Assembly: GCA_963754315.1 (NCBI GenBank) | Contig: CAVWFS010000020.1 | Span: 64,001-128,000, forward strand | DNA from: an uncultured Candidatus Rokubacteria bacterium | Lineage (GTDB): Bacteria; Methylomirabilota; Methylomirabilia; Rokubacteriales; CSP1-6 | Length of the DNA stretch: 64,000 nt | Reading direction: 5' to 3' | Part shown: piece after piece, positions 1-64,000 of the stretch | Position numbering within the stretch: position 1 is the first letter of the stretch | Layout of the letters: each line of letters starts with the position of its first letter | The notes under the pieces: model-generated | Told to the model about the DNA's origin: nothing | What the model saw: only the letters and a program-made list of their open reading frames with translations | Databases searched by the model: none | Made by a program: the position numbers and the translations under genes

Positions 1-47
1 TTTTGCGCAGCATCGAGGTCTCACGACGCCATGCCGGGAGGAACCAG

Positions 48-1517
48 ATGAGCGCGCACCACCATACGCCCGAAGACATCCGCAAGAATCTCGACCACCC
101 CGTCATCGACGGCGACGGGCATTGGGTCGAGTACACCCCGGTCTTTGCCGAGAAAATCCGCAAGGTCACGGGCGATGTCGGCGCCAACGGGTTCTTGCAG
201 TCGCAGCGCCGCATACCGGATTCGCTCAGCCTGACCCTCGCGCAGCGCACCGAACGTGGCGTCGCGATGGAGGGGTTTTGGGGCCGGCAATCGACCAACA
301 CGCGCGACCGCGCGACGGCGATGATGCCCAAGATGCTATACGACCGGCTCGAGGAGCTCGGCATCGATTTCGGCATCGTCTACCCGACCGCCGGGCTCGG
401 CATCCCGCGCATCGCCGACGACGCGACCCGGCGCGCGGTGATCCGCGGCTTCAATATCGTCACCCATGACTACTTCAAGGACCTCACCGACAAGCTGACC
501 CCGGTCGCGGTGATCCCGGTGCACACGCCGGATGAGGCGCTCGAGGAATTGGAGTTCGTCACCACTCAGCTGGGCTCAAAGGTCTGCATGTTCGGCAGCG
601 GCGTGCGCCGGCCGATCCCGCACGCCAAGGGGGCCCCCGCCGACCTCGCCCGCTATGCCCAGAGCTTCGATCAACTCGGCCTCGACAGCGACTACGATTA
701 CGATCCGCTGTGGGAGAAATGCCGCGAGCTCGGCATTGCGCCGACCTTCCATACTGGCGGCCGCTCGTATGGCGAGCGCAACAGTCCGTCCAACTTCACC
801 TTCAACCATATCGGTCATTTCGCCGCGGCCGGCCACAACGTCGCCAAGGCTTTGTTCCTCGGCGGTGTGACCCGGCGCTTCCCCGATCTGCGTTTCGCGT
901 TCCTCGAAGGCGGCGTCGGCTGGGGCTGCCAGCTGTTCTGTGATCTGGTCGAGCATTGGGAGCGGCGCGGTGCCAAGGGTCTGCAGAACATGGACCCGAC
1001 CAAGCTCAATCGTCCGCTGCTGCGCGAGCTGGTTGACAAATACGGCTACGCCGAGATTGCCGCCGAGCTCGACAAGCGCGACGGCTGGCCGCTCGAAGAG
1101 GATTTCCTCACCGGTGGTATGCCACCCGACGACTACATCCACTGCAACATCACCCAGAAGCAGGACTGGATCGACCTCTACGCGACACCGTTCTATTTCG
1201 GCTGCGAGGCCGACGACCGGATGAACGCGGTGGCGTTCGGCAAGGCGATGCCGCTGGGGGCGCGGATCAACGCGATCTACAGCTCCGATATCAGCCATTT
1301 CGACGTCGTCGACATGCGCGACCCGCTGCCCGAAGCCTTCGAGCTGGTCGAGGGCGGCCATATCACCGAAGATGATTTCCGCGACTTCGTCTTCGCGAAT
1401 GCGGTGCGGCTGTGGGGTACGCAGAACCCGCGCTTCTTTGAGGGCACGGCGGTGGCCCGGGAAGCCGCGGCGTTGTTGAAGAGCGGCGCCTCGACCCTGC
1501 GCGACCCGGCGAAATAA
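48..1517 (+). CDS. Amidohydrolase family protein (Amidohydro_2-like)
   Basis: IDGDGH metal motif, PTFH, FAFLEGG and SSDISHFD motifs; GGAGG precedes ATG at 48. Confidence 0.85.
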   Translation: MSAHHHTPEDIRKNLDHPVIDGDGHWVEYTPVFAEKIRKVTGDVGANGFLQSQRRIPDSLSLTLAQRTERGVAMEGFWGRQSTNTRDRATAMMPKMLYDRLEELGIDFGIVYPTAGLGIPRIADDATRRAVIRGFNIVTHDYFKDLTDKLTPVAVIPVHTPDEALEELEFVTTQLGSKVCMFGSGVRRPIPHAKGAPADLARYAQSFDQLGLDSDYDYDPLWEKCRELGIAPTFHTGGRSYGERNSPSNFTFNHIGHFAAAGHNVAKALFLGGVTRRFPDLRFAFLEGGVGWGCQLFCDLVEHWERRGAKGLQNMDPTKLNRPLLRELVDKYGYAEIAAELDKRDGWPLEEDFLTGGMPPDDYIHCNITQKQDWIDLYATPFYFGCEADDRMNAVAFGKAMPLGARINAIYSSDISHFDVVDMRDPLPEAFELVEGGHITEDDFRDFVFANAVRLWGTQNPRFFEGTAVAREAAALLKSGASTLRDPAK

Positions 1518-1551
1518 CCGGAACGCGGGCGTTTCGCGCGCTCTTCAACGC

Positions 1552-1578
1552 TCATGGCCGGGTCACGCCCGGCCATGA
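1552..1578. repeat. 11-bp inverted repeat, REP-like or terminator hairpin
   Basis: TCATGGCCGGG-tcacg-CCCGGCCATGA between the two genes. Confidence 0.6.
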
Positions 1579-1600
1579 CGCTTTTGCTCGGGGAGCTGAC

Positions 1601-4600
1601 ATGAGGTGTCCCGCCTGCCAGCACGACAATCCTCCAGAGTCGACGATCTGCCTCGGTTGCGGCGAGCGCCTCACCCAGGGCTGTCCGGGATGCGGGGCCC
1701 TTCCGCCGGCCGACTCGCGGTTCTGCCACCGGTGCGGGACGCCCCTGCACCCGCTCCAGGGGCCTCGGCACCACGGCGGCGAGAGGATCTTCACCGCCGA
1801 GAGCTCGCGGGAAGGCGAGCGCAAGCACATCACGGTGCTCTTCGCGGACCTCAAGGGGTCGCTGGACCTGCTCGCCGACGTTGATCCCGAGGACGCGCGG
1901 AGGATCCTGGACCCGGTCCTCGAGCGGATGATGGACGCCGTGCATCGCTACGAGGGCACCGTGAACCAGGTGATGGGGGATGGCATCATGGCGCTCTTCG
2001 GGGCGCCGGTCGCTCACGAGGACCATGCGATCCGGGCATGTCATGCGGCGCTGCGAATGCAGGAGGCCTTGACACGGCACAGCGACGAAGTGCGGCGTGC
2101 TCACGATGTGCCCCTCCTGATCCGGGTCGGCCTGCACTCGGGCGAGGTTGTGGTCAGGTCGATCGAAAGCGACCTTCATATGGACTACACCGCCGTCGGG
2201 CAGACGACGCACATCGCCGCGCGGATGGAGCAACTGGCGCGGCCGGGTTCGGTGCTGATGACGGGCGAGACGCTCAAGCTCGCGGAAGGCTACGTGCAGG
2301 TGAAGCCGGTCGGGCAGGTGCCCGTCAAGGGGCTCCAGACGCCCATCAGCGTGTACGAGCTGACCGGCATCGACATGCCGCGATCCCGGCTGGAGGCGGT
2401 CGCCGCACGAGGTCTCACCCGCTTCGTCGGCCGCAGTGCGGAGCTCGAGCTGCTTCGGAACGCTCGGGACCGGGTCGCCGCGGGCCACGGCCAGGGCGTC
2501 GGGGTGGTGGGCGAGGCCGGCGTCGGAAAAACGCGACTCTGCTACGAGTTCATGCGCCAGTCCTCGACGGAAGGCTGGCTCGTTCTCGCGGCGAGCGCGA
2601 CATCGTACGGCAAGAGCACTCCATACCTGCCCGTCACCGATCTCCTGCGCACGTACTTCAACATCGACGACCGGGACGAGGTGGGCCGCATCCGCGAGAA
2701 GGTGACGGCCAAAGTCGTCGCGCTCGACGCGGAGCTCGAACCCCTGTTGCCCGCGTTCCTGACACTCCTCGACGTGCCGGTGGCCGGCCCCGATCCTGCC
2801 TGGACGCGGCTCGACCCTTCCCACCGTCGCGGGTGGATCCTCGGGGCCCTGAGACGCCTCTTCTTCAGCGAGGCGCGGGAACGACCGGTCTGTCTGGTCA
2901 TGGAGAACCTGCACTGGATGGATCTGGAGACGCTCGCCCTTCTCGAAAGCCTCGTGGAGGCGGTACCTGGCCATCGCCTTCTCCTGCTCGTCAACTACCG
3001 CCCGGAGTATCGCCACCCGTGGGGGTCGGTGGCCCATTTCATGGACCTGAGGATCGATCCGCTGCCGCCCGTGCTCGCCGCCGAGTTACTCCAGGCGCTC
3101 GTCGGGGCCGACCCGACTCTCCGACCACTCACGCAACTCCTCGTCGACCGGACGGACGGCAACCCGTTCTTCCTCGAGGAGATGGTGCGCAGCCTCGTCG
3201 AGACGGAAGCGCTCGTGGGCGCGCCGGGCGCGTACCGCCTCGTTCGGTCCGTGAGCACCGGTCAGGTGCCGGAGACCGTCAAGGCGGTCCTCGCGTCGCG
3301 CATCGACCGGCTGCCGCTCGAAGAGGAGCGGCTCTTGCAATGCGCTGCCGTGATCGGACGACGTGTCGACGCCGGCCTTCTGGGAGCGATCGCCGACCTC
3401 CCCGGTGACCAGCTTCGTGACGGGCTCGCGCACCTGCAGGCGGCCTCCTTCCTGTACGAGTCGTGCCGCTTCCCCGAGCAGGAATACGCCTTCAAGCATT
3501 CGCTCACCCACGACGTCGCGTATGGCAGCCTCCTGCACGCCCGGCAGCGCGCCCTGCACGCCCGGATCGTCGCCGCCATCGAGGCGCTCTACCCGGATCG
3601 GCTGGCCGAGCAGACGACGCGGCTGGCCCACCATGCCTTCCGCGGCGAGCTGTGGGACAAGTCCGTCCAGTACCTCCTGCGCGCCGGGCGGCGAGCCCTC
3701 TTCACGTCGGCCACCCGCGAGGCCGTCGAGAGCTTCGACCGGGCCCTGCTCGCGCTCCGTCGCGTGCCGCAGACTCCAGACACGCTCCGCATCGCCCTCG
3801 CCCTTCGCCTGAACCTCCGCGACGCTCTGTGGTCTCTCGGCGAGGTCGACAAGATCCGCGACGAGCTCGTCGAGGCGGAGGCGATCGCGCACCAGCTCGA
3901 TGACGTGCACGCCCTGGCGACGGTGGCCTGCTATCGGTGCCATTATCTGTGGGTCGTCGGAGAGCTGGACGCGGCCCTCGACGCGAGTGAACGGGCGCTG
4001 GCAATGGCCATCACGGTAGGCAACGCGGTGCTTCTGGCGGAGACGAAGCTGTACCGGGGCGTGGTGTTCCTCGCGCAGGGCGACAGCCAGCGCGCCGCCG
4101 ACCTCTTGTCGGACACGCTCCCGGAGCTGGATCGCCCCCCGGAAGGAAGACGGAGCACGGCCAACCGCGCCATCGCCATCCGCCTGCTCGTGCTCTCCTT
4201 CCTCGCCCGTTCGCTGGCCGAGCTCGGGCGCTTCGAGGAGGGCATTGCGTATGGCGAGCAGGCGCTACGCATCGCCGAGCCGAGCACGGCCTTTGGCCTG
4301 GCCACCGCCCTGGCGGGGCTGGGCGCGCTCCATGTGCGGAAGGCCGACGCGCCCGCGGCGATCCCCCTCCTCGAACGCGGCCTCGAGGTGTGCCGGACTT
4401 ACAACGTCAACAACTGGTTTCCCACCATCGCGGCATTGCTCGGGGCCGCCTATGCGCTCACCGGGCGCATCGAGGAGAGCGTGGCGCTGCTGGAGCAGGC
4501 TGTCGACCACGCTCGTGGCATGGGGATCGTGGCCACGCAGTCGCTATGGCGCACGTATCTCGCCGACGCCCACGCCAGGGCCGGGCGCTTCGTGGAGGCG

Positions 4601-4921
4601 CTCGCCGAAGCTCGTCGAGCACTGAGTGAGACTCGGACGCGGCTGGAGCACGGCAACGAGGCGTGGGCGCTGCACGCGTTGGCCGGGATCCTGGCCGGCA
4701 TCGAGTCGCCAGATTTGCGCCAGGCGCAGAATCACTTCCTCGAGGCCCTCCAGCTCGCCGAGCAGCGTGGGATGCGACCGCTCGTCGTCCGGTGCTGCCT
4801 CGGCCTCGCCCGGCTCCACGAGCGTACCGGCGACGCGACCGCGGCATTGGGCTACCGCGAGCGCGCCGGTCGTCTGGCCGACGAGCTCGGGATGTCCCTC
4901 GCCTCGCTCGAGCCCGCGTGA
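1601..4921 (+). CDS. Double zinc ribbon + class III nucleotidyl cyclase + STAND-like ATPase + TPR protein
   Basis: Four CxxC pairs; TVLFADLKGS and MGDGIMALFG; Walker A GEAGVGKT; GNPFFLEE; helical repeat C-terminus. Confidence 0.9.
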   Translation: MRCPACQHDNPPESTICLGCGERLTQGCPGCGALPPADSRFCHRCGTPLHPLQGPRHHGGERIFTAESSREGERKHITVLFADLKGSLDLLADVDPEDARRILDPVLERMMDAVHRYEGTVNQVMGDGIMALFGAPVAHEDHAIRACHAALRMQEALTRHSDEVRRAHDVPLLIRVGLHSGEVVVRSIESDLHMDYTAVGQTTHIAARMEQLARPGSVLMTGETLKLAEGYVQVKPVGQVPVKGLQTPISVYELTGIDMPRSRLEAVAARGLTRFVGRSAELELLRNARDRVAAGHGQGVGVVGEAGVGKTRLCYEFMRQSSTEGWLVLAASATSYGKSTPYLPVTDLLRTYFNIDDRDEVGRIREKVTAKVVALDAELEPLLPAFLTLLDVPVAGPDPAWTRLDPSHRRGWILGALRRLFFSEARERPVCLVMENLHWMDLETLALLESLVEAVPGHRLLLLVNYRPEYRHPWGSVAHFMDLRIDPLPPVLAAELLQALVGADPTLRPLTQLLVDRTDGNPFFLEEMVRSLVETEALVGAPGAYRLVRSVSTGQVPETVKAVLASRIDRLPLEEERLLQCAAVIGRRVDAGLLGAIADLPGDQLRDGLAHLQAASFLYESCRFPEQEYAFKHSLTHDVAYGSLLHARQRALHARIVAAIEALYPDRLAEQTTRLAHHAFRGELWDKSVQYLLRAGRRALFTSATREAVESFDRALLALRRVPQTPDTLRIALALRLNLRDALWSLGEVDKIRDELVEAEAIAHQLDDVHALATVACYRCHYLWVVGELDAALDASERALAMAITVGNAVLLAETKLYRGVVFLAQGDSQRAADLLSDTLPELDRPPEGRRSTANRAIAIRLLVLSFLARSLAELGRFEEGIAYGEQALRIAEPSTAFGLATALAGLGALHVRKADAPAAIPLLERGLEVCRTYNVNNWFPTIAALLGAAYALTGRIEESVALLEQAVDHARGMGIVATQSLWRTYLADAHARAGRFVEALAEARRALSETRTRLEHGNEAWALHALAGILAGIESPDLRQAQNHFLEALQLAEQRGMRPLVVRCCLGLARLHERTGDATAALGYRERAGRLADELGMSLASLEPA

Positions 4922-5464
4922 CACGACCGCGTCGCTCGCTCCTGTCCGTCGCCACATCTGAAGCGCTGCGTCGTCAAGGGTGGCCTCCATCGCCGTCGTC
5001 GGGGGATTTGGAGGCGCCTCGTGTGTTCAGCCTCGGAGACGTGTCAGCATCGGCATTGAATCCGATAGTTGCACGACACTGACGGTCCTTTTCGCCTAAA
5101 AGACCGAGACAATAGCGGCCGGCCTCGTGCACATCGAACGGCATCCTGCGCACGTCGTACGACCTGCAGTCGGGGCCCGGTTATGGCTAAGGACATGTGA
5201 CCTTTGCCCGCGTCTCCGTATGAAAGTCTTGGCGAGAAGCGTGATATCGTCAGAGCGCCTTCCATCAGGCTGTATGGTTGACGCGATGCGGCGTCCAGCC
5301 TCCTGGCATCTGGCCTGCCTCCCCCAAGAGCGACACCAGGGAGACCTCAGGATGCCAGACGCAGCCATCATCTGCGCAAAAGCCCGCGCGGCGATCCAAG
5401 TGGGAAAGTGTGCAGCCCGCCAACCCGATCGCGCTGAGGCACTACCCAAAAAGGAGCTCGGGCG

Positions 5465-6463
5465 ATGATCGGCCGGCGCGCGTTCGTGCACGGGTCGGCG
5501 GCCGTCGGCATGACACGGCTGCTCGGCGTGAGCTCGACCGAAGCCGAGCCGCCGCTCGAGACGACGACGCTCCGGATCGGCGATAGCTCGAGCCTCTGCG
5601 CGGCCCCGCAGTTCGTGGCAGAGGACCTGCTACGAGGTGAGGGGTTCACGAATGTGAAGTACGTCAAGTCGGCCGATATGGGAGCCGCGATGTGGCATGA
5701 CCTGGCTACCGGCCAGATCCACTTCACCACGGCGTTCAGTGGGCCGCTTCTCCTGCGCATCGACGCGCAGGATCCCATCGTCCTCCTGGCGGGAATCCAC
5801 GTAGGCTGCTTCGAGTTGTTCGGGACCCAGCGCATCCGCGCGGTCCGGGACCTCAAGGGCAAGACCGTCGCGATCTCGGCGTTGCAGAGCGCCGGCCACA
5901 TCTTCGTCTCGGCGATGGCGGCCCACGTCGGTCTCGACCCCCGGCGGGACATCGCGTGGGCCGTCCATTCCCCGGAGGACGGCAAACGCCTCCTGGCGGA
6001 GGGGAAGGTGGATGCCTACATCGCCTTTCCCCCCGACCCCCAGGAGCTTCGCTCGGCCGGGATCGGCCATGTTGTTGTCAATAGCGCGATGGACAAGCCC
6101 TGGTCGCAGTACTTCTGCTGCACGATGGTTGGCAACCGTGAGTTCGTCCGGAAGCACCCAGTCGCGACGAAGCGCGTCCTGCGGGCCTTCCTCAAGGCGA
6201 CGGACCTCTGTGCGAGTGAGCCCGAGCGGGTGGCGCGACTCCTCGTCGACAAGGGGTACGCGAAGCGGCACGACTACGCGCTCCAGGCCCTGCGCGACGT
6301 GCCGTGGAACCGGTGGCGTGACTACGACCCCGAGGACACCGTTCGCTTCTACGCCCTGCGGCTCCACGAGGCCGAGATGATCAAGTCGAGTCCGCAGAAG
6401 ATCATCGCGCAGGGCACGGACTGGCGCTTCCTCAACGAGCTGAAGAAAGAGTTGAAGGGATGA
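5465..6463 (+). CDS. NMT1/THI5/SsuA-like solute-binding protein, array copy 1
   Basis: Twin-Arg leader (IGRRAF), DLKGKTVA, HVGC, PWSQYFCC, C-terminal TDWRFLNELKKELKG. Confidence 0.85.
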   Translation: MIGRRAFVHGSAAVGMTRLLGVSSTEAEPPLETTTLRIGDSSSLCAAPQFVAEDLLRGEGFTNVKYVKSADMGAAMWHDLATGQIHFTTAFSGPLLLRIDAQDPIVLLAGIHVGCFELFGTQRIRAVRDLKGKTVAISALQSAGHIFVSAMAAHVGLDPRRDIAWAVHSPEDGKRLLAEGKVDAYIAFPPDPQELRSAGIGHVVVNSAMDKPWSQYFCCTMVGNREFVRKHPVATKRVLRAFLKATDLCASEPERVARLLVDKGYAKRHDYALQALRDVPWNRWRDYDPEDTVRFYALRLHEAEMIKSSPQKIIAQGTDWRFLNELKKELKG

Positions 6464-7455
6464 TCACCAGGCGCGACCTCCTGCGCGGTGTCACGGGAAC
6501 GGTAGGGCTGCTGGGATGGCCACCCGGACACGCCGCTGGGGAGCCGCCGCCGGAGACGACAAGGATCCGCGTGGTACGGAGCCCCGCGATTTGTATCTCC
6601 CCAGCTCTACGTAGCGGAAGAGCTGTTCCGGCTCGAGGGGTTCACCGACGTCGAGTACGTTGAGTTCAAGACGGGCAACCTCTTCACGCAGGCAGTCGGG
6701 CCGGCCAGGTGGACCTGGCTCTGAACTTCATCGGGCCCCTCGTGGTCAGTGTGGACGAGCGCGCGCCCGTCGTGATCCTGGCCGGGGTCCACGCCGGCTG
6801 CTTCGAGCTGTTTGGATCTGAGCGCGTCCGCGCGATCCGGGACCTGAAGGGGAAGACGGTCGCCATTCCAGGGAAGGGGGAGCCACAACACGTCTTCCTG
6901 GCCAGCATGCTCTCCTACGTGGGCATCGATCCTCGCGCGGACATCACCTGGGTCACTCACCCCTTCGCGGAGTCGGCGCGTCTCCTTGCGGAGGGCAAGA
7001 TCGATGGGTATCTTGGCATCGCCCCCGAACCCCAGGAGCTGCGAGCACGGAAGATCGGCCGGGTAGTCGTCGACAGTGCATCGGACCGGCCTTGGTCTCA
7101 GTACTTTTGCTGCATGGCATACGCGAACCGCGACTTCGTCCGCCGGTACCCCGCGGCGACGAGGCGGGCCCTGCGCGCCGTCCTCAAGGCCGCCGACCTC
7201 TGCGCGGCAGACCCCGCGGTAGCGGCGCAGAAGGTCGTGACCAAGGGCTACACGCGTGAGTACGACTATGCGTTCGAGCTGATCAAGAAGCTTCCGTACA
7301 ACCTGTGGCGGGCCCAGAACCCTGAGGATTCGCTGCGCTTCTACGCCCTCCGACTCCACGAGGCCGGGATGGTCAAGAGCAGCCCGCAGAAGATCATCGC
7401 GCAGGGCACGGACTGGCGCTTCCTCAACGAGCTGAAGAAGGAGTTGAAGGGATGA
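6460..7455 (+). CDS. Solute-binding protein, array copy 2, interrupted by two compensating frameshifts (about 6603 and 6700)
   Basis: ORFs 6460-6663 and 6709-7455 share a frame; the missing segment LYVAEELFRLEGFTDVEYV lies in the +1 frame; total length matches the paralogs. Confidence 0.8.
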
Positions 7456-8444
7456 TCACCAGGCGCGACCTCCTGCGCGGTGTCACGGGAACGGTAGGGT
7501 TGCTCGGATGGTCACCCGGACACGTCTCTGGGGAGCCGCCACCGGAGACGACGAGACTGAGGCTCTATCAGTCGCCGAGCCTCTGCCCGGCGCCCCAGTA
7601 CATCGTCAGGGAACTCCTGAAGGCCGAGGGCTTCAGCGACATTCAGTACGTCAAGACGCCCGTCGCGGGTATCTCGAAGATTCTGGCATCAGGGGAGGTC
7701 GATGTCTCCCTGCACTTCGTCGCGCCGCTAGTCATCCGGCTGGATGCCGGCGACCCGATCACGATCTTGGGCGGTGTCCACCCTGGCTGTTTCGAGCTGT
7801 TCGCGACGGACCGGGTTCGCGTGATCCGGGATCTCAAGGGGAAGACGATCGCGATCACCGAGCTGGGTCAACCCGCGCACGTCTTCCTCACCAGCATGCT
7901 AGCCCACGTCGGGCTGGATCCTAGCAAGGACGTCACCCTCGTCGAGCATCCCGCCGCGGAGTGCAAGCGCCTGCTCGCGGAGGGGAAGGTTGACGCCTAC
8001 CTCGCCTTTCCGCCGGACACGCAGGAGCTCCGCGCTAGGAAGGTCGGACACGTCGTCGTCAACAGCGCGGTCGACCGGCCGTGGTCGCAGTACTTTTGCT
8101 GCATGGCGACGGGTCATCGGGAGTTCGTTCGCAAACATCCGATCGCGACCAAGCGGGCGCTGCGGGCGATCTTGAAGGCTACCGACGTCTGCGCCCTCGA
8201 GCCTGAGCGGGCCGCGCGGGCTCTCGTCGACGGCGGCTTCACGCCACGCTACGACTATGCGCTCCAAACCATGAAGGAAGTCCCGTACAACAAGTGGCGC
8301 GTCTACGATCCGGAAGACTCGGTCCGCTTCTATACCCTCCGCCTCCGCGAGGCCGGCATGATCAAATCGGCGCCGCAGCGCCTCATCGCGCAGGGTACCG
8401 ACTGGCGCTTCCTGAACGAGTTGAAGAAAGAGCTCAAGGGATGA
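7452..8444 (+). CDS. Solute-binding protein, array copy 3
   Basis: Same motifs as copy 1; ATGA overlap with copy 2. Confidence 0.85.
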   Translation: MITRRDLLRGVTGTVGLLGWSPGHVSGEPPPETTRLRLYQSPSLCPAPQYIVRELLKAEGFSDIQYVKTPVAGISKILASGEVDVSLHFVAPLVIRLDAGDPITILGGVHPGCFELFATDRVRVIRDLKGKTIAITELGQPAHVFLTSMLAHVGLDPSKDVTLVEHPAAECKRLLAEGKVDAYLAFPPDTQELRARKVGHVVVNSAVDRPWSQYFCCMATGHREFVRKHPIATKRALRAILKATDVCALEPERAARALVDGGFTPRYDYALQTMKEVPYNKWRVYDPEDSVRFYTLRLREAGMIKSAPQRLIAQGTDWRFLNELKKELKG

Positions 8445-8539
8445 GACGACGCGAGCTGCCGCGGAGTGCGGGGGCGGCCGCCGCGGCGGCGGCGCTGACC
8501 GGGAGGTCCAGGGAGCTGAAGAAGGAGTTGAAGCGATGA
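8441..8539 (+). pseudogene. Collapsed 32-aa array unit (leader fused to tail)
   Basis: Translates MRRRELPRSAGAAAAAAALTGRSRELKKELKR; ATGA overlaps at both ends. Confidence 0.7.
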
Positions 8540-9528
8540 TCACCCGGCGCAAGTTCCTGACCGGCCTCACCGCAGCGGGAGGGTTCCCGGTGTCGACGCC
8601 GCGCTCGGCGGCCTCCCAGCCGTCCCCCGAGACGGGCACGATACGGGTGAGCAGCTCCATCGCCATCTGCACGGCCCCTCAGCTCGTGTCCGAAGATCTC
8701 CTGCGGGCCGAGGGCTTCACGGTCGTCCAGCACGGAGCACAGGCGACGATTGGCACGCTGGATGAGGTGGGGGCCGGCAAGGTCGACATCGGGATCAGTT
8801 TCATCGGGCCCACGATCGTCCAGATCGATGGCGGCCAGTCGATCACCGTCCTGGCCGGGGTCCATCCGGGGTGCTTCGAGCTGTTCGGCACCGATCGCGT
8901 GCGCTCGCTCAAGGACCTGAAGGGCAAGAGGATCGCCGTGGTCAGCCTCGGATCGAGCCCGCACATCTTCCTTTCCACCATGCTCGCCCACGTGGGGCTC
9001 GATCCCCGCAACGACGTCGAGTGGATCACCAAGCCGCGGCCGGAGTCGATCGAGCTCCTCCGGGAGGGCAAGGTTGACGCCTACATGGGGTTCCCGCCCG
9101 AGCCCCAGGAGCTGCGCGCCAGGAAGATCGGTCACTCGGTGGTGAACAGCGCGGCTGACCGGCCGTGGTCGCAGTATTTCTGCTGCATGGTCGCGGCCAA
9201 CCGCGACTTCGTGCGGAAGAACCCGGTCGCCACCAAGCGCGCCTTGCGCGCCTTCCTGAAGGCCACGGACATCTGTGCTCTCGAGCCCGAGCGCATCGCC
9301 AGGAGCCTCGTGGAGAAGAAGTTCACCCCGCGGGAGGACTACGCGCTGGCCACCCTCCGCGAGCTCCCCTATGCTCGCTGGCGCGAGTACAACCCCGAGG
9401 ACAGCGTCCGGTTCTACTCGCTCCGCCTGCGCGAGGCGGGCATGATCAAGTCGAGCCCGCAGAAGATCATCAGCCAGGGCACGGACTGGCGGTTCCTGAA
9501 CGAGCTGAAGAAGGAGCTGAAGGGATGA
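8536..9528 (+). CDS. Solute-binding protein, array copy 4
   Basis: ITRRKF leader, HPGC, PWSQYFCC, conserved tail. Confidence 0.85.
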   Translation: MITRRKFLTGLTAAGGFPVSTPRSAASQPSPETGTIRVSSSIAICTAPQLVSEDLLRAEGFTVVQHGAQATIGTLDEVGAGKVDIGISFIGPTIVQIDGGQSITVLAGVHPGCFELFGTDRVRSLKDLKGKRIAVVSLGSSPHIFLSTMLAHVGLDPRNDVEWITKPRPESIELLREGKVDAYMGFPPEPQELRARKIGHSVVNSAADRPWSQYFCCMVAANRDFVRKNPVATKRALRAFLKATDICALEPERIARSLVEKKFTPREDYALATLRELPYARWREYNPEDSVRFYSLRLREAGMIKSSPQKIISQGTDWRFLNELKKELKG

Positions 9529-10532
9529 TCGGGCGCCGGCACTTCCTCACGGGATCCGCCGCCGTCGTGACAACGATCGCCGCAGACCGCGGCGGTCTGG
9601 CTGTCGCGGCCGAGCCGCCGCCGGAGACGACACGCGTCAGGTTGGGTGCCGTGCCAAGCATTTGCCTCTCGCCGCAGTATGTCGCCGAGGACCTGCTGCG
9701 TGCCGAGGGGTTCACCGATATCCGGTATCCGCCGGTCAGCGGAGGCGTATCCGGGGCGAAGGAAATGGGCAGCGGCAGCGGGGACGCGGACATCGCCATG
9801 AACTTCGCCGCGCCCCTCGTCGTCGCACTGGACGGGGGCACGCCGATCGTCGTGCTGGCCGGCGTGCACATCGGGTGTTTCGAGCTGATCGCCACGGACC
9901 GCGTCCGGACGATCAAGGACTTGAAGGGAAAGACCGTCGCCGTGTTCGGTCTGGGGTCCGCCCAGCACGTGTTCCTGGCGAGCATGGCATCGCTGGTGGG
10001 TCTTGATCCGCGCAAGGACATCAGCTGGGTGACCCATCCGTCGGCCGAGGCCAAGAGACTCCTCGCCGAGGGCAAGATCGATGCGTTCCTCGGGTTTCCT
10101 CCGGATCCCCAGGACTTGCGCGCCCGGGGGATCGGCCACGTCGTGGTGAATAGTGCCTCCGACCGGCCGTGGTCCCAGTACTTCTGCTGCATGGTGGTGG
10201 CGAACCGGGAATTCGTCGCGCGGCATCCGGTCGCCACCAAGCGCGCCCTGCGCGCGATCCTGAAGGGGGATGAGGTGTGCGCCGTCGATCCGGCTCGCGC
10301 GGCGCGGGCGTACCACGACCGTGGCTTCGACGTGCCCGAGCCCCTCGTCCTACAGGCCTTGAAGGAAGTGCCCTTCGGCCGGTGGCGCGCGTACGACCCG
10401 GCGGATACGCTCCGCTTCTACGCCCTGCGTCTCCGCGAGGCGGGAATGATCAACGGCAGCCCGCAGAGGATCCTGGCGCAGGGCACCGACTGGCGGTTCC
10501 TCAATGAGCTGAAGAAGGAGCTGAAGGGCTGA
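9525..10532 (+). CDS. Solute-binding protein, array copy 5
   Basis: Start MIGRRHF at 9525 (ATGA overlap); same motifs; the longer 9165 ORF start is spurious. Confidence 0.85.
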   Translation: MIGRRHFLTGSAAVVTTIAADRGGLAVAAEPPPETTRVRLGAVPSICLSPQYVAEDLLRAEGFTDIRYPPVSGGVSGAKEMGSGSGDADIAMNFAAPLVVALDGGTPIVVLAGVHIGCFELIATDRVRTIKDLKGKTVAVFGLGSAQHVFLASMASLVGLDPRKDISWVTHPSAEAKRLLAEGKIDAFLGFPPDPQDLRARGIGHVVVNSASDRPWSQYFCCMVVANREFVARHPVATKRALRAILKGDEVCAVDPARAARAYHDRGFDVPEPLVLQALKEVPFGRWRAYDPADTLRFYALRLREAGMINGSPQRILAQGTDWRFLNELKKELKG

Positions 10533-10552
10533 CACGCTTCGGGCCGCGGGCC

Positions 10553-11135
10553 GTGGCGGGACTCGCCGTCGCCTTCATCCTCTCGGTGGCGATGCCAGAC
10601 TCTCGCGCACCAGCCGGGCCGTGACGCGCGGCTGCCCACGATCGGGGCGGCGCCCACGTTTTCGCTGACGACTGCCGACGGCGGGCGGCTCGCTCTGGCC
10701 GATATGCGCGGCAAGGTCGTTGCGATCACCTTCATCTATGCGACGTGCACCGACACCTGTCCCCTGCTCACGGCGAAGCTGGCCGGGCTCGGCCAGCGGA
10801 TGGGGAAGGATTTCGGCGCGAAGGTGGCGTTTGTCGCCATCACCGTCGATCCCGAGCGCGACACTGCAGACGTCTTGCGGAGCTACGCGCAGGCGCACGG
10901 CGCGAGGGGGGCGGGCTGGGCGTTCCTCACCGGGACACCGGCGGAGATCAAGGACGTAGCCCAGCGCTACGGCGTGTTTGCGCGGAAGACAGATCGCGGC
11001 GACGTCGACCACACGTTCCTCACCTCGCTCGTGGACCGTGCGGGCGCGCTGCGAGTCCAGTACATGGGCGTCCGGTTCAATCCTGACGAGATGCTGCGCG
11101 ATCTCCGCTCGCTCCTCCGCGAAGGCGGCGGGTGA
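10553..11135 (+). CDS. SCO1/SenC family copper chaperone, apparent frameshift near 10597
   Basis: CTDTC (CxxxC), ITVDPERD and VDHT motifs; hydrophobic leader VAGLAVAFILSVAMP is one base out of frame with the mature domain; start uncertain. Confidence 0.8.
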
Positions 11136-12649
11136 TGCGCGCGCTCCTGCGCGCCCTCCCGCGCCTCGTGGCGAGGATCCCGGCCGCGGTGCACACCAAG
11201 CTCCTGGTCGCGTTCCTCACCATCGTCGGCCTGCTGATCGCGCTCGGCGCGGTCGGTCTCGAGGTTCTCGGCGAGGTGAATCGCCGGGCGGAAGACCTCG
11301 TGAAGCTGCAGCGCAAGATCGCCGCCTACCGCCAGCTGCAACACGACACGACCGGCCAGCTCTACAGTGTCGCCGCGGCGCTGCTCGTCCCCGAGGATCG
11401 GAGCCTCGACGCCATCCTCCGCCAGCTCAACCAGTTCGGCTACGACCTGGACCGCCTGCAGTTCGTCGCCCGGGACGAGGTCGAGCTGCTCGGCCGCCTG
11501 CGGGCCGACTACGACGAGTTCATCCGGGTCGTCACGCGGGTCGTGGAGCTGATCCGGACGGGCCGGGCCGACGAAGGGCGGGAGCTGCAGCTGGCGCAGG
11601 CGAACCCACTGGCTGACCGGCTGGAGCGGCTCACGAACCAGCTCGTCAACCAGGCGGAAGCCGACATGGTGGCCAGCGTGGACACGAGCCACGACGCGTT
11701 CGTGCGCGCGCGGTGGATCGTCATCGGGTTCGCGGTAGGGGCGATCGGCCTGGCCCTCGTGCTCGGGTTCGCAATCTCGTGGTCGCTGGTCGGAGCCGTC
11801 AAGGCAATGGACGTGGGCCTCGCACAGATTGCCTCCGGGGACTTCTCCCGACGCGTCGACATTCCGAATCGCGACGAGCTCGGCGCGCTCGCGGCCAACC
11901 TGAACCGGATGAACGACGAGCTGGGGCGGCTGTACCGCGAGCTGGAGGCGGCCAGCCGCCACAAGTCGGAGTTCCTCGCCAACATGTCGCACGAGCTGCG
12001 GACGCCGCTCAACGCGATCATCGGCTTCTCGGAGGCTCTGGACGACCGCATGTTCGGGGAGCTGAACGAGAAGCAGGCCGAGTACATCCGCGTCGTCCTG
12101 AGCTCCGGACGCCACCTGCTCTCACTGATCAACGATATCCTGGACCTCTCCAAGGTCGAGGCGGGACGGATGGAGCTGGAGCTCGGGACGTTCAATCTCC
12201 GCATGGCCCTCGAGAACGCGCTCACCTTGATGCGTGAACGCGCCATGCGCCACGGGCTCGCGTTCGAGCTGACGGTCGACGAGACGCTCGAGGACGTCGT
12301 CGCCGACGAGCGAAAGCTCAAGCAGGTGCTCCTGAATCTGCTGTCCAACGCCGTGAAGTTCACGCCCGAGGGCGGCCGGATCGACGTGCGTGCGCTGCCC
12401 GCGAACGGCACCGTCGAGGTGTCCGTCACCGACACCGGGGTCGGGATCGCCCTCGAGGACCAGGCGGCGATCTTCGAGGAGTTCCGCCAGGTGGGCCACG
12501 CCGCGCGCAAGCGCGAGGGCACCGGTCTCGGCCTCGCGCTGGCGCGAAAGTTCGTCGAGCTGCATGGCGGCCGCCTGTGGGTGAAGAGCGAGCTGGGTCG
12601 CGGATCGACGTTCACGTTCACGCTTCCCGCGAGCCCCCATGCCGGGTGA
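11132..12649 (+). CDS. Membrane sensor histidine kinase (TM, helical extracytoplasmic domain, TM, HAMP, HisKA, HATPase)
   Basis: MSHELRTPLN H-box, NLLSNAVKFT, DTGVGI, GTGLGL; two hydrophobic segments. Confidence 0.93.
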   Translation: MMRALLRALPRLVARIPAAVHTKLLVAFLTIVGLLIALGAVGLEVLGEVNRRAEDLVKLQRKIAAYRQLQHDTTGQLYSVAAALLVPEDRSLDAILRQLNQFGYDLDRLQFVARDEVELLGRLRADYDEFIRVVTRVVELIRTGRADEGRELQLAQANPLADRLERLTNQLVNQAEADMVASVDTSHDAFVRARWIVIGFAVGAIGLALVLGFAISWSLVGAVKAMDVGLAQIASGDFSRRVDIPNRDELGALAANLNRMNDELGRLYRELEAASRHKSEFLANMSHELRTPLNAIIGFSEALDDRMFGELNEKQAEYIRVVLSSGRHLLSLINDILDLSKVEAGRMELELGTFNLRMALENALTLMRERAMRHGLAFELTVDETLEDVVADERKLKQVLLNLLSNAVKFTPEGGRIDVRALPANGTVEVSVTDTGVGIALEDQAAIFEEFRQVGHAARKREGTGLGLALARKFVELHGGRLWVKSELGRGSTFTFTLPASPHAG

Positions 12650-13010
12650 GCTGATCCTTCTCGTCGAGGACAACGACCCCAGCCGGATGCTCGTCCGCGA
12701 CGTGCTCCGGGCGAGCGGCTACAGCGTCGTCGAAGCGGAGAACGCGGAGGACGGTCTGCTCATGGCCGCGGAGCAGCGGCCGGCCCTGATCCTCATGGAC
12801 ATCCAGCTCCCGGGTATGAACGGGATCGAGGCCCTGCAGCGGCTGCGCGCCGATCCCGCCACTCGCGCGATCCCGGTCATCGCCGTGACGGCCTCCGCGA
12901 TGACGCTGGACCGCCGCCAGATCATGGCCGCCGGCTTCGACGGCTACCAGGCGAAGCCGATCAGCTTGAAGGGTTTCCTCCAGGCCGTGCGGGAGATGCT
13001 GCCGTCGTGA
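12639..13010 (+). CDS. Single-domain response regulator (CheY/DivK-like)
   Basis: LLVEDN, LMDIQLPG, VTA and KP motifs; 123 aa. Confidence 0.92.
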   Translation: MPGELILLVEDNDPSRMLVRDVLRASGYSVVEAENAEDGLLMAAEQRPALILMDIQLPGMNGIEALQRLRADPATRAIPVIAVTASAMTLDRRQIMAAGFDGYQAKPISLKGFLQAVREMLPS

Positions 13011-13076
13011 GCGGTCCGCGGCTTTGGTTAACGAGGCCAGACCGGAAAGGGTCGCCTGGCTAGCGCCTGTCCGGGT

Positions 13077-13928
13077 CTACCTGCGCAACCCAGCGAACAG
13101 GTCGCTCTCCAGACCCGAGGCGCCCGACTGTCCTCGCGCGAGCTGAAAGCTCTCCCGGCCAAAGATTCGGTAGAAGAGCGCCGGTGGCATCTTCGCGAAG
13201 AAGACCTCCGGTCCCATCTGGCTGGCGTGCGCCATGAGCGCCTGGCGCTTGCGCTCGACCTGCGGGGAGACGTCGACCTCCGTGGTGATCAGCTCGTCGG
13301 GCGTGCCGATATCCGGTTCGCGCGCCTCGCCGCCCTCGAACGGCGCCTCGATTCCCGCCTCGCGCAGGAGTCGGGCGAAATTCTTGATCTTGGAGCGGGC
13401 CACCGCGGTGTAGTACAGCTTTGCCGGCCGCCAGGGCTCACCCGCCTCGGGCCAGCGCGCCGGATCGCTGGCCGCCTCGTACGCGGACACGGTAATCTGG
13501 TGCGCCTTGATGTGGTCCGGGTGACCGTAGAAGCCGTTTTCGTCGTAGGTCACCAGCACCTGGGGCCGCTCCCGCCGGACGAGGGCCACCAATCTGGCCG
13601 TCGCCTCGTCCAATGAAGCCTGGCAGAAGCTCGCCGGGTGCTCGTTGTCGGGTGTTCCCATCATCCCTGAATCGCGATAGCCCAGCAGGTGGAGCCTCCC
13701 GACGCGCAGGATGTCGCAGGCCTGCCGTAGCTCCCTCCGCCGAACTTCGACCAGCGTTTCGGGCGTCGCCAGTCCCGGATCCGCTATCTCGCCGACCTCG
13801 CCGCCGGTGCAGGTGACCAGCACCGTCCGGAGGCCCTCCTCCGCGTAGCGGGCCAACACGCCGCCAGTGCTGATTGACTCATCGTCCGGGTGCGCATGGA
13901 CTGCCATCAACGTCAGGGCTTCCGTCAT
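13077..13928 (-). CDS. PIG-L family deacetylase/amidase (MshB/Mca-like)
   Basis: HAHPDDE, YRDSGM, YGHPDH, AHASQ motifs. Confidence 0.85.
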   Translation of the reverse strand: MTEALTLMAVHAHPDDESISTGGVLARYAEEGLRTVLVTCTGGEVGEIADPGLATPETLVEVRRRELRQACDILRVGRLHLLGYRDSGMMGTPDNEHPASFCQASLDEATARLVALVRRERPQVLVTYDENGFYGHPDHIKAHQITVSAYEAASDPARWPEAGEPWRPAKLYYTAVARSKIKNFARLLREAGIEAPFEGGEAREPDIGTPDELITTEVDVSPQVERKRQALMAHASQMGPEVFFAKMPPALFYRIFGRESFQLARGQSGASGLESDLFAGLRR

Positions 13929-14170
13929 TTCGCCTCCAGGCTGCCGATCGCCGCCGCCCCCACGATCCTAGCCCGATACCGTTTGTGCCGCCTACGAGTG
14001 AGTGGTTTGGTGTAAATCGGACCCGCGAAGCACAGGCCAGCGCGACTACCCCGGCGATTGTTTCGCGGCTGTCCGCCGTGCGGCCAAGCAGCGACACTTC
14101 GCCGCGAGGTCGATTGTGCCGCCGACGTTGATTCGTCACGCGGTCTCCGCTAGGCTCGCTCCGACAGCCG

Positions 14171-16489
14171 ATGGAACGCGCATTCGGTCAGCCCATGCGA
14201 CGCAAGGAGGATGCACGCCTTCTCACCGGACGCGGGGCCTATGCAGCGGACTTTCGCCTGCCCGGGATGCTCCAGGCCGCCGTCCTGCGATCGCCTCACG
14301 CCCACGCGCGCCTGGGGGAGATTGGGGCCAAGGCGGCGCTGGCGCTTCCCGGAGTGGTAGCCGTGGTGACCAGCGACGATCTCGGCCCCGTCGGCCGCAT
14401 CCCCACGCGCCTGGGACACCGCACCGGCGCCGTCGAGTGCCTGCAGTTTCCCCTGGCGCGAGAGCGGGTGCGCTACGTGGGCGAGCCAGTGGCCATGGTG
14501 ATCGCCGAGAGCCGGTACCTGGCAGAGGACGCGCTCGACCTGATGGAGGTCGGCTACGAGCCGCTGGAGACCATCACCAACGCGCGGCACTCGCTCGAGC
14601 CGGACGCACCCGTGCTGCATCCGGTGGTCGGCGTCAACCTCGTGGACCTCCTGGAGACCCGCAAGGGCGACGCGCCGGCCGCCCTGGCGCGCGCCCGATA
14701 CCGCGTGCGGGAGCACTTCGCCGTGCAGCGCCACACGGGCGTGCCCATCGAGACCCGGGGACTGACTGCGGCCTACGATCCCGGCACCCGCATGCTGCGG
14801 CTGTGGGGCGTGGCCAAGGTGCCGCACTTCAACCGCCGCGTGCTCGCCGACCTCCTCGGCCATCCCGAGCACCTCATCCAGTTCGTTGAGCTGGAGGTAG
14901 GAGGCGGCTTCGGTGTGCGGGGCGAGTTCTATCCGGAAGACCTCATGGTGCCCTGGGCGGCCATGCGGCTCGGCCGGCCCGTACAGTGGATCGAGGATCG
15001 GCGCGAGCACCTCATGGCCACCAACCACTCGCGGCAGCAGGACCACGATATCGAGATCGGATTCGACGCCGACTATCGGATCGTGGCCCTCGTCGACCGA
15101 TTCACCGTGGACCTGGGCGCCTACATCCGTACGCACGGCGTCGTGGTCCCCGAGCTGACGGCGGCCCTGATGCCCGGGCCGTACCGCATCCCGAACTATC
15201 TGTCCGAGGCGCGCTGTGTCCTCACCAACAAGACACCGACGGGAACCTATCGGGGTCCTGGCCGATTCGAGTGCACGTTTGTCCGCGAGCGCCTGCTCGA
15301 CATCGCCGCGGATCGACTGGGGATCGATCCCCTCGAGCTGCGGCGCCGCAACTTCATCGAGCCCTCGGAGATGCCGTACGACGTCGGGGGCGCCTCGCTC
15401 GCTCAACGGACGGTCTATGACTGCGGCGACTACCGATCCGCCCTCGACCAGGCGGTCGACGCGGTCGACTACGTGGCGGTGCGGCGCGAGCAGGCCGCCG
15501 CGCGGGACCAGGGGCGCTACCTGGGGATCGGGGTCGGCTGCGTGCTGGAGAAGGCCGGGCTCGGGCCGTGGGAGTACGCGCGGGTGGAGGTCGACGCGAC
15601 CGGCCACGTCGTCGTCTACTCCGGGGTCGCGGCGGTCGGGCAAGGGATCGAGACTACGCTGGCCCAGGTCGTGGCCGATGAGCTGGCCGTCCCCGCGGAA
15701 GCGATCACCGTCGTTCATGGCGACAGCTCGCGGGTGCCGTTTGGGGTCGGCGGCTTCGCCAGCCGGGGGGCGTCGGTGGCCCTGCCGGCTGCGCTGGAGG
15801 CCGCGCGTAAAGTGCACGCCAAGATCGTCCGCGTTGCCGCCGGGCTCCTCGAGGCCGACCCCGGGGATCTCGTGGTGGAGGGCGGCGTCGTCCACGTGCG
15901 CGGCGTTCCAGATCGCCAGCTGACCTTTCGCCAGCTTGCGCGCGCCGCCATTCCCGGACCGCCGGGGATGGAGCCCGGGCTCTATGCCGAGCACTTCTTC
16001 GAAGCTCCGAAGATGACCTATCCGTACGGGACGCACATCGCAGTCGTCGAGGTCGACATCGAGACGGGAGCGGTGGCGCTCCGCAAGTACGTCATCACCT
16101 ACGACGTCGGGCGCGCGGTCAACCCGATGATCGTCGACGGCCAGCTCGTGGGGGCGCTGGGCCAGGGGCTGGGGGGCGCGCTCTTCGAGGAACTGGTGTA
16201 CGACGAGCAAGGCCAGCTTCTGACCACGACGCTCATGGACTATCTGTTGCCGACGGCTATGGAGATGCCGGCGGTCACGGTCGCGCGCATCCTCGAGGAG
16301 ACGCCGACCCCACTGAACCCGCTCGGCGTCAAGGGCGTCGGCGAGGGCGGCAGCTCGGGGTGCGGAGCGGCCATCGCCAACGCGGTAGCCGACGCTCTGG
16401 TCCCCCTGGGAATCGGCATCACCGCGCTACCGCTCAGCCCCGACCGCCTCCGCGCGCTGGTCCGCAAGGCCCAAGCGGCCCGGACCTGA
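14171..16489 (+). CDS. Xanthine dehydrogenase family molybdopterin-binding large subunit
   Basis: RKEDARLLTGRG, VGGGFG, YRGPG, GQGIET, KGVGEGG. Confidence 0.9.
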   Translation: MERAFGQPMRRKEDARLLTGRGAYAADFRLPGMLQAAVLRSPHAHARLGEIGAKAALALPGVVAVVTSDDLGPVGRIPTRLGHRTGAVECLQFPLARERVRYVGEPVAMVIAESRYLAEDALDLMEVGYEPLETITNARHSLEPDAPVLHPVVGVNLVDLLETRKGDAPAALARARYRVREHFAVQRHTGVPIETRGLTAAYDPGTRMLRLWGVAKVPHFNRRVLADLLGHPEHLIQFVELEVGGGFGVRGEFYPEDLMVPWAAMRLGRPVQWIEDRREHLMATNHSRQQDHDIEIGFDADYRIVALVDRFTVDLGAYIRTHGVVVPELTAALMPGPYRIPNYLSEARCVLTNKTPTGTYRGPGRFECTFVRERLLDIAADRLGIDPLELRRRNFIEPSEMPYDVGGASLAQRTVYDCGDYRSALDQAVDAVDYVAVRREQAAARDQGRYLGIGVGCVLEKAGLGPWEYARVEVDATGHVVVYSGVAAVGQGIETTLAQVVADELAVPAEAITVVHGDSSRVPFGVGGFASRGASVALPAALEAARKVHAKIVRVAAGLLEADPGDLVVEGGVVHVRGVPDRQLTFRQLARAAIPGPPGMEPGLYAEHFFEAPKMTYPYGTHIAVVEVDIETGAVALRKYVITYDVGRAVNPMIVDGQLVGALGQGLGGALFEELVYDEQGQLLTTTLMDYLLPTAMEMPAVTVARILEETPTPLNPLGVKGVGEGGSSGCGAAIANAVADALVPLGIGITALPLSPDRLRALVRKAQAART

Positions 16490-16526
16490 CGTTCGGACGC
16501 AGCTGAAGCCCAGCTGCGTCCGAACG
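16490..16526. terminator. Perfect 16-bp hairpin between convergent genes
   Basis: CGTTCGGACGCAGCTG-aagcc-CAGCTGCGTCCGAACG directly after the XDH stop and 14 bp from the katG stop. Confidence 0.7.
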
Positions 16527-16540
16527 CCCTTCCGCCGATA

Positions 16541-18799
<2,259 letters not shown>

Positions 18800-18899
18800 C
18801 TATAGCAGAGCCCGCCGCGGTCGGGTGAGGCGCAGGCCGCGGGCCCGCAGGGCATCGCTCGGCGGGCCGGCGACGGCGCGTGAGGGGACCCGAAGCTTT

Positions 18900-18916
18900 T
18901 TAGGAATCATTCTCAA
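18900..18916. promoter_or_regulatory. Candidate Fur/PerR-family box upstream of katG
   Basis: AT-rich imperfect palindrome TTAGGAAT-C-ATTCTCAA in a GC-rich intergenic region. Confidence 0.5.
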
Positions 18917-19243
18917 GATTCTCTCCGCCGATCCTACCCCCCCGGAAGACGGCGGTCAAGCGCTCGCTCCGCATCGAGGGAACCTGGCAGAGCCGCTTGA
19001 CTGGGGGCAGGACCGCTCAAGGCTCCTGCCGCGCCTCGCGATTCCTCGCATCCCGCTGCTCTCCCGGCGTGGTGTACCCGTCCTGGGATCCCAGCGCCGC
19101 GTTGGGCTAACGCGTCGACGACCCCCCTCATCGCTTCGCGGAGGCTTCCCGTGAAGCACCTTGATCAGTCAGCGACGCGCTGGCGGTGCTTGGTCCAGTC
19201 CCGGATGGGCTACTGGCGAAGGACAGGCCGCGTCAGGCATCGC

Positions 19244-22200
19244 TCACCACGGATCGATGTACGGGTACTTCTTTCCGATCCGCGCTGGCACCGGCGGCAG
19301 GCGTTTCAGGCCGCTGGCGATCCAGGCGCGCGTGTCCGCAGGGTCGATCACGTCGTCGATCCCGCCTCCGGCCGCGGCATTCACCGCCTTGGCTCGGTCG
19401 TAGGCCATCGCGGTCCGGCGCTGGAACTCGGCGAGCCTCGCTTCGGGATCCTCGATCGCGATGAGCTCCTTGCGGTAGCCGAGCTTGACCGCGCCCTCGA
19501 TGTTCATGCCGGCGAACTCGGCGGTGGGCCAGGCCACGGCGAAGAAACCGACCAGGGTGCCCGCGCCGCACATGGCCTGGGCCCCCAGACCGTAAGCTTT
19601 ACGAACGATGACCGTGAACAACGGCGCGGTCATGTTAGCCCCCACGTTGAACAGGCGTGTGCAATGGCGGACCAGCGCCGTCCGTTCCACCTCCGGACCG
19701 ACCATGATGCCGGGGCAATCGACCAGGCTCAGCACGGGAATGTCGAAGGCGTCGCAGAGCTGCATGAACCGTGCGCCCTTGTCGGCCCCGTCCGAGTCGA
19801 TCGCGCCCGCCAGGTGATGGGGATTGTTGGCGATGACCCCCATTGGCCTTCCCTCGACCCGGATGAAGGTGGTGATGATCCCGATGCCGAACTTCTCGCG
19901 AATCTCCAGGACGGAGCCCGTGTCGGCGATGGTGTCGATGATCGCCCGCATGTCGTACAGTCGCAGCCGGTTCTCCGGCACGGCATGACGCAAGCGGCGC
20001 TGGTCGGGCGCGTCCCCGGCGGACACCGTCCCCTGGAAGTAGGAGAGGTATTTCTTCGCGACATCGACGGCCTCGTCCTCGTCCGCTACCAGAATATCGA
20101 CGACGCCGTTCGGGACCTGGACGGACATCGGCCCGACTTCCTCGGGCGTGTAGATGCCGAGTCCTCCGCCCTCGATCATCGCCGGCCCGCCCATGCCGAG
20201 CGTCGAGCCCTCGGTCGCGATGATCACGTCGCTGCACGCGACCAGCGCGGTGTTGCCGGCGAAGGTGCGGCCGTTCACGATCGCGACCAGCGGCACCAGC
20301 CCGCTCAGCTGCGAGAAGGTCGTGAAGGTGTGCGTATCGACCGCGACGCGGGGGCCGATGTCGTCCTCCCCCGGCCGGCCGCCGCCGCCCTCGCCGAACA
20401 GGACCAGCGGCAGCTTGAAGCGCTGCGCCAGCTCGAAGATCCGGTCCTGCTTGTAGTGATTGCGGTGCCCCTGCGTGCCCGCCAGCACGGTGTAGTCGTA
20501 GTGGACAACGACGGCGCGGGACCGCGTTTCGCCGAACAGCGTGCCATTGATGGAACACATGCCCGCGACGACGCCGTCGCCCGGCGTGTTCTTGCGTAAC
20601 GCCTCGATGGTGTTCCGCTGGTGCTGCCGCGCGACGACGAGTGGCCAGTATTCCTTGAAGGACCCGGGATCGACGAGACGGTCGATGTTCTCGCGCGGCA
20701 TGCGGTAGCCCAGCTTCCGGCGCCGGGCAACCGCGTCCGGCCGGTTCTCGTCCAGGCCGAAGGCGTGGCGATCGTAGCTCTCGCGCAGGTCGTCGCGGAT
20801 ATGATCCGGGTCCGGCCCCGCCACGGCGGCGACGGCGCCGCCCACGACCTCGGCTTCCTGGATGAAGACGATGGGATAGCCCTCGCGAACCACGTCGCCC
20901 GGCGCCATCGTGACGCTGCGCACGATGCCGCCATGGGGGGCGGTGATCACGTGCTCCATCTTCATCGCCTCGACGACGGCGAGCTGCTGGCCCTGGCGCA
21001 CCTCGTCACCGATGGCGACGTCGATGGCGACGATGGTGCCCTGGATCGGGGAGGCGACCCCGGCCGAACCGTCGGGTCCGGTCAGTGTCGGAGCCTCGTC
21101 CTCCACGTCCGCCGTCGCCTGCTCCGCTTTCACCTGGCTGTCGTAGGCGAACAGCGCGAGGGGATCGCGACTCTTGACCCGAGCACCGGCGAACCCCCCA
21201 TCGTTCGCCGCGGGCCGCGCCGTCTCCACGAAGCGGCGCCGCTGATCCAGACCTTCGACGACCAGCGCGGCCATGTTCTCGTCGACCCAGCGGGTATGGA
21301 CGCGTCCGGCGGCGAAGTCAGCATGCGCCAGGATGCTGCGGAGGAACGCGATGTTGGTGGCGACGCCTTCCAGCCGGAACTCGCTGAGGGCCCGCGCGGA
21401 ACGCGCCACGGCCCCCGCGAAGTCCGGCGCGTGGACGATGACCTTGGCCAGCAATGAGTCGAACGCGACGCCGGTGCGGTAGCCCGCATATCCGAACCCA
21501 TCCGTCCGCACGCCCAGTCCGTTCGGGGCCTCGTAGACCGTCACGGTGCCGCCGCCCGGGCGTACCGAGCCGTCCGGCCCGATGGTTTCCATGTTCACCC
21601 GCGCCTGGATCGCATAGCCACGTGGTCGGGCGATCCCCGGTACGTCCAGTCCCAGGTCTTTCAATGTCGCACCCTGAGCCAGCCGGATCTGGGCTTGCAC
21701 GAGATCGACGCCGGTCACCGCCTCGGTGACCGTATGCTCGACCTGCAGTCTCGCGTTCGCCTCGATGAAGACAAAGGGCTGTGCGCCCGGGCGACCGGAG
21801 ACATCCACCAGGAACTCGAACGTGCCGAGATTGGTGTATCCGACATGTTTTGCGAACCGCACGGCGGCGTCGATGATGTGACGGCGAAGCCCATCGTCCA
21901 GCGCTGGTGCGGGAGCGATCTCCACGGTCTTCTGGAAGCGGCGCTGGATGCTGCATTCGCGCTCCCCCAAATGCGCGATGCCGCCTTCACGATCGCCGAG
22001 GATCTGCACCTCGACGTGCCGGGCGCGGGGGATGAATTCTTCCACGTAGACCTCGGCACGGCCGAACGCGGCGCCGGCCTCGGACCGGCAGCGGTGGAAG
22101 GCAGCGTCCAGCTCATCGGCTGACAGCACCGCCCGTGTGCCGCGACCGCCGCCACCGGCCAGTGCCTTGATGATCATCCCGCTGCCCGAGGGGAGGGAGG

Positions 22201-22642
22201 CGAAGAAGGCGCGAGCTTCATCGAGCGTGACGGCGTGGTCGAGACCGTGGATCACCGGTACGGACGCCGCGGCGGCCGCGACCCGGGCGCGCGCCTTGTC
22301 GCCAAACAGCTCCAGATGCTCCACGTCCGGCCCGACGAAGGTAAGGCCAGCCTCGGCGCACATCCGCGCAAAATCCCCGTGCTCGGCGAGGAACCCGTAG
22401 CCAGGGTGGAGGGCGTCGCAGCCGGACACTCTCGCCGCCGCGATCACGGCCCCGGCATCGAGATAGGCGGCCGCGCCCTGACCCGGCAAAGCCCGGACGT
22501 CGTCGGCCACGCGGAGGTGCAGGCTGTGGGAGTCGTCTTCCGAATACACGGCAACGGTGGGCAAACCCATGTCGGCCGCAGCGCGGGCGATGCGGATGGC
22601 GATCTCGCCCCGGTTGGCGATCAGCAGTCTCGTCACGCTCAT
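19244..22642 (-). CDS. Single-chain biotin-dependent acyl-CoA carboxylase (BC-BCCP-CT fusion)
   Basis: ANRGEIA, HPGYGFL, RLQVEH, EAMKM biotin site, GGGRPG carboxyltransferase domain. Confidence 0.92.
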   Translation of the reverse strand: MSVTRLLIANRGEIAIRIARAAADMGLPTVAVYSEDDSHSLHLRVADDVRALPGQGAAAYLDAGAVIAAARVSGCDALHPGYGFLAEHGDFARMCAEAGLTFVGPDVEHLELFGDKARARVAAAAASVPVIHGLDHAVTLDEARAFFASLPSGSGMIIKALAGGGGRGTRAVLSADELDAAFHRCRSEAGAAFGRAEVYVEEFIPRARHVEVQILGDREGGIAHLGERECSIQRRFQKTVEIAPAPALDDGLRRHIIDAAVRFAKHVGYTNLGTFEFLVDVSGRPGAQPFVFIEANARLQVEHTVTEAVTGVDLVQAQIRLAQGATLKDLGLDVPGIARPRGYAIQARVNMETIGPDGSVRPGGGTVTVYEAPNGLGVRTDGFGYAGYRTGVAFDSLLAKVIVHAPDFAGAVARSARALSEFRLEGVATNIAFLRSILAHADFAAGRVHTRWVDENMAALVVEGLDQRRRFVETARPAANDGGFAGARVKSRDPLALFAYDSQVKAEQATADVEDEAPTLTGPDGSAGVASPIQGTIVAIDVAIGDEVRQGQQLAVVEAMKMEHVITAPHGGIVRSVTMAPGDVVREGYPIVFIQEAEVVGGAVAAVAGPDPDHIRDDLRESYDRHAFGLDENRPDAVARRRKLGYRMPRENIDRLVDPGSFKEYWPLVVARQHQRNTIEALRKNTPGDGVVAGMCSINGTLFGETRSRAVVVHYDYTVLAGTQGHRNHYKQDRIFELAQRFKLPLVLFGEGGGGRPGEDDIGPRVAVDTHTFTTFSQLSGLVPLVAIVNGRTFAGNTALVACSDVIIATEGSTLGMGGPAMIEGGGLGIYTPEEVGPMSVQVPNGVVDILVADEDEAVDVAKKYLSYFQGTVSAGDAPDQRRLRHAVPENRLRLYDMRAIIDTIADTGSVLEIREKFGIGIITTFIRVEGRPMGVIANNPHHLAGAIDSDGADKGARFMQLCDAFDIPVLSLVDCPGIMVGPEVERTALVRHCTRLFNVGANMTAPLFTVIVRKAYGLGAQAMCGAGTLVGFFAVAWPTAEFAGMNIEGAVKLGYRKELIAIEDPEARLAEFQRRTAMAYDRAKAVNAAAGGGIDDVIDPADTRAWIASGLKRLPPVPARIGKKYPYIDPW

Positions 22643-22672
22643 GGTGTCTTTCGCTTCATCCGTGAAGGGCGT

Positions 22673-23881
22673 TCACCGCGTCGATGGTCCCCCGATGACG
22701 CCCTGGTCTCGCAAGGCGGCCACGGTCTCCGGACTCATGGCGAGTAGCTCGCGCAGTACCTCCGCCGTGTGTTCGCCCAGCATCGGGGACGGTGTCCGCA
22801 CCGAGCCCGGTGTCTCGGAGAGGCGCACCGGGGCACCTACCATCTTCACCGTGCCCGCGCGTGGATGCTGCATCTCCACGAGGGTGCCGCGAGCCTTGAC
22901 CTGGGGATGCGCGACGACCTGCGCGATGTTGTTGATGGCGCCGAAGGGGATGCCCTCGGGCAGGAAGATGGCCTCCCACTCCTCGTAGGTCTTCGTCAAC
23001 AAGACCTCCTGAAGCAGCGGGATGAGCGTGGCACGGTTCTTCGCGCGGTCGGCGTTCCGGCGGTAGCGCGGGTCGTTCGCCAACTCCGGTCGGCCGATCG
23101 CGGGACAGAAGATCTGCCAGAGCTTCTCGCTGCCGACCGCGAGGGCGAGGTCCCGGGTCTTGGTCCGGAACGTCTGATAGGGGAGCAAAGCCTTGTAGGC
23201 GGTGCCCATGGGTGCGGGCAGCTCCCCGTCGGCGAGGAAGCCTCCGATCATGGTGCCGAGGAGCGACATCTGCCCCTCGAGCATGGACACGTCGATGGCC
23301 TGGCCGCGCCCGGTCCGCTCCTTCACGCGTAGCGCCAGCATGATCCCGAAGGCCGCGTACATACCCGCCGTCATGTCCGCGATCGAGGTCCCCGCGCGCA
23401 CGCCCCGGCCACCTTCCTCGCCGGTCACCGAGATCATGCCGCTCTCGGCCTGGAGGATGAGGTCGAGCGCGGCGCGATCGCGATAGGGGCCGTCCTGGCC
23501 GAAGCCGGACACCGAGCAGTAGATGATGCCGAGGTTTCGCTTGCGCGCCTCCGCATAGGCCAGGCCCAGGCGCTCAAGCGCACCCGTGCGGTAGTTCTCG
23601 AGGACGACGTCGGCGCGCTCGACGAGCTCGAAGAAGAGCTCCTTGCCCCGCGGATGCTTGAGATCCACCTCGATGCCCTGCTTGTTGCGGTGCAGGCTCA
23701 CGAAGTACGCGGTCTCGCCGCCCGGCAGCGGCGTGCCCCACGCGCGCGCGATGTCGCCCGCACCCTTGGGCTCGAGCTTGATCACCCGCGCGCCGAAGTC
23801 GGCGAGCATGGTGGAGCAGAAGGGGCCGGCGAGGGCGTGGCTCAGATCGATGACGGTGACGTCTTCGAGCGGCAGGCGCAT
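22673..23881 (-). CDS. Family III CoA transferase (CaiB/BaiF)
   Basis: LAGPFC, DFGARVIKLE, HRNKQGI, SGFGQDGPY, LGEHT; RBS before ATG at 23881. Confidence 0.92.
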   Translation of the reverse strand: MRLPLEDVTVIDLSHALAGPFCSTMLADFGARVIKLEPKGAGDIARAWGTPLPGGETAYFVSLHRNKQGIEVDLKHPRGKELFFELVERADVVLENYRTGALERLGLAYAEARKRNLGIIYCSVSGFGQDGPYRDRAALDLILQAESGMISVTGEEGGRGVRAGTSIADMTAGMYAAFGIMLALRVKERTGRGQAIDVSMLEGQMSLLGTMIGGFLADGELPAPMGTAYKALLPYQTFRTKTRDLALAVGSEKLWQIFCPAIGRPELANDPRYRRNADRAKNRATLIPLLQEVLLTKTYEEWEAIFLPEGIPFGAINNIAQVVAHPQVKARGTLVEMQHPRAGTVKMVGAPVRLSETPGSVRTPSPMLGEHTAEVLRELLAMSPETVAALRDQGVIGGPSTR

Positions 23882-24106
23882 GTGGTTCGTCTCCTCGCGG
23901 CCCATAGTAGCCCAGCGGCCGCGGGAGGTGGCCGCCCAGCTCCTCCGGTATCACGGCCCGGGCGAAGCGCTGGGCAGCATGGTACTGGGCGAGCTCTCTT
24001 CATCCCTCGGCAGAGGACTTGGGACGAGGCTATGATCGGTATGTTCGGGAGCCGATGCGCGTGAGCTCCCGAGTCCGCCCTGTGACCTCGAGAGAGGAGA
24101 GGCGAC

Positions 24107-24943
24107 ATGACCGAGCCCATCTGGAACGCGTTTCTCACCGACCGTGACAAGGCCGTGTTCAAGGCATCCGGGTACGGCGCCCGGGGGGGATTCGGGCAAC
24201 GCCCGGCCCTGCTCGTGGTCGACGTGAACTACGCCTTCTGCGACGAGCGTCCCCTGCCCATCCTCGAATCGATCAAGCGGTGGCGCAACTCGTGCGGCGA
24301 GGATGCCTGGATCGCCATGCCCTACCTCAAGTCGCTAATCGAAAAAGCGCACGCCAAGGGAATCCCAGTCATCTACACCACGGGCGTACGGCGGGCCGAC
24401 AACTGGGATAGCGGCAGCTGGAGTTGGAAGAACGGTCGCTCGGGTGAGGACGAAACCGTCAGGCCCCGCACCTACGTCGACGGCAACGACATCGTAGCTG
24501 CCATCGCGCCCGGCCCGCGCGACATCGTGGTCTTCAAGCAGAAGCCGTCAGGCTTCTTCGGCACCAACATGGCGAGCTATCTCACCCTGTTGGGCTGCGA
24601 CAGCGTCATCGTCACCGGCACGACCACCTCCGGCTGTGTGCGCGCGACGGTCCTCGACGCCTTCAGTCTGAACTATCGCATCGCTGTCGCGGAGGAAGCC
24701 TGCTTCGATCGCAGCCAGGCAAGCCACGCCATCAATCTATGCGACATGAACGCCAAGTACGCCGACGTGGTGAAGACGGCGGAGGTTCTGGAGTTCTTCG
24801 ACAACCTGCCCGTGAACATGTTCGATCTGCCTAAGGGGGCATCCGTCGAGACGCCAGACCTAACCCCGAAGCACGTGGTGAATTTCTGCAACTCCGTCGG
24901 GGCCCGAGCTCCGCAGCGAGCTTCACCCCCAGCCTCGCGGTAG
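24107..24943 (+). CDS. Isochorismatase/cysteine hydrolase family protein
   Basis: PALLVVD, KQKPSGFFGT, GTTTSGCVRAT. Confidence 0.9.
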   Translation: MTEPIWNAFLTDRDKAVFKASGYGARGGFGQRPALLVVDVNYAFCDERPLPILESIKRWRNSCGEDAWIAMPYLKSLIEKAHAKGIPVIYTTGVRRADNWDSGSWSWKNGRSGEDETVRPRTYVDGNDIVAAIAPGPRDIVVFKQKPSGFFGTNMASYLTLLGCDSVIVTGTTTSGCVRATVLDAFSLNYRIAVAEEACFDRSQASHAINLCDMNAKYADVVKTAEVLEFFDNLPVNMFDLPKGASVETPDLTPKHVVNFCNSVGARAPQRASPPASR

Positions 24944-24960
24944 TCGCTATTCGTCGCCTC

Positions 24961-25090
24961 CGCGGTCGCGATGCGATCTACGGGGACTCCGTCCGCCAAC
25001 ATCTGAAGGGCTTGCAGATCCAAGAGGTCCTCCCGGCCGCCCAAAGTCCGTGGCAGATCCGTTCGCCGAGCGCGTCATCGGCTCGCTTGA
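24961..25090 (+). mobile_element. Integrase-core (DDE) transposase remnant
   Basis: Reads RDAIYGDSVRQHLKGLQIQEVLPAAQSPWQ, frameshift, PFAERVIGSL, resembling the SPWQNPYxERxIGS motif. Confidence 0.7.
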
Positions 25091-25209
25091 CGTTCTCGGA
25101 ACCAATCCGAAACGCCTCGCCTGCGCGGATCGCCTTTTCGACCGGGACAGGGTGATTCTCAGCGCTGATCGCGACCAATCCCAGCTCGATGATTACCCTC
25201 CCCTTCGAC

Positions 25210-26081
25210 CTACCGCTGACCCCACGCGGGAGTCGGGAACCGGGGCTTCGAGGTGGCGAATCGATCGGGCCAGAGCACCACCTTCACGCCGTCTTGCCAC
25301 TGCACCAGGAGACCCTTGTTGGCGATCTGATATCCGCGCTCGTCGACGGCGTAATCGCCGAAGATCGTCGTGGTCTTGAGCTTCAGCAGCCGGTCGCGAA
25401 CCTGGTCAGAGTCCACGCTGCCTGCCCGTCGTGCGGCCTCCGTGAACAGCTGGCAACCAGCGTAGGCGCCGGCGGCGTGCAAGCTCGGAGGCTTGTGGAA
25501 CTCCTTCTGATAGGCATCGACGAATTCCTTAACCCCGGGGTACGGGACGCTCGGTTCCCAGGGGGACGCACCATACGCGAACTCGGCCGCCCTGCCGAGC
25601 GCCTGCTGGAACTCGACGACCGCTGTCGTGGTCCCGAACATCTTAACGTTGACATCGCGCTCCTTCATCTGACGTGCGAAGACGATGAAGTCGGTGAGGT
25701 TCGCGCTCGCGATACCCAACACGTCGGGGTTGGCCGCCTTGACCTTCGCCAGGATCGCGGAGAAGTCCTGGTTGCCCTTCGCGTACTCCTCGTGGAGGAC
25801 GACATCCAGGCCGTTCTTCCTGGCGAGATCGATGGTGCCCTTGGCGGCGGATCTGGGGAAGATCGTGTTCTCGCTGACGAGGCCGACAGTCTTGAGCCCG
25901 TGGCGCGCCGCGAGGTCGATCAGCCCCGCCAGGAAGAGTTCCGAGGGGCCAAGTTGCATGACGATGTAGCGCCGCCCCTTCTCCCATATGGAGGACGTCG
26001 CGGCCAGCGGCGCGAGCATGACCTTGCGGTGCTTCTCGACGACGGGCGCCACTGCCTCGGTGAGCGGCGAACCGTAGAGCT
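25210..26081 (-). pseudogene. 5'-truncated branched-chain amino acid (LivJ-like) binding protein
   Basis: Similarity starts abruptly at LYGSPLTEAVAP; no signal peptide or N-terminal region; DFSAILAKVKAANPD and VQWQDG present. Confidence 0.7.
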
Positions 26082-26297
26082 CATTCGCCGCGTGCCCCCG
26101 CTGCCCCGGCCGAACGGAGGGAAGTGACGGTCGTCCCCAGGGTGGACGCCCCGGCCCTCAGGAGAGCCGCATGAGCCGGCCGGCCGCGCCGACAGCCTGG
26201 CACATTGGACGAAAAGACTCGCCACATCGTTGGCGGCTCAACTGTCCAAGGAACCGGGTGCGATACACTGGGGCGGGTCCCCCTTCGGAGGCTAGGC

Positions 26298-26627
26298 ATG
26301 GAGATGCATGGCATCCCGTTCGGCACCACCGACTGGTCCACCATCGAGCGGACCGAGCATCCCGGGGAACATGGCAAGGCGTACTGGCGCACGCGCGAGT
26401 TCGCCGGGATCCGCGTGCGGATGGTGGAGTACACGCCCGGCTACCTCGCCAACCACTGGTGCGAGAAGGGGCACATCCTGCTCTGTCTCGAAGGCGAGCT
26501 GCAGACGGAGCTGAAGGACGGCCGCAAGGTCACGCTGACGCCGGGCACGAGCTACCAGGTGGCGGACGGCGGGGAAGCGCACCGATCCTACACGCCCACC
26601 GGCGCCAGGCTGTTTATCGTTGACTGA
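26298..26627 (+). CDS. DHCW-motif cupin fold protein
   Basis: RMVEYTPGYLANHWCEKGH and HRS motifs; GGAGG RBS. Confidence 0.85.
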   Translation: MEMHGIPFGTTDWSTIERTEHPGEHGKAYWRTREFAGIRVRMVEYTPGYLANHWCEKGHILLCLEGELQTELKDGRKVTLTPGTSYQVADGGEAHRSYTPTGARLFIVD

Positions 26628-26686
26628 GGCTCGACGACCTGGGGTCCCGTCGATGTACGAACCACGGTGAACGGTTCTACGTCAGC

Positions 26687-28525
26687 TCAAATCGCATCGC
26701 CCGCTGGCCAGTCGGTGATGCCGTTCTTGATCGTCCACCCGAGATTGTCGATCGCCGTTCGCATTGCGTCCAACTGGGCGTCGTTGCGGGTGTTCGCCAG
26801 GATCGCCCAGCAGAACCCGTCGGCAGTCCGGACCAGTTCGCTTATGGTCCCGGCGAAGTCCCCGAGATGCCACCAGTTGCCCGCAGGGTTCACGGCCCAA
26901 CCCTTGGCGTAGTTGGCGGGAGCGCCGCCCGGACGTGGCGCCGTGGTGGCAGTCGTCATGGTGGCGATGGTGTTGGACTGGAGCAGGTCCGGCCTTGATG
27001 GGAATCCGTCGAACCGGAGCGCGATGCGCAGCAGGTCGGTCGGGTTGGCGATCCACCCGCCATGAGCATCCATGCGGGCCACTGGCAGGGCGTACGGGTT
27101 GAACATTCCCTGCTGGGTATAGGTGACCTCGTTCGGGCGGCGCTGGGCCAGAGTGTCTCCGGCGATGTGCATGTCCGTTACACCGCAAGGCGCGAGCACC
27201 TGCTGTCGCACGAAGGCGGGGTAGGTCAACCCGGACACCTGCTCCAGGACGCGGCCGAGCACACAGTAGCCGAAGTTCAGATAGTCGAAGATCGCACCCG
27301 GGTTGTTTGCAAGAGTGAGGCCGAGCATCTGGCCGATCAGATCCGCATGAGTGGCGTTGGGTTGGCCAAACATCGGGTCCTGCGCACCGCTCCAGCCGCT
27401 CGTGTGCTCCAGCAGATGCTGCACCGTGATTTGCGTAACCCGCTGGTCCGGATAGGGCGGCGTTCCGAACTGGTTGCCGAGGATGCCGCCTTGCCCGAAG
27501 ACCCGATCGGTGAGCGCAAGCAATCCGGCTTCGATCGCCCGGAAGACCGCGATAGCGGTGATCGGCTTGGAAACGCTGGCGATGCGAAAGAGGTGGCTTG
27601 GCGCGACCGGCGTTCCCGCGCCGTCGGCGGTGCCGAAGCCGCGGGCGAACATCAGGCTGCCGTTGCGGGTCATGGCGATGGAGACGCCCGGCACGTTGTG
27701 AGCGTTCATGAAGTTCTGCACCGCTTGGCGGATGGTCGTCTCGTCGCGATCGGACAGGAAGGGCTTGTGCCAGATCGAGGCGTAATGAACCGTGCCGCCC
27801 TCGGGGTATCCGTTCACTTTGACCAGCCGGTACCCGCGATCCACCAAGCCATTGAATTCCGCCTGATGTTGCGCGGCATCGAGCCCGTGCCGGCCCTGCC
27901 AGGTCAGGGCCGGTCCACGGCTCCAGAGGGCAGCGTAGCGGGTTTGTCCGCCGTCCAGATATCCGCTCACCCGCCGCAGGAAGAAACCATGGGCGGCCCA
28001 ATGATCGAACTGCTGCTGGTATTCTCCAGCCGCCATGCCGTGGCGTGCAACCCATTCCGGCGTCGCTTCCCGCTCCCAGATGGAGGCGAAGCGCACCTGG
28101 CCGGCTTCGGTGTAGCCACACAAGTCCACCGGGCGGAAGCCTTCGTTCGGAAGCGTGTCCACCTGCTCCTGCCACTGCGCCGGGGTGAGACCGTGCCGCG
28201 CCCTCACTTCCGGTCCTTGTATGGCCTGCCAGATGGAACTGAAGCGAATCCCGCCTGGCGTGTCATGGCCGCTTACCGCGATCGGGCGGAACCCTTGCGC
28301 AGGCAGGGTCGCGAACAGCTGCTGGTGCGCGGCTCCGGTGATGCCGTGGCGTACTTCGGTTGCGGGTCCCGGCGACTGCTCCCAGACTCCGGAAAACCGT
28401 TCGACGCCGTTTGCGCTGGCGCCGTTCACGTCGATCGGGCGGAAGCCCTGAGTCTTCAGAAGATCGAACGCACTCTGAAAATCCGCGCCGGAGAGGTTGT
28501 GACGAGCCTGCCATGCCGCGACCAT
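26687..28525 (-). CDS. Serine hydrolase (beta-lactamase fold) with five N-terminal ~50-aa tandem repeats
   Basis: Repeats xxARHG...GFRP...G...RFxxIW; SVSK, YLN and HLG motifs; AGGAGG before ATG at 28525. Confidence 0.88.
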   Translation of the reverse strand: MVAAWQARHNLSGADFQSAFDLLKTQGFRPIDVNGASANGVERFSGVWEQSPGPATEVRHGITGAAHQQLFATLPAQGFRPIAVSGHDTPGGIRFSSIWQAIQGPEVRARHGLTPAQWQEQVDTLPNEGFRPVDLCGYTEAGQVRFASIWEREATPEWVARHGMAAGEYQQQFDHWAAHGFFLRRVSGYLDGGQTRYAALWSRGPALTWQGRHGLDAAQHQAEFNGLVDRGYRLVKVNGYPEGGTVHYASIWHKPFLSDRDETTIRQAVQNFMNAHNVPGVSIAMTRNGSLMFARGFGTADGAGTPVAPSHLFRIASVSKPITAIAVFRAIEAGLLALTDRVFGQGGILGNQFGTPPYPDQRVTQITVQHLLEHTSGWSGAQDPMFGQPNATHADLIGQMLGLTLANNPGAIFDYLNFGYCVLGRVLEQVSGLTYPAFVRQQVLAPCGVTDMHIAGDTLAQRRPNEVTYTQQGMFNPYALPVARMDAHGGWIANPTDLLRIALRFDGFPSRPDLLQSNTIATMTTATTAPRPGGAPANYAKGWAVNPAGNWWHLGDFAGTISELVRTADGFCWAILANTRNDAQLDAMRTAIDNLGWTIKNGITDWPAGDAI

Positions 28526-28577
28526 CTGTGCCCTCCTGCTTGCTGATGCTGCAATGGGCGAGAATGAGGACACCTCC

Positions 28578-29654
28578 CTAGGTGAATGCGGGGATGACGT
28601 GACGGCCAAACAAGTCGATCGAGCGCATGATCCGTGTATGGGCCAGGTTACCCATCTGCATGAAGCAGAGGATCTGGTCCACGCCGGCCTCCTGGTACTT
28701 CTGGAGGACCTTGATGACGCTGGCCGGGTTGCCCATGGCGAAGGCGCCCGACTGCATATGGTCCGCAAAGGTCTTGCCCGTGCGCTCTTGCTGAATCGCG
28801 GACACGGCGAATTTGTAAGAATCGGGCACGTGGCGTCCTTGCCAGGGTGCGTAGAGCTTCTCCGCCATCTTGACGAACCATACGCCTTCCGGGCCGGCGA
28901 ATTCGTGCGCCTCTTCGTCGGTGTCGGCACAGTTGGTGACGCACAGCGCCGCGATCTGGTTGTTGATGAAGCTCCCCACGGGTTTGGCGTGTGTGATGCC
29001 CTGGCGATACAGAGCGACCCGCTCGGCCATTTGCGCGTACCCGCCCAGGTTGAAGCAGAGGGCGCCCAGGCCCATTTCCCCGGCAGCCCGGAAGCTGTCG
29101 GGCTGGCTGCAGGCGACCCACAGAGGGGGATGAGGTTTCTGCACAGGCTTGGGAATGACCGAGCGCGGCGGGATCCGATAGAAGCGCCCCTCGTGGGTGA
29201 AGGGGTCCTCCGTCCACATGCGGGGAATCATGGCGACGGCTTCTTCCCACTGGGCTCTGGTCTCCTCGGGGTCGACCTGGAAGCCGTCCATTTCGATGAG
29301 CGTGGTGGACCGCCCGGTCCCTAGATCCATGCGGCCATCGCTGACGATATCGAGCACGGCCGCCCGTTCGGCCACCCGGACAGGGTGATTGTACTGGCCC
29401 GGTAGCAGGGCGACGGCGTGGCCAATGCGAATCCGCTTGGTGCGCTGCGAGAGGGCCCCGTAGAGGACTTCCGGCGCCGAACAATGGGAAAACTCCCGCA
29501 AGAAATGGTGCTCCACCGTCCAGAAGTACTGGAAGCCGACCTCATCCGCCAGCTCGACCTGGGCCATGACCTGTTTGTAGCGCTCCTGCTCGATGCCGTC
29601 ATAGTGGGGTTCCGGTATCTGAATTTCATACATGAGCCCGAATTTCATGGTCAT
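28578..29654 (-). CDS. LLM class flavin-dependent oxidoreductase
   Basis: WTVEHHF, HPVRVAERAAVLD, PKPVQKPHPP. Confidence 0.92.
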   Translation of the reverse strand: MTMKFGLMYEIQIPEPHYDGIEQERYKQVMAQVELADEVGFQYFWTVEHHFLREFSHCSAPEVLYGALSQRTKRIRIGHAVALLPGQYNHPVRVAERAAVLDIVSDGRMDLGTGRSTTLIEMDGFQVDPEETRAQWEEAVAMIPRMWTEDPFTHEGRFYRIPPRSVIPKPVQKPHPPLWVACSQPDSFRAAGEMGLGALCFNLGGYAQMAERVALYRQGITHAKPVGSFINNQIAALCVTNCADTDEEAHEFAGPEGVWFVKMAEKLYAPWQGRHVPDSYKFAVSAIQQERTGKTFADHMQSGAFAMGNPASVIKVLQKYQEAGVDQILCFMQMGNLAHTRIMRSIDLFGRHVIPAFT

Positions 29655-29821
29655 GTCCTTCCCCCAGTTTGGGTGGACGTCAACGAGGAGTCGTGCCCTT
29701 CGCCGCCGTCCGGCCGTGGAACGTGCGCCCTCGGCGTATCCGGACTTTCGGTGGCACGGCCGCTCGAGGTCCCTGCTCTCGGCCGTGCCTCCCGATGACA
29801 GCGGCTGGCAGAACTCCGTGC

Positions 29822-30694
29822 TTACCCGAGGTGCTGATGTATGAACGTGGTCATCTGCTCGAGCGCCTGCTGGGCGACTGACGAGGAGGGATTGCGCAGC
29901 AGGCCTTCACCCTCGCCTTCGAAAATCGTCACCTCGATCTGGCCTCCAGCCTTCCGATACTGTCGGACGAACTCGTCGAGGTCCGGGCGTGGATGCGCCT
30001 CCTCGTACGTGCGCGCGAGGCACAATACGGGCGGCGTTGCCGTCCGCTCCCCACGGGCCAAGATGCGCGCGGGTGCCCCCTCGGCCATGGCCTCTTCCGT
30101 CCGCCAGTACTGGTCATGCATGGGCACCACGCGGTCGGCCAGTCCGGCGGGTGGAGTGCAATCCTGTCGCAGGCCCTTGGCATAGTGATAGCGCCCGAGC
30201 GGATCGATCACGGGAGAAACCATGATCACGCAGCCCAGGGTGCCATCCACCGTCGTGGCACCCGCCGGCAGGGATAGCGCGGCGTAGCGTGGATCGCGCG
30301 GGCGCATGCCGAGCAGCATGGCCTGGTGCGCGCCGCTGGATGTTCCCATCGCACCGATCCGGTCCGGGCGACCGTTCCACCCCAGGGCCTGGGTCTTGCA
30401 CCAGCGAATCCCATAGTGAATGTCGGCCAGAGAGGCCGGATACGGTTCCCCTGGAGGCACGCGAAAATCCAGCGCTGCTACGATCACACCATTCCTGGCG
30501 AGGGTCTCGTTCGCCGCGTTACCGTTCAGACGATCGCCCCGGACCCAGGCCCCACCGTGCAACTCGACCATGATCGGGAACGGGCCGCTGCCGCGCGGCG
30601 TGAAGAGACGCGCCAGCAGCGGTTTGTCCCCATGCCGGAGATATTCCACGTCCGCCACATCGATGTCATACGTGGTCTGCGTGCCTGATGCCAT
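29822..30694 (-). CDS. Alpha/beta hydrolase (HSL-like)
   Basis: HGGAW oxyanion motif, GTSSG nucleophile elbow. Confidence 0.8.
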   Translation of the reverse strand: MASGTQTTYDIDVADVEYLRHGDKPLLARLFTPRGSGPFPIMVELHGGAWVRGDRLNGNAANETLARNGVIVAALDFRVPPGEPYPASLADIHYGIRWCKTQALGWNGRPDRIGAMGTSSGAHQAMLLGMRPRDPRYAALSLPAGATTVDGTLGCVIMVSPVIDPLGRYHYAKGLRQDCTPPAGLADRVVPMHDQYWRTEEAMAEGAPARILARGERTATPPVLCLARTYEEAHPRPDLDEFVRQYRKAGGQIEVTIFEGEGEGLLRNPSSSVAQQALEQMTTFIHQHLG

Positions 30695-30929
30695 GCGCGC
30701 CTCCCTTTCCTGGTGGGCCCAAGGATGTGTGTGTGTGTCTGGTCAACATTAACGCTTTCCGCCCCGCGCTTGGCTCCCGTCTTCCCGACGTCACCCCGGC
30801 CCGCTCCTGGGGCGCCAGGTACGGCCCGCATGTGCGGGCCTGCTCGCGGGTCGAGAGAGCCAGCCTGGGTGAGCGGCATGCTATGTGAGACACGCCGCCG
30901 GCGTCAACCGGGCCCGGACCGTCGATGGT

Positions 30930-31060
30930 GCAGTGGCGGTCGAGCGCCGTGAGCGCCTCCACTCGAGTGGACGGGTACCGAAAGCCGATGTGGCCATCGG
31001 GCGGATCATGATCACGCCGGCGGGCGGGGTCGACGCTCGAGTGGATCGGAGCCGCGTCGG
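30930..31060 (-). pseudogene. C-terminal remnant of an FAD-dependent aromatic monooxygenase
   Basis: GVIMIRP, frameshift, DGHIGFRYP...ALTALDRH resembles the LxRPDGHxxxR C-terminal motif. Confidence 0.5.
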
Positions 31061-31119
31061 TCGAGCTGCGGAGACCGGCGGAGCGCAGGGGGCGGTGGCC
31101 ATCGCCCCCTCGCTGCCCG

Positions 31120-32076
31120 TCACCGGATCGCGATCGGTGTGACCGTCGAGCCCGTTCCGCCCTGGATCTTCAGCGGCTGCATCACGAAGGCGAACTCCTG
31201 CACCTTCTTTGCGGCCAGCTCTTCCAGCCGCATGTTCTCCAGCATGAGGATGCCGTTGACGACGAGCAGGATCTGGTGGACGGGCGCCGAGATTTCCTTG
31301 TCGGGGTTCGGAAAGACCTCCAGCGGCCAGTTGTCCGCGCCGACCAGCATCGGATCCTGCTTGGCGAGCCACTCGGCCGCCGTCACGCCGATCCCCGGAC
31401 AGCTCTTTCCGTACCGGGCGTTGTCCTTGCCCCACAGCTTGCCCCAGCCCGTGTGGATGACCACCGCGTCGCCGGGCTGCAGTTTCAGGTTCTGACGCTG
31501 GAGCGCCTGCTCGAGATCCTGGACGGTGATCTCGTAGGTGTCCGGCAGCATGTCCACGCCCTTCAGCCCGGCCACGTCGATCAGCACGCCGCGCGTGATG
31601 AGCGCGCCGATCTTGTCGACGCCGAACTTGGTGAATCCTCCGCGGCTCGAGATGTCGTCGACTTTGGCGCAGTTGTAAATCTTGTCCTCGATCGTCTGGT
31701 GGGGGAAGACATCGAGCTGGGTGCCTACCTGACCGAGCTCGGTGACCACCAACTCTTCGTTGCTCGCCCGCCGGTTCGATACCTGGTTCATGAACGTGCG
31801 CTTGGTGTGGACGTCGAAGCGCCGGGTGCCGACGAGCGGGATCGAGGAATTGAGGACATGGCCGAGCTCGATCACTTCGCCCGTCTTGATGAGCCGGGTC
31901 GCCCGCAGCACCGACTCGGGTTTCATGTGGTTCGCCGACCCGCGCTCGTCGCTGGCGCCCCACTTCGAGGGACAGCGCTGGCTCTCGGTGGGCGGGCGCC
32001 AGGACGGGCTCTGGGCGGCGGCGGTCGAAAGACCGAGTGTCAGGACGACGGCGATGCCGATGACGATGGACCGCAT
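31120..32076 (-). CDS. Secreted cyclase family (kynurenine formamidase-like) protein
   Basis: Signal peptide; WGASDERG, QVGTQLD..H, TRGVLID, HTGWG, VGADN, LENM. Confidence 0.85.
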   Translation of the reverse strand: MRSIVIGIAVVLTLGLSTAAAQSPSWRPPTESQRCPSKWGASDERGSANHMKPESVLRATRLIKTGEVIELGHVLNSSIPLVGTRRFDVHTKRTFMNQVSNRRASNEELVVTELGQVGTQLDVFPHQTIEDKIYNCAKVDDISSRGGFTKFGVDKIGALITRGVLIDVAGLKGVDMLPDTYEITVQDLEQALQRQNLKLQPGDAVVIHTGWGKLWGKDNARYGKSCPGIGVTAAEWLAKQDPMLVGADNWPLEVFPNPDKEISAPVHQILLVVNGILMLENMRLEELAAKKVQEFAFVMQPLKIQGGTGSTVTPIAIR

Positions 32077-32093
32077 GGGATTCCTCCTCTAGG

Positions 32094-32255
32094 TCAGGCG
32101 ATCGTGATGATGCCCGGCTCGACCGGCTTGAACCGGTCGGCGACCTGCGAGTCGTGGCCCGCGATGACGAGCTTGGCGGAGCCCGCGGCCGGTCCATGGT
32201 CTCGAAGGCCGTGAGCATCTCCGGCAAGCTCGTGATGATCTGGATCGGGTGAATG
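32094..32255 (-). pseudogene. C-terminal remnant of an N-acyl homoserine lactonase-like metallo-hydrolase
   Basis: PIQIITSLPEMLTAFETMDR, frameshift, AGSAKLVIAGHDSQVADRFKPVEPGIITIA; no 5' part present. Confidence 0.55.
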
Positions 32256-32275
32256 CGCGTTACCGGTTGGACACG

Positions 32276-33397
32276 TCACGCGTCGAACTCGTAGAGCCGC
32301 GCGACATTGAGGGCAGTGATCCGAAGCCGCTCGTCGCGCGGCACTCCTTCCAGGATGCGCTCGAGGATGATCCGGGAGCGCGGGAAGGTGGACTCGGTGT
32401 GCGGGTAGTCCGACCCCCACATGAGGCCGTCCACGCCGATCAGGGACCGGTCGCGGATGCCCATCGCGTCTTCCTGGAAGCTCAGGAAGGTGTTGCGCCG
32501 GAAGAAGTCGCTGGGCAACGCGTCGCCGCGGTAGCGGTGCCAGTGGGCCCGGCGGGCCCGCTGCGTGTAGGTGTAGTCGAGGCGGTCGAGGAAGAAGGGT
32601 ACCCAGGCCAGCTCGTGCTCGGCCGAGCCGACGCGCAGTCCGGGGTATCGCTCGAAGACGCCTGCCAGGATAAGGTGGCCGAGCGAGACGCGCACCCAGT
32701 AGTCGGCGGTGGCGAGCAGCGCGGGGCGCGACGTGCGATTGCTCTCTGCGACCACGTACGGGGCGGGACGATTCGTGTCGATGTGCAGGCTGATCGGCAT
32801 CCCCAGATCCTGGGCGGCCGCCCAGAACGGCTCGTACATCGCGTGGTCGTAACTTCGTTCTTCGGGCGGCGCTACCGTGATCATGCCGCCGGCCAGCCCG
32901 AGCCCGTGCACGCGCGTGAGCTCACGAACCGCCTCGTCCACCTCCTCGATGTTGATGAGGGCGATCCCCCGCAAGCGCTTGGGAGCTGTCCGGCAGAAGT
33001 CGGCAAGCCAGTCGTTGTAGGCGCGGAAGCAGGCGGACAGGAGACCGATGTCGGGAACGCGGAAGAGCTGAAGTCCGGCGGTGGGGTAGATGACCGAGCC
33101 CCAGATCCCGTCCTGCTCGTTCTCCCGCAGGAACTCCGCCGGCTGGTAGGCCCCCGGTCGGACTTCGGAGAAGCGCGCGGCCGGGCGGAGCTCGTCAGCG
33201 TGCTCGAAGCGCTTGCCCACCTGGGCGCCGCCCTGAAAGGAGTTTCCGCGCGTGCCGTCGATGATCCACCAATCGGCATCCGGCTCGCTCACCACGCGCG
33301 GCGCCCGGTGGCGGAAAGACCGGTCCATGCGTTCCGCCCACAGATCGGGTGGCTCGACGACGTGCGAATCAGACGAGATCAGCTTCCAGTCGAGCAT
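32276..33397 (-). CDS. Amidohydrolase family protein
   Basis: ISSDSHVVEP, AYNDWLADFC, SLH, MWGSDYPH. Confidence 0.9.
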   Translation of the reverse strand: MLDWKLISSDSHVVEPPDLWAERMDRSFRHRAPRVVSEPDADWWIIDGTRGNSFQGGAQVGKRFEHADELRPAARFSEVRPGAYQPAEFLRENEQDGIWGSVIYPTAGLQLFRVPDIGLLSACFRAYNDWLADFCRTAPKRLRGIALINIEEVDEAVRELTRVHGLGLAGGMITVAPPEERSYDHAMYEPFWAAAQDLGMPISLHIDTNRPAPYVVAESNRTSRPALLATADYWVRVSLGHLILAGVFERYPGLRVGSAEHELAWVPFFLDRLDYTYTQRARRAHWHRYRGDALPSDFFRRNTFLSFQEDAMGIRDRSLIGVDGLMWGSDYPHTESTFPRSRIILERILEGVPRDERLRITALNVARLYEFDA

Positions 33398-33425
33398 GCC
33401 CGCCCCTCCCTGGTAGTCGGTTGTC

Positions 33426-34994
33426 TTACCGGGCCTTCTTAAGGCGCACCTCCTCGAGGGGCGCTGACCACGGATAGGGGTTGATCAGCAGCAGCGCAGG
33501 TTCCTCCACGCGCGGCCCGATACCGCTGGGCCAGATGAAGTCGAAGATGGGGGCGAAGCGCACGCGATCGTAGAGGATCTGCTGGATCTGATGCAGCAAG
33601 GCCTCGCGCTTCTTGCGGTCGGTCTCCACGGCCTGCTGCTTGTAGAGGAGGTCGACGTCGGGCCAGCCGCCGTACGCATAGGTTCCGTCGGTGGGCACGA
33701 CCTCGGACATTCGGGTGGCGGCGTTGCCGTACAGCGCGGGGCCGCAGACGCATACGCCTTTCAGCTTCTTCGCCGCCCACGCGGACAGGAAGGTCGCGCG
33801 TTCCATGGGCCGCATCCGGAGCTTGATTCCCAGGGCCCCGAGATAGTTCATGACCGCTTCGCCGCGCGCAAAGAACGGAGGCGTCACGTGGAGCTCGCCG
33901 CCGTCGAACCCGTTGGGGTAGCCCGCTTCGGCCATCAGTTGCTTGGCCTTCACGGGGTCGTAGGGATAAGGGTCGATCGGCAGCGCGAACTCGAAGGTGC
34001 GAGGGATGATGTTCCCCGCTGGCTTCGAGGCTCCCAGCGTCTCGATCTCGGAGAGCCCACGGCGATCGAGAGCGTAGTTCGCGGCCAGCCGCACCCGCCG
34101 GTCGTGCCAGGGAGATTTGGGGTCCCACATGTCGAGGAAGTCGATGGCGGCGGTACCGATGCCCCCGGAAAACGCCAGCCGCAGCGACGGATCCTTCTGG
34201 AGCTCCAGGGCCTGGGGGGCGTCGAGCATGTAGGCGATATCGACCTCACCCCGCTTGAGCATGGCGGCCCGGGTGGTGGGATCCGGGGCGACCTTGAAGA
34301 CCAGCCGCTTGACCGAGGGCATCTTGCGCCAGTAGCCCTCATAGGCTTCCATGATCAGCTCGACACCGAGCGTGTGGCTCACGAAGCGGTACGGGCCGAG
34401 CCCGATCGGGTGCTTCTTGAAGGCCTCGTCACCGACCTTTTCGATGTGCTTCTTGGGGACAATCCAGCCGGCGCCGGTGGTCAGGGTTCCGTAGAAGACC
34501 ATGAAATCGGGGAAGGGCTCGTGAAGATGGAACCGTACCCGGTAAGGGTCGACAATCGCGATCTCGCGCACCTTCTCCTTGAGGATCCTGGCGCCCTTGT
34601 TGCGCTGGAAGCTGAACTTCACGTCCTCGGCCGTGAAGGGGTCGCCGTTGTGGAACTTCAAGCCCTCGCGCAGCTTGAACTCGATGGTCTTCTGATCGGC
34701 GCTCACTGTCCATGACTCGGCGAGGCTCGGCGTCATGAGATTGCCCGGCATGGGTTTCACGAGCGCGTCGTGCATCGCGTAGAGGAACCAGAAGGGGTTG
34801 ATGTTGCCCAGCACCTCGCCCGGATCGAACCACTGTGGCGCCATCGTCACGTAGATGGCCCAGCGCATCTCCCCGTCGGGCTTGGCGGCGGGCGGGGCTT
34901 TCGTCTGGGCCGCGACCTCGGTGACGGGAGCGCAGGCGAGCAGGACGGATAGCAGGCCGGAGACGGCCAGGGCGAGGCGCCGAGCGAGGTCCAT
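33426..34994 (-). CDS. Family 5 (peptide/nickel) ABC solute-binding protein
   Basis: LAESW, LREGLKFHNGDPFTAEDVKFS, GLGPYRF, AGYPNGF; signal peptide. Confidence 0.9.
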   Translation of the reverse strand: MDLARRLALAVSGLLSVLLACAPVTEVAAQTKAPPAAKPDGEMRWAIYVTMAPQWFDPGEVLGNINPFWFLYAMHDALVKPMPGNLMTPSLAESWTVSADQKTIEFKLREGLKFHNGDPFTAEDVKFSFQRNKGARILKEKVREIAIVDPYRVRFHLHEPFPDFMVFYGTLTTGAGWIVPKKHIEKVGDEAFKKHPIGLGPYRFVSHTLGVELIMEAYEGYWRKMPSVKRLVFKVAPDPTTRAAMLKRGEVDIAYMLDAPQALELQKDPSLRLAFSGGIGTAAIDFLDMWDPKSPWHDRRVRLAANYALDRRGLSEIETLGASKPAGNIIPRTFEFALPIDPYPYDPVKAKQLMAEAGYPNGFDGGELHVTPPFFARGEAVMNYLGALGIKLRMRPMERATFLSAWAAKKLKGVCVCGPALYGNAATRMSEVVPTDGTYAYGGWPDVDLLYKQQAVETDRKKREALLHQIQQILYDRVRFAPIFDFIWPSGIGPRVEEPALLLINPYPWSAPLEEVRLKKAR

Positions 34995-35123
34995 GGTCCC
35001 CTCCATCTTGAGGGCGGACAGGTCGGGTCGGTGCGCGGACGATAGCTCGGCCAGGGCGATTCCGTCAATTGGTACTCGAAATCCACCGAATCCTCTCCGT
35101 CTCCTCGCTACCGCTCGAGCGAA

Positions 35124-36983
35124 CTATCGCTTGAGGCCCTCCAGCACCTGGAGGGCCAGCTCGTAGCGGCCAAGAGGCGGCATGAGGTAGGCGCCCTGAA
35201 CGCGGTCGCGGACAGCGAAGAGCATCTCGCGGGCGATCTTGACACCCTCCTGGCGGGCGGCCTCGCCCCCCGGTGTCTTGCGCATCCGCTCGCGTATTGC
35301 TTCGGGAATCTGCATGCCGGGGACCTCGTTGTGAAGGAACTCGGCATTCTTGTAGCTGACCAGGGGGAGCACTCCCACCAGGACCGGAAGCTCCAGGTGC
35401 TCGATGCGACGCAGGACCGTCTCGAGCAGCTCGGTCTGGAAGATGGGCTGAGTCATCACCAGCTCGGCGCCGGCTTCTTTCTTCCTCTCCAGCCGGTGGA
35501 TCTCCTTGTCGAGGTCCGCGGCGCCCGGCTCGAGGCCGGTGGCGAGAAGGAACGCCGTCTTGCCGCCGGGCAACGGCTTGCCGGCGGGATCGACCCCGCG
35601 GTTCATGTTGGAGGCCATCTGGAGGAGGCCGATGGCGTCGAGGTCGTACACGGCGGTGGCCTCGGGGTAATCGCCGACCTTGGGCGGATCGCCGGTGATG
35701 ATGACCAGGTTGCGGATCCCGATGGCGTGCGCGCCGAGCAGATGCGCCATCTGACCGAGCAGATTCCGGTCGCGGCCGCACACGTGCAGGATCGGCTGGA
35801 TCCTGTAGCGTTCGAGCAGGAGCGAGCAGAAGGCGATGTTCGACATGCGGGCCATCGCCCGCGGCGCGTCGGCGACGTTGACGATGTCGACGCCGCTGTC
35901 GAGGAGCATCTTGGCCCCCTCGAGGGCGCGCGAGGGGTCGAGGCCGGGCGCCGGGTTGACCTCGACGGACACCACGAACTTCCCCGCCGCGACCTTGGCC
36001 GCGAAGGCGCTCCGCTCGGCCAGCGGCGTCGGCTGGAGCAGGGGCACGGCCTGGGCCGCTGTGACCGTGCTCACGCGGGTCATTTCGGCGAGCCGGTCGC
36101 CGAGCATGCGTCCCGACTTGGCCATCCAGCGCACGTGCTCGGGCGTCGTGCCGCAGCAGCCGCCGATCATGGTGGCGCCGAGCTGGATCGTGCGCCGGGC
36201 GAAGACGTCGAAGTACTCGGGGGTCGCCATGTAGAGGAGACGGCCGTCCACGGTGCGCGGCAGGCCGGCGTTCGGCTGCACGCAGAGGGGAAGTCCCGCG
36301 CCGCGCATGCGCTCGGTGATGGAGACGGCGATCTGCGGCCCGTCGCAGCAGTTCACGCCGATGGCGTCCGCACCCCAGTCGCGCAAGGTCGCGGCCACGT
36401 GTTCGGGGGTCGACCCGTCGGCCACGGTCTCGCCGGGATCGAACGCCATGGACGCGACGATGGGCGTCCCCTGAGATGCCTTGCGCGCCGCCTCCAGCGC
36501 GATGCGGATCTCCTCCAGGTGCCGGAAGGTCTCGAGCACGAGTAGGTCGGCTCCGCCCTCGACCAGCGCGGCGGCCTGCTCGGCGAAGGTCAGGAAGGCG
36601 AGATCGAGCTCGGCCTGGCTTGCCACGCCGGGGACGAGCCCGGAGGGACCCACTGACCCCGCCACCCACACGTCGTCACCGGCGGCCTCGCGCGCCAGCC
36701 GAGCGCCGGCAAGGTTGTAGGCGTGGACCTGGTCGCCCAAGCCGTGGCGATCGAGGCGGAAGCAATTGGCCCCGAACGTGTTGGTCTCGATGACCTGGGC
36801 GCCCGCGGCGACGTAGTCCTCGTGAATCTTTCGGACGACCTCCGGCCGCGAGACGTTCAGCTGCTCGAAGTTCTGGGTGACGAAGATGCCGCGCTCGTAG
36901 AGCAGCGACCCCATCGCCCCGTCGAACACCAGCAGCGACCTCATCGCCTCCCGGAACGATGTTTCCCGGCGCCGGGGAGTCAT
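35124..36983 (-). CDS. yitJ: Bifunctional homocysteine S-methyltransferase / methylenetetrahydrofolate reductase
   Basis: FDGAMG, ETNTFGAN, GVNC, GGCCGT, then MTHFR motifs ITGDPP, TQPIF, HNEVPG. Confidence 0.88.
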   Translation of the reverse strand: MTPRRRETSFREAMRSLLVFDGAMGSLLYERGIFVTQNFEQLNVSRPEVVRKIHEDYVAAGAQVIETNTFGANCFRLDRHGLGDQVHAYNLAGARLAREAAGDDVWVAGSVGPSGLVPGVASQAELDLAFLTFAEQAAALVEGGADLLVLETFRHLEEIRIALEAARKASQGTPIVASMAFDPGETVADGSTPEHVAATLRDWGADAIGVNCCDGPQIAVSITERMRGAGLPLCVQPNAGLPRTVDGRLLYMATPEYFDVFARRTIQLGATMIGGCCGTTPEHVRWMAKSGRMLGDRLAEMTRVSTVTAAQAVPLLQPTPLAERSAFAAKVAAGKFVVSVEVNPAPGLDPSRALEGAKMLLDSGVDIVNVADAPRAMARMSNIAFCSLLLERYRIQPILHVCGRDRNLLGQMAHLLGAHAIGIRNLVIITGDPPKVGDYPEATAVYDLDAIGLLQMASNMNRGVDPAGKPLPGGKTAFLLATGLEPGAADLDKEIHRLERKKEAGAELVMTQPIFQTELLETVLRRIEHLELPVLVGVLPLVSYKNAEFLHNEVPGMQIPEAIRERMRKTPGGEAARQEGVKIAREMLFAVRDRVQGAYLMPPLGRYELALQVLEGLKR

Positions 36984-37159
36984 GGCTGCTGCCTATCTTA
37001 CTCCCGACCCCTTCCGGCGGCCGCGAAGAGCCGCAGACGGAGGTTGTCGTTCGGGAGGAGCGGAAATCGACGTCCGTGGGGCGAGGAGCGGCCCCGGATC
37101 ATTGTCGGATATCGTCGATCTGCAACACGCCCGCCGTCACGGCCCGGACCCGGCGGCAC

Positions 37160-37715
37160 AGAGCCTGGTCAGGGCGCCATAGTTCACATCCGTACCGGTC
37201 AGCATGCGCGTGGCGGCAACATCCTCGCCTGGATCACGGCCTTCCATGACCAGCGGGATCTACTTCTGAATGTGCTTCCGGTCATCCGAGTATTCCATTC
37301 CGCGATAGCAGTGATGGGCGGAGAGCGCGGCGAAGCGCCTCTGAAGAAAGGCGACATTCTGCCCTCCGCGCACAAAACTGAAGTGGGGTACGGGATGAAT
37401 GAAGGATCGCGGGTCGGCGATCGCGCCCTTTTTCACCAGATAGGCCCAGAACTGGCGGGAGAGATCGAACTCGGTGTTGACCTCCAGGGCCTTGGAAATG
37501 TCCACGCTCCCGTCAGGGTGCTCGGGAGTGTAGTTCAGCTCACAGAGCGCGGCGTGGCCGGTGCCGGCGTTGTTCCACGCGTTCGAGCTTTCCTGGGCCT
37601 CGCTGCCCAGCACTTCGTAGACCTCGATGTTCAGCCGCGGATCGAGCTCCTTCAGGATGACGGCCAGGGTCGCGCTCATGATGCCAGCGCCGACCAGAAC
37701 GACATCAGGATGGTT
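37160..37715 (-). pseudogene. mqo: Malate:quinone oxidoreductase N-terminal fragment
   Basis: [37 protein letters not shown]; in-frame TAG (37260-37262) before IPLVMEGR; similarity ends after [11 protein letters not shown]; no clear start codon. Confidence 0.85.
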
Positions 37716-37819
37716 GAGCCGGACACGGCCGTTTCCTAGGGGCGCCGCCGCTCGGTGACGTCAGGGACACGTATCATCCGGGCACGGGGATCGGAGGCGC
37801 CAGGAGGGCGCGGATCGAC

Positions 37820-38193
37820 TCAGCGGAACTTCTGGCCGCTCGCCGAGTAGGTCACACCGCCCTCCTCGATGCTCCCGTCACCTGTCCATCGACGATGGTC
37901 ACATTGATCGAGCCGTACTGGGGCCCTCAGGGTCGAGGAGCGTTGCCTGGATGGAGTTGCGACCGACTCCCGCGAGCTGCGCAGATCCGAAGACGAAGAA
38001 CCCCTCCGGGAAGAGGAGGGCCAGCGCGACGTCCGTGTCGTTCTGGATGATGACGAGAAACGAGGTCAGTGGCTCCCTGGCCGGGACTGGTCTGCGAGAT
38101 CTGGTAGGCGCCGTCGAGGGGGCCCACGGCGAATGCGGGAGCGCAGGCCACGAGAAGGAAGAGGATCGCCACACCCACCACACGCTTTGTCAT
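37820..38193 (-). pseudogene. Small secreted hypothetical protein with about three frameshifts
   Basis: Signal peptide MTKRVVGVAILFLLVACAPAFA with GGAGG RBS; plausible coding continues across frames to VTYSASGQKFR-stop. Confidence 0.5.
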
Positions 38194-38282
38194 GATGAAC
38201 CTCCCATCGGGCTCTCTTGACGGAACACCGTTCTCAGCACAGCACCTGAAGGGCCAGATCTTAGCGACGACCTCACAGGCTG

Positions 38283-38315
38283 AGGTCGCAGCTTCGATCC
38301 CTGCTCCGCCTACTA
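38283..38315 (+). other. Degenerate tRNA 3'-end-like sequence (possible att scar)
   Basis: AGGTC-GCAGC-TTCGATC-CCTGC-TCCGCCT-ACTA resembles variable loop, T-arm and acceptor strand; no 5' half. Confidence 0.4.
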
Positions 38316-38355
38316 GGAAATCAGCGGGTTAGCTCCACGACCTGCGCCCCGAAGA

Positions 38356-38385
38356 GAACGAGGGCGGCGAGCGCCGCCCCCGTTC
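38356..38385 (-). terminator. Hairpin downstream of the 726-aa gene
   Basis: GAACGaGGGCGGC-gagc-GCCGCCCcCGTTC, followed by pyrimidines on the minus strand. Confidence 0.45.
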
Positions 38386-38407
38386 CGAACCCCACGCCTA
38401 CCCAGGC

Positions 38408-40588
38408 TCAGTCGAACAGCCCCACGATTGGGCGATTCTCAACCGTCTGGGTGCTGTTGGCATTTTGGTTAGCAGGACCAAAGTAATCGATCGCGCACGG
38501 GCGGGTAAAGGTCGGTGTGCAGTCGGTCGTGACGAAAGTGGAATCGGTGCGCGCGAAGACCTCAATATGTAGGGTGCCCTGCGCGGGGACTAGATCCAAG
38601 GTCCACCAGGTGAATGGTTGGGGCTGGTCTGCGTCTTTCCTTGCTTTCTTCGACACACTGCTCGTTGACAGTGGCTGGCCGGGCTCGAGCGCCAAGATGC
38701 GGACGGCAGCGTTGGTATTCGTCAAACCGGCGTTCCCAACTGGTATCGGTCGATCGTAGAAACTGACGAGCGCTGCCTCACCGGCGATCGCAGCGAGGGC
38801 CGGCGCGGATGAGAATGACGGGAGCTTGTCGATGTAGATGACGTCGAGCGCACCAGGAGGGATGTTTATGTCGGGGCCGCCGAACTCCTCTATCGCAGTA
38901 TACTGCAGGGCCAGCGTGTTCTGCTGGGCAAAGAAGTCATGGTCGGTGCACTCATCGTAGTAGTCGTGGACATTTTTCGCCTGATTCGCGATGATCGGCT
39001 GGCAGTCCGAGTCGACCGTGTCGCTGCTCGCCTCCAGGCAGGTCTTCAGATTCTTGAGCACGGTTTTCCTATCGGACGAGTAGATCTGCAGCAGGCGGTC
39101 CAGATAGCTCGCCTTAAGATCGAGAACCGTCCCCGGATTGAACGAGGGCACCTTCGTGAGGAGGCCGCTCAGAAGCTTGACGCGATTGACCAGCGTCGCC
39201 AACTGATTCGCCAGCGACACGTAGTCCTCCAGCTGCGCCTTATACTTGCGGAGGACGTCGCTAATCTGGTCGACGGGAACGTGGGCCGTGACCGCCCCCG
39301 GGATCGTCGCCCCGGCGACGCCGCTGGGAAACGGGTAGAGAAAGCTGAGGTCGAGGGTGGTCGCGCTGCTCAGGGCGTCGACCTGTTTGTGGAAGGCGGC
39401 CAAGGCGTCGGCGGCCCCCTGTCCCATGCTGGACACGAATTTGGAGCACCCCTGGGCATCGCCTTGTTGGCAGAGCACGTAGAACGACGGCTGGCCTTGA
39501 TCTTTGGCGTTGAAGGCCTTCAGGAGAGCGTTCGAGGCGTCGGCTCCCCCGCCGTGTTTAGTCATGGTGACCGTGAAGTAGGAGGTGGAGTCGTCGGACT
39601 TCTTGGCGGTGTCCACCGCCGCGGTAAGACTGTCGAGCCCGAAGCTCAGGGAGAACTGGTTGGAAATCTCCGTCGTCGTAGACTCCGACGAAGAACCGTA
39701 GTCGATGCTGATCGTCACGAGGATGCCCACTGGCATCGAGGCCAAGTACGCAGTGCCGCAGAGCGTATCGAACGTCTCATCGTCCTGATGTTCCAGGCCC
39801 TGGTCGTTGAGCGCATTCGGCCTTCCGTTAGTGGTGCCGGAGGGGACCGTGCTGTTCAGCGTATAGAGCGAGTAGAGATTGAAGTACTGATTACTTGAGT
39901 TGGTCGAGCTCTGCCAGGTATCGCTGAAGGAGAAGGTGTCGCTCGCCTCGAGGAAATCAAACGCGACGTTCACCGTGGCCGAGACCTTGAGCTGCTCGGA
40001 GGTGCTACTGGCGGCGTTTTGCGAACTGAAGCTCGCCTGTTCGACGTTGCCGCCCGGCTGGGCGATCGTGTAGTTCAGACACTGGCCCGACGTGGGACCC
40101 GTGGAGCTGTTCCAGCCGATCGCCAGACCCCTGCCGAAGACCGGCATGTCCGTGCTGAGCGTCGTCCCCCGCGGGCGTCTGTCCCTGGCGGGACGGCGGC
40201 CTTCACCAAGCGTCGGCGGCGTCCCCGACGGCGTCGGCCGCCCCGTCAAGATCCCCTCGAGCTCCTCGATCCGTATCCGCAGCTCGCTATCGTTCACCTC
40301 GTCCGGGATGGCGAACTTGACGCCGTACGGGTACGAGTTGACGATCTCCCGGCCGGTCACCGTCTCGATCTGACGGACCGAGCGGACCGCGCCGTTGTCC
40401 GCCAGCCGCACCACAAAGTAGTGCGGCACGTCGGCAAATATCAGCTGATCGCAGAACCGCTGGATCTCCTTGCTCAGCTTCGGCTGCAGACATTCTTCGG
40501 GTACGTGCGCCGCGGCGGGCCCGGCCAGACCGGCGTGGAGCATAAGCGCAGCAGCGCCCGCCAAGATCCTAGTGAGTTTCGTCGTCAT
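38408..40588 (-). CDS. Secreted 726-aa protein with a probable MACPF/CDC-like domain
   Basis: Signal peptide, AGGAG RBS; IGWNSSTG...C; CGTAYLASMPVG resembles the MACPF signature; two Ser/Thr-rich amphipathic segments. ORF is solid, function is inferred. Confidence 0.65.
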   Translation of the reverse strand: MTTKLTRILAGAAALMLHAGLAGPAAAHVPEECLQPKLSKEIQRFCDQLIFADVPHYFVVRLADNGAVRSVRQIETVTGREIVNSYPYGVKFAIPDEVNDSELRIRIEELEGILTGRPTPSGTPPTLGEGRRPARDRRPRGTTLSTDMPVFGRGLAIGWNSSTGPTSGQCLNYTIAQPGGNVEQASFSSQNAASSTSEQLKVSATVNVAFDFLEASDTFSFSDTWQSSTNSSNQYFNLYSLYTLNSTVPSGTTNGRPNALNDQGLEHQDDETFDTLCGTAYLASMPVGILVTISIDYGSSSESTTTEISNQFSLSFGLDSLTAAVDTAKKSDDSTSYFTVTMTKHGGGADASNALLKAFNAKDQGQPSFYVLCQQGDAQGCSKFVSSMGQGAADALAAFHKQVDALSSATTLDLSFLYPFPSGVAGATIPGAVTAHVPVDQISDVLRKYKAQLEDYVSLANQLATLVNRVKLLSGLLTKVPSFNPGTVLDLKASYLDRLLQIYSSDRKTVLKNLKTCLEASSDTVDSDCQPIIANQAKNVHDYYDECTDHDFFAQQNTLALQYTAIEEFGGPDINIPPGALDVIYIDKLPSFSSAPALAAIAGEAALVSFYDRPIPVGNAGLTNTNAAVRILALEPGQPLSTSSVSKKARKDADQPQPFTWWTLDLVPAQGTLHIEVFARTDSTFVTTDCTPTFTRPCAIDYFGPANQNANSTQTVENRPIVGLFD

Positions 40589-40689
40589 CGGCCGTCTCCT
40601 TCCGAGCTCCGTATTCAGGGCACGGTGCTGGGTGATGACTGCTGCGACACGTCCCTCGCGCGCTGTGCCGGGGTCCGGTTAGCCCGCAC

Positions 40690-40975
40690 CCCGTACACCG
40701 CTGTCAGGGACACGATCCTCTCCACCTCGATGGCGACCATCGCGACCGCGCCAGCGCCACCACCTGGGCGTAGAGGATCGCATGTAGTGGTCGAGGGCAG
40801 CCTGGGTCGCGCCACTGCTGGAGCAGGACGAACGTGTTGTCGTCAGCGTCCCGGTACGCGCGACAGCCGTGACAGCCCGGGTGGGCCTCGTGGGCCCTCC
40901 AGCGAACGGAGAGCCTGCAGCACCTCGACCGGATTCGACGCCGGGACCACGACGCGTAACGTGGCTGTCACAATC
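40690..40975 (-). pseudogene. Antibiotic biosynthesis monooxygenase (ABM)-like remnant
   Basis: Across frames: TATLRVVVP...EVLQALRSLEGP / HPGCHGCRAYRDADDNTFVLLQQW / ATQAALDHYMRS. Confidence 0.5.
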
Positions 40976-41619
40976 CCGGTTCGGCCCGTGCCGCTGGGGC
41001 CGATGGCAATCCGAGGAATCGCATACGGGTCAAGACCCTCTGACCTCAATCGCCTTGCCACGGGCGCGGTGCGCCCTCCGAACTCGACGTAAACGCCTGT
41101 CGTGAGTGGAGAATGTCGCGGGCGGGCAGGCGAGGCCCGCCCCGTGGTACACCCCCTCCAATGTCCTGGAGCCCGCCGCCATCTTGGAGTCCTCCCGGGC
41201 GCTTCGACACGGTGTCCGAATGCTCCCTGTCGACGTCGGCTGCCAGGGGCCGCTAGGCCGCCGGCATACAGACGTGCGCGGCATTGTGAGCGCTACGGCA
41301 GTGAGGAGGCGCTCGGGCCGCCAAGGACGGTCTCGATGTGTCCGGTCCCGGGACAGAAGCGTCCGGTCACACACGCAGAACATCGTAGCCGATGTCGCGA
41401 CACCTTGAACAGGGGGTCCAGAAAACAAACAGGAGTGACCAGAAAGGCGACTGTTACGCCAGGATTACACCGCCAGGTGACCATCCTCGCCTCGGGGACA
41501 GTGTGAGTTCGCGGCCAGGCGCGACCAGCGTTTGAATCAGTGTCGTGAGTCGATGACCCCAGTGTTCGAGACGGCGGTCTTGGAGTTCAGATTCGTGTTC
41601 CTCGCCACCAGGTTCTGGA

Positions 41620-42090
41620 GTGACGGCGCGACGACTCACTCTGGCGGGTATCCTGATACTCGCATTCGTCGTTATGCTGCGCCCGGTCGGCGCGCAACAG
41701 GTGCGCGTCTATCGCATCGGCGTCGTCCTCCAGCGAGGCGCGTCTTTCACGGCCCTCGACGGGCTACGGGACGGTCTCAGGGAGATGGGATTCGAGGAGG
41801 GCAAGCAGTTCCTCCTCGTCGCGAGCTTCCGGAAGCCCGGAGGCGATTCACCGGCGTTCACGGGCAGTTCTCCGATCTCACGGCAAAGCGTCTCGAGCTT
41901 CTGAAGGAGATGACTCCGAAGACACGCCGGGCCCTGGTGGTCTACAACTCGGATAAATGGAGCTCGTCGAGCGGCCGATCGCCTCGGTCGAGGAGCTGCG
42001 AGCCGCCCTCCGCGGGCTGAAGCCCGGAGAAGTCGACGCGATCGCCTACGTGGCCGACGCGATGGTGACCGGTCAGGCGGGGCTGATCAT
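41620..42090 (+). pseudogene. Fragmented ABC substrate-binding protein (PF04392-like)
   Basis: AQQVRVYRIGV, GLRDGLREMGFEEGK, then TGV...DLTAKRLELLKEMTP in another frame, then VDAIAYVADAMV. Confidence 0.7.
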
Positions 42091-42276
42091 CGTGCCAACC
42101 CCGGAGACGGTCATCCTGATCCTGATTCTTCCGGTGCAGGGCTTGAGGGACCGTAACTCGCCCCGAGCACGAAGCTCGAACAATAACCCTGCCGCCGCGT
42201 CCAGGGCAGCCTCAAGGATGAGGCAAAAGACGCAGCGTTGTCGACGGGGTTTAGCGAGACATTTTGGCCGGTAGTG

Positions 42277-42660
42277 TCAGGACGCGCACGGCGGGGGAAA
42301 GGTCGCGTAGCTGACGCTCTGGATCACCCGCGTGTCCGAGAACGTGATCGACCCGAACCCCTGGCCGGTCCCCAGGTGGATGACACCCTCCAGGATCCCC
42401 GGCAGGAGACCGGACACTGCGGAGAAGACGAAGTTATTTCCCGTCAGGTACCCGGCGCCGCGTACGCATCGCCGAAACGTGATGTTCTCCCCGGCTAGGA
42501 TCACCTGGCCGCCGCCGGTCGCCAGCGCAAAGAACTGCGCGACCTCCTCGAGCTCGACGATGCGCAGGCAGAACGGCCCGGATGCCTGGGCCGCCGCCGG
42601 CGCCGTCATCAGGCCAAGCAGACTCAACGCCAGCGCGCTCACCACGATCAAGGTCTTCAT
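42277..42660 (-). CDS. Small secreted hypothetical protein
   Basis: Signal peptide ending AAA-Q, AAGGAGG RBS, Cys near each end of the mature protein. Confidence 0.65.
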   Translation of the reverse strand: MKTLIVVSALALSLLGLMTAPAAAQASGPFCLRIVELEEVAQFFALATGGGQVILAGENITFRRCVRGAGYLTGNNFVFSAVSGLLPGILEGVIHLGTGQGFGSITFSDTRVIQSVSYATFPPPCAS

Positions 42661-42706
42661 CGGTGCGGCCTCCTTTAGGTATAAGTCCAGTCACCCCGCA
42701 GAGAAT

Positions 42707-42927
42707 AAGGTGCGAGGGATGATACTCCCCGGCTTTGGGGGCGTCGAGCATGTAGGCGATATCGACCTCGCCCCGCTTGAGCATGGCGGCCCGGGTGGTG
42801 GGATCCGAGGCGACCTTGAAGACCAGCCGCTTGACCGAGGGCATCTTGCGCCAGTAGCCCTCATAGGCCTTCCATGATCAGCTCGACGCCGAGCGAGTCC
42901 CCTCCATCTTGAGCGGACCCAGGGCGA
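42707..42927 (-). repeat. Internally deleted near-identical copy of the family 5 SBP gene (33426-34994)
   Basis: 42737-42895 matches 34215-34372 with few differences; flanks match about 33994-34025 and 34981-35058. Confidence 0.9.
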
Positions 42928-43074
42928 ACGCGGCCGCCGGCGTCCGGACTGCTCGCCGCGACTGACGTAGTGGATCCCCGCCGTTCGAGGTCCTTGCATC
43001 TGTCGCGCTAGTGTCTATGATCACGATCATCGACCTTCATCTCGAGCATCGACCAGCTCGCTAGGAGGCACCCC

Positions 43075-43911
43075 ATGAAGAGACGGCTGATTGCCCGCGC
43101 GGCCGTGGTGGTATTCGCGCTGGCGCTGGTCGCCTGCGCGTCGACGACCCAGCAGGGCACCGTCGGCGTCGAGCGCAGCCAGCTCCTTCTGGTGTCGTCG
43201 GACGAGCTGGACAAGGCCGCCGCGGCCCAGTACCAGCAGGTGATCCGGAGCGAGACCTCCAAGGGCCATGTCAACCACGATCCCAAGCAGACCGAGCGCG
43301 TCCGCGCAATCGCCAGGCGCCTCATCCCGCAAACCGCGGTCTTCCGGAAGGACGCGCTGGACTGGAAGTGGGAGGTGAACGTCATCACCTCACCCGAGGT
43401 CAACGCCTGGTGCATGCCCGGCGGCAAGATCGCCGTCTACACCGGCATTATCGAGAAGCTCCAGATCACGGACGACGAGCTGGCGGCCGTAATGGGCCAC
43501 GAGATCGCCCACGCGCTGCGCGAGCACGGCCGCGAGCGGGCCTCGCAGCAGCTGGCGACGAATGCCGGCGCGAGCCTGGTCGGAGCAGTGGCCGAAATCT
43601 TCTTCCCCGGCACCGGGCAGATAGGCACCGGCCTCGCCGGCGTGGCCGGGCAAGTCACCTACGGGCTGCCGTATTCGCGTCTCCACGAGACCGAAGCCGA
43701 CCGCATGGGCGTCGAGCTCGCGGCGCGCGCGGGCTATGACCCGCGGGCGGCGATCACCCTCTGGGAGAAGATGGCCAAGCTGTCGGGCGAAGGCAGTGCC
43801 CCGCCCTCGCTCCTGTCGACTCACCCGTCGAACGAGGACCGCATCAACGACCTGAAAGTGTTTTCCCAGAAGGTGATGCCCCTCTACGAAAAGGCGCGCG
43901 CCACGAAGTGA
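43075..43911 (+). CDS. M48 family zinc metallopeptidase lipoprotein
   Basis: Lipobox LVAC, NAWCMPGGKI, HEIAH, ETEAD, LSTHP. Confidence 0.92.
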   Translation: MKRRLIARAAVVVFALALVACASTTQQGTVGVERSQLLLVSSDELDKAAAAQYQQVIRSETSKGHVNHDPKQTERVRAIARRLIPQTAVFRKDALDWKWEVNVITSPEVNAWCMPGGKIAVYTGIIEKLQITDDELAAVMGHEIAHALREHGRERASQQLATNAGASLVGAVAEIFFPGTGQIGTGLAGVAGQVTYGLPYSRLHETEADRMGVELAARAGYDPRAAITLWEKMAKLSGEGSAPPSLLSTHPSNEDRINDLKVFSQKVMPLYEKARATK

Positions 43912-44173
43912 CCCGCTGAAGGGGTCGCGAGCGCAGCGCTTCTACGATCGCCTCCTCGCCGCGCTGAGCCGGGCCATCCGGCCGCAGCCGGGCGTCCATG
44001 CGGCGCGTGCTGACACGACCCTCTGGCGACGAGTCTAGGCTGCCACTTCACCCGAGAAATCGACTTCCAGCCAGGACCTGGGGGGTCTATCTGGAGCAGG
44101 CGGAGGCGGAGTCCGCGCGGGAAGCGCCGCTTCGGCGGAATGAGCGTATGGTAGCGGAGTAGAGGAGGGGCCT

Positions 44174-44776
44174 GTGCCACACATTCCCTATGTCGACCTG
44201 TGTTCCGTGACCGACCCGGAGATTCTGGGCTATCTGGAGCGCGCGCGGCGCGAAGGCACGCCGCGGCCGGAGAGCCAGGCGATCCGCGCCAACAACCCGA
44301 GCGTGATCCGTGCCTTCTCACAGGCCTGGGAGCTCACGTTCCGACAGGGAGTTTGCGATCACGCCATCAAGGAGCTGTGTCGCGTCTACGTCTCCAAGTC
44401 GATCGAGTGCGACTATTGAGGCGTCCAGCGTTCCGTCCAGGCCGGACGGAAAGGGCTGACCGAAGAGAAGTACGACGACCTGCTGCACTTCGCGGATTCC
44501 CTTAAGTTCACTGAGCGCGAGAAGGTGGCACTGACGTACGCGAGCGCCATCGTCTGGAATGCCGAGATCGCCGATGCGGCGCTGTGGGCGAAACTGCACC
44601 AGCACTTCTCTGACCCCGAACTGGTCGAGCTTGGCTTCTTCATTGGGCTGACCCTGGGACAGCAGCGATGGATCAAGACGCTCGGCATCGGGCACCGCGA
44701 AGTGCTGGCCGACACGACCACCGGGCTGGCGCCGACGCACGCGGCGAGCACGGGCGGCCGAGCGACCGCGACGTGA
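44174..44776 (+). CDS. AhpD/carboxymuconolactone decarboxylase-like probable selenoprotein (CxxU)
   Basis: ORFs 44174-44419 and 44525-44776 are one frame split only by TGA 44417-44419 in C-D-Y-TGA-G; GAGGAG RBS; downstream hairpin. Confidence 0.85.
44423..44460 (+). promoter_or_regulatory. Bacterial SECIS-like hairpin
   Basis: TTCCGTCC-aggcc-GGACGGAA with lower stem CAGC/GCTG; 19 nt separate the UGA from the loop. Confidence 0.7.
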
Positions 44777-44858
44777 CGACGTCCAGATCAAGAACTCGAC
44801 GTTCAAAAGCCTGATGGAATTTCCGGCCAGCCCTTCACCTCACCGTTTGTAAGCTGCA

Positions 44859-44985
44859 ATGATCCGTCCTGGGCGTCTTGACCTTCCTCCGTGCCCTGCT
44901 CGGCCGATCCACGCCGGCACGCTCGAGAACACGCTCTGCGCCATCAATTGATGGTCCTGCAGCGGTCGAGTCCGCGCCCTCGGAA
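44859..44985 (+). mobile_element. N-terminal remnant of an integrase-core transposase
   Basis: Across frames: LTFLRALLG...TLEN.ALRHQLMVLQRSSPRPR. Confidence 0.6.
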
Positions 44986-45109
44986 TCGAGGGCACTTGAT
45001 CTGACCGTCCCCGACCGCGCTTGACACCATATCGCCCGCGCCCTAGCATGACCTCTCTCCATCGATGTGGCGACCAGCCGTGAGATAGGTGGTAAGAGGA
45101 GGGGCCGCC

Positions 45110-46357
45110 ATGAAGTTCATGATGTTCGTCCTGCCCACGATTCCCGCAACCTTCGAAGAGCGCAGGAATCTGCGTCCCATCGGGCGAAACAACGAACGCT
45201 ATCAGCAGATGCTGGACGAATTGCGGAAGCTCGTCGTCTTGGCCGAGCAGGCCGGGTTCGACGTGTTCTCGACAACGGAGCATCACTTTCATTCCGAGGG
45301 GTACGAGGCGTCCGTGGCGCCCTTGCTGCTCTATACGGATCTGGCGGCCCGCACCGAGCGCATCAAGTTCGCGTCGCTTGGGCTCGTGCTACCGGCGTGG
45401 GATCCATTGCGGGTGGCGGAGGAAATTGCTGTCCTCGATCATCTGACCAAGGGTCGGTTCTACGCCGGCTTTGCCCGCGGCTATCAGGATCGCTGGGTGA
45501 ACGTCATGGGACAGCAGTATCACGCCACCGGCGCACCGATGGATGGCTCGGCGATCGACCAGCACAATCGAGACGTCTACGAAGAGGTGCTCGAGATCAT
45601 TCGCAAGGCCTGGACGCAGGATGCCATCACCCACGACGGCAAGTACTACAAGATCCCCTATCCTTACGAAGAGGGGATTCGACGCTGGCCGGCGGCCGAA
45701 TGGACACGGACATACGGTGCTCCCGGCGAGGTCGACGCGGACGGCGTGGTGCGCAAGATCAGTGTCATTCCCAAGCCCTATCAGCAGCCGCACCCGCCGC
45801 TCTTCCAGCCGTTCTCGGTGAGTGAAAATACCATTCGCTACACGGCCCGATCCAGCATCGTCCCCTGGATTCTCGTCTCCAACCCGCCCGACTTCCTGCG
45901 ACTCAGCCAGGTCTATCAAGAGGTCGCCCAGGCATCGGGACGCTCCCTCAAGCTCGGCGAAAGCGTCGGAGCCTTCCGGGCGGTCCATTTCGGCAAGACG
46001 GAAGCCGACGCTGTCGCGCTCTTGCGCGACACCAACTACCGGGGATTCAAGGAATACTTCAGCGGATTTGGATTCGGGGAGGCGTTCCGCACCGCGGAGG
46101 ACAACGCCAAATATCCACCGCCGGCGCTGCTGCCGATCGAGGAATTGACGGTAGAGCGGCTGCGCCGCGTCAAGTATGCGCTGGCGGGGACGCCGCAGCA
46201 AGTGCGCCAGGAGATCGAAGCGTTGCAGACCCTCTATGGCAGCGGTGGTGAGCTGGAGTGGTTCGGCTGGTTCTTCGACCAGGGGTTCATGTCATGGGAT
46301 GAGACGCAACGGCAGTTCGAGTCCTTCGCCAAGGAGATCATTCCCCACTTCCACTAA
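45110..46357 (+). CDS. LLM class flavin-dependent oxidoreductase
   Basis: TTEHHFH, DPLRVAEEIAVLDHL, PKPYQQPHPP; GAGGAGG RBS. Confidence 0.92.
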   Translation: MKFMMFVLPTIPATFEERRNLRPIGRNNERYQQMLDELRKLVVLAEQAGFDVFSTTEHHFHSEGYEASVAPLLLYTDLAARTERIKFASLGLVLPAWDPLRVAEEIAVLDHLTKGRFYAGFARGYQDRWVNVMGQQYHATGAPMDGSAIDQHNRDVYEEVLEIIRKAWTQDAITHDGKYYKIPYPYEEGIRRWPAAEWTRTYGAPGEVDADGVVRKISVIPKPYQQPHPPLFQPFSVSENTIRYTARSSIVPWILVSNPPDFLRLSQVYQEVAQASGRSLKLGESVGAFRAVHFGKTEADAVALLRDTNYRGFKEYFSGFGFGEAFRTAEDNAKYPPPALLPIEELTVERLRRVKYALAGTPQQVRQEIEALQTLYGSGGELEWFGWFFDQGFMSWDETQRQFESFAKEIIPHFH

Positions 46358-46798
46358 CTCAGCATTTCCCTCGCTCCTCCGCGGCGTACGCGACCGCCAT
46401 GGTGTCCACGCTCGTGTGTGCCGAAGAGCCCGTGCGTGCGCAGCGGCCTTGCCTTGGGCTACCATCTCGAAGATGCTTGGCAGCGTTTCCCACTCCCTTC
46501 CCACCACCGCCTTGGTCGGCGCCCTCATACCCGCACCCGCTGGGCAGCGCGCCACGGCGTCAAGTCGACCTCAGAGTGATCGTCGGCATCATCCCGTCGC
46601 GCATCGCGAGACCGGCGGAGATGACCTGGAGCATGCGGCCGGCGATCGACCCAGCGCTGTGCGCAATCGCGCGGCCGTGGGTGTGGTGCTGATCGGCATA
46701 CTGCCCACTAGCAACCGAGTGCCCGGCGACCTGCACGACCGCTGGCGCGCGATGGCCGATCAGCAATGCCACGAGGAAGTCTGGGCCGACGCGGGGCT

Positions 46799-48247
46799 GT
46801 GATCGGATCAGCCTGGCTGACCTGGCGCTCGGCGATGGCGCGGGCAGTGACGCTTGCGCGCGACGAGGGTTTGCGAAGCCTGTGGTTCGGGATCCTGGGG
46901 GAGACGGGGTATCGCCGGCTGCTCGTCATGGAACGCCCGCTCGACAAGCCGCTGGCCGATGTGCCCCTTCGCGTTCCCGCGATCATCGAGCCCCTGCGCG
47001 GTTCGGACGTCGGCGACTACGTCGCGTTTCGTCCGGACACCGACCCTGCCGAGATCCGGCGCCGCTTGGCAGCGGGACACCTCTGCTTCGTCGCCCGCTG
47101 TCAGGGGCGAATCGTCCACGCCTGCTGGGCGGCCACCGGGTTGGCGTGGGTCGATTACCTCGCTCGCGAAGTCCCGCTCGCCGCCGACGAAGTCTATCAC
47201 TATGACTCTTTCACAGTACCGGAGCTTCGAGGTCGCAACCTCTCTCCGGCCCGGGTGACGGTGGCCGCCCGCCATTTCCGCGCCGCCGGCTATCGCCGGC
47301 TGGTGGCGCTGGTGCTGCCGGAAAGCGGCCAGGCGCGTCGCACGCTCGAGAAGGCCGGATACTGCGTCGTCGGCCGCATCGGTTACATTCGCCTCGGGCG
47401 GTGGCGGTGGGATTTCGGGCCCGCCCACTGGTCCCGTCAGCCGTCTGCACGCTACTGGGATGGCGTATTCCAGGAAACGCGGTGCTCCGCACCCCTCGAC
47501 GTCTGGTACGCGTACATGCGACGGGTGTACATCCGCCTCGTTCATGAATGGTTGCCTCCGGTCGACGCCGGCCGGGGGCTCAAGACTGACCTGTTCGAGG
47601 AGGCCGTCAGCGCTCACCATTTGCTATCGGCGTTGGGCCCGGCCAGTGTCGGCCTGGATGTGTCGCCCGCCGTCGTCGCGGCCGCTCGCGAGCGCCTGCG
47701 CGACGACCCGGGTGGCCGGCTCTTCGTGGCCGGGGACCTGCGCCAGTTGCCGCTGCGCTCCGGTACTATCGCCCGCATCTTGTGCGGCTCGTCACTCGAC
47801 CATTTTCGCGAGCCCGAAGACATTGCCCGGAGCCTGGCCGAGCTGGCGCGCGTACTGGCGGCGAAGGGCGTGCTCGTGGTCACCTTCGACAATCCCGAGA
47901 ATCCCGTGATCTGGCTCCGCAATCGCCTGCCCTTCCCATGGCTCCGTCGCCTGCGTCTCGTCCCGTATTACATCGGCGGGACGTACAGCCGGAGCGCAGC
48001 CCGCCGCTGCCTGGAGTCGCTCGGTCTCGAGGTGACCAATGTGACAGCCGTGGCGCAAGTGCCGCGGGCCCCGGCTATCTGGGTAGTGGCTCTGGTCGAG
48101 CGGCTGGGCTGGACGGTCCTTCGCCGTCCGCTCGAACGTATCCTCGACTACTTCGAGATGCTGGAGCGCAGCCCATTACGCTACCGCACCGGTTACTACG
48201 TCGCGCTTCGCGCTCGGAAGTGCGAATCTTCCCCGCATGCTCCTTGA
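46799..48247 (+). CDS. GNAT-like acetyltransferase fused to a class I SAM methyltransferase-like domain
   Basis: YDSFTVPELRGRNL acetyl-CoA motif; LKTDLFEEA, GLDVS, GDLRQLP, SSLDHF, ELARVL; start uncertain (GTG 46799 or ATG 46835). Confidence 0.75.
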   Translation: MIGSAWLTWRSAMARAVTLARDEGLRSLWFGILGETGYRRLLVMERPLDKPLADVPLRVPAIIEPLRGSDVGDYVAFRPDTDPAEIRRRLAAGHLCFVARCQGRIVHACWAATGLAWVDYLAREVPLAADEVYHYDSFTVPELRGRNLSPARVTVAARHFRAAGYRRLVALVLPESGQARRTLEKAGYCVVGRIGYIRLGRWRWDFGPAHWSRQPSARYWDGVFQETRCSAPLDVWYAYMRRVYIRLVHEWLPPVDAGRGLKTDLFEEAVSAHHLLSALGPASVGLDVSPAVVAAARERLRDDPGGRLFVAGDLRQLPLRSGTIARILCGSSLDHFREPEDIARSLAELARVLAAKGVLVVTFDNPENPVIWLRNRLPFPWLRRLRLVPYYIGGTYSRSAARRCLESLGLEVTNVTAVAQVPRAPAIWVVALVERLGWTVLRRPLERILDYFEMLERSPLRYRTGYYVALRARKCESSPHAP

Positions 48248-48311
48248 CCCTCCCGTATCAGCGGGCTAGGCTGGGCATTGCGCGCACCCCGAGACCAGCG
48301 AGAGATCCGAG

Positions 48312-51300
48312 ATGCAGTGCCCACGCTGTCGAGCCGAGAACCGCGCAGGCCGCCGCTTCTGCGCGGCCTGCGGAGCGGAGTTCGCGCGTCCGTGCCCGTC
48401 CTGTGGCTTCTCGAACGAGACTGACGCCCAGTTCTGCGGGGGCTGCGGGGCACGGCTCGTTGCTGCCGTCTCGGCGCCGGTCGCTGGGTCGCGGACCGAG
48501 CCGACGGCGGTTCCGCGCGTCCAGACCCCGCCGTACCTAGCCGCGCGGATCCGCAACATCGGGAACGCCCTCGAGGGCGAGCGCAAGCAGGTGACTGTTC
48601 TGTTCGCGGATCTGAAGGGGTCGATGGAGCTGCTCGTCGGCCGCGACCCCGAGGAAGCGGGAAGGATTCTCGATCCCGTGGTCGAGCGCATGATGGACGC
48701 CGTCCATCACTACGAAGGCACGGTCAATCAGGTGATGGGCGATGGCATCATGGCGCTCTTCGGAGCGCCGATCGCCCACGAGGACCACGCCGTGCGGGCG
48801 GGTTACGCGGCCCTGCGGATGCAGGAAGCCATCGCCGCCTATGGCGACAAGGTTGGGCGACAGGACGGAATTGCGCTCCGGATCCGCGTCGGGCTGAACT
48901 CCGGTGAGGTGGTCGTGCGCGGGATCGGCAATGATCTGACCATGGACTATAGCGCCATCGGCCAGACGACCCACCTGGCAGCCCGCATGGAGCAGATGGC
49001 CTCTCCCGGAACCATTCTCGCCACCGAGGTGTTCGCGCGCCTCACGGAAGGCTATCTGGTCTTCAAGCCGTTGGGCCTGGTGGCGGTGAAGGGTATGGCC
49101 GAGCCGATGGACATCCTCCAGCTTGTCGATGCGGAATCCCCCCGCACGCGGTATCAGGCCGCGGGCCGCGGCCTGACGCGCTTCGTCGGCCGCCAATCCG
49201 AACTCGACCTGCTGCAGCGGGCGCTGACACGGGCAGAACGCAGGCACGGTCAGCTGGTCGCGGTCATCGGCGAGCCGGGAGTCGGAAAATCTCGACTCTT
49301 CTACCGTTTCATCGACTCCGAGCCGGCGCGCGGCTGGCTCGTTCTGGAGACGGGGTTGGTGTCCTACCGGCGGATGGACCCCTACCGGCCCGTCCGCGAC
49401 CTTCTGAAGACTTGCTTCCAGATCGAGGATTGGGACAATCCGGCGACCGCGCACAAGAAGGTCACCGACAGTGTCCTTCTGCTGGAGGGGCCCACCGACA
49501 CGCTGGTGCCGCCCCTGCTGGCCCTACTCGACTTGCCGCTGGACGATGCGGAGTGGCGATCTCTCGATCCTGCCCGGCGCCGGGAACGTATCCTGGACGC
49601 CGCCCAGCGCGTGCTCCTGGGCCAGAGCCGCCGACAGCCAATGCTTCTGGTCTTGGAGAACTTGCACTGGGTCGATGCCGGGACTCAGGCTTTCCTCGAC
49701 AGCCTGATCGAGAACTTGCCGAACGCGCGCATTCTGTTGCTGGTGAACTACCGGCCCGAGTACGAACACAGCTGGAGCAACAAGAGCTACTACTCTCAGA
49801 TTCGCCTCGATCCTCTGCCCGCCCCCATCGCCGAGGAGCTACTGGGAAGCCTCATCGGCGTCGGGCCCGACCTTCAGCCGCTCAAGACGCTCCTCATCGA
49901 AAGGACCGAGGGCAATCCGTTCTTCCTGGAAGAGTTGGTCCGCGCGCTTCTGGAAACGAGGGTGCTCGTCGGTGAGCACGGCAGTTACCGACTTGCCCGG
50001 AGTCTCTCAAGCCTCCGCGTCCCCGCGAACGTTGAGGCCATCCTGGCCGCCCGAATCGACCGGCTGGCCTCGGACACAAAGCGCCTGCTCCAGTGCGCCG
50101 CTGTCATCGGCAAGCAGGTCACGTTGCCGCTCCTTCAGGCCGTGGCCGAGCAGCCGGAGGACGACGTCCGCGGCGGGCTCGCCCACCTCCTCGCCGCCGA
50201 GTTCCTGCACGAGAGCAGCCTCTTCCCCGAGCTGGAGTACACCTTCAAGCACGCGCTCACGTTGGAAGTCGCCTACGGAGGGCTCCTTCAGGAGCGGCGG
50301 AGGCAACTCCATGCTCGGACCGTGACGGCCATCGAGACTCTCTACGCCACGCGTCTCGCTTCGCAGGTCGAGCGGCTGGCCGATCACGCTGTCCGGGGTG
50401 AGCTCTGGGACAAGGCGGTCCCCTACCTTCGCCTTGCGGGCACGAAGGCCGCCACGCGCTCGGCCTACCGGGAGGCAGTCGCCTGCTTCGAGCAAGCACT
50501 GCTGGCGCTGAAGCACCTCTCGGAGAGTCCAGACACCCTCCAGCTCGCCTTCGACCTCCGCATGGAGCTACGGCCTTGGCTCGCCCCGCTCGGTAACTAC
50601 GATCGGATCCTCGAGAACCTCCGGGAGGCTGAGGCCCTGGCCGAGGCGCGGGGAGACCGCCGGGCGCTCGGTACCGTGTGCGCATACATGACCGATTACC
50701 TTCGGTTGACCGGACAGAGCGAGGAGGCGGTCGAGTGCGGCGAGCGCGCGCTGGCCTTTGCCGACGAGCTCGGCGATTTCACGCTCCAGGTCCTTGCCAA
50801 CATGCTGCTCGGACACGCCTGTCATGCAGTCGCGGACTATCGGCGGGCCATCCAGCTGCTCCGCCGCAACGTCCGGACCCTCAGCGGTGATCTGATCCGC
50901 GAGCGTTTCGGCTCGGCGGCCCTTCCCTCGGTCTTCTCACGGAGCTTCTTGGCCTTCTCGCTGGTCGATCTCGGAGAGTTCGCCGAGGCCATCGCGATGG
51001 GCCAGGAGGCGCTCCGGATCGCTGAGGAGTTCGACACCGCCCATAGCCAGGTCATCGCCGCGCACTCCCTGGGTTTGGCATACCTCTGCAAGGGCGACCT
51101 CGACCGCGCTATCCCGGTACTGGAGGAGACGCTCCAACGCTGTCAGGTTGGCCACATCCCGCTGGGTTCGCGCTTGCTGGCCTCGGCCCTAGGTTACGCC
51201 TACGCGCTCTCCGGGCGGGTCACCGACGCCGTGCCGCTCCTGGAGCAGGCACTCGAGCAGGCCCAGGCGCTCAAGGTCGTCTTCCGCTACGCGCTCTGGC

Positions 51301-51689
51301 TCGCTTGGCTCAGTGAGGCCTATCTCCTCTCCGGGCGGTTGGAGGACGCGCAGCAGGCGGCGCAGCGTGCGATCGACAGCGCCGCCAGCCATAGGGAACG
51401 AGGCCATCTCGCCTACGCGCTTCGCGTCATGGGCGAGGTCGACTCCCGGCGGGATCCTGCCAACAGGGAGCAAGCCGTGGGCCGGTATCAAGAGGCGCTT
51501 GCACTGGCAGAGTCGCTGGGGATGCGCCCCCTTCAGGCCCAGTGTCGGCTCGGGCTTGGCCGCTTGTATCGCGGGGCCGGCCGGCACAAGGAAGCGCGGG
51601 CGGAGCTGGCCGCGGCCGCCGCGCTGTTTCGATCGCTGGACATGCCGTTCTGGTCGGCGCGGAGCGAAGCAGCCGAGGCGGAGACTTGA
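48312..51689 (+). CDS. Double zinc ribbon + class III nucleotidyl cyclase + STAND-like ATPase + TPR protein, paralog 2
   Basis: Same architecture as 1601-4921; GEPGVGKS, GNPFFLEE. Confidence 0.9.
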   Translation: MQCPRCRAENRAGRRFCAACGAEFARPCPSCGFSNETDAQFCGGCGARLVAAVSAPVAGSRTEPTAVPRVQTPPYLAARIRNIGNALEGERKQVTVLFADLKGSMELLVGRDPEEAGRILDPVVERMMDAVHHYEGTVNQVMGDGIMALFGAPIAHEDHAVRAGYAALRMQEAIAAYGDKVGRQDGIALRIRVGLNSGEVVVRGIGNDLTMDYSAIGQTTHLAARMEQMASPGTILATEVFARLTEGYLVFKPLGLVAVKGMAEPMDILQLVDAESPRTRYQAAGRGLTRFVGRQSELDLLQRALTRAERRHGQLVAVIGEPGVGKSRLFYRFIDSEPARGWLVLETGLVSYRRMDPYRPVRDLLKTCFQIEDWDNPATAHKKVTDSVLLLEGPTDTLVPPLLALLDLPLDDAEWRSLDPARRRERILDAAQRVLLGQSRRQPMLLVLENLHWVDAGTQAFLDSLIENLPNARILLLVNYRPEYEHSWSNKSYYSQIRLDPLPAPIAEELLGSLIGVGPDLQPLKTLLIERTEGNPFFLEELVRALLETRVLVGEHGSYRLARSLSSLRVPANVEAILAARIDRLASDTKRLLQCAAVIGKQVTLPLLQAVAEQPEDDVRGGLAHLLAAEFLHESSLFPELEYTFKHALTLEVAYGGLLQERRRQLHARTVTAIETLYATRLASQVERLADHAVRGELWDKAVPYLRLAGTKAATRSAYREAVACFEQALLALKHLSESPDTLQLAFDLRMELRPWLAPLGNYDRILENLREAEALAEARGDRRALGTVCAYMTDYLRLTGQSEEAVECGERALAFADELGDFTLQVLANMLLGHACHAVADYRRAIQLLRRNVRTLSGDLIRERFGSAALPSVFSRSFLAFSLVDLGEFAEAIAMGQEALRIAEEFDTAHSQVIAAHSLGLAYLCKGDLDRAIPVLEETLQRCQVGHIPLGSRLLASALGYAYALSGRVTDAVPLLEQALEQAQALKVVFRYALWLAWLSEAYLLSGRLEDAQQAAQRAIDSAASHRERGHLAYALRVMGEVDSRRDPANREQAVGRYQEALALAESLGMRPLQAQCRLGLGRLYRGAGRHKEARAELAAAAALFRSLDMPFWSARSEAAEAET

Positions 51690-51712
51690 CAGGCCCAGGG
51701 AACCGACACTCG

Positions 51713-53131
51713 ATGTACGCCTGGCTCGTCCCGAAGGTCATCTTTCCGCTCGCTGAATACGTGAACGGCCGCCGGATGTGGACCGAGCTTCTGCGCATGC
51801 GCGCCGTCCAGTGGTGGCCTCCGGCCGAGGTCGAGGCCCGTGCGCTCGGCCGACTGAAATCGCTGCTGGCGCACGCAGGTCAGCACGTCCCGTACTATCG
51901 GGACCTGTTTAAGAAGGCCGGTATCGAGGCCGGCAATATCCGCACGCCGTCGGATCTCTCCACTGTTCCTATCACGACCAAGGCCGACCTGCGAATTGCC
52001 TACCCCGCCCGGAGCACTGCCGAGAACCTTCCCCCGGAACGGCGGCGGCGGATGATGACGTCCGGCTCCACAGGGTTGCCATTCGAGTTCTACTGGGACC
52101 GCGCGACGGCCGACGTGTTGTTCGGTGCCTACCTCTTCTCACTCGAGTGGGCGGGGACGGCTATCTGGGATGCGCGCATCGTCATGGCCAGTCCCGCGTA
52201 CTTCTACCACAACGTTCTTCCAGCCTCCCGGCTCCGGGAGCTCGCGCGGCGCATGGCGCTTGGCGAGCGAACCTGGAGCTTGCCGGCCCCCGAGCTGACG
52301 GCCGCGGCGTTTCGGAGGCTTGTGGACCAGCTTCCGGCGGGGCGGCGCTACTTCATCCGGGCCTATCCCTCGTCGATCGCCCACCTGGTCTCGCAGCTCG
52401 AGGGAGAAGACAGTCCGAGACGGCACCCGGCGGCGGTGATCAGCTTCGCCGAGACTCTCACCGCGATGAACGCGGCGAGCATCAAGCGCACGTTCCGCTG
52501 CCCAGTCGTCAACTACTACTCGAGTTGGGAAGTCCCCCAGATGGCCCAGACGTGCCCCGACAATCCGGATGTGCTCCACGTGAATTCAGAGCGCGTAATC
52601 CTGCTCGTCGTCCGGCCCGATGGTACGCCGGCGAGCCCAGGGGAGACCGGCCGGGTTGTGGTGACGGACCTGACCAACTACGTCATGCCGTTCATCAATT
52701 ACTTCACCGGCGACTACGCCGTGGTCGCCCCGCCCTGCCCGTGCGGCCGGGGACTCCCCACTCTGAGCCGGCTCGAAGGCCGCGACCTCGAGGTCATCCG
52801 GACACCGGCCGGGCGGCGGATCAATGGCGGCGTCCTGGGACAGTTCATTACCTTCGTTCTCGACGCCATCCCATACGTCTGGGAGTACCAGGCCGTGCAA
52901 ACGGCCCCGGACGCTGTCACGCTCCGCATCGTGCCCACTACGCGCTTTACGTCGGATTTCGGCGCCAAGGTCGAGCGCGAACTCGGGGCGTTCCTGGGAC
53001 CTGAGGTCACGGTCAGCCTTGACGTCGTCGACCGCATTTCGCTCGAGCCGTCAGGGAAGCGCTTCATCATCAAGGCGGAGCTGCGCCAGCCTGCGGTCGC
53101 GCCGCCAGCCTCCGCGGTTTCGCGGCCTTGA
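51713..53131 (+). CDS. Phenylacetate-CoA ligase / CapK-like adenylate-forming enzyme
   Basis: HVPYYR, TSGSTGLP, YSSWE, TDLTNYVMPFINY.TGD, CPCGRG, SGK. Confidence 0.85.
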   Translation: MYAWLVPKVIFPLAEYVNGRRMWTELLRMRAVQWWPPAEVEARALGRLKSLLAHAGQHVPYYRDLFKKAGIEAGNIRTPSDLSTVPITTKADLRIAYPARSTAENLPPERRRRMMTSGSTGLPFEFYWDRATADVLFGAYLFSLEWAGTAIWDARIVMASPAYFYHNVLPASRLRELARRMALGERTWSLPAPELTAAAFRRLVDQLPAGRRYFIRAYPSSIAHLVSQLEGEDSPRRHPAAVISFAETLTAMNAASIKRTFRCPVVNYYSSWEVPQMAQTCPDNPDVLHVNSERVILLVVRPDGTPASPGETGRVVVTDLTNYVMPFINYFTGDYAVVAPPCPCGRGLPTLSRLEGRDLEVIRTPAGRRINGGVLGQFITFVLDAIPYVWEYQAVQTAPDAVTLRIVPTTRFTSDFGAKVERELGAFLGPEVTVSLDVVDRISLEPSGKRFIIKAELRQPAVAPPASAVSRP

Positions 53132-53266
53132 TCCGTGTCCCTCGCACGGGGATTCAGACGGCTCCTCCCGGCGTGGCGCGGGTGGCTGGCACCGGCATTG
53201 CTCGTTTCCATTTTCAGAGAGGTCGGGCCATCAGCGTGTGCTGACCCCGGTGGAGGGAGACGAGTC

Positions 53267-53617
53267 ATGGCGCAGCCGATCGAGATCGACACTCTGACCA
53301 AGGCAATCGATGAGATGCGGAGGCGCGGCTTCAGCGCGCAGTTCAAGGTCGCGAATGAGCGGTTGCGCACGGTCGAGGGCGGTCCGACGTTTGGCGCCGA
53401 CCAGGTGACCATCCTCGAGCGCCGCCGCTTCGAGGGTGTGTCTGCTCCCGATGACATGGCTGTTCTCTACGGCATCGAGACCCATACCGGACTGCGGGGC
53501 ACCCTGACCGACGCGTTCGGGACCTATGCCGATCCGGAGATCGGCGCATTCATACGCCGAGTGGCGGGTTCTGGCGGCACCGCCGAGGATGCCGCCGATC
53601 CGGCCGGTCATCATTGA
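53267..53617 (+). CDS. Conserved hypothetical protein (family often labelled phosphoribosylpyrophosphate synthetase)
   Basis: RFEGVSAPDDMAVLYGIE and GTLTDAFGTYAD motifs; GGAGG RBS. Confidence 0.7.
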   Translation: MAQPIEIDTLTKAIDEMRRRGFSAQFKVANERLRTVEGGPTFGADQVTILERRRFEGVSAPDDMAVLYGIETHTGLRGTLTDAFGTYADPEIGAFIRRVAGSGGTAEDAADPAGHH

Positions 53618-54334
53618 CCCCCATCATCGAGGTCACAGACCAGCTCAGCTAGCTCACGCCTCCGCGCCACGCTGAGTTCGATAGCGCGCCGGCAGAATCG
53701 CCGCGCACAATCGCGGCAACCTCTGAAGACGGCGATGCAGAGCGACGTGCCCTCGAGGATGCCCCGCTCGTTGTCGGTCGCCGAAAAGGTGACAGGCCGC
53801 CTGCGACTCGGAGATCGCAAGCGATCTTTCTTCGGATCGGACGTCGGACCAGAACGGCAGACCCGGACCCGTCCATCGCCTGCTAAGGCATCGTCGACGC
53901 CCATCGCAACGGCACGGAGCATTCGCGATGACCCTGAACAGCCGGGGCCGTCCGCTCCCGGATCTGTTCCGTCCGCATGCGAATTCTTACAACCACGACG
54001 TGTTCCATTTTTCAATTTACATTCCGAATACTTATTCACGTCCGTCCACCCGCTTATCCACCTCATCGCGTCGCTTCATGTGGCCTATGAGTGGGCCCGA
54101 CCGAACCCGTGACAGCTTCCGCGCGCCGCCACACCCAGGCGACGCCGATGACCGATAGATCCCCAGGCCTGGCCGGTTGTGAACCACAACCCGCTCGGGC
54201 CTCCCTGCCGCTCGGGCCTCCCTGCCGATGCCGGGACCCTTCATGCCCCCCCTGAGACGCCCCCGCACCGAGTCTACGATCTAGGCGCACTCGATACCCT
54301 TTATCCGCAGCTGACCTCCGTATCCATCCCTCCG

Positions 54335-55144
54335 TCACTGCCTGCGTCCGGCGACGATAAAACCCGTCAGGGCAGCGAAGAACCGCCCGGCCTGAGAGGC
54401 GGACTCCAGCGGTTCCAGCCAGCCGGCCACCTCCGTCGCCGACAGCCGGCCCTGCTCCTGGGCGCGCTGCAGCGTGCCCCCGAACAACTGCCGGAAGAAC
54501 GCGGCATGCATCACCACGGTGTGCGGGGCGACGGCGACATCACTCAGTCCCGCTTCCTGGAACATTCGGGGCAATCGTCGGCCGATGCGTCCGCTGAGAA
54601 GGCTGTCCGCCATCAACTCGAGAATCTTCTGCGTCGATGGCTGGTCAGGATGGTCGACTAGCTGCGTGTCCCAGTCGAAGTCGAAGACGACGACCCGTCC
54701 GCCCGGGCGGACCACGCGGATCATCTCGTCCAGGGCCCGGTCTGGCGCCTTCAGATGCATGAAGGTTCTCTCCGTGCGGCAGCCGTCGAAACTTCCGTCG
54801 GGCAGGTCCAGTTGCTGGGCATCGCCCAGATGGTATTCGAGCGGCAGGTCGAGCCCTTCGGCTCGCCGGCGCGCCTCGGCGAGCATCGCCTCGCTGCTAT
54901 CCAGCCCGACGACCCGGCCGCCCGGCCTGACGAGGCGCGCCAGCGCCCGCGCATCGTCACCGGTGCCGCAGCCGACGTCCAGGATCTGCTGGCCGACCCG
55001 TGGGTCGAGGAAGGCCTCCATCCTTCGCTTGCACGCCCGGACCGACGCCATCTCGTTGGCGGCGTCCACGAAGCGCTCGAAGAACTTCGGATCGCTGGTG
55101 GTGTCGACCCGGGTGAACCGCTCGACCGTCGTAGGGTCTGCCAT
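54335..55144 (-). CDS. Class I SAM-dependent methyltransferase (UbiE-like)
   Basis: ILDVGCGTG, GLDSS, GDAQQL, RVVRPGG. Confidence 0.88.
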   Translation of the reverse strand: MADPTTVERFTRVDTTSDPKFFERFVDAANEMASVRACKRRMEAFLDPRVGQQILDVGCGTGDDARALARLVRPGGRVVGLDSSEAMLAEARRRAEGLDLPLEYHLGDAQQLDLPDGSFDGCRTERTFMHLKAPDRALDEMIRVVRPGGRVVVFDFDWDTQLVDHPDQPSTQKILELMADSLLSGRIGRRLPRMFQEAGLSDVAVAPHTVVMHAAFFRQLFGGTLQRAQEQGRLSATEVAGWLEPLESASQAGRFFAALTGFIVAGRRQ

Positions 55145-55479
55145 CCCGAGCCTCACTTCCCCGTGGCTCCCCGCGCCGACAGTCACAGGACCGGACACTC
55201 CGATCTTCCGCCCGAGCACGGCGCCCGGAGGAGGGTCTCTTCTAATAGCTCATTACGTACCATTCCGTACAAACGGTTTTCATGGACCTGGCCCAGCCCA
55301 GCCAGGTGTCCAGTCACTGCGGACCATCCTGCCCTCGGTACGGTGTCGGGGAGCTGGGCGGCGCTGGCGCCGCCAGACGGCGCCACATGGATTCCGCGGT
55401 CCTCGAGATCCGATTTCCTGCTAGCATGCCGCAGAACTCGCTGTGCTGCACCCACGGAGGGGTTAAACGAACCGAGGCC

Positions 55480-56708
55480 ATGACCGACATACAAAGCGCG
55501 CCAAGCTAGCCACGCTTGGCGTCGCATTCGCTGCCGTCGTCGCAAGCTGGATGACACTGTCCGGGGGCGGCGCTGCGGACGGGAAAGTCACCGCAAGGCC
55601 CTTCTTCACCGACAGCGAGATCGAGATCATCCTGTCCCACGGCCCGTGGCCGGCGCCGGTGCCGCCTGACCCGACCAACCGCGTCTCAGGAAAGCCGGCG
55701 GCCATCGAGCTCGGCACCCGCTTGTTCTTCGATGAGCGTCTCTCCGCCGGCGGCACCAAGGCCTGCGCGAGCTGCCACGTTCCCGAGCGCAACTGGACCG
55801 ACAACCTCCGGCGCGGTATCGGCCTGGCCGAGCTGGATCGCAACACGCCGACGCTGATGAACCTGCGCGGGCAACGCTGGTACGGCTGGGACGGGGCCGC
55901 CGACAGTCTGTGGTCGCAGAGCCTGCGCCCGATTGTGGATAGCCGCGAACTGGGAGCGACGCCTCGTCATGTGGCTGAACTGGTGCGCCATGACGAGCAG
56001 CTATCCTGCCGCTACCGAAGGGCATTCGGAGCCCCGCCTTCACCGACCGATGACGAGGCGGTGTTCGTGGATGTGGGAAAGGCGCTGGCCGCCTTCCAGG
56101 AAACGCTGACCAGTGGGGCCACGCCATTCGATCGGTTCCGGGACGCCCTGGCGAGGGGGGAACCGCCTTCGTCCTTCGTTTATTCCGAGCCAGCCCAGCG
56201 CGGGCTCAAGATCTTCATCGGCAAGGGCGCCTGCACGTCCTGCCATTCCGGCCCCAATTTCACCAGCGGCAAGTTCTTCCACACCGGACTGTCACGGTTT
56301 GCGCCACACGGCCAGCCCGATCCTGGGCGCGCCGCCGGGATCCGGCAACTGCGGGAAAGCCGTTTCAACCTGCTGGGCCCCTACAACGACGACACGACGG
56401 GCGCCAGCGCTGCGCGCACCCGCGAGGCATCCTTCGAGGCGGGACCCGTCGGCGAGTTCAAGGTGCCGTCGCTGCGCAACCTGATGCTGACCGCGCCCTA
56501 CGGTCGCGACGGCCGCGTGGAAGCCATCGCCGAGGTCGTGCGCCACTACTCCGAGCTGGATCCCGTCCGTCTCCACGCCAAGGACGGTCAGCCCGTCCGC
56601 CCCCTGCATCTCACTCCGCGCGAGCAGACCGACCTGGTCGTCTTCCTCGAATCGTTGAGCACCTTCTCCAATCCCTGGCGTCCCGAGGACGACGGGCCAT
56701 GCCATTGA
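55480..56708 (+). CDS. Di-heme cytochrome c peroxidase / MauG family protein, apparent frameshift just after the start
   Basis: CASCH and CTSCH, LFFDERLS, RNTPTL, WDG, FKVPSLRN; signal peptide is in frame from about 55485 but ATG 55480 is one base off. Confidence 0.85.
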
Positions 56709-57049
56709 CTCGCTTACGGTCCACCAGGTCGGTCGCTGGTCGGCGCTCGGACCTTCACCTCATCGCGGCATCGGTGACGTGAGTGAGCAGGCTCTCGGTA
56801 CGCGCCATGACCCGGGGTTGGTCGGCCGCGGTGGTGGCCGCAGATGACCACGGGTTGCAGATTGTGCCCAGACGGCGCTCCGCCTGACGTAGACCGTCCC
56901 ACTCGGAGGCTTGACGATGGCTCCGCCGAGCCTCATCCTGCATCCCCACAGAGGGCCGCCGGGCGCCGGCGCCGGGAGTGTGATGGTAGCTGCAGACGCG
57001 CCCGCCGACGGTCATTCCCGACCGCGCTTGGCGCGGTGAAGGAGATCCC

Positions 57050-57868
57050 ATGCTGATCGTCGACGCGCAGATCCACCTCTGGAATGCGGGCAAGCCCACC
57101 AATCCCAATCACCGGCAGGTCCCCGCGTACCTCAAGGACGAAGCGCTCGCGGAGATGGACGCCGCTGGCGTCGATGCCGCGGTGCTCACCCCGCACACGC
57201 CGTGGGACCCGAACGCGAACGAGCTGGCGGTCGAGGCGGCGCGCCAGCACCCCGATCGGTTTGTGATCCTCGGCAGCTTCCCGCTCGACAAGCCGGAGAG
57301 TCGCGCGCGAGTGGACACCTGGCGGCAGCGCCCGGGAATGGTCGGCCTGCGCTTCACGTTTCCTCCTCCGGACCAGAGCAAGTGGCCCACGGATGGGACG
57401 ATCGACTGGCTGTGGCCGGCGGCGGAGCGCGCGGGCCTGCCCATCGCGCTGATGGCGGCGGGATTTCTCCCGAAGGTCGGCGAGGTCGCTCAGCGGCATC
57501 CGAACCTCAAGCTGATCCTCGATCATCTCGGCCGTCCCTCGGGAGTGACGAGCGCGGCCGAGCGGTGGGCGAATCTCCCGGAGGTGCTGGCGCTTGCGAA
57601 GCATCCCAACGTCGCCATGAAGGCCACTGGCGCGCCGAGCTACTCCGATCAGCCCTACCCGTTCCGCGACATCCACGACAAGCTGCGACAGCTCTACGAC
57701 GCCTTTGGCCCCGCGCGCTGGTTCTGGGGCACCGACATCACGCGCATGCCCTGCTCGTGGCGTCAGTGCGTGACGTTGTTCACCGAGGAGCTGCCCTGGC
57801 TCCGCGGGCGCGACCTGGAGCTGGTGATGGGGCGCGCGGTCTGTGACTGGCTCGGGTGGAAGCGGTGA
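57050..57868 (+). CDS. Amidohydrolase family protein (LigI-like)
   Basis: VDAQIH, LILDHLG, FWGTD; AAGGAG RBS. Confidence 0.88.
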   Translation: MLIVDAQIHLWNAGKPTNPNHRQVPAYLKDEALAEMDAAGVDAAVLTPHTPWDPNANELAVEAARQHPDRFVILGSFPLDKPESRARVDTWRQRPGMVGLRFTFPPPDQSKWPTDGTIDWLWPAAERAGLPIALMAAGFLPKVGEVAQRHPNLKLILDHLGRPSGVTSAAERWANLPEVLALAKHPNVAMKATGAPSYSDQPYPFRDIHDKLRQLYDAFGPARWFWGTDITRMPCSWRQCVTLFTEELPWLRGRDLELVMGRAVCDWLGWKR

Positions 57869-57964
57869 GGGACGCTCCACGGCGCCGGGCGGAGAGGGCG
57901 GGCGAAGCGTCTCTCCAGCCGCGGCGCCGGGAATCCCAGGATTCTCGTCGGAACGGTGGCGCCG

Positions 57965-58384
57965 TCAGGCGGGAACCGCGACGACGTCGACCTTGATGTC
58001 GGCCGCGACCGCGACCGTGCCGTACAGGGGTCAGCGGCCGCGATAGACCGCGACGAGGTCCTCGGCCTGCGCCTGGGTCACGCCGGCGATCTCGAAGCGC
58101 ATGTGGACCGACTGGTAGTGCGTCACCGCGGCATCGCGGGAGCCCTCGATACTGACGGCCATGCGCGCGATGGGCACGTTCGTCTCGTGCGCGTGCATCT
58201 CGATCAGCGTCACGCCGCAGGATGAGACCGCGGCGAGGAACGCCTCGCTGTTGGTGAGCGCGTCGGGCTGCGGTCGGGACGAGGAATCAAACACCACCTG
58301 CGCCCCGTGCGCGTGATTCACCGCGCGCCCGATGGTCCCACTACTCTCCGAGCGAGCCGAATCGGTCTTGCGATTGCTGCTCAT
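57965..58384 (-). CDS. OsmC/Ohr family probable selenoprotein
   Basis: First Cys in FLAAVSSCG; in-frame TGA (58031-58033) in YRGR-TGA-PLYGT at the expected second-Cys (CP) site; reading continues 21 codons to the stop at 57965. Confidence 0.85.
57997..58026 (-). promoter_or_regulatory. Bacterial SECIS-like hairpin
   Basis: Minus strand CGGTCGC-ggtc-GCGGCCG; 20 nt separate the UGA from the loop. Confidence 0.65.
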
Positions 58385-58432
58385 GAGCCGCTCCTTTCGT
58401 CGAGTGATCGGCAGAGTTCAGCGAGCCAGCCG

Positions 58433-60751
<2,319 letters not shown>

Positions 60752-60803
60752 CTATCGCCCGCCCCGCGCGTGTGCCCACTGCTCGGGCATCGCGGGGAAT
60801 ACA

Positions 60804-61664
60804 CTACAACAGGCCGGCGCGCTCGGCGGCTTCCACGATCCCGCCGCCCGTGGTTACGTCGGCGCGCAGCTGGTGGGTTGCGTGTGCCTTGACCTCGTCG
60901 GAGGCGTGTCCCATCGCGAACGCGCAGCCGGCGACCTGGAACATCGGGACGTCGTTCACCCAGTCGCCCACACAGACGACGTCCTGCATGTCCACGCCGT
61001 GGTGCGCGGCGATCCACTCGAGCGCGCTGCCCTTGGTGGCGCCGGGGGCGCGGACGATCATCGCCCAGTGCCCGAAGAACGCCTCCCGCTGCACCGGGAA
61101 CGTCACCGGCGCCACGAGATCGGTCGCGTGGGCCAGCGCGGCGGCGAGCGCGGCAATCTCGTCCCTCGTCCCCACCGCGATGACACCCGCCGTGTCCGAC
61201 CCGGGGTCCCAGTGCGGCGCCGCGGTCACGTCCTCGATGCGGCTGATGCAAGGCGTCCAGCCCCTGAGATACGCGGCGAACGGCACGCCCCGAGCGTCGT
61301 GGAAGATCTGATCGCGCCCGAGCACGAAGACGGCCGGGTTCCCATCCGCGAGCGCGGCCTGGAGCAGCCGGCCCGCGGGCGCGCCGAGCGCGCGAGACAC
61401 GAGGTTCCGGTCCTCGCGCACCGCCACGATCGCGCTGCCGTCGAGGCAGCCGATCGGCCCATCGAGCTGGAGGCTCCGCGCCACCTCCCGCGTCCCGGAG
61501 TACATGCGCCCGGTGACGATGGTGATGGCGATGCCACGGCGCTGCAGCTCGGCGATCGCGCGCCGGTCGGCCGCGTGAATCGCGCCGCTCCGATCGAGCA
61601 GGGTCCCGTCGAGGTCCGTGGCGAACAGCTTGTAGCGCGAGGGCGCCCGAGCAGGGGCTGTCAT
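60804..61664 (-). CDS. Cof-type HAD-IIB hydrolase
   Basis: TDLDGTLL, VTGR, TKG, GDWVND motifs. Confidence 0.9.
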   Translation of the reverse strand: MTAPARAPSRYKLFATDLDGTLLDRSGAIHAADRRAIAELQRRGIAITIVTGRMYSGTREVARSLQLDGPIGCLDGSAIVAVREDRNLVSRALGAPAGRLLQAALADGNPAVFVLGRDQIFHDARGVPFAAYLRGWTPCISRIEDVTAAPHWDPGSDTAGVIAVGTRDEIAALAAALAHATDLVAPVTFPVQREAFFGHWAMIVRAPGATKGSALEWIAAHHGVDMQDVVCVGDWVNDVPMFQVAGCAFAMGHASDEVKAHATHQLRADVTTGGGIVEAAERAGLL

Positions 61665-62668
61665 GGCGACCGTGGACGCCAGGGTACACCAGGATCGCGA
61701 CCGGCGACTTCACGCCCGGGCTCCCTGCTGTCTCGCGTCCCGCGGCTCAAGGGCCTCGGCGCCGCGGGCCCCGGCACCACCAGGCGATCGAGCGGGACCT
61801 CGAGCGCGCGCGCCAGCCGGAGGAGCGCGCCGATGGTGGGATTCTGCTTGCCGTGCTCGAGGCCGCTGATGTACGTGCGGTCGAGGCCCGCCTCGTCGGC
61901 GAGCTGCTGCTGCTTCCAGCCCCGGGCCGAGCGCAGCTCCTGCAAGCAGCGCCCGAGGCGCTCGAAGTAATCCTCTGCCGTGCCCGGAGACTCCGAGGCG
62001 GCGGCGGTGAGCTGCCGCGCCTCGTGCACGCCGGCGCGCGCGTCCAGCGCGACCGCATCGACGTCGAATGTCGTCGCCGCCCGCGGGCGCCCCCGCAAGG
62101 CTGAGCCGCCGGCGAGGAGCCGGGGCGGTGGAGTCACGCGACGCAGGGCCGCCGCGACCGCGCTGAGCGCGGGCAAGTGTTCCGCCTGGGTGACGGAGAG
62201 CGCGACGAGCTCGGGCCGGCGACGGCCGACGAACTCCACGAGGTCGGCCGTGGGGGTGTTGGCGCCGAGGTAGTCGATCACCCAGCCGTCGATCAGGAAG
62301 GAGTCGGCGACCATTCGCAGGCCCACTGCGTGCGGCTCGCCTTCCACGCACGCCAGCACCGCCCGCCGGCCGGACACGGGTCGCACGGTCAGGCCCTCGC
62401 GCAGTCGCTCCATCTGGCTCAGCGTGATCTCGGTCGCCAGGTGCTCATCCGCCACCGAGAGCCGGCGTGCGCGCCACCGCGCGCCGATCTCTGCCTGGGC
62501 GGGGGCGAGAAGATGCAGATAGATCTGCTCCGTCGTCAGGCCGCGGGCCCGCGCCTGCTCGACGACGCCGTCGGCGCCCGGAGCGTCGCCCCGCAGCAGC
62601 GCGTCGAGGTATCGCCGGTCGAGTGCCCCACGGCCATTCGTCCTGCCTCTTCCGTCTCGGCGTCTCAT
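61661..62668 (-). CDS. Cobalamin-binding regulator with C-terminal XRE-family HTH
   Basis: W-x9-EH (WRARRLSVADEH), EPHAVG, YLGANTP, LSVT, AGG; then QQQLADEAGLDRTYISGLEHGKQNPT; GAGGTG RBS before ATG 62668. Confidence 0.88.
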   Translation of the reverse strand: MRRRDGRGRTNGRGALDRRYLDALLRGDAPGADGVVEQARARGLTTEQIYLHLLAPAQAEIGARWRARRLSVADEHLATEITLSQMERLREGLTVRPVSGRRAVLACVEGEPHAVGLRMVADSFLIDGWVIDYLGANTPTADLVEFVGRRRPELVALSVTQAEHLPALSAVAAALRRVTPPPRLLAGGSALRGRPRAATTFDVDAVALDARAGVHEARQLTAAASESPGTAEDYFERLGRCLQELRSARGWKQQQLADEAGLDRTYISGLEHGKQNPTIGALLRLARALEVPLDRLVVPGPAAPRPLSRGTRDSREPGREVAGRDPGVPWRPRSP

Positions 62669-62729
62669 GGGTTCACCTCGCTGTCGATTATGTGCGACGG
62701 GCTCCCGCTTCCGTTCACGCGTGCTCCAA

Positions 62730-62800
62730 CAGAGTCGTTCAGAGTCGTTGTAGTTTATATTTGACATATATAGTTATCAGTGTAGTGTATATACAACTCA
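62730..62800. promoter_or_regulatory. Divergent promoter/operator region
   Basis: AT-rich island; TTGACA 62761-62766 and TAGTGT 62783-62788; repeats TGTAGT(T/G)TATAT at 62749 and 62781; tandem CAGAGTCGTT x2. Confidence 0.7.
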
Positions 62801-62835
62801 GATCGATGTGATCAGAGAACAAGGAGGAGGAACCG

Positions 62836-63330
62836 ATGCGCAGCATGCCGTTCATTCGTCTCGCCGTCGCCGTCACCACTCTGGGTCTGGTCTTCGGATC
62901 CGTTACCCCCGCTCGGACCGCGGACGATCGGAAGGACATCGTCGATACGGCCGTCCAGGCCGGCAGCTTCACGACGCTGGCCAAGGCCCTCACCGCCGCC
63001 GGGCTCGTGGAGACCCTGAAGGGGCCCGGGCCGTTCACCGTGTTCGCGCCCACGGACGCAGCCTTCGCGAAGCTGCCCGCGGGCATCCTGGATGGCCTCC
63101 TCGCCGACAAGGCGAAGCTCACCCAGGTGCTCACCTATCACGTGGTCCCCGGCACCGTCATGGCCGCCGACGTGGTCAAGCTCTCGAGCGCCAAGACGGT
63201 CCAGGGTCAGAGCGTGAAGATCACCACGAGCGGAGGCGTGAAGGTGGACAACGCCAACGTCGTGAAGACCGATGTCATCGCCACCAACGGCGTGATCCAC
63301 GTCATCGACGCCGTGATCCTTCCGCAATAA
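62836..63330 (+). CDS. Fasciclin (FAS1) domain secreted protein
   Basis: [33 protein letters not shown]; strong RBS. Confidence 0.95.
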
Positions 63331-63340
63331 ACACCCCCCC

Positions 63341-63374
63341 GGTCCGTCCCGCCGGAAGAGCGGCGGGACGGACC
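63341..63374 (+). terminator. Perfect 14-bp intercistronic hairpin
   Basis: GGTCCGTCCCGCCG-gaagag-CGGCGGGACGGACC; no strong U-tract. Confidence 0.6.
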
Positions 63375-63403
63375 CGATTCGTTCTGGAGATGAGGGAACG
63401 CGG

Positions 63404-64000
63404 ATGAGTCTCGATCCAACGCCGGCGCGCGGGCGCACCACCGTCGTGCTCTTCACGCGCGATCTGCGCGTGCACGACCAGCCCGCGCTCTCGGAGGCGG
63501 CGCACGCGGGCGAGCGGATCGTTCCGCTCTTCGTGCTCGACGAAGCGTTGATCGCGAGCGGGTACGCGCGGCCCAACCGGCTCCAGTTCCTCCTCGCGTC
63601 GCTCGCGGATCTCGACGGCTCACTGCGAGCGTGCGGCGGACACCTCGTCGTCCGCCGGGGCGACCCCGCCCGCGAGGCTCTCGCGGTCGCCCGGGCCACC
63701 GGCGCGCACGCGGTGTTCGCTAGCGCCGACGTGAGCGCCTTTGCGCAGCGCCGCGAGCGACGTCTCGCCGCGGCCTGTGCCGAGCATGGCGTGGAGTTCC
63801 GGACGTTCCCGGGCGTGACGGTCGTGGATGCCGGCGCGGTGCGACCGGCCGGCGGCGATCACTTCCGCGTCTTCACGCCGTACTGGCATCGATGGCGAGC
63901 GTTGCCGATGCGCCCTCTCGCGCCGCCGCCCCGGCGCATCGCGGTGCCCGATGGTCTCGCGCGCGGCGTCGTGCCGCGGCTCTCGGAGCTCACGGTCGGG
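63404..64000 (+). CDS. phrB: Photolyase/cryptochrome family protein, N-terminal part (runs off the window)
   Basis: Own translation: VVLFTRDLRVHDQPAL, IVPLFVLD, RLQFLLASLADLDGSL, FRVFTPYW; absent from the ORF track because no stop is in the window. Confidence 0.88.
   Translation, partial: MSLDPTPARGRTTVVLFTRDLRVHDQPALSEAAHAGERIVPLFVLDEALIASGYARPNRLQFLLASLADLDGSLRACGGHLVVRRGDPAREALAVARATGAHAVFASADVSAFAQRRERRLAAACAEHGVEFRTFPGVTVVDAGAVRPAGGDHFRVFTPYWHRWRALPMRPLAPPPRRIAVPDGLARGVVPRLSELTVG

Follow-up and report, generated by a model that had tools for sequence, protein, structure and literature searches.

The window, a 64,000-nucleotide stretch of an uncultured Rokubacteria genome (G000), encodes a regulator that combines a CarH-signature cobalamin domain with an XRE helix-turn-helix (HTH) of the restriction-modification C-protein type. 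Judging from its sequence, we put the probability that it is a light-released repressor of photoprotection genes at roughly three in four. In several phyla, mostly uncultured ones, 18-bp palindromes, often in pairs three helical turns apart, are located where photolyase, fasciclin, carotenoid and rhodopsin genes probably have their promoters; taken together with a CarH-type B12 domain and an XRE domain, they suggest a protein that likely fills the role of CarH but reads DNA through another module. B12 photoreceptor transcription factors in the literature we surveyed all have an N-terminal MerR domain and use direct repeats; if our reading is true, the same light sensor has been coupled to an unrelated DNA-binding module whose operators are arranged differently.

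Domain architecture of the regulator

The regulator gene (61661..62668, − strand; open reading frame, Pfam and AlphaFold model) encodes 335 aa, and its ATG start is preceded by a GAGGTGA ribosome site. Pfam places B12-binding_2 at residues 18-89 (E 3.6e-15), B12-binding at 102-207 (E 2.2e-16) and HTH_3 at 242-296 (E 5.8e-15). The four-helix cap (62402..62617, −) carries G62-x-x-W65-x9-E75-H76, and the Rossmann B12-binding domain (62006..62365, −) carries G110-x-x-H113, G135-x3-P139, S158-x-T160 and G187-G188, with H113 as the predicted lower axial ligand. Written out, the B12 motif is E111-x-H113-x2-G116-x41-S158-V-T160-x26-G187-G188 (spacings 41 and 26). The C-protein-like XRE HTH (61778..61978, −) has the recognition motif D263-R264-T265-Y266. 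The initial annotation had read this gene as W-x9-EH and E-x-H-x2-G...SxT...GG followed by an XRE HTH, and Pfam and the motif residues agree; its second point, a reversed, non-MerR order, is borne out by the lack of a MerR domain in Pfam and the C-terminal HTH_3, an architecture that defines a family. The AlphaFold model (mean pLDDT 83.5) has a four-helix bundle, a Rossmann fold and a five-helix XRE domain. The linker at 224-230 is short and of low confidence, as are residues 301-334, and the final ~35 aa form a non-conserved tail.

Comparison with B12 photoreceptors

In PMC8156234, W-x9-EH separates AdoCbl-dependent CarH from B12-independent CarA, and ExHx2Gx41SxV/Tx22-27GG is the B12 motif of CarH and class I LitR. 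The regulator's four-helix cap and Rossmann domain for B12, like its W-x9-EH and its base-off His motif, are shared with CarH/class I LitR (Thermus, Myxococcus, Bacillus megaterium) and CtMerR (8JBS), and its family also resembles CarH/class I LitR in its photoprotection targets and in an operator overlapping the −35, as predicted here. The DNA-binding module, in contrast, is XRE and C-terminal instead of an N-terminal MerR winged helix, and the predicted family operators are 18-bp palindromes 30-33 bp apart, whereas CarH uses tandem 11-bp direct repeats. Against the NCBIfam CarH model (NF052513) the regulator scores 64.8 bits for a cut-off of 400 and matches profile positions 82-250 only. The SignatureFinder light-responsive CBD signature (GxxW, EH, GxxH, GxxxP) is complete in the regulator; predictions of AdoCbl photolysis by green light based on it held for 4/4 proteins tested in PMC11796333. 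The nearest solved relatives by sequence and fold, CtMerR (8JBS, E 1e-24), the photocobilins and TtCarH, are all proven photoreceptors.

Like the photocobilins SasPcob and AbDPcob, the regulator has a signature-bearing B12 domain N-terminal to a second module, and its fold is highly similar to photocobilins, MEDS-CBD proteins and the AerR group. The second module is XRE here, as against a bilin-binding globin in photocobilins, a cyclase in MEDS-CBD proteins and none in AerR, which acts via CrtJ. The regulator has no photoglobin/biliverdin domain and hence falls outside the photocobilins. A methyltransferase corrinoid protein, as in the JGI label 'MtbC1', was rejected: NF047996 gives 36.5 of 370 bits, W-x9-EH is present and the protein is a fusion, not stand-alone. 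TtCarH R176 and D201, which we take to belong to the head-to-tail dimer, correspond to P112 and N137 in the regulator, and R66 replaces TtCarH H132 (bis-His light state), so the oligomer may differ. In CtMerR an R likewise replaces H132, yet the protein switches from tetramer to monomer.

Comparison with C proteins

The best PDB matches of the XRE domain are C.AhdI, C.BclI and C.Esp1396I. With C proteins the regulator has the DRTY recognition motif in common, as well as most of the residues that contact DNA, nine of those of C.Esp1396I being kept (R17, Q24, D34, R35, T36, Y37, S39, N47, T49). C.Esp1396I R46 is replaced by Q275 and E25 by Q254; in C proteins E25 mediates contact between adjacent dimers. 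C proteins act as activators at one operator and as repressors at the following one. They are small, stand-alone and found mostly by restriction-modification or mobile-element genes, whereas the regulator is a fusion beside photoprotection genes, and no restriction-modification genes are among the recurring neighbours of family loci.

De novo motif discovery in family upstream regions returned an 18-bp C-box-like palindrome, TGTnGAATATATTCnACA, with the layout of the solved C-protein operator (TG..GAC-TATA-GTC..CA over 18 bp). Predicted family operators lie three turns apart, whereas those of C proteins are adjacent in a 35-bp site.

The locus and its predicted operators

The regulator was said to be divergent from fasciclin and then photolyase across an AT-rich spacer, and this stands: the spacer is 167 bp with a GC of 0.47, falling to 0.32 in its core (62740-62805) against 0.67 for the window. 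The first predicted target is a single-domain fasciclin (FAS1; 62836..63330, +; Pfam E 3e-41) whose N terminus resembles a signal peptide by eye. It is followed by a DNA photolyase of 461 aa with both photolyase domains (63404..64000, +, running on to 64789). Past the window come SRPBCC, aldehyde dehydrogenase, two crtI-family desaturases, acyltransferase, glycosyltransferase and cytochrome c, and farther on a second regulator copy (about 74140-75040), DUF2867 SDR, TIGR01777 and RudS (DUF523/DUF1722). The interval first annotated also took in a HAD hydrolase (60804-61664), which has 0 matches in 163 related loci and so lies outside the system; isocitrate dehydrogenase was rejected as a member with no match in the same 163 loci. 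In related strains, contigs from two DNA sequencing runs extend over regulator, spacer and fasciclin, making an assembly artefact less likely. Two RNA runs gave small matching shares, mostly fasciclins from other organisms. G000 encodes CobS and a PduO-type adenosyltransferase, and no further W-x9-EH domain was found in it, its 228-aa corrinoid protein and MetH being without W-x9-EH.

Three operators are predicted in the spacer. O1 (62749..62766; 14.9 bits) ends in TTGACA, which is likely the −35 of a fasciclin-photolyase promoter. O2 (62781..62798; 15.1 bits) lies 32 bp from O1 and covers a weak −10 candidate seen by eye (62783-62788); this was uncalled by a consensus promoter scan, which returned 0 sites over 61500-63500. 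With a matrix trained without close relatives, O2 and O1 rank 1 and 2 across the 6.5 Mb of G000, and the pair scores 29.9 against 12.5 for the next-best pair. The stretch 62730-62800, proposed earlier for EMSA, contains both of these top operator-like sites of the genome. O3 (62682..62699; 12.5 bits, leave-out matrix) lies just upstream of the regulator over a CATAAT hexamer on the − strand, −10-like by eye (62687-62692), and likely serves autoregulation. In the second spacer of G000 the pair is no more than weak (5.9 + 4.3 bits).

The palindrome and the regulator across genomes

The motif has a likelihood of 269, against 21-35 in 10 shuffles, and 42/63 adjacent pairs are spaced 30-33 bp. Held-out metagenome loci had a site in 36/42 cases (shuffled mean 3.6) and a pair in 12/42 (shuffled 0). 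Where the regulator is inside a crt-gene operon, no pair in the locus scores higher than the one in the spacer heading that operon (10/10 loci). The motif accompanies the regulator across more than 10 phylum labels and, in other genomes, also marks operons for fasciclin, carotenoid/rhodopsin and photolyase at a distance. In one complete genome (G207) the regulator has no light-gene neighbour, and two of the 17 matches to the pattern form pairs, the first preceding fasciclin and the second lying between crtY-crtI-crtB and a rhodopsin. Sites lie upstream of 4/6 distant photolyase loci outside Bdellovibrionota and are absent at 2/3 G207 photolyases.

At Bdellovibrionota-type loci, triple arrays are confined to the stretch separating the regulator from a DnaJ-domain gene, and no pair is upstream of photolyases in six longer stretches. 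In five Bdellovibrionota genomes the strict paired pattern, too strict even for known arrays, gave 0 matches, and genome-wide the degenerate single-site pattern was at chance level, no better than its control. The strict single pattern likewise gave 0 matches in G208 and G211, though the matrix finds sites in both. TTGACA at the end or TGTCAA at the start is common among the sites, and triple arrays without TTGACA also occur; where a site ends in TTGACA, the 32-bp spacing could partly be due to −35/−10 geometry. Two tandem CarH-type 11-bp direct repeats (TnnACA) were found in only 2/71 upstream regions.

The family is large, with the full-length architecture in 138/150 of the best 50%-identity clusters. 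W, E, H and H are retained in 118 of these 138 representatives, which were gathered by HMM alone. The complete GxxW/EH/GxxH/GxxxP signature is found in 57/71 genome-locus members, whose search pattern included its EH. His occupies the TtCarH H132 position in 48/71 genome-locus members and 50/138 cluster representatives. Conserved linkage to light genes, the check suggested earlier, was found outside the Bdellovibrionota-type clade, where 23/45 full-length loci are linked to photolyase, fasciclin, crtI or crtB, but inside it only 1/25 loci has a marker gene. With a wider marker set, picked after the neighbours had been seen, linkage rises to 34/45, against 50/3047 20-kb windows of G000; markers are absent in the other 11 loci, four of them 20-kb loci. 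The earlier proposal of photorepair control is supported, with photolyase/fasciclin/crt linkage across the family and a predicted regulon wider than photorepair. No relatives of the regulator were found on viral contigs, and plasmids gave matches to the B12 domain only (0/9 cover 80%). In a quick-search B12-domain tree, whose deep nodes lack resolution, B12-only proteins fall within the full-length group, but at nodes lacking support.

Proposed mechanism and alternatives

In the dark, the regulator would bind adenosylcobalamin and oligomerise through its B12 domains, probably into a tetramer whose two HTH pairs would each take one palindrome, three turns apart. Palindromes about 31.5 bp apart would face the same side of the DNA, and the oligomer would hold them over photoprotection promoters, presumably repressing these. 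Light would break the Co-C bond, the oligomer would loosen and the promoters would be freed, while the regulator may repress itself through O3. More tentatively, at somewhat short of even odds, the family may form a separate B12 photoreceptor-repressor class with its C-protein-type XRE domain under AdoCbl control, whose tetramer, in the dark, grips a pair of C-box-like palindromes three turns apart so that the promoter is bent around it; this class would stand in for CarH in SAR202, Rokubacteria, Planctomycetota, Bipolaricaulota, Binatia and other groups, and would in Ca. Uabimicrobium control a rhodopsin as well, together with its carotenoid/retinal genes.

The same operators could be used while the corrinoid senses a non-light cue (B12 supply, upper-ligand state, oxygen/redox) or a partner protein switches the regulator. 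DUF1295, cyclopropane synthase/DUF1365, SDRs and SOUL in the regulon fit general photo-oxidative stress too, part of W/E/H/H is lost in 20/138 representatives, the TtCarH H132, R176 and D201 equivalents are not retained, and PMC9758184 has some LitR homologues (class II) acting via a short LOV protein. We nevertheless think this unlikely, as the regulator retains W-x9-EH, the mark of AdoCbl-dependent CarH in PMC8156234, photolyase and rhodopsin function in light only, and no partner gene is conserved across family loci. A light-controlled activator or dual switch is suggested by the C-protein-like HTH, given that C proteins pair activation with repression at two operators; it is less likely still, since the −35 is part of O1 and the −10 region lies under O2, so that RNA polymerase would be blocked, and the dimer-contact E25 is Q254 with sites 31-32 bp apart and not adjacent.

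Least probable, we think, is that the palindromes are back-to-back promoter hexamers or another regulator's sites and the gene a passenger of light islands. The common TTGACA ends and TGTCAA starts would fit such an origin, as would the chance-level single sites in Bdellovibrionota, but the motif travels with the regulator over its many phylum labels, includes arrays lacking TTGACA, has the layout expected from the DRTY helix and has no comparable pair in any other G000 spacer. CarH-type tandem repeats are as rare as noted above, and no CarH scored over the cut-off in 5/5 genomes tested. A light-released repressor is the reading we retain.

A literature search returned no description of a B12 plus C-terminal XRE family, though the 2017 B12-photoreceptor review or Figs 9 and S9 of PMC11796333 may list the architecture. 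No experiment on any member was found by it either, in keeping with the initial remark that no characterised example was known. The palindrome could serve directly to chart light regulons in phyla about whose regulation very little is known, and the short, near-symmetric operator pair together with a 300-residue protein could make a green-light switch that works orthogonally to CarH/CarO. A family member is present in the complete genome of Ca. Uabimicrobium amorphum, which we take to be a cultured organism, making the prediction testable in vivo.

Domain architecture and family

The 335-aa ORF at 61661–62668 (− strand) is real, and the domain order proposed in the initial annotation was borne out, with B12-binding_2 at residues 18–89, B12-binding at 102–207 and a C-terminal XRE helix-turn-helix (HTH_3) at 242–296. 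Its photoreceptor motifs are also present (W65-x9-E75-H76 and E111-x-H113-x2-G116-x41-S158-V-T160-x26-GG), and excerpts of a review give these two motifs as defining AdoCbl-dependent CarH (PMC8156234). The regulator has 4/4 elements of the light-responsive signature validated spectroscopically in PMC11796333. Its AlphaFold model (pLDDT 83.5) matches the B12 domains of photocobilin, CtMerR and TtCarH; R66 stands at the TtCarH H132 position, as in CtMerR, which is reported to still dissociate in light (PMC11796333). The genome encodes CobS and a cobalamin adenosyltransferase, and W-x9-EH is absent from its other B12-cap proteins. The last 35 codons of the regulator (window 61661–61775) form a non-conserved tail, and the stop codon lies across the start of a HAD hydrolase gene. 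That gene had been placed in the proposed 60804–64000 module, but 0/163 loci keep it with the regulator; the overlap probably marks the island edge.

The closest homologues (91% and 72%) come from Rokubacteria/Methylomirabilota records. Among 7999 proteins scored, 175 reached E ≤ 1e-10; both domains were spanned in 138 of the 150 best clusters (50% identity), and W, E, H and H were kept in 118 of those 138 full-length representatives. This count is the unbiased measure of conservation, since the patterns of our genome scan contained EH and QN and thereby biased those columns. The scan confirmed 175 stretches; of the best 80, 70 were full-length, and they carried 16 phylum labels, including Chloroflexota (SAR202), Bdellovibrionota, Planctomycetota, Bipolaricaulota, Armatimonadota, Binatota and Acidobacteriota. 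The ESM Atlas held seven near clusters with the same Pfam families. Database labels for relatives read "MtbC1/XRE" or "cobalamin-dependent protein", and a full-text literature search returned no paper on the B12 plus C-terminal XRE architecture or its operator. Excerpts of PMC8717448, PMC10979010, PMC8123684 and PMC2632904 do not describe it, and those of PMC11796333 state that domains bearing the signature occur fused, at either terminus, to outputs that include HTH, XRE not being named there. The bare architecture may already be listed in earlier surveys of B12 photoreceptors.

Genomic surroundings and linkage to light genes

An AT-rich spacer separates the regulator from the divergent fasciclin and photolyase genes, as first described; in Mycobacterium kansasii, light is reported to induce fasciclin proteins and photolyase (PMC9861118). 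By eye, the fasciclin/photolyase gap (63341–63374) contains a 14-bp stem paired throughout, closed by a 6-nt loop and lacking a T run, a sequence feature that may stabilise fasciclin mRNA or lower photolyase expression. Past the window, the + strand carries SRPBCC, aldehyde dehydrogenase, two crtI-family desaturase, acyltransferase, glycosyltransferase and cytochrome c genes. A second, frameshifted regulator copy follows (− strand, about 138140–139040 of contig CAVWFS010000020.1; 14140–15040 of its locus L001), divergent from DUF2867 SDR, TIGR01777 and DUF523/DUF1722 genes. The last is RudS, which takes UVA-sensitive s4U out of tRNA and is described as frequent in light-responsive operons (PMC11417400). 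The second copy also faces a small ORF and a SOUL remnant. From photolyase to this copy (contig 128800–139300; L001 4800–15300) frameshifts are numerous in most genes, and short stretches of these are 85–100% identical to intact genes of genome G028, where both regulator copies are intact and in the same order. The simplest explanation is long-read indel errors, though gene decay may be the cause. The carotenoid block (L001 5300–11700; 1065–7342 in related locus L003), comprising the aldehyde dehydrogenase, crtI-family, acyltransferase and glycosyltransferase genes, has no adjoining phytoene/diapophytoene synthase; one crtB-like match lies on contig C18. The island has a patchy distribution: when 11 candidates were scored in each genome, 3/201 genomes of the phylum, its own counted, had full-length matches.

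The expected linkage to light genes was supported. Photolyase, fasciclin, crtI or crtB, the list set beforehand, occurred within 10 kb in 23/45 full-length loci outside a Bdellovibrionota-type clade, but a marker was found in only 1/25 loci of that clade. With a nine-marker set picked afterwards, 34/45 loci had at least one, versus 50/3047 20-kb windows of the Rokubacteria genome, the 45 loci representing about 20 separate groups on a quick tree, within which kin are not independent. Held-out metagenome loci of at least 5 kb had a marker in 19/24 cases.

In the Bdellovibrionota-type clade (L024:216–1259, with about 23 loci related to it), three operators in an array (31 + 31 bp) separate the regulator from a conserved protein of 330–350 aa that has a J domain at its N terminus and a stretch weakly resembling STM3941. 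In a Dehalococcoidia locus (L008), heliorhodopsin (2272–3126) is divergent from an operator array (3260–3329) heading a light operon. Recurring unannotated regulon genes (L018:11953–13795, L005:9667–9855) encode a 60–85 aa ORF, a 140-aa ORF and a protein of 370–410 aa with a weak DICT domain. At L082:1542–3353 a stand-alone XRE gene comes immediately after the gene for a MEDS-B12 protein, perhaps a two-gene counterpart of the fusion.

A predicted operator

After three near-duplicates had been removed, 68 upstream regions were searched by palindromic EM, which recovered TGTnGAATATATTCnACA at widths 16, 18 and 20, not at 17 or 19. The 18-bp motif had a log-likelihood of 269, versus 21–35 in 10 dinucleotide shuffles, for which fewer starts were used, and a site of at least 8 bits was present in 58/68 regions. 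Adjacent sites were 30–33 bp apart in 42/63 cases (31 bp in 27 of them) and in 17/36 with the Bdellovibrionota clade left out; for the full set, 2000 random placements gave 3.4 such cases on average and 12 at most. When the matrix was retrained on 62 regions with no Rokubacteria-like locus among them and run over 6.5 Mb, 62781–62798 ranked first and 62749–62766 second; the pair scores 29.9, the next best 12.5. The held-out set began as 79 metagenome loci (best of 389), 69 with 200 bp upstream, and was cut to 42 by taking out loci that resembled the training set or one another. Sites were found in 36/42 (block-shuffled mean 3.6, maximum 9) and pairs in 12/42 (0 in 100 shuffles). In a Binatia-type group, in which the recognition helix has diverged, the regulator is itself part of an operon and precedes crtE-crtI-crtB; in 10/10 cases the best pair of the entire locus is found in the spacer at the head of this operon. 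Near-perfect operators (19–20 bits) within the regulator's own CDS in two Bipolaricaulota-like loci (L010:10405, L011:10384) are either chance or extra autoregulation.

The closest solved relatives of the XRE domain are C.AhdI, C.BclI and C.Esp1396I. In excerpts of PMC3488213 the C.Esp1396I O_M site is an 18-bp duplex: R35 reads its TG/CA ends, T36 together with R46 reads GAC/GTC, and the TATA at its centre is bent by D34, Y37, N47 and T49; our de novo motif shares these elements at identical positions. R17, Q24, D34, R35, T36, Y37, S39, N47 and T49 are kept in the regulator alignment. Q275 takes the place of R46, consistent with the relaxed G in the motif's GTC, and Q254 that of E25, the residue linking neighbouring dimers, consistent with wide operator spacing. 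The CarH operator is given as tandem 11-bp direct repeats (PMC9304148), which we found in just 2/71 upstream regions, and none of 5/5 genomes tested had a CarH above the cut-off. Unlike CarH, the regulator is without a MerR domain, has a different operator and scores below the CarH cut-off. It would work like CarH but is neither CarH nor a C protein.

Proposed mechanism

We consider it most likely (probability about 0.76) that the protein represses in the dark and that AdoCbl photolysis releases it. The B12-domain oligomer would supply avidity missing from the XRE dimer, whose dimerisation is presumably weak because the last helix is short in the model; a tetramer carrying two HTH pairs would account for the three-turn distance between sites. 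Predicted operator 62749–62766 terminates in TTGACA and a third (62682–62699) overlaps CATAAT, which lies upstream of the regulator. That the protein is an activator or a dual switch is improbable.

That the regulator is a non-light corrinoid sensor or is controlled by a partner is unlikely, if the foremost alternative to a dark repressor. Least probable is a motif unrelated to the protein, given the positions shared with C.Esp1396I.

Distant predicted targets

In four non-Bdellovibrionota genomes, six photolyase loci lie at a distance from the regulator; the heading spacer had sites in 4/6 (a pair at folE/SDR-photolyase, singles at photolyase and photolyase/crt, and a pair at an SDR-cryptochrome operon) and none in 2/6; six Bdellovibrionota photolyase loci had no operator pair. 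Pseudomonas LitR regulons are reported to include FolE and photolyase (PMC9758184). In genome G206, 5/7 pattern matches fall within a 7-kb island. The complete genome of Ca. Uabimicrobium amorphum (locus L022) encodes a 39% identical regulator that has no marker neighbour and whose own site is weak (9.2 bits). The strict single-site pattern gave 17 matches there versus 8 in the control; all 17 were inspected and only two were paired at 30–33 bp, one upstream of fasciclin and the other between crtY-crtI-crtB and a rhodopsin. This microbial rhodopsin (L245:11551–12288) lies opposite the crt genes, with two operator pairs between them and an RPE65-type oxygenase nearby, and has D-T-K at the proton-pump motif positions, which we take to resemble ESR.
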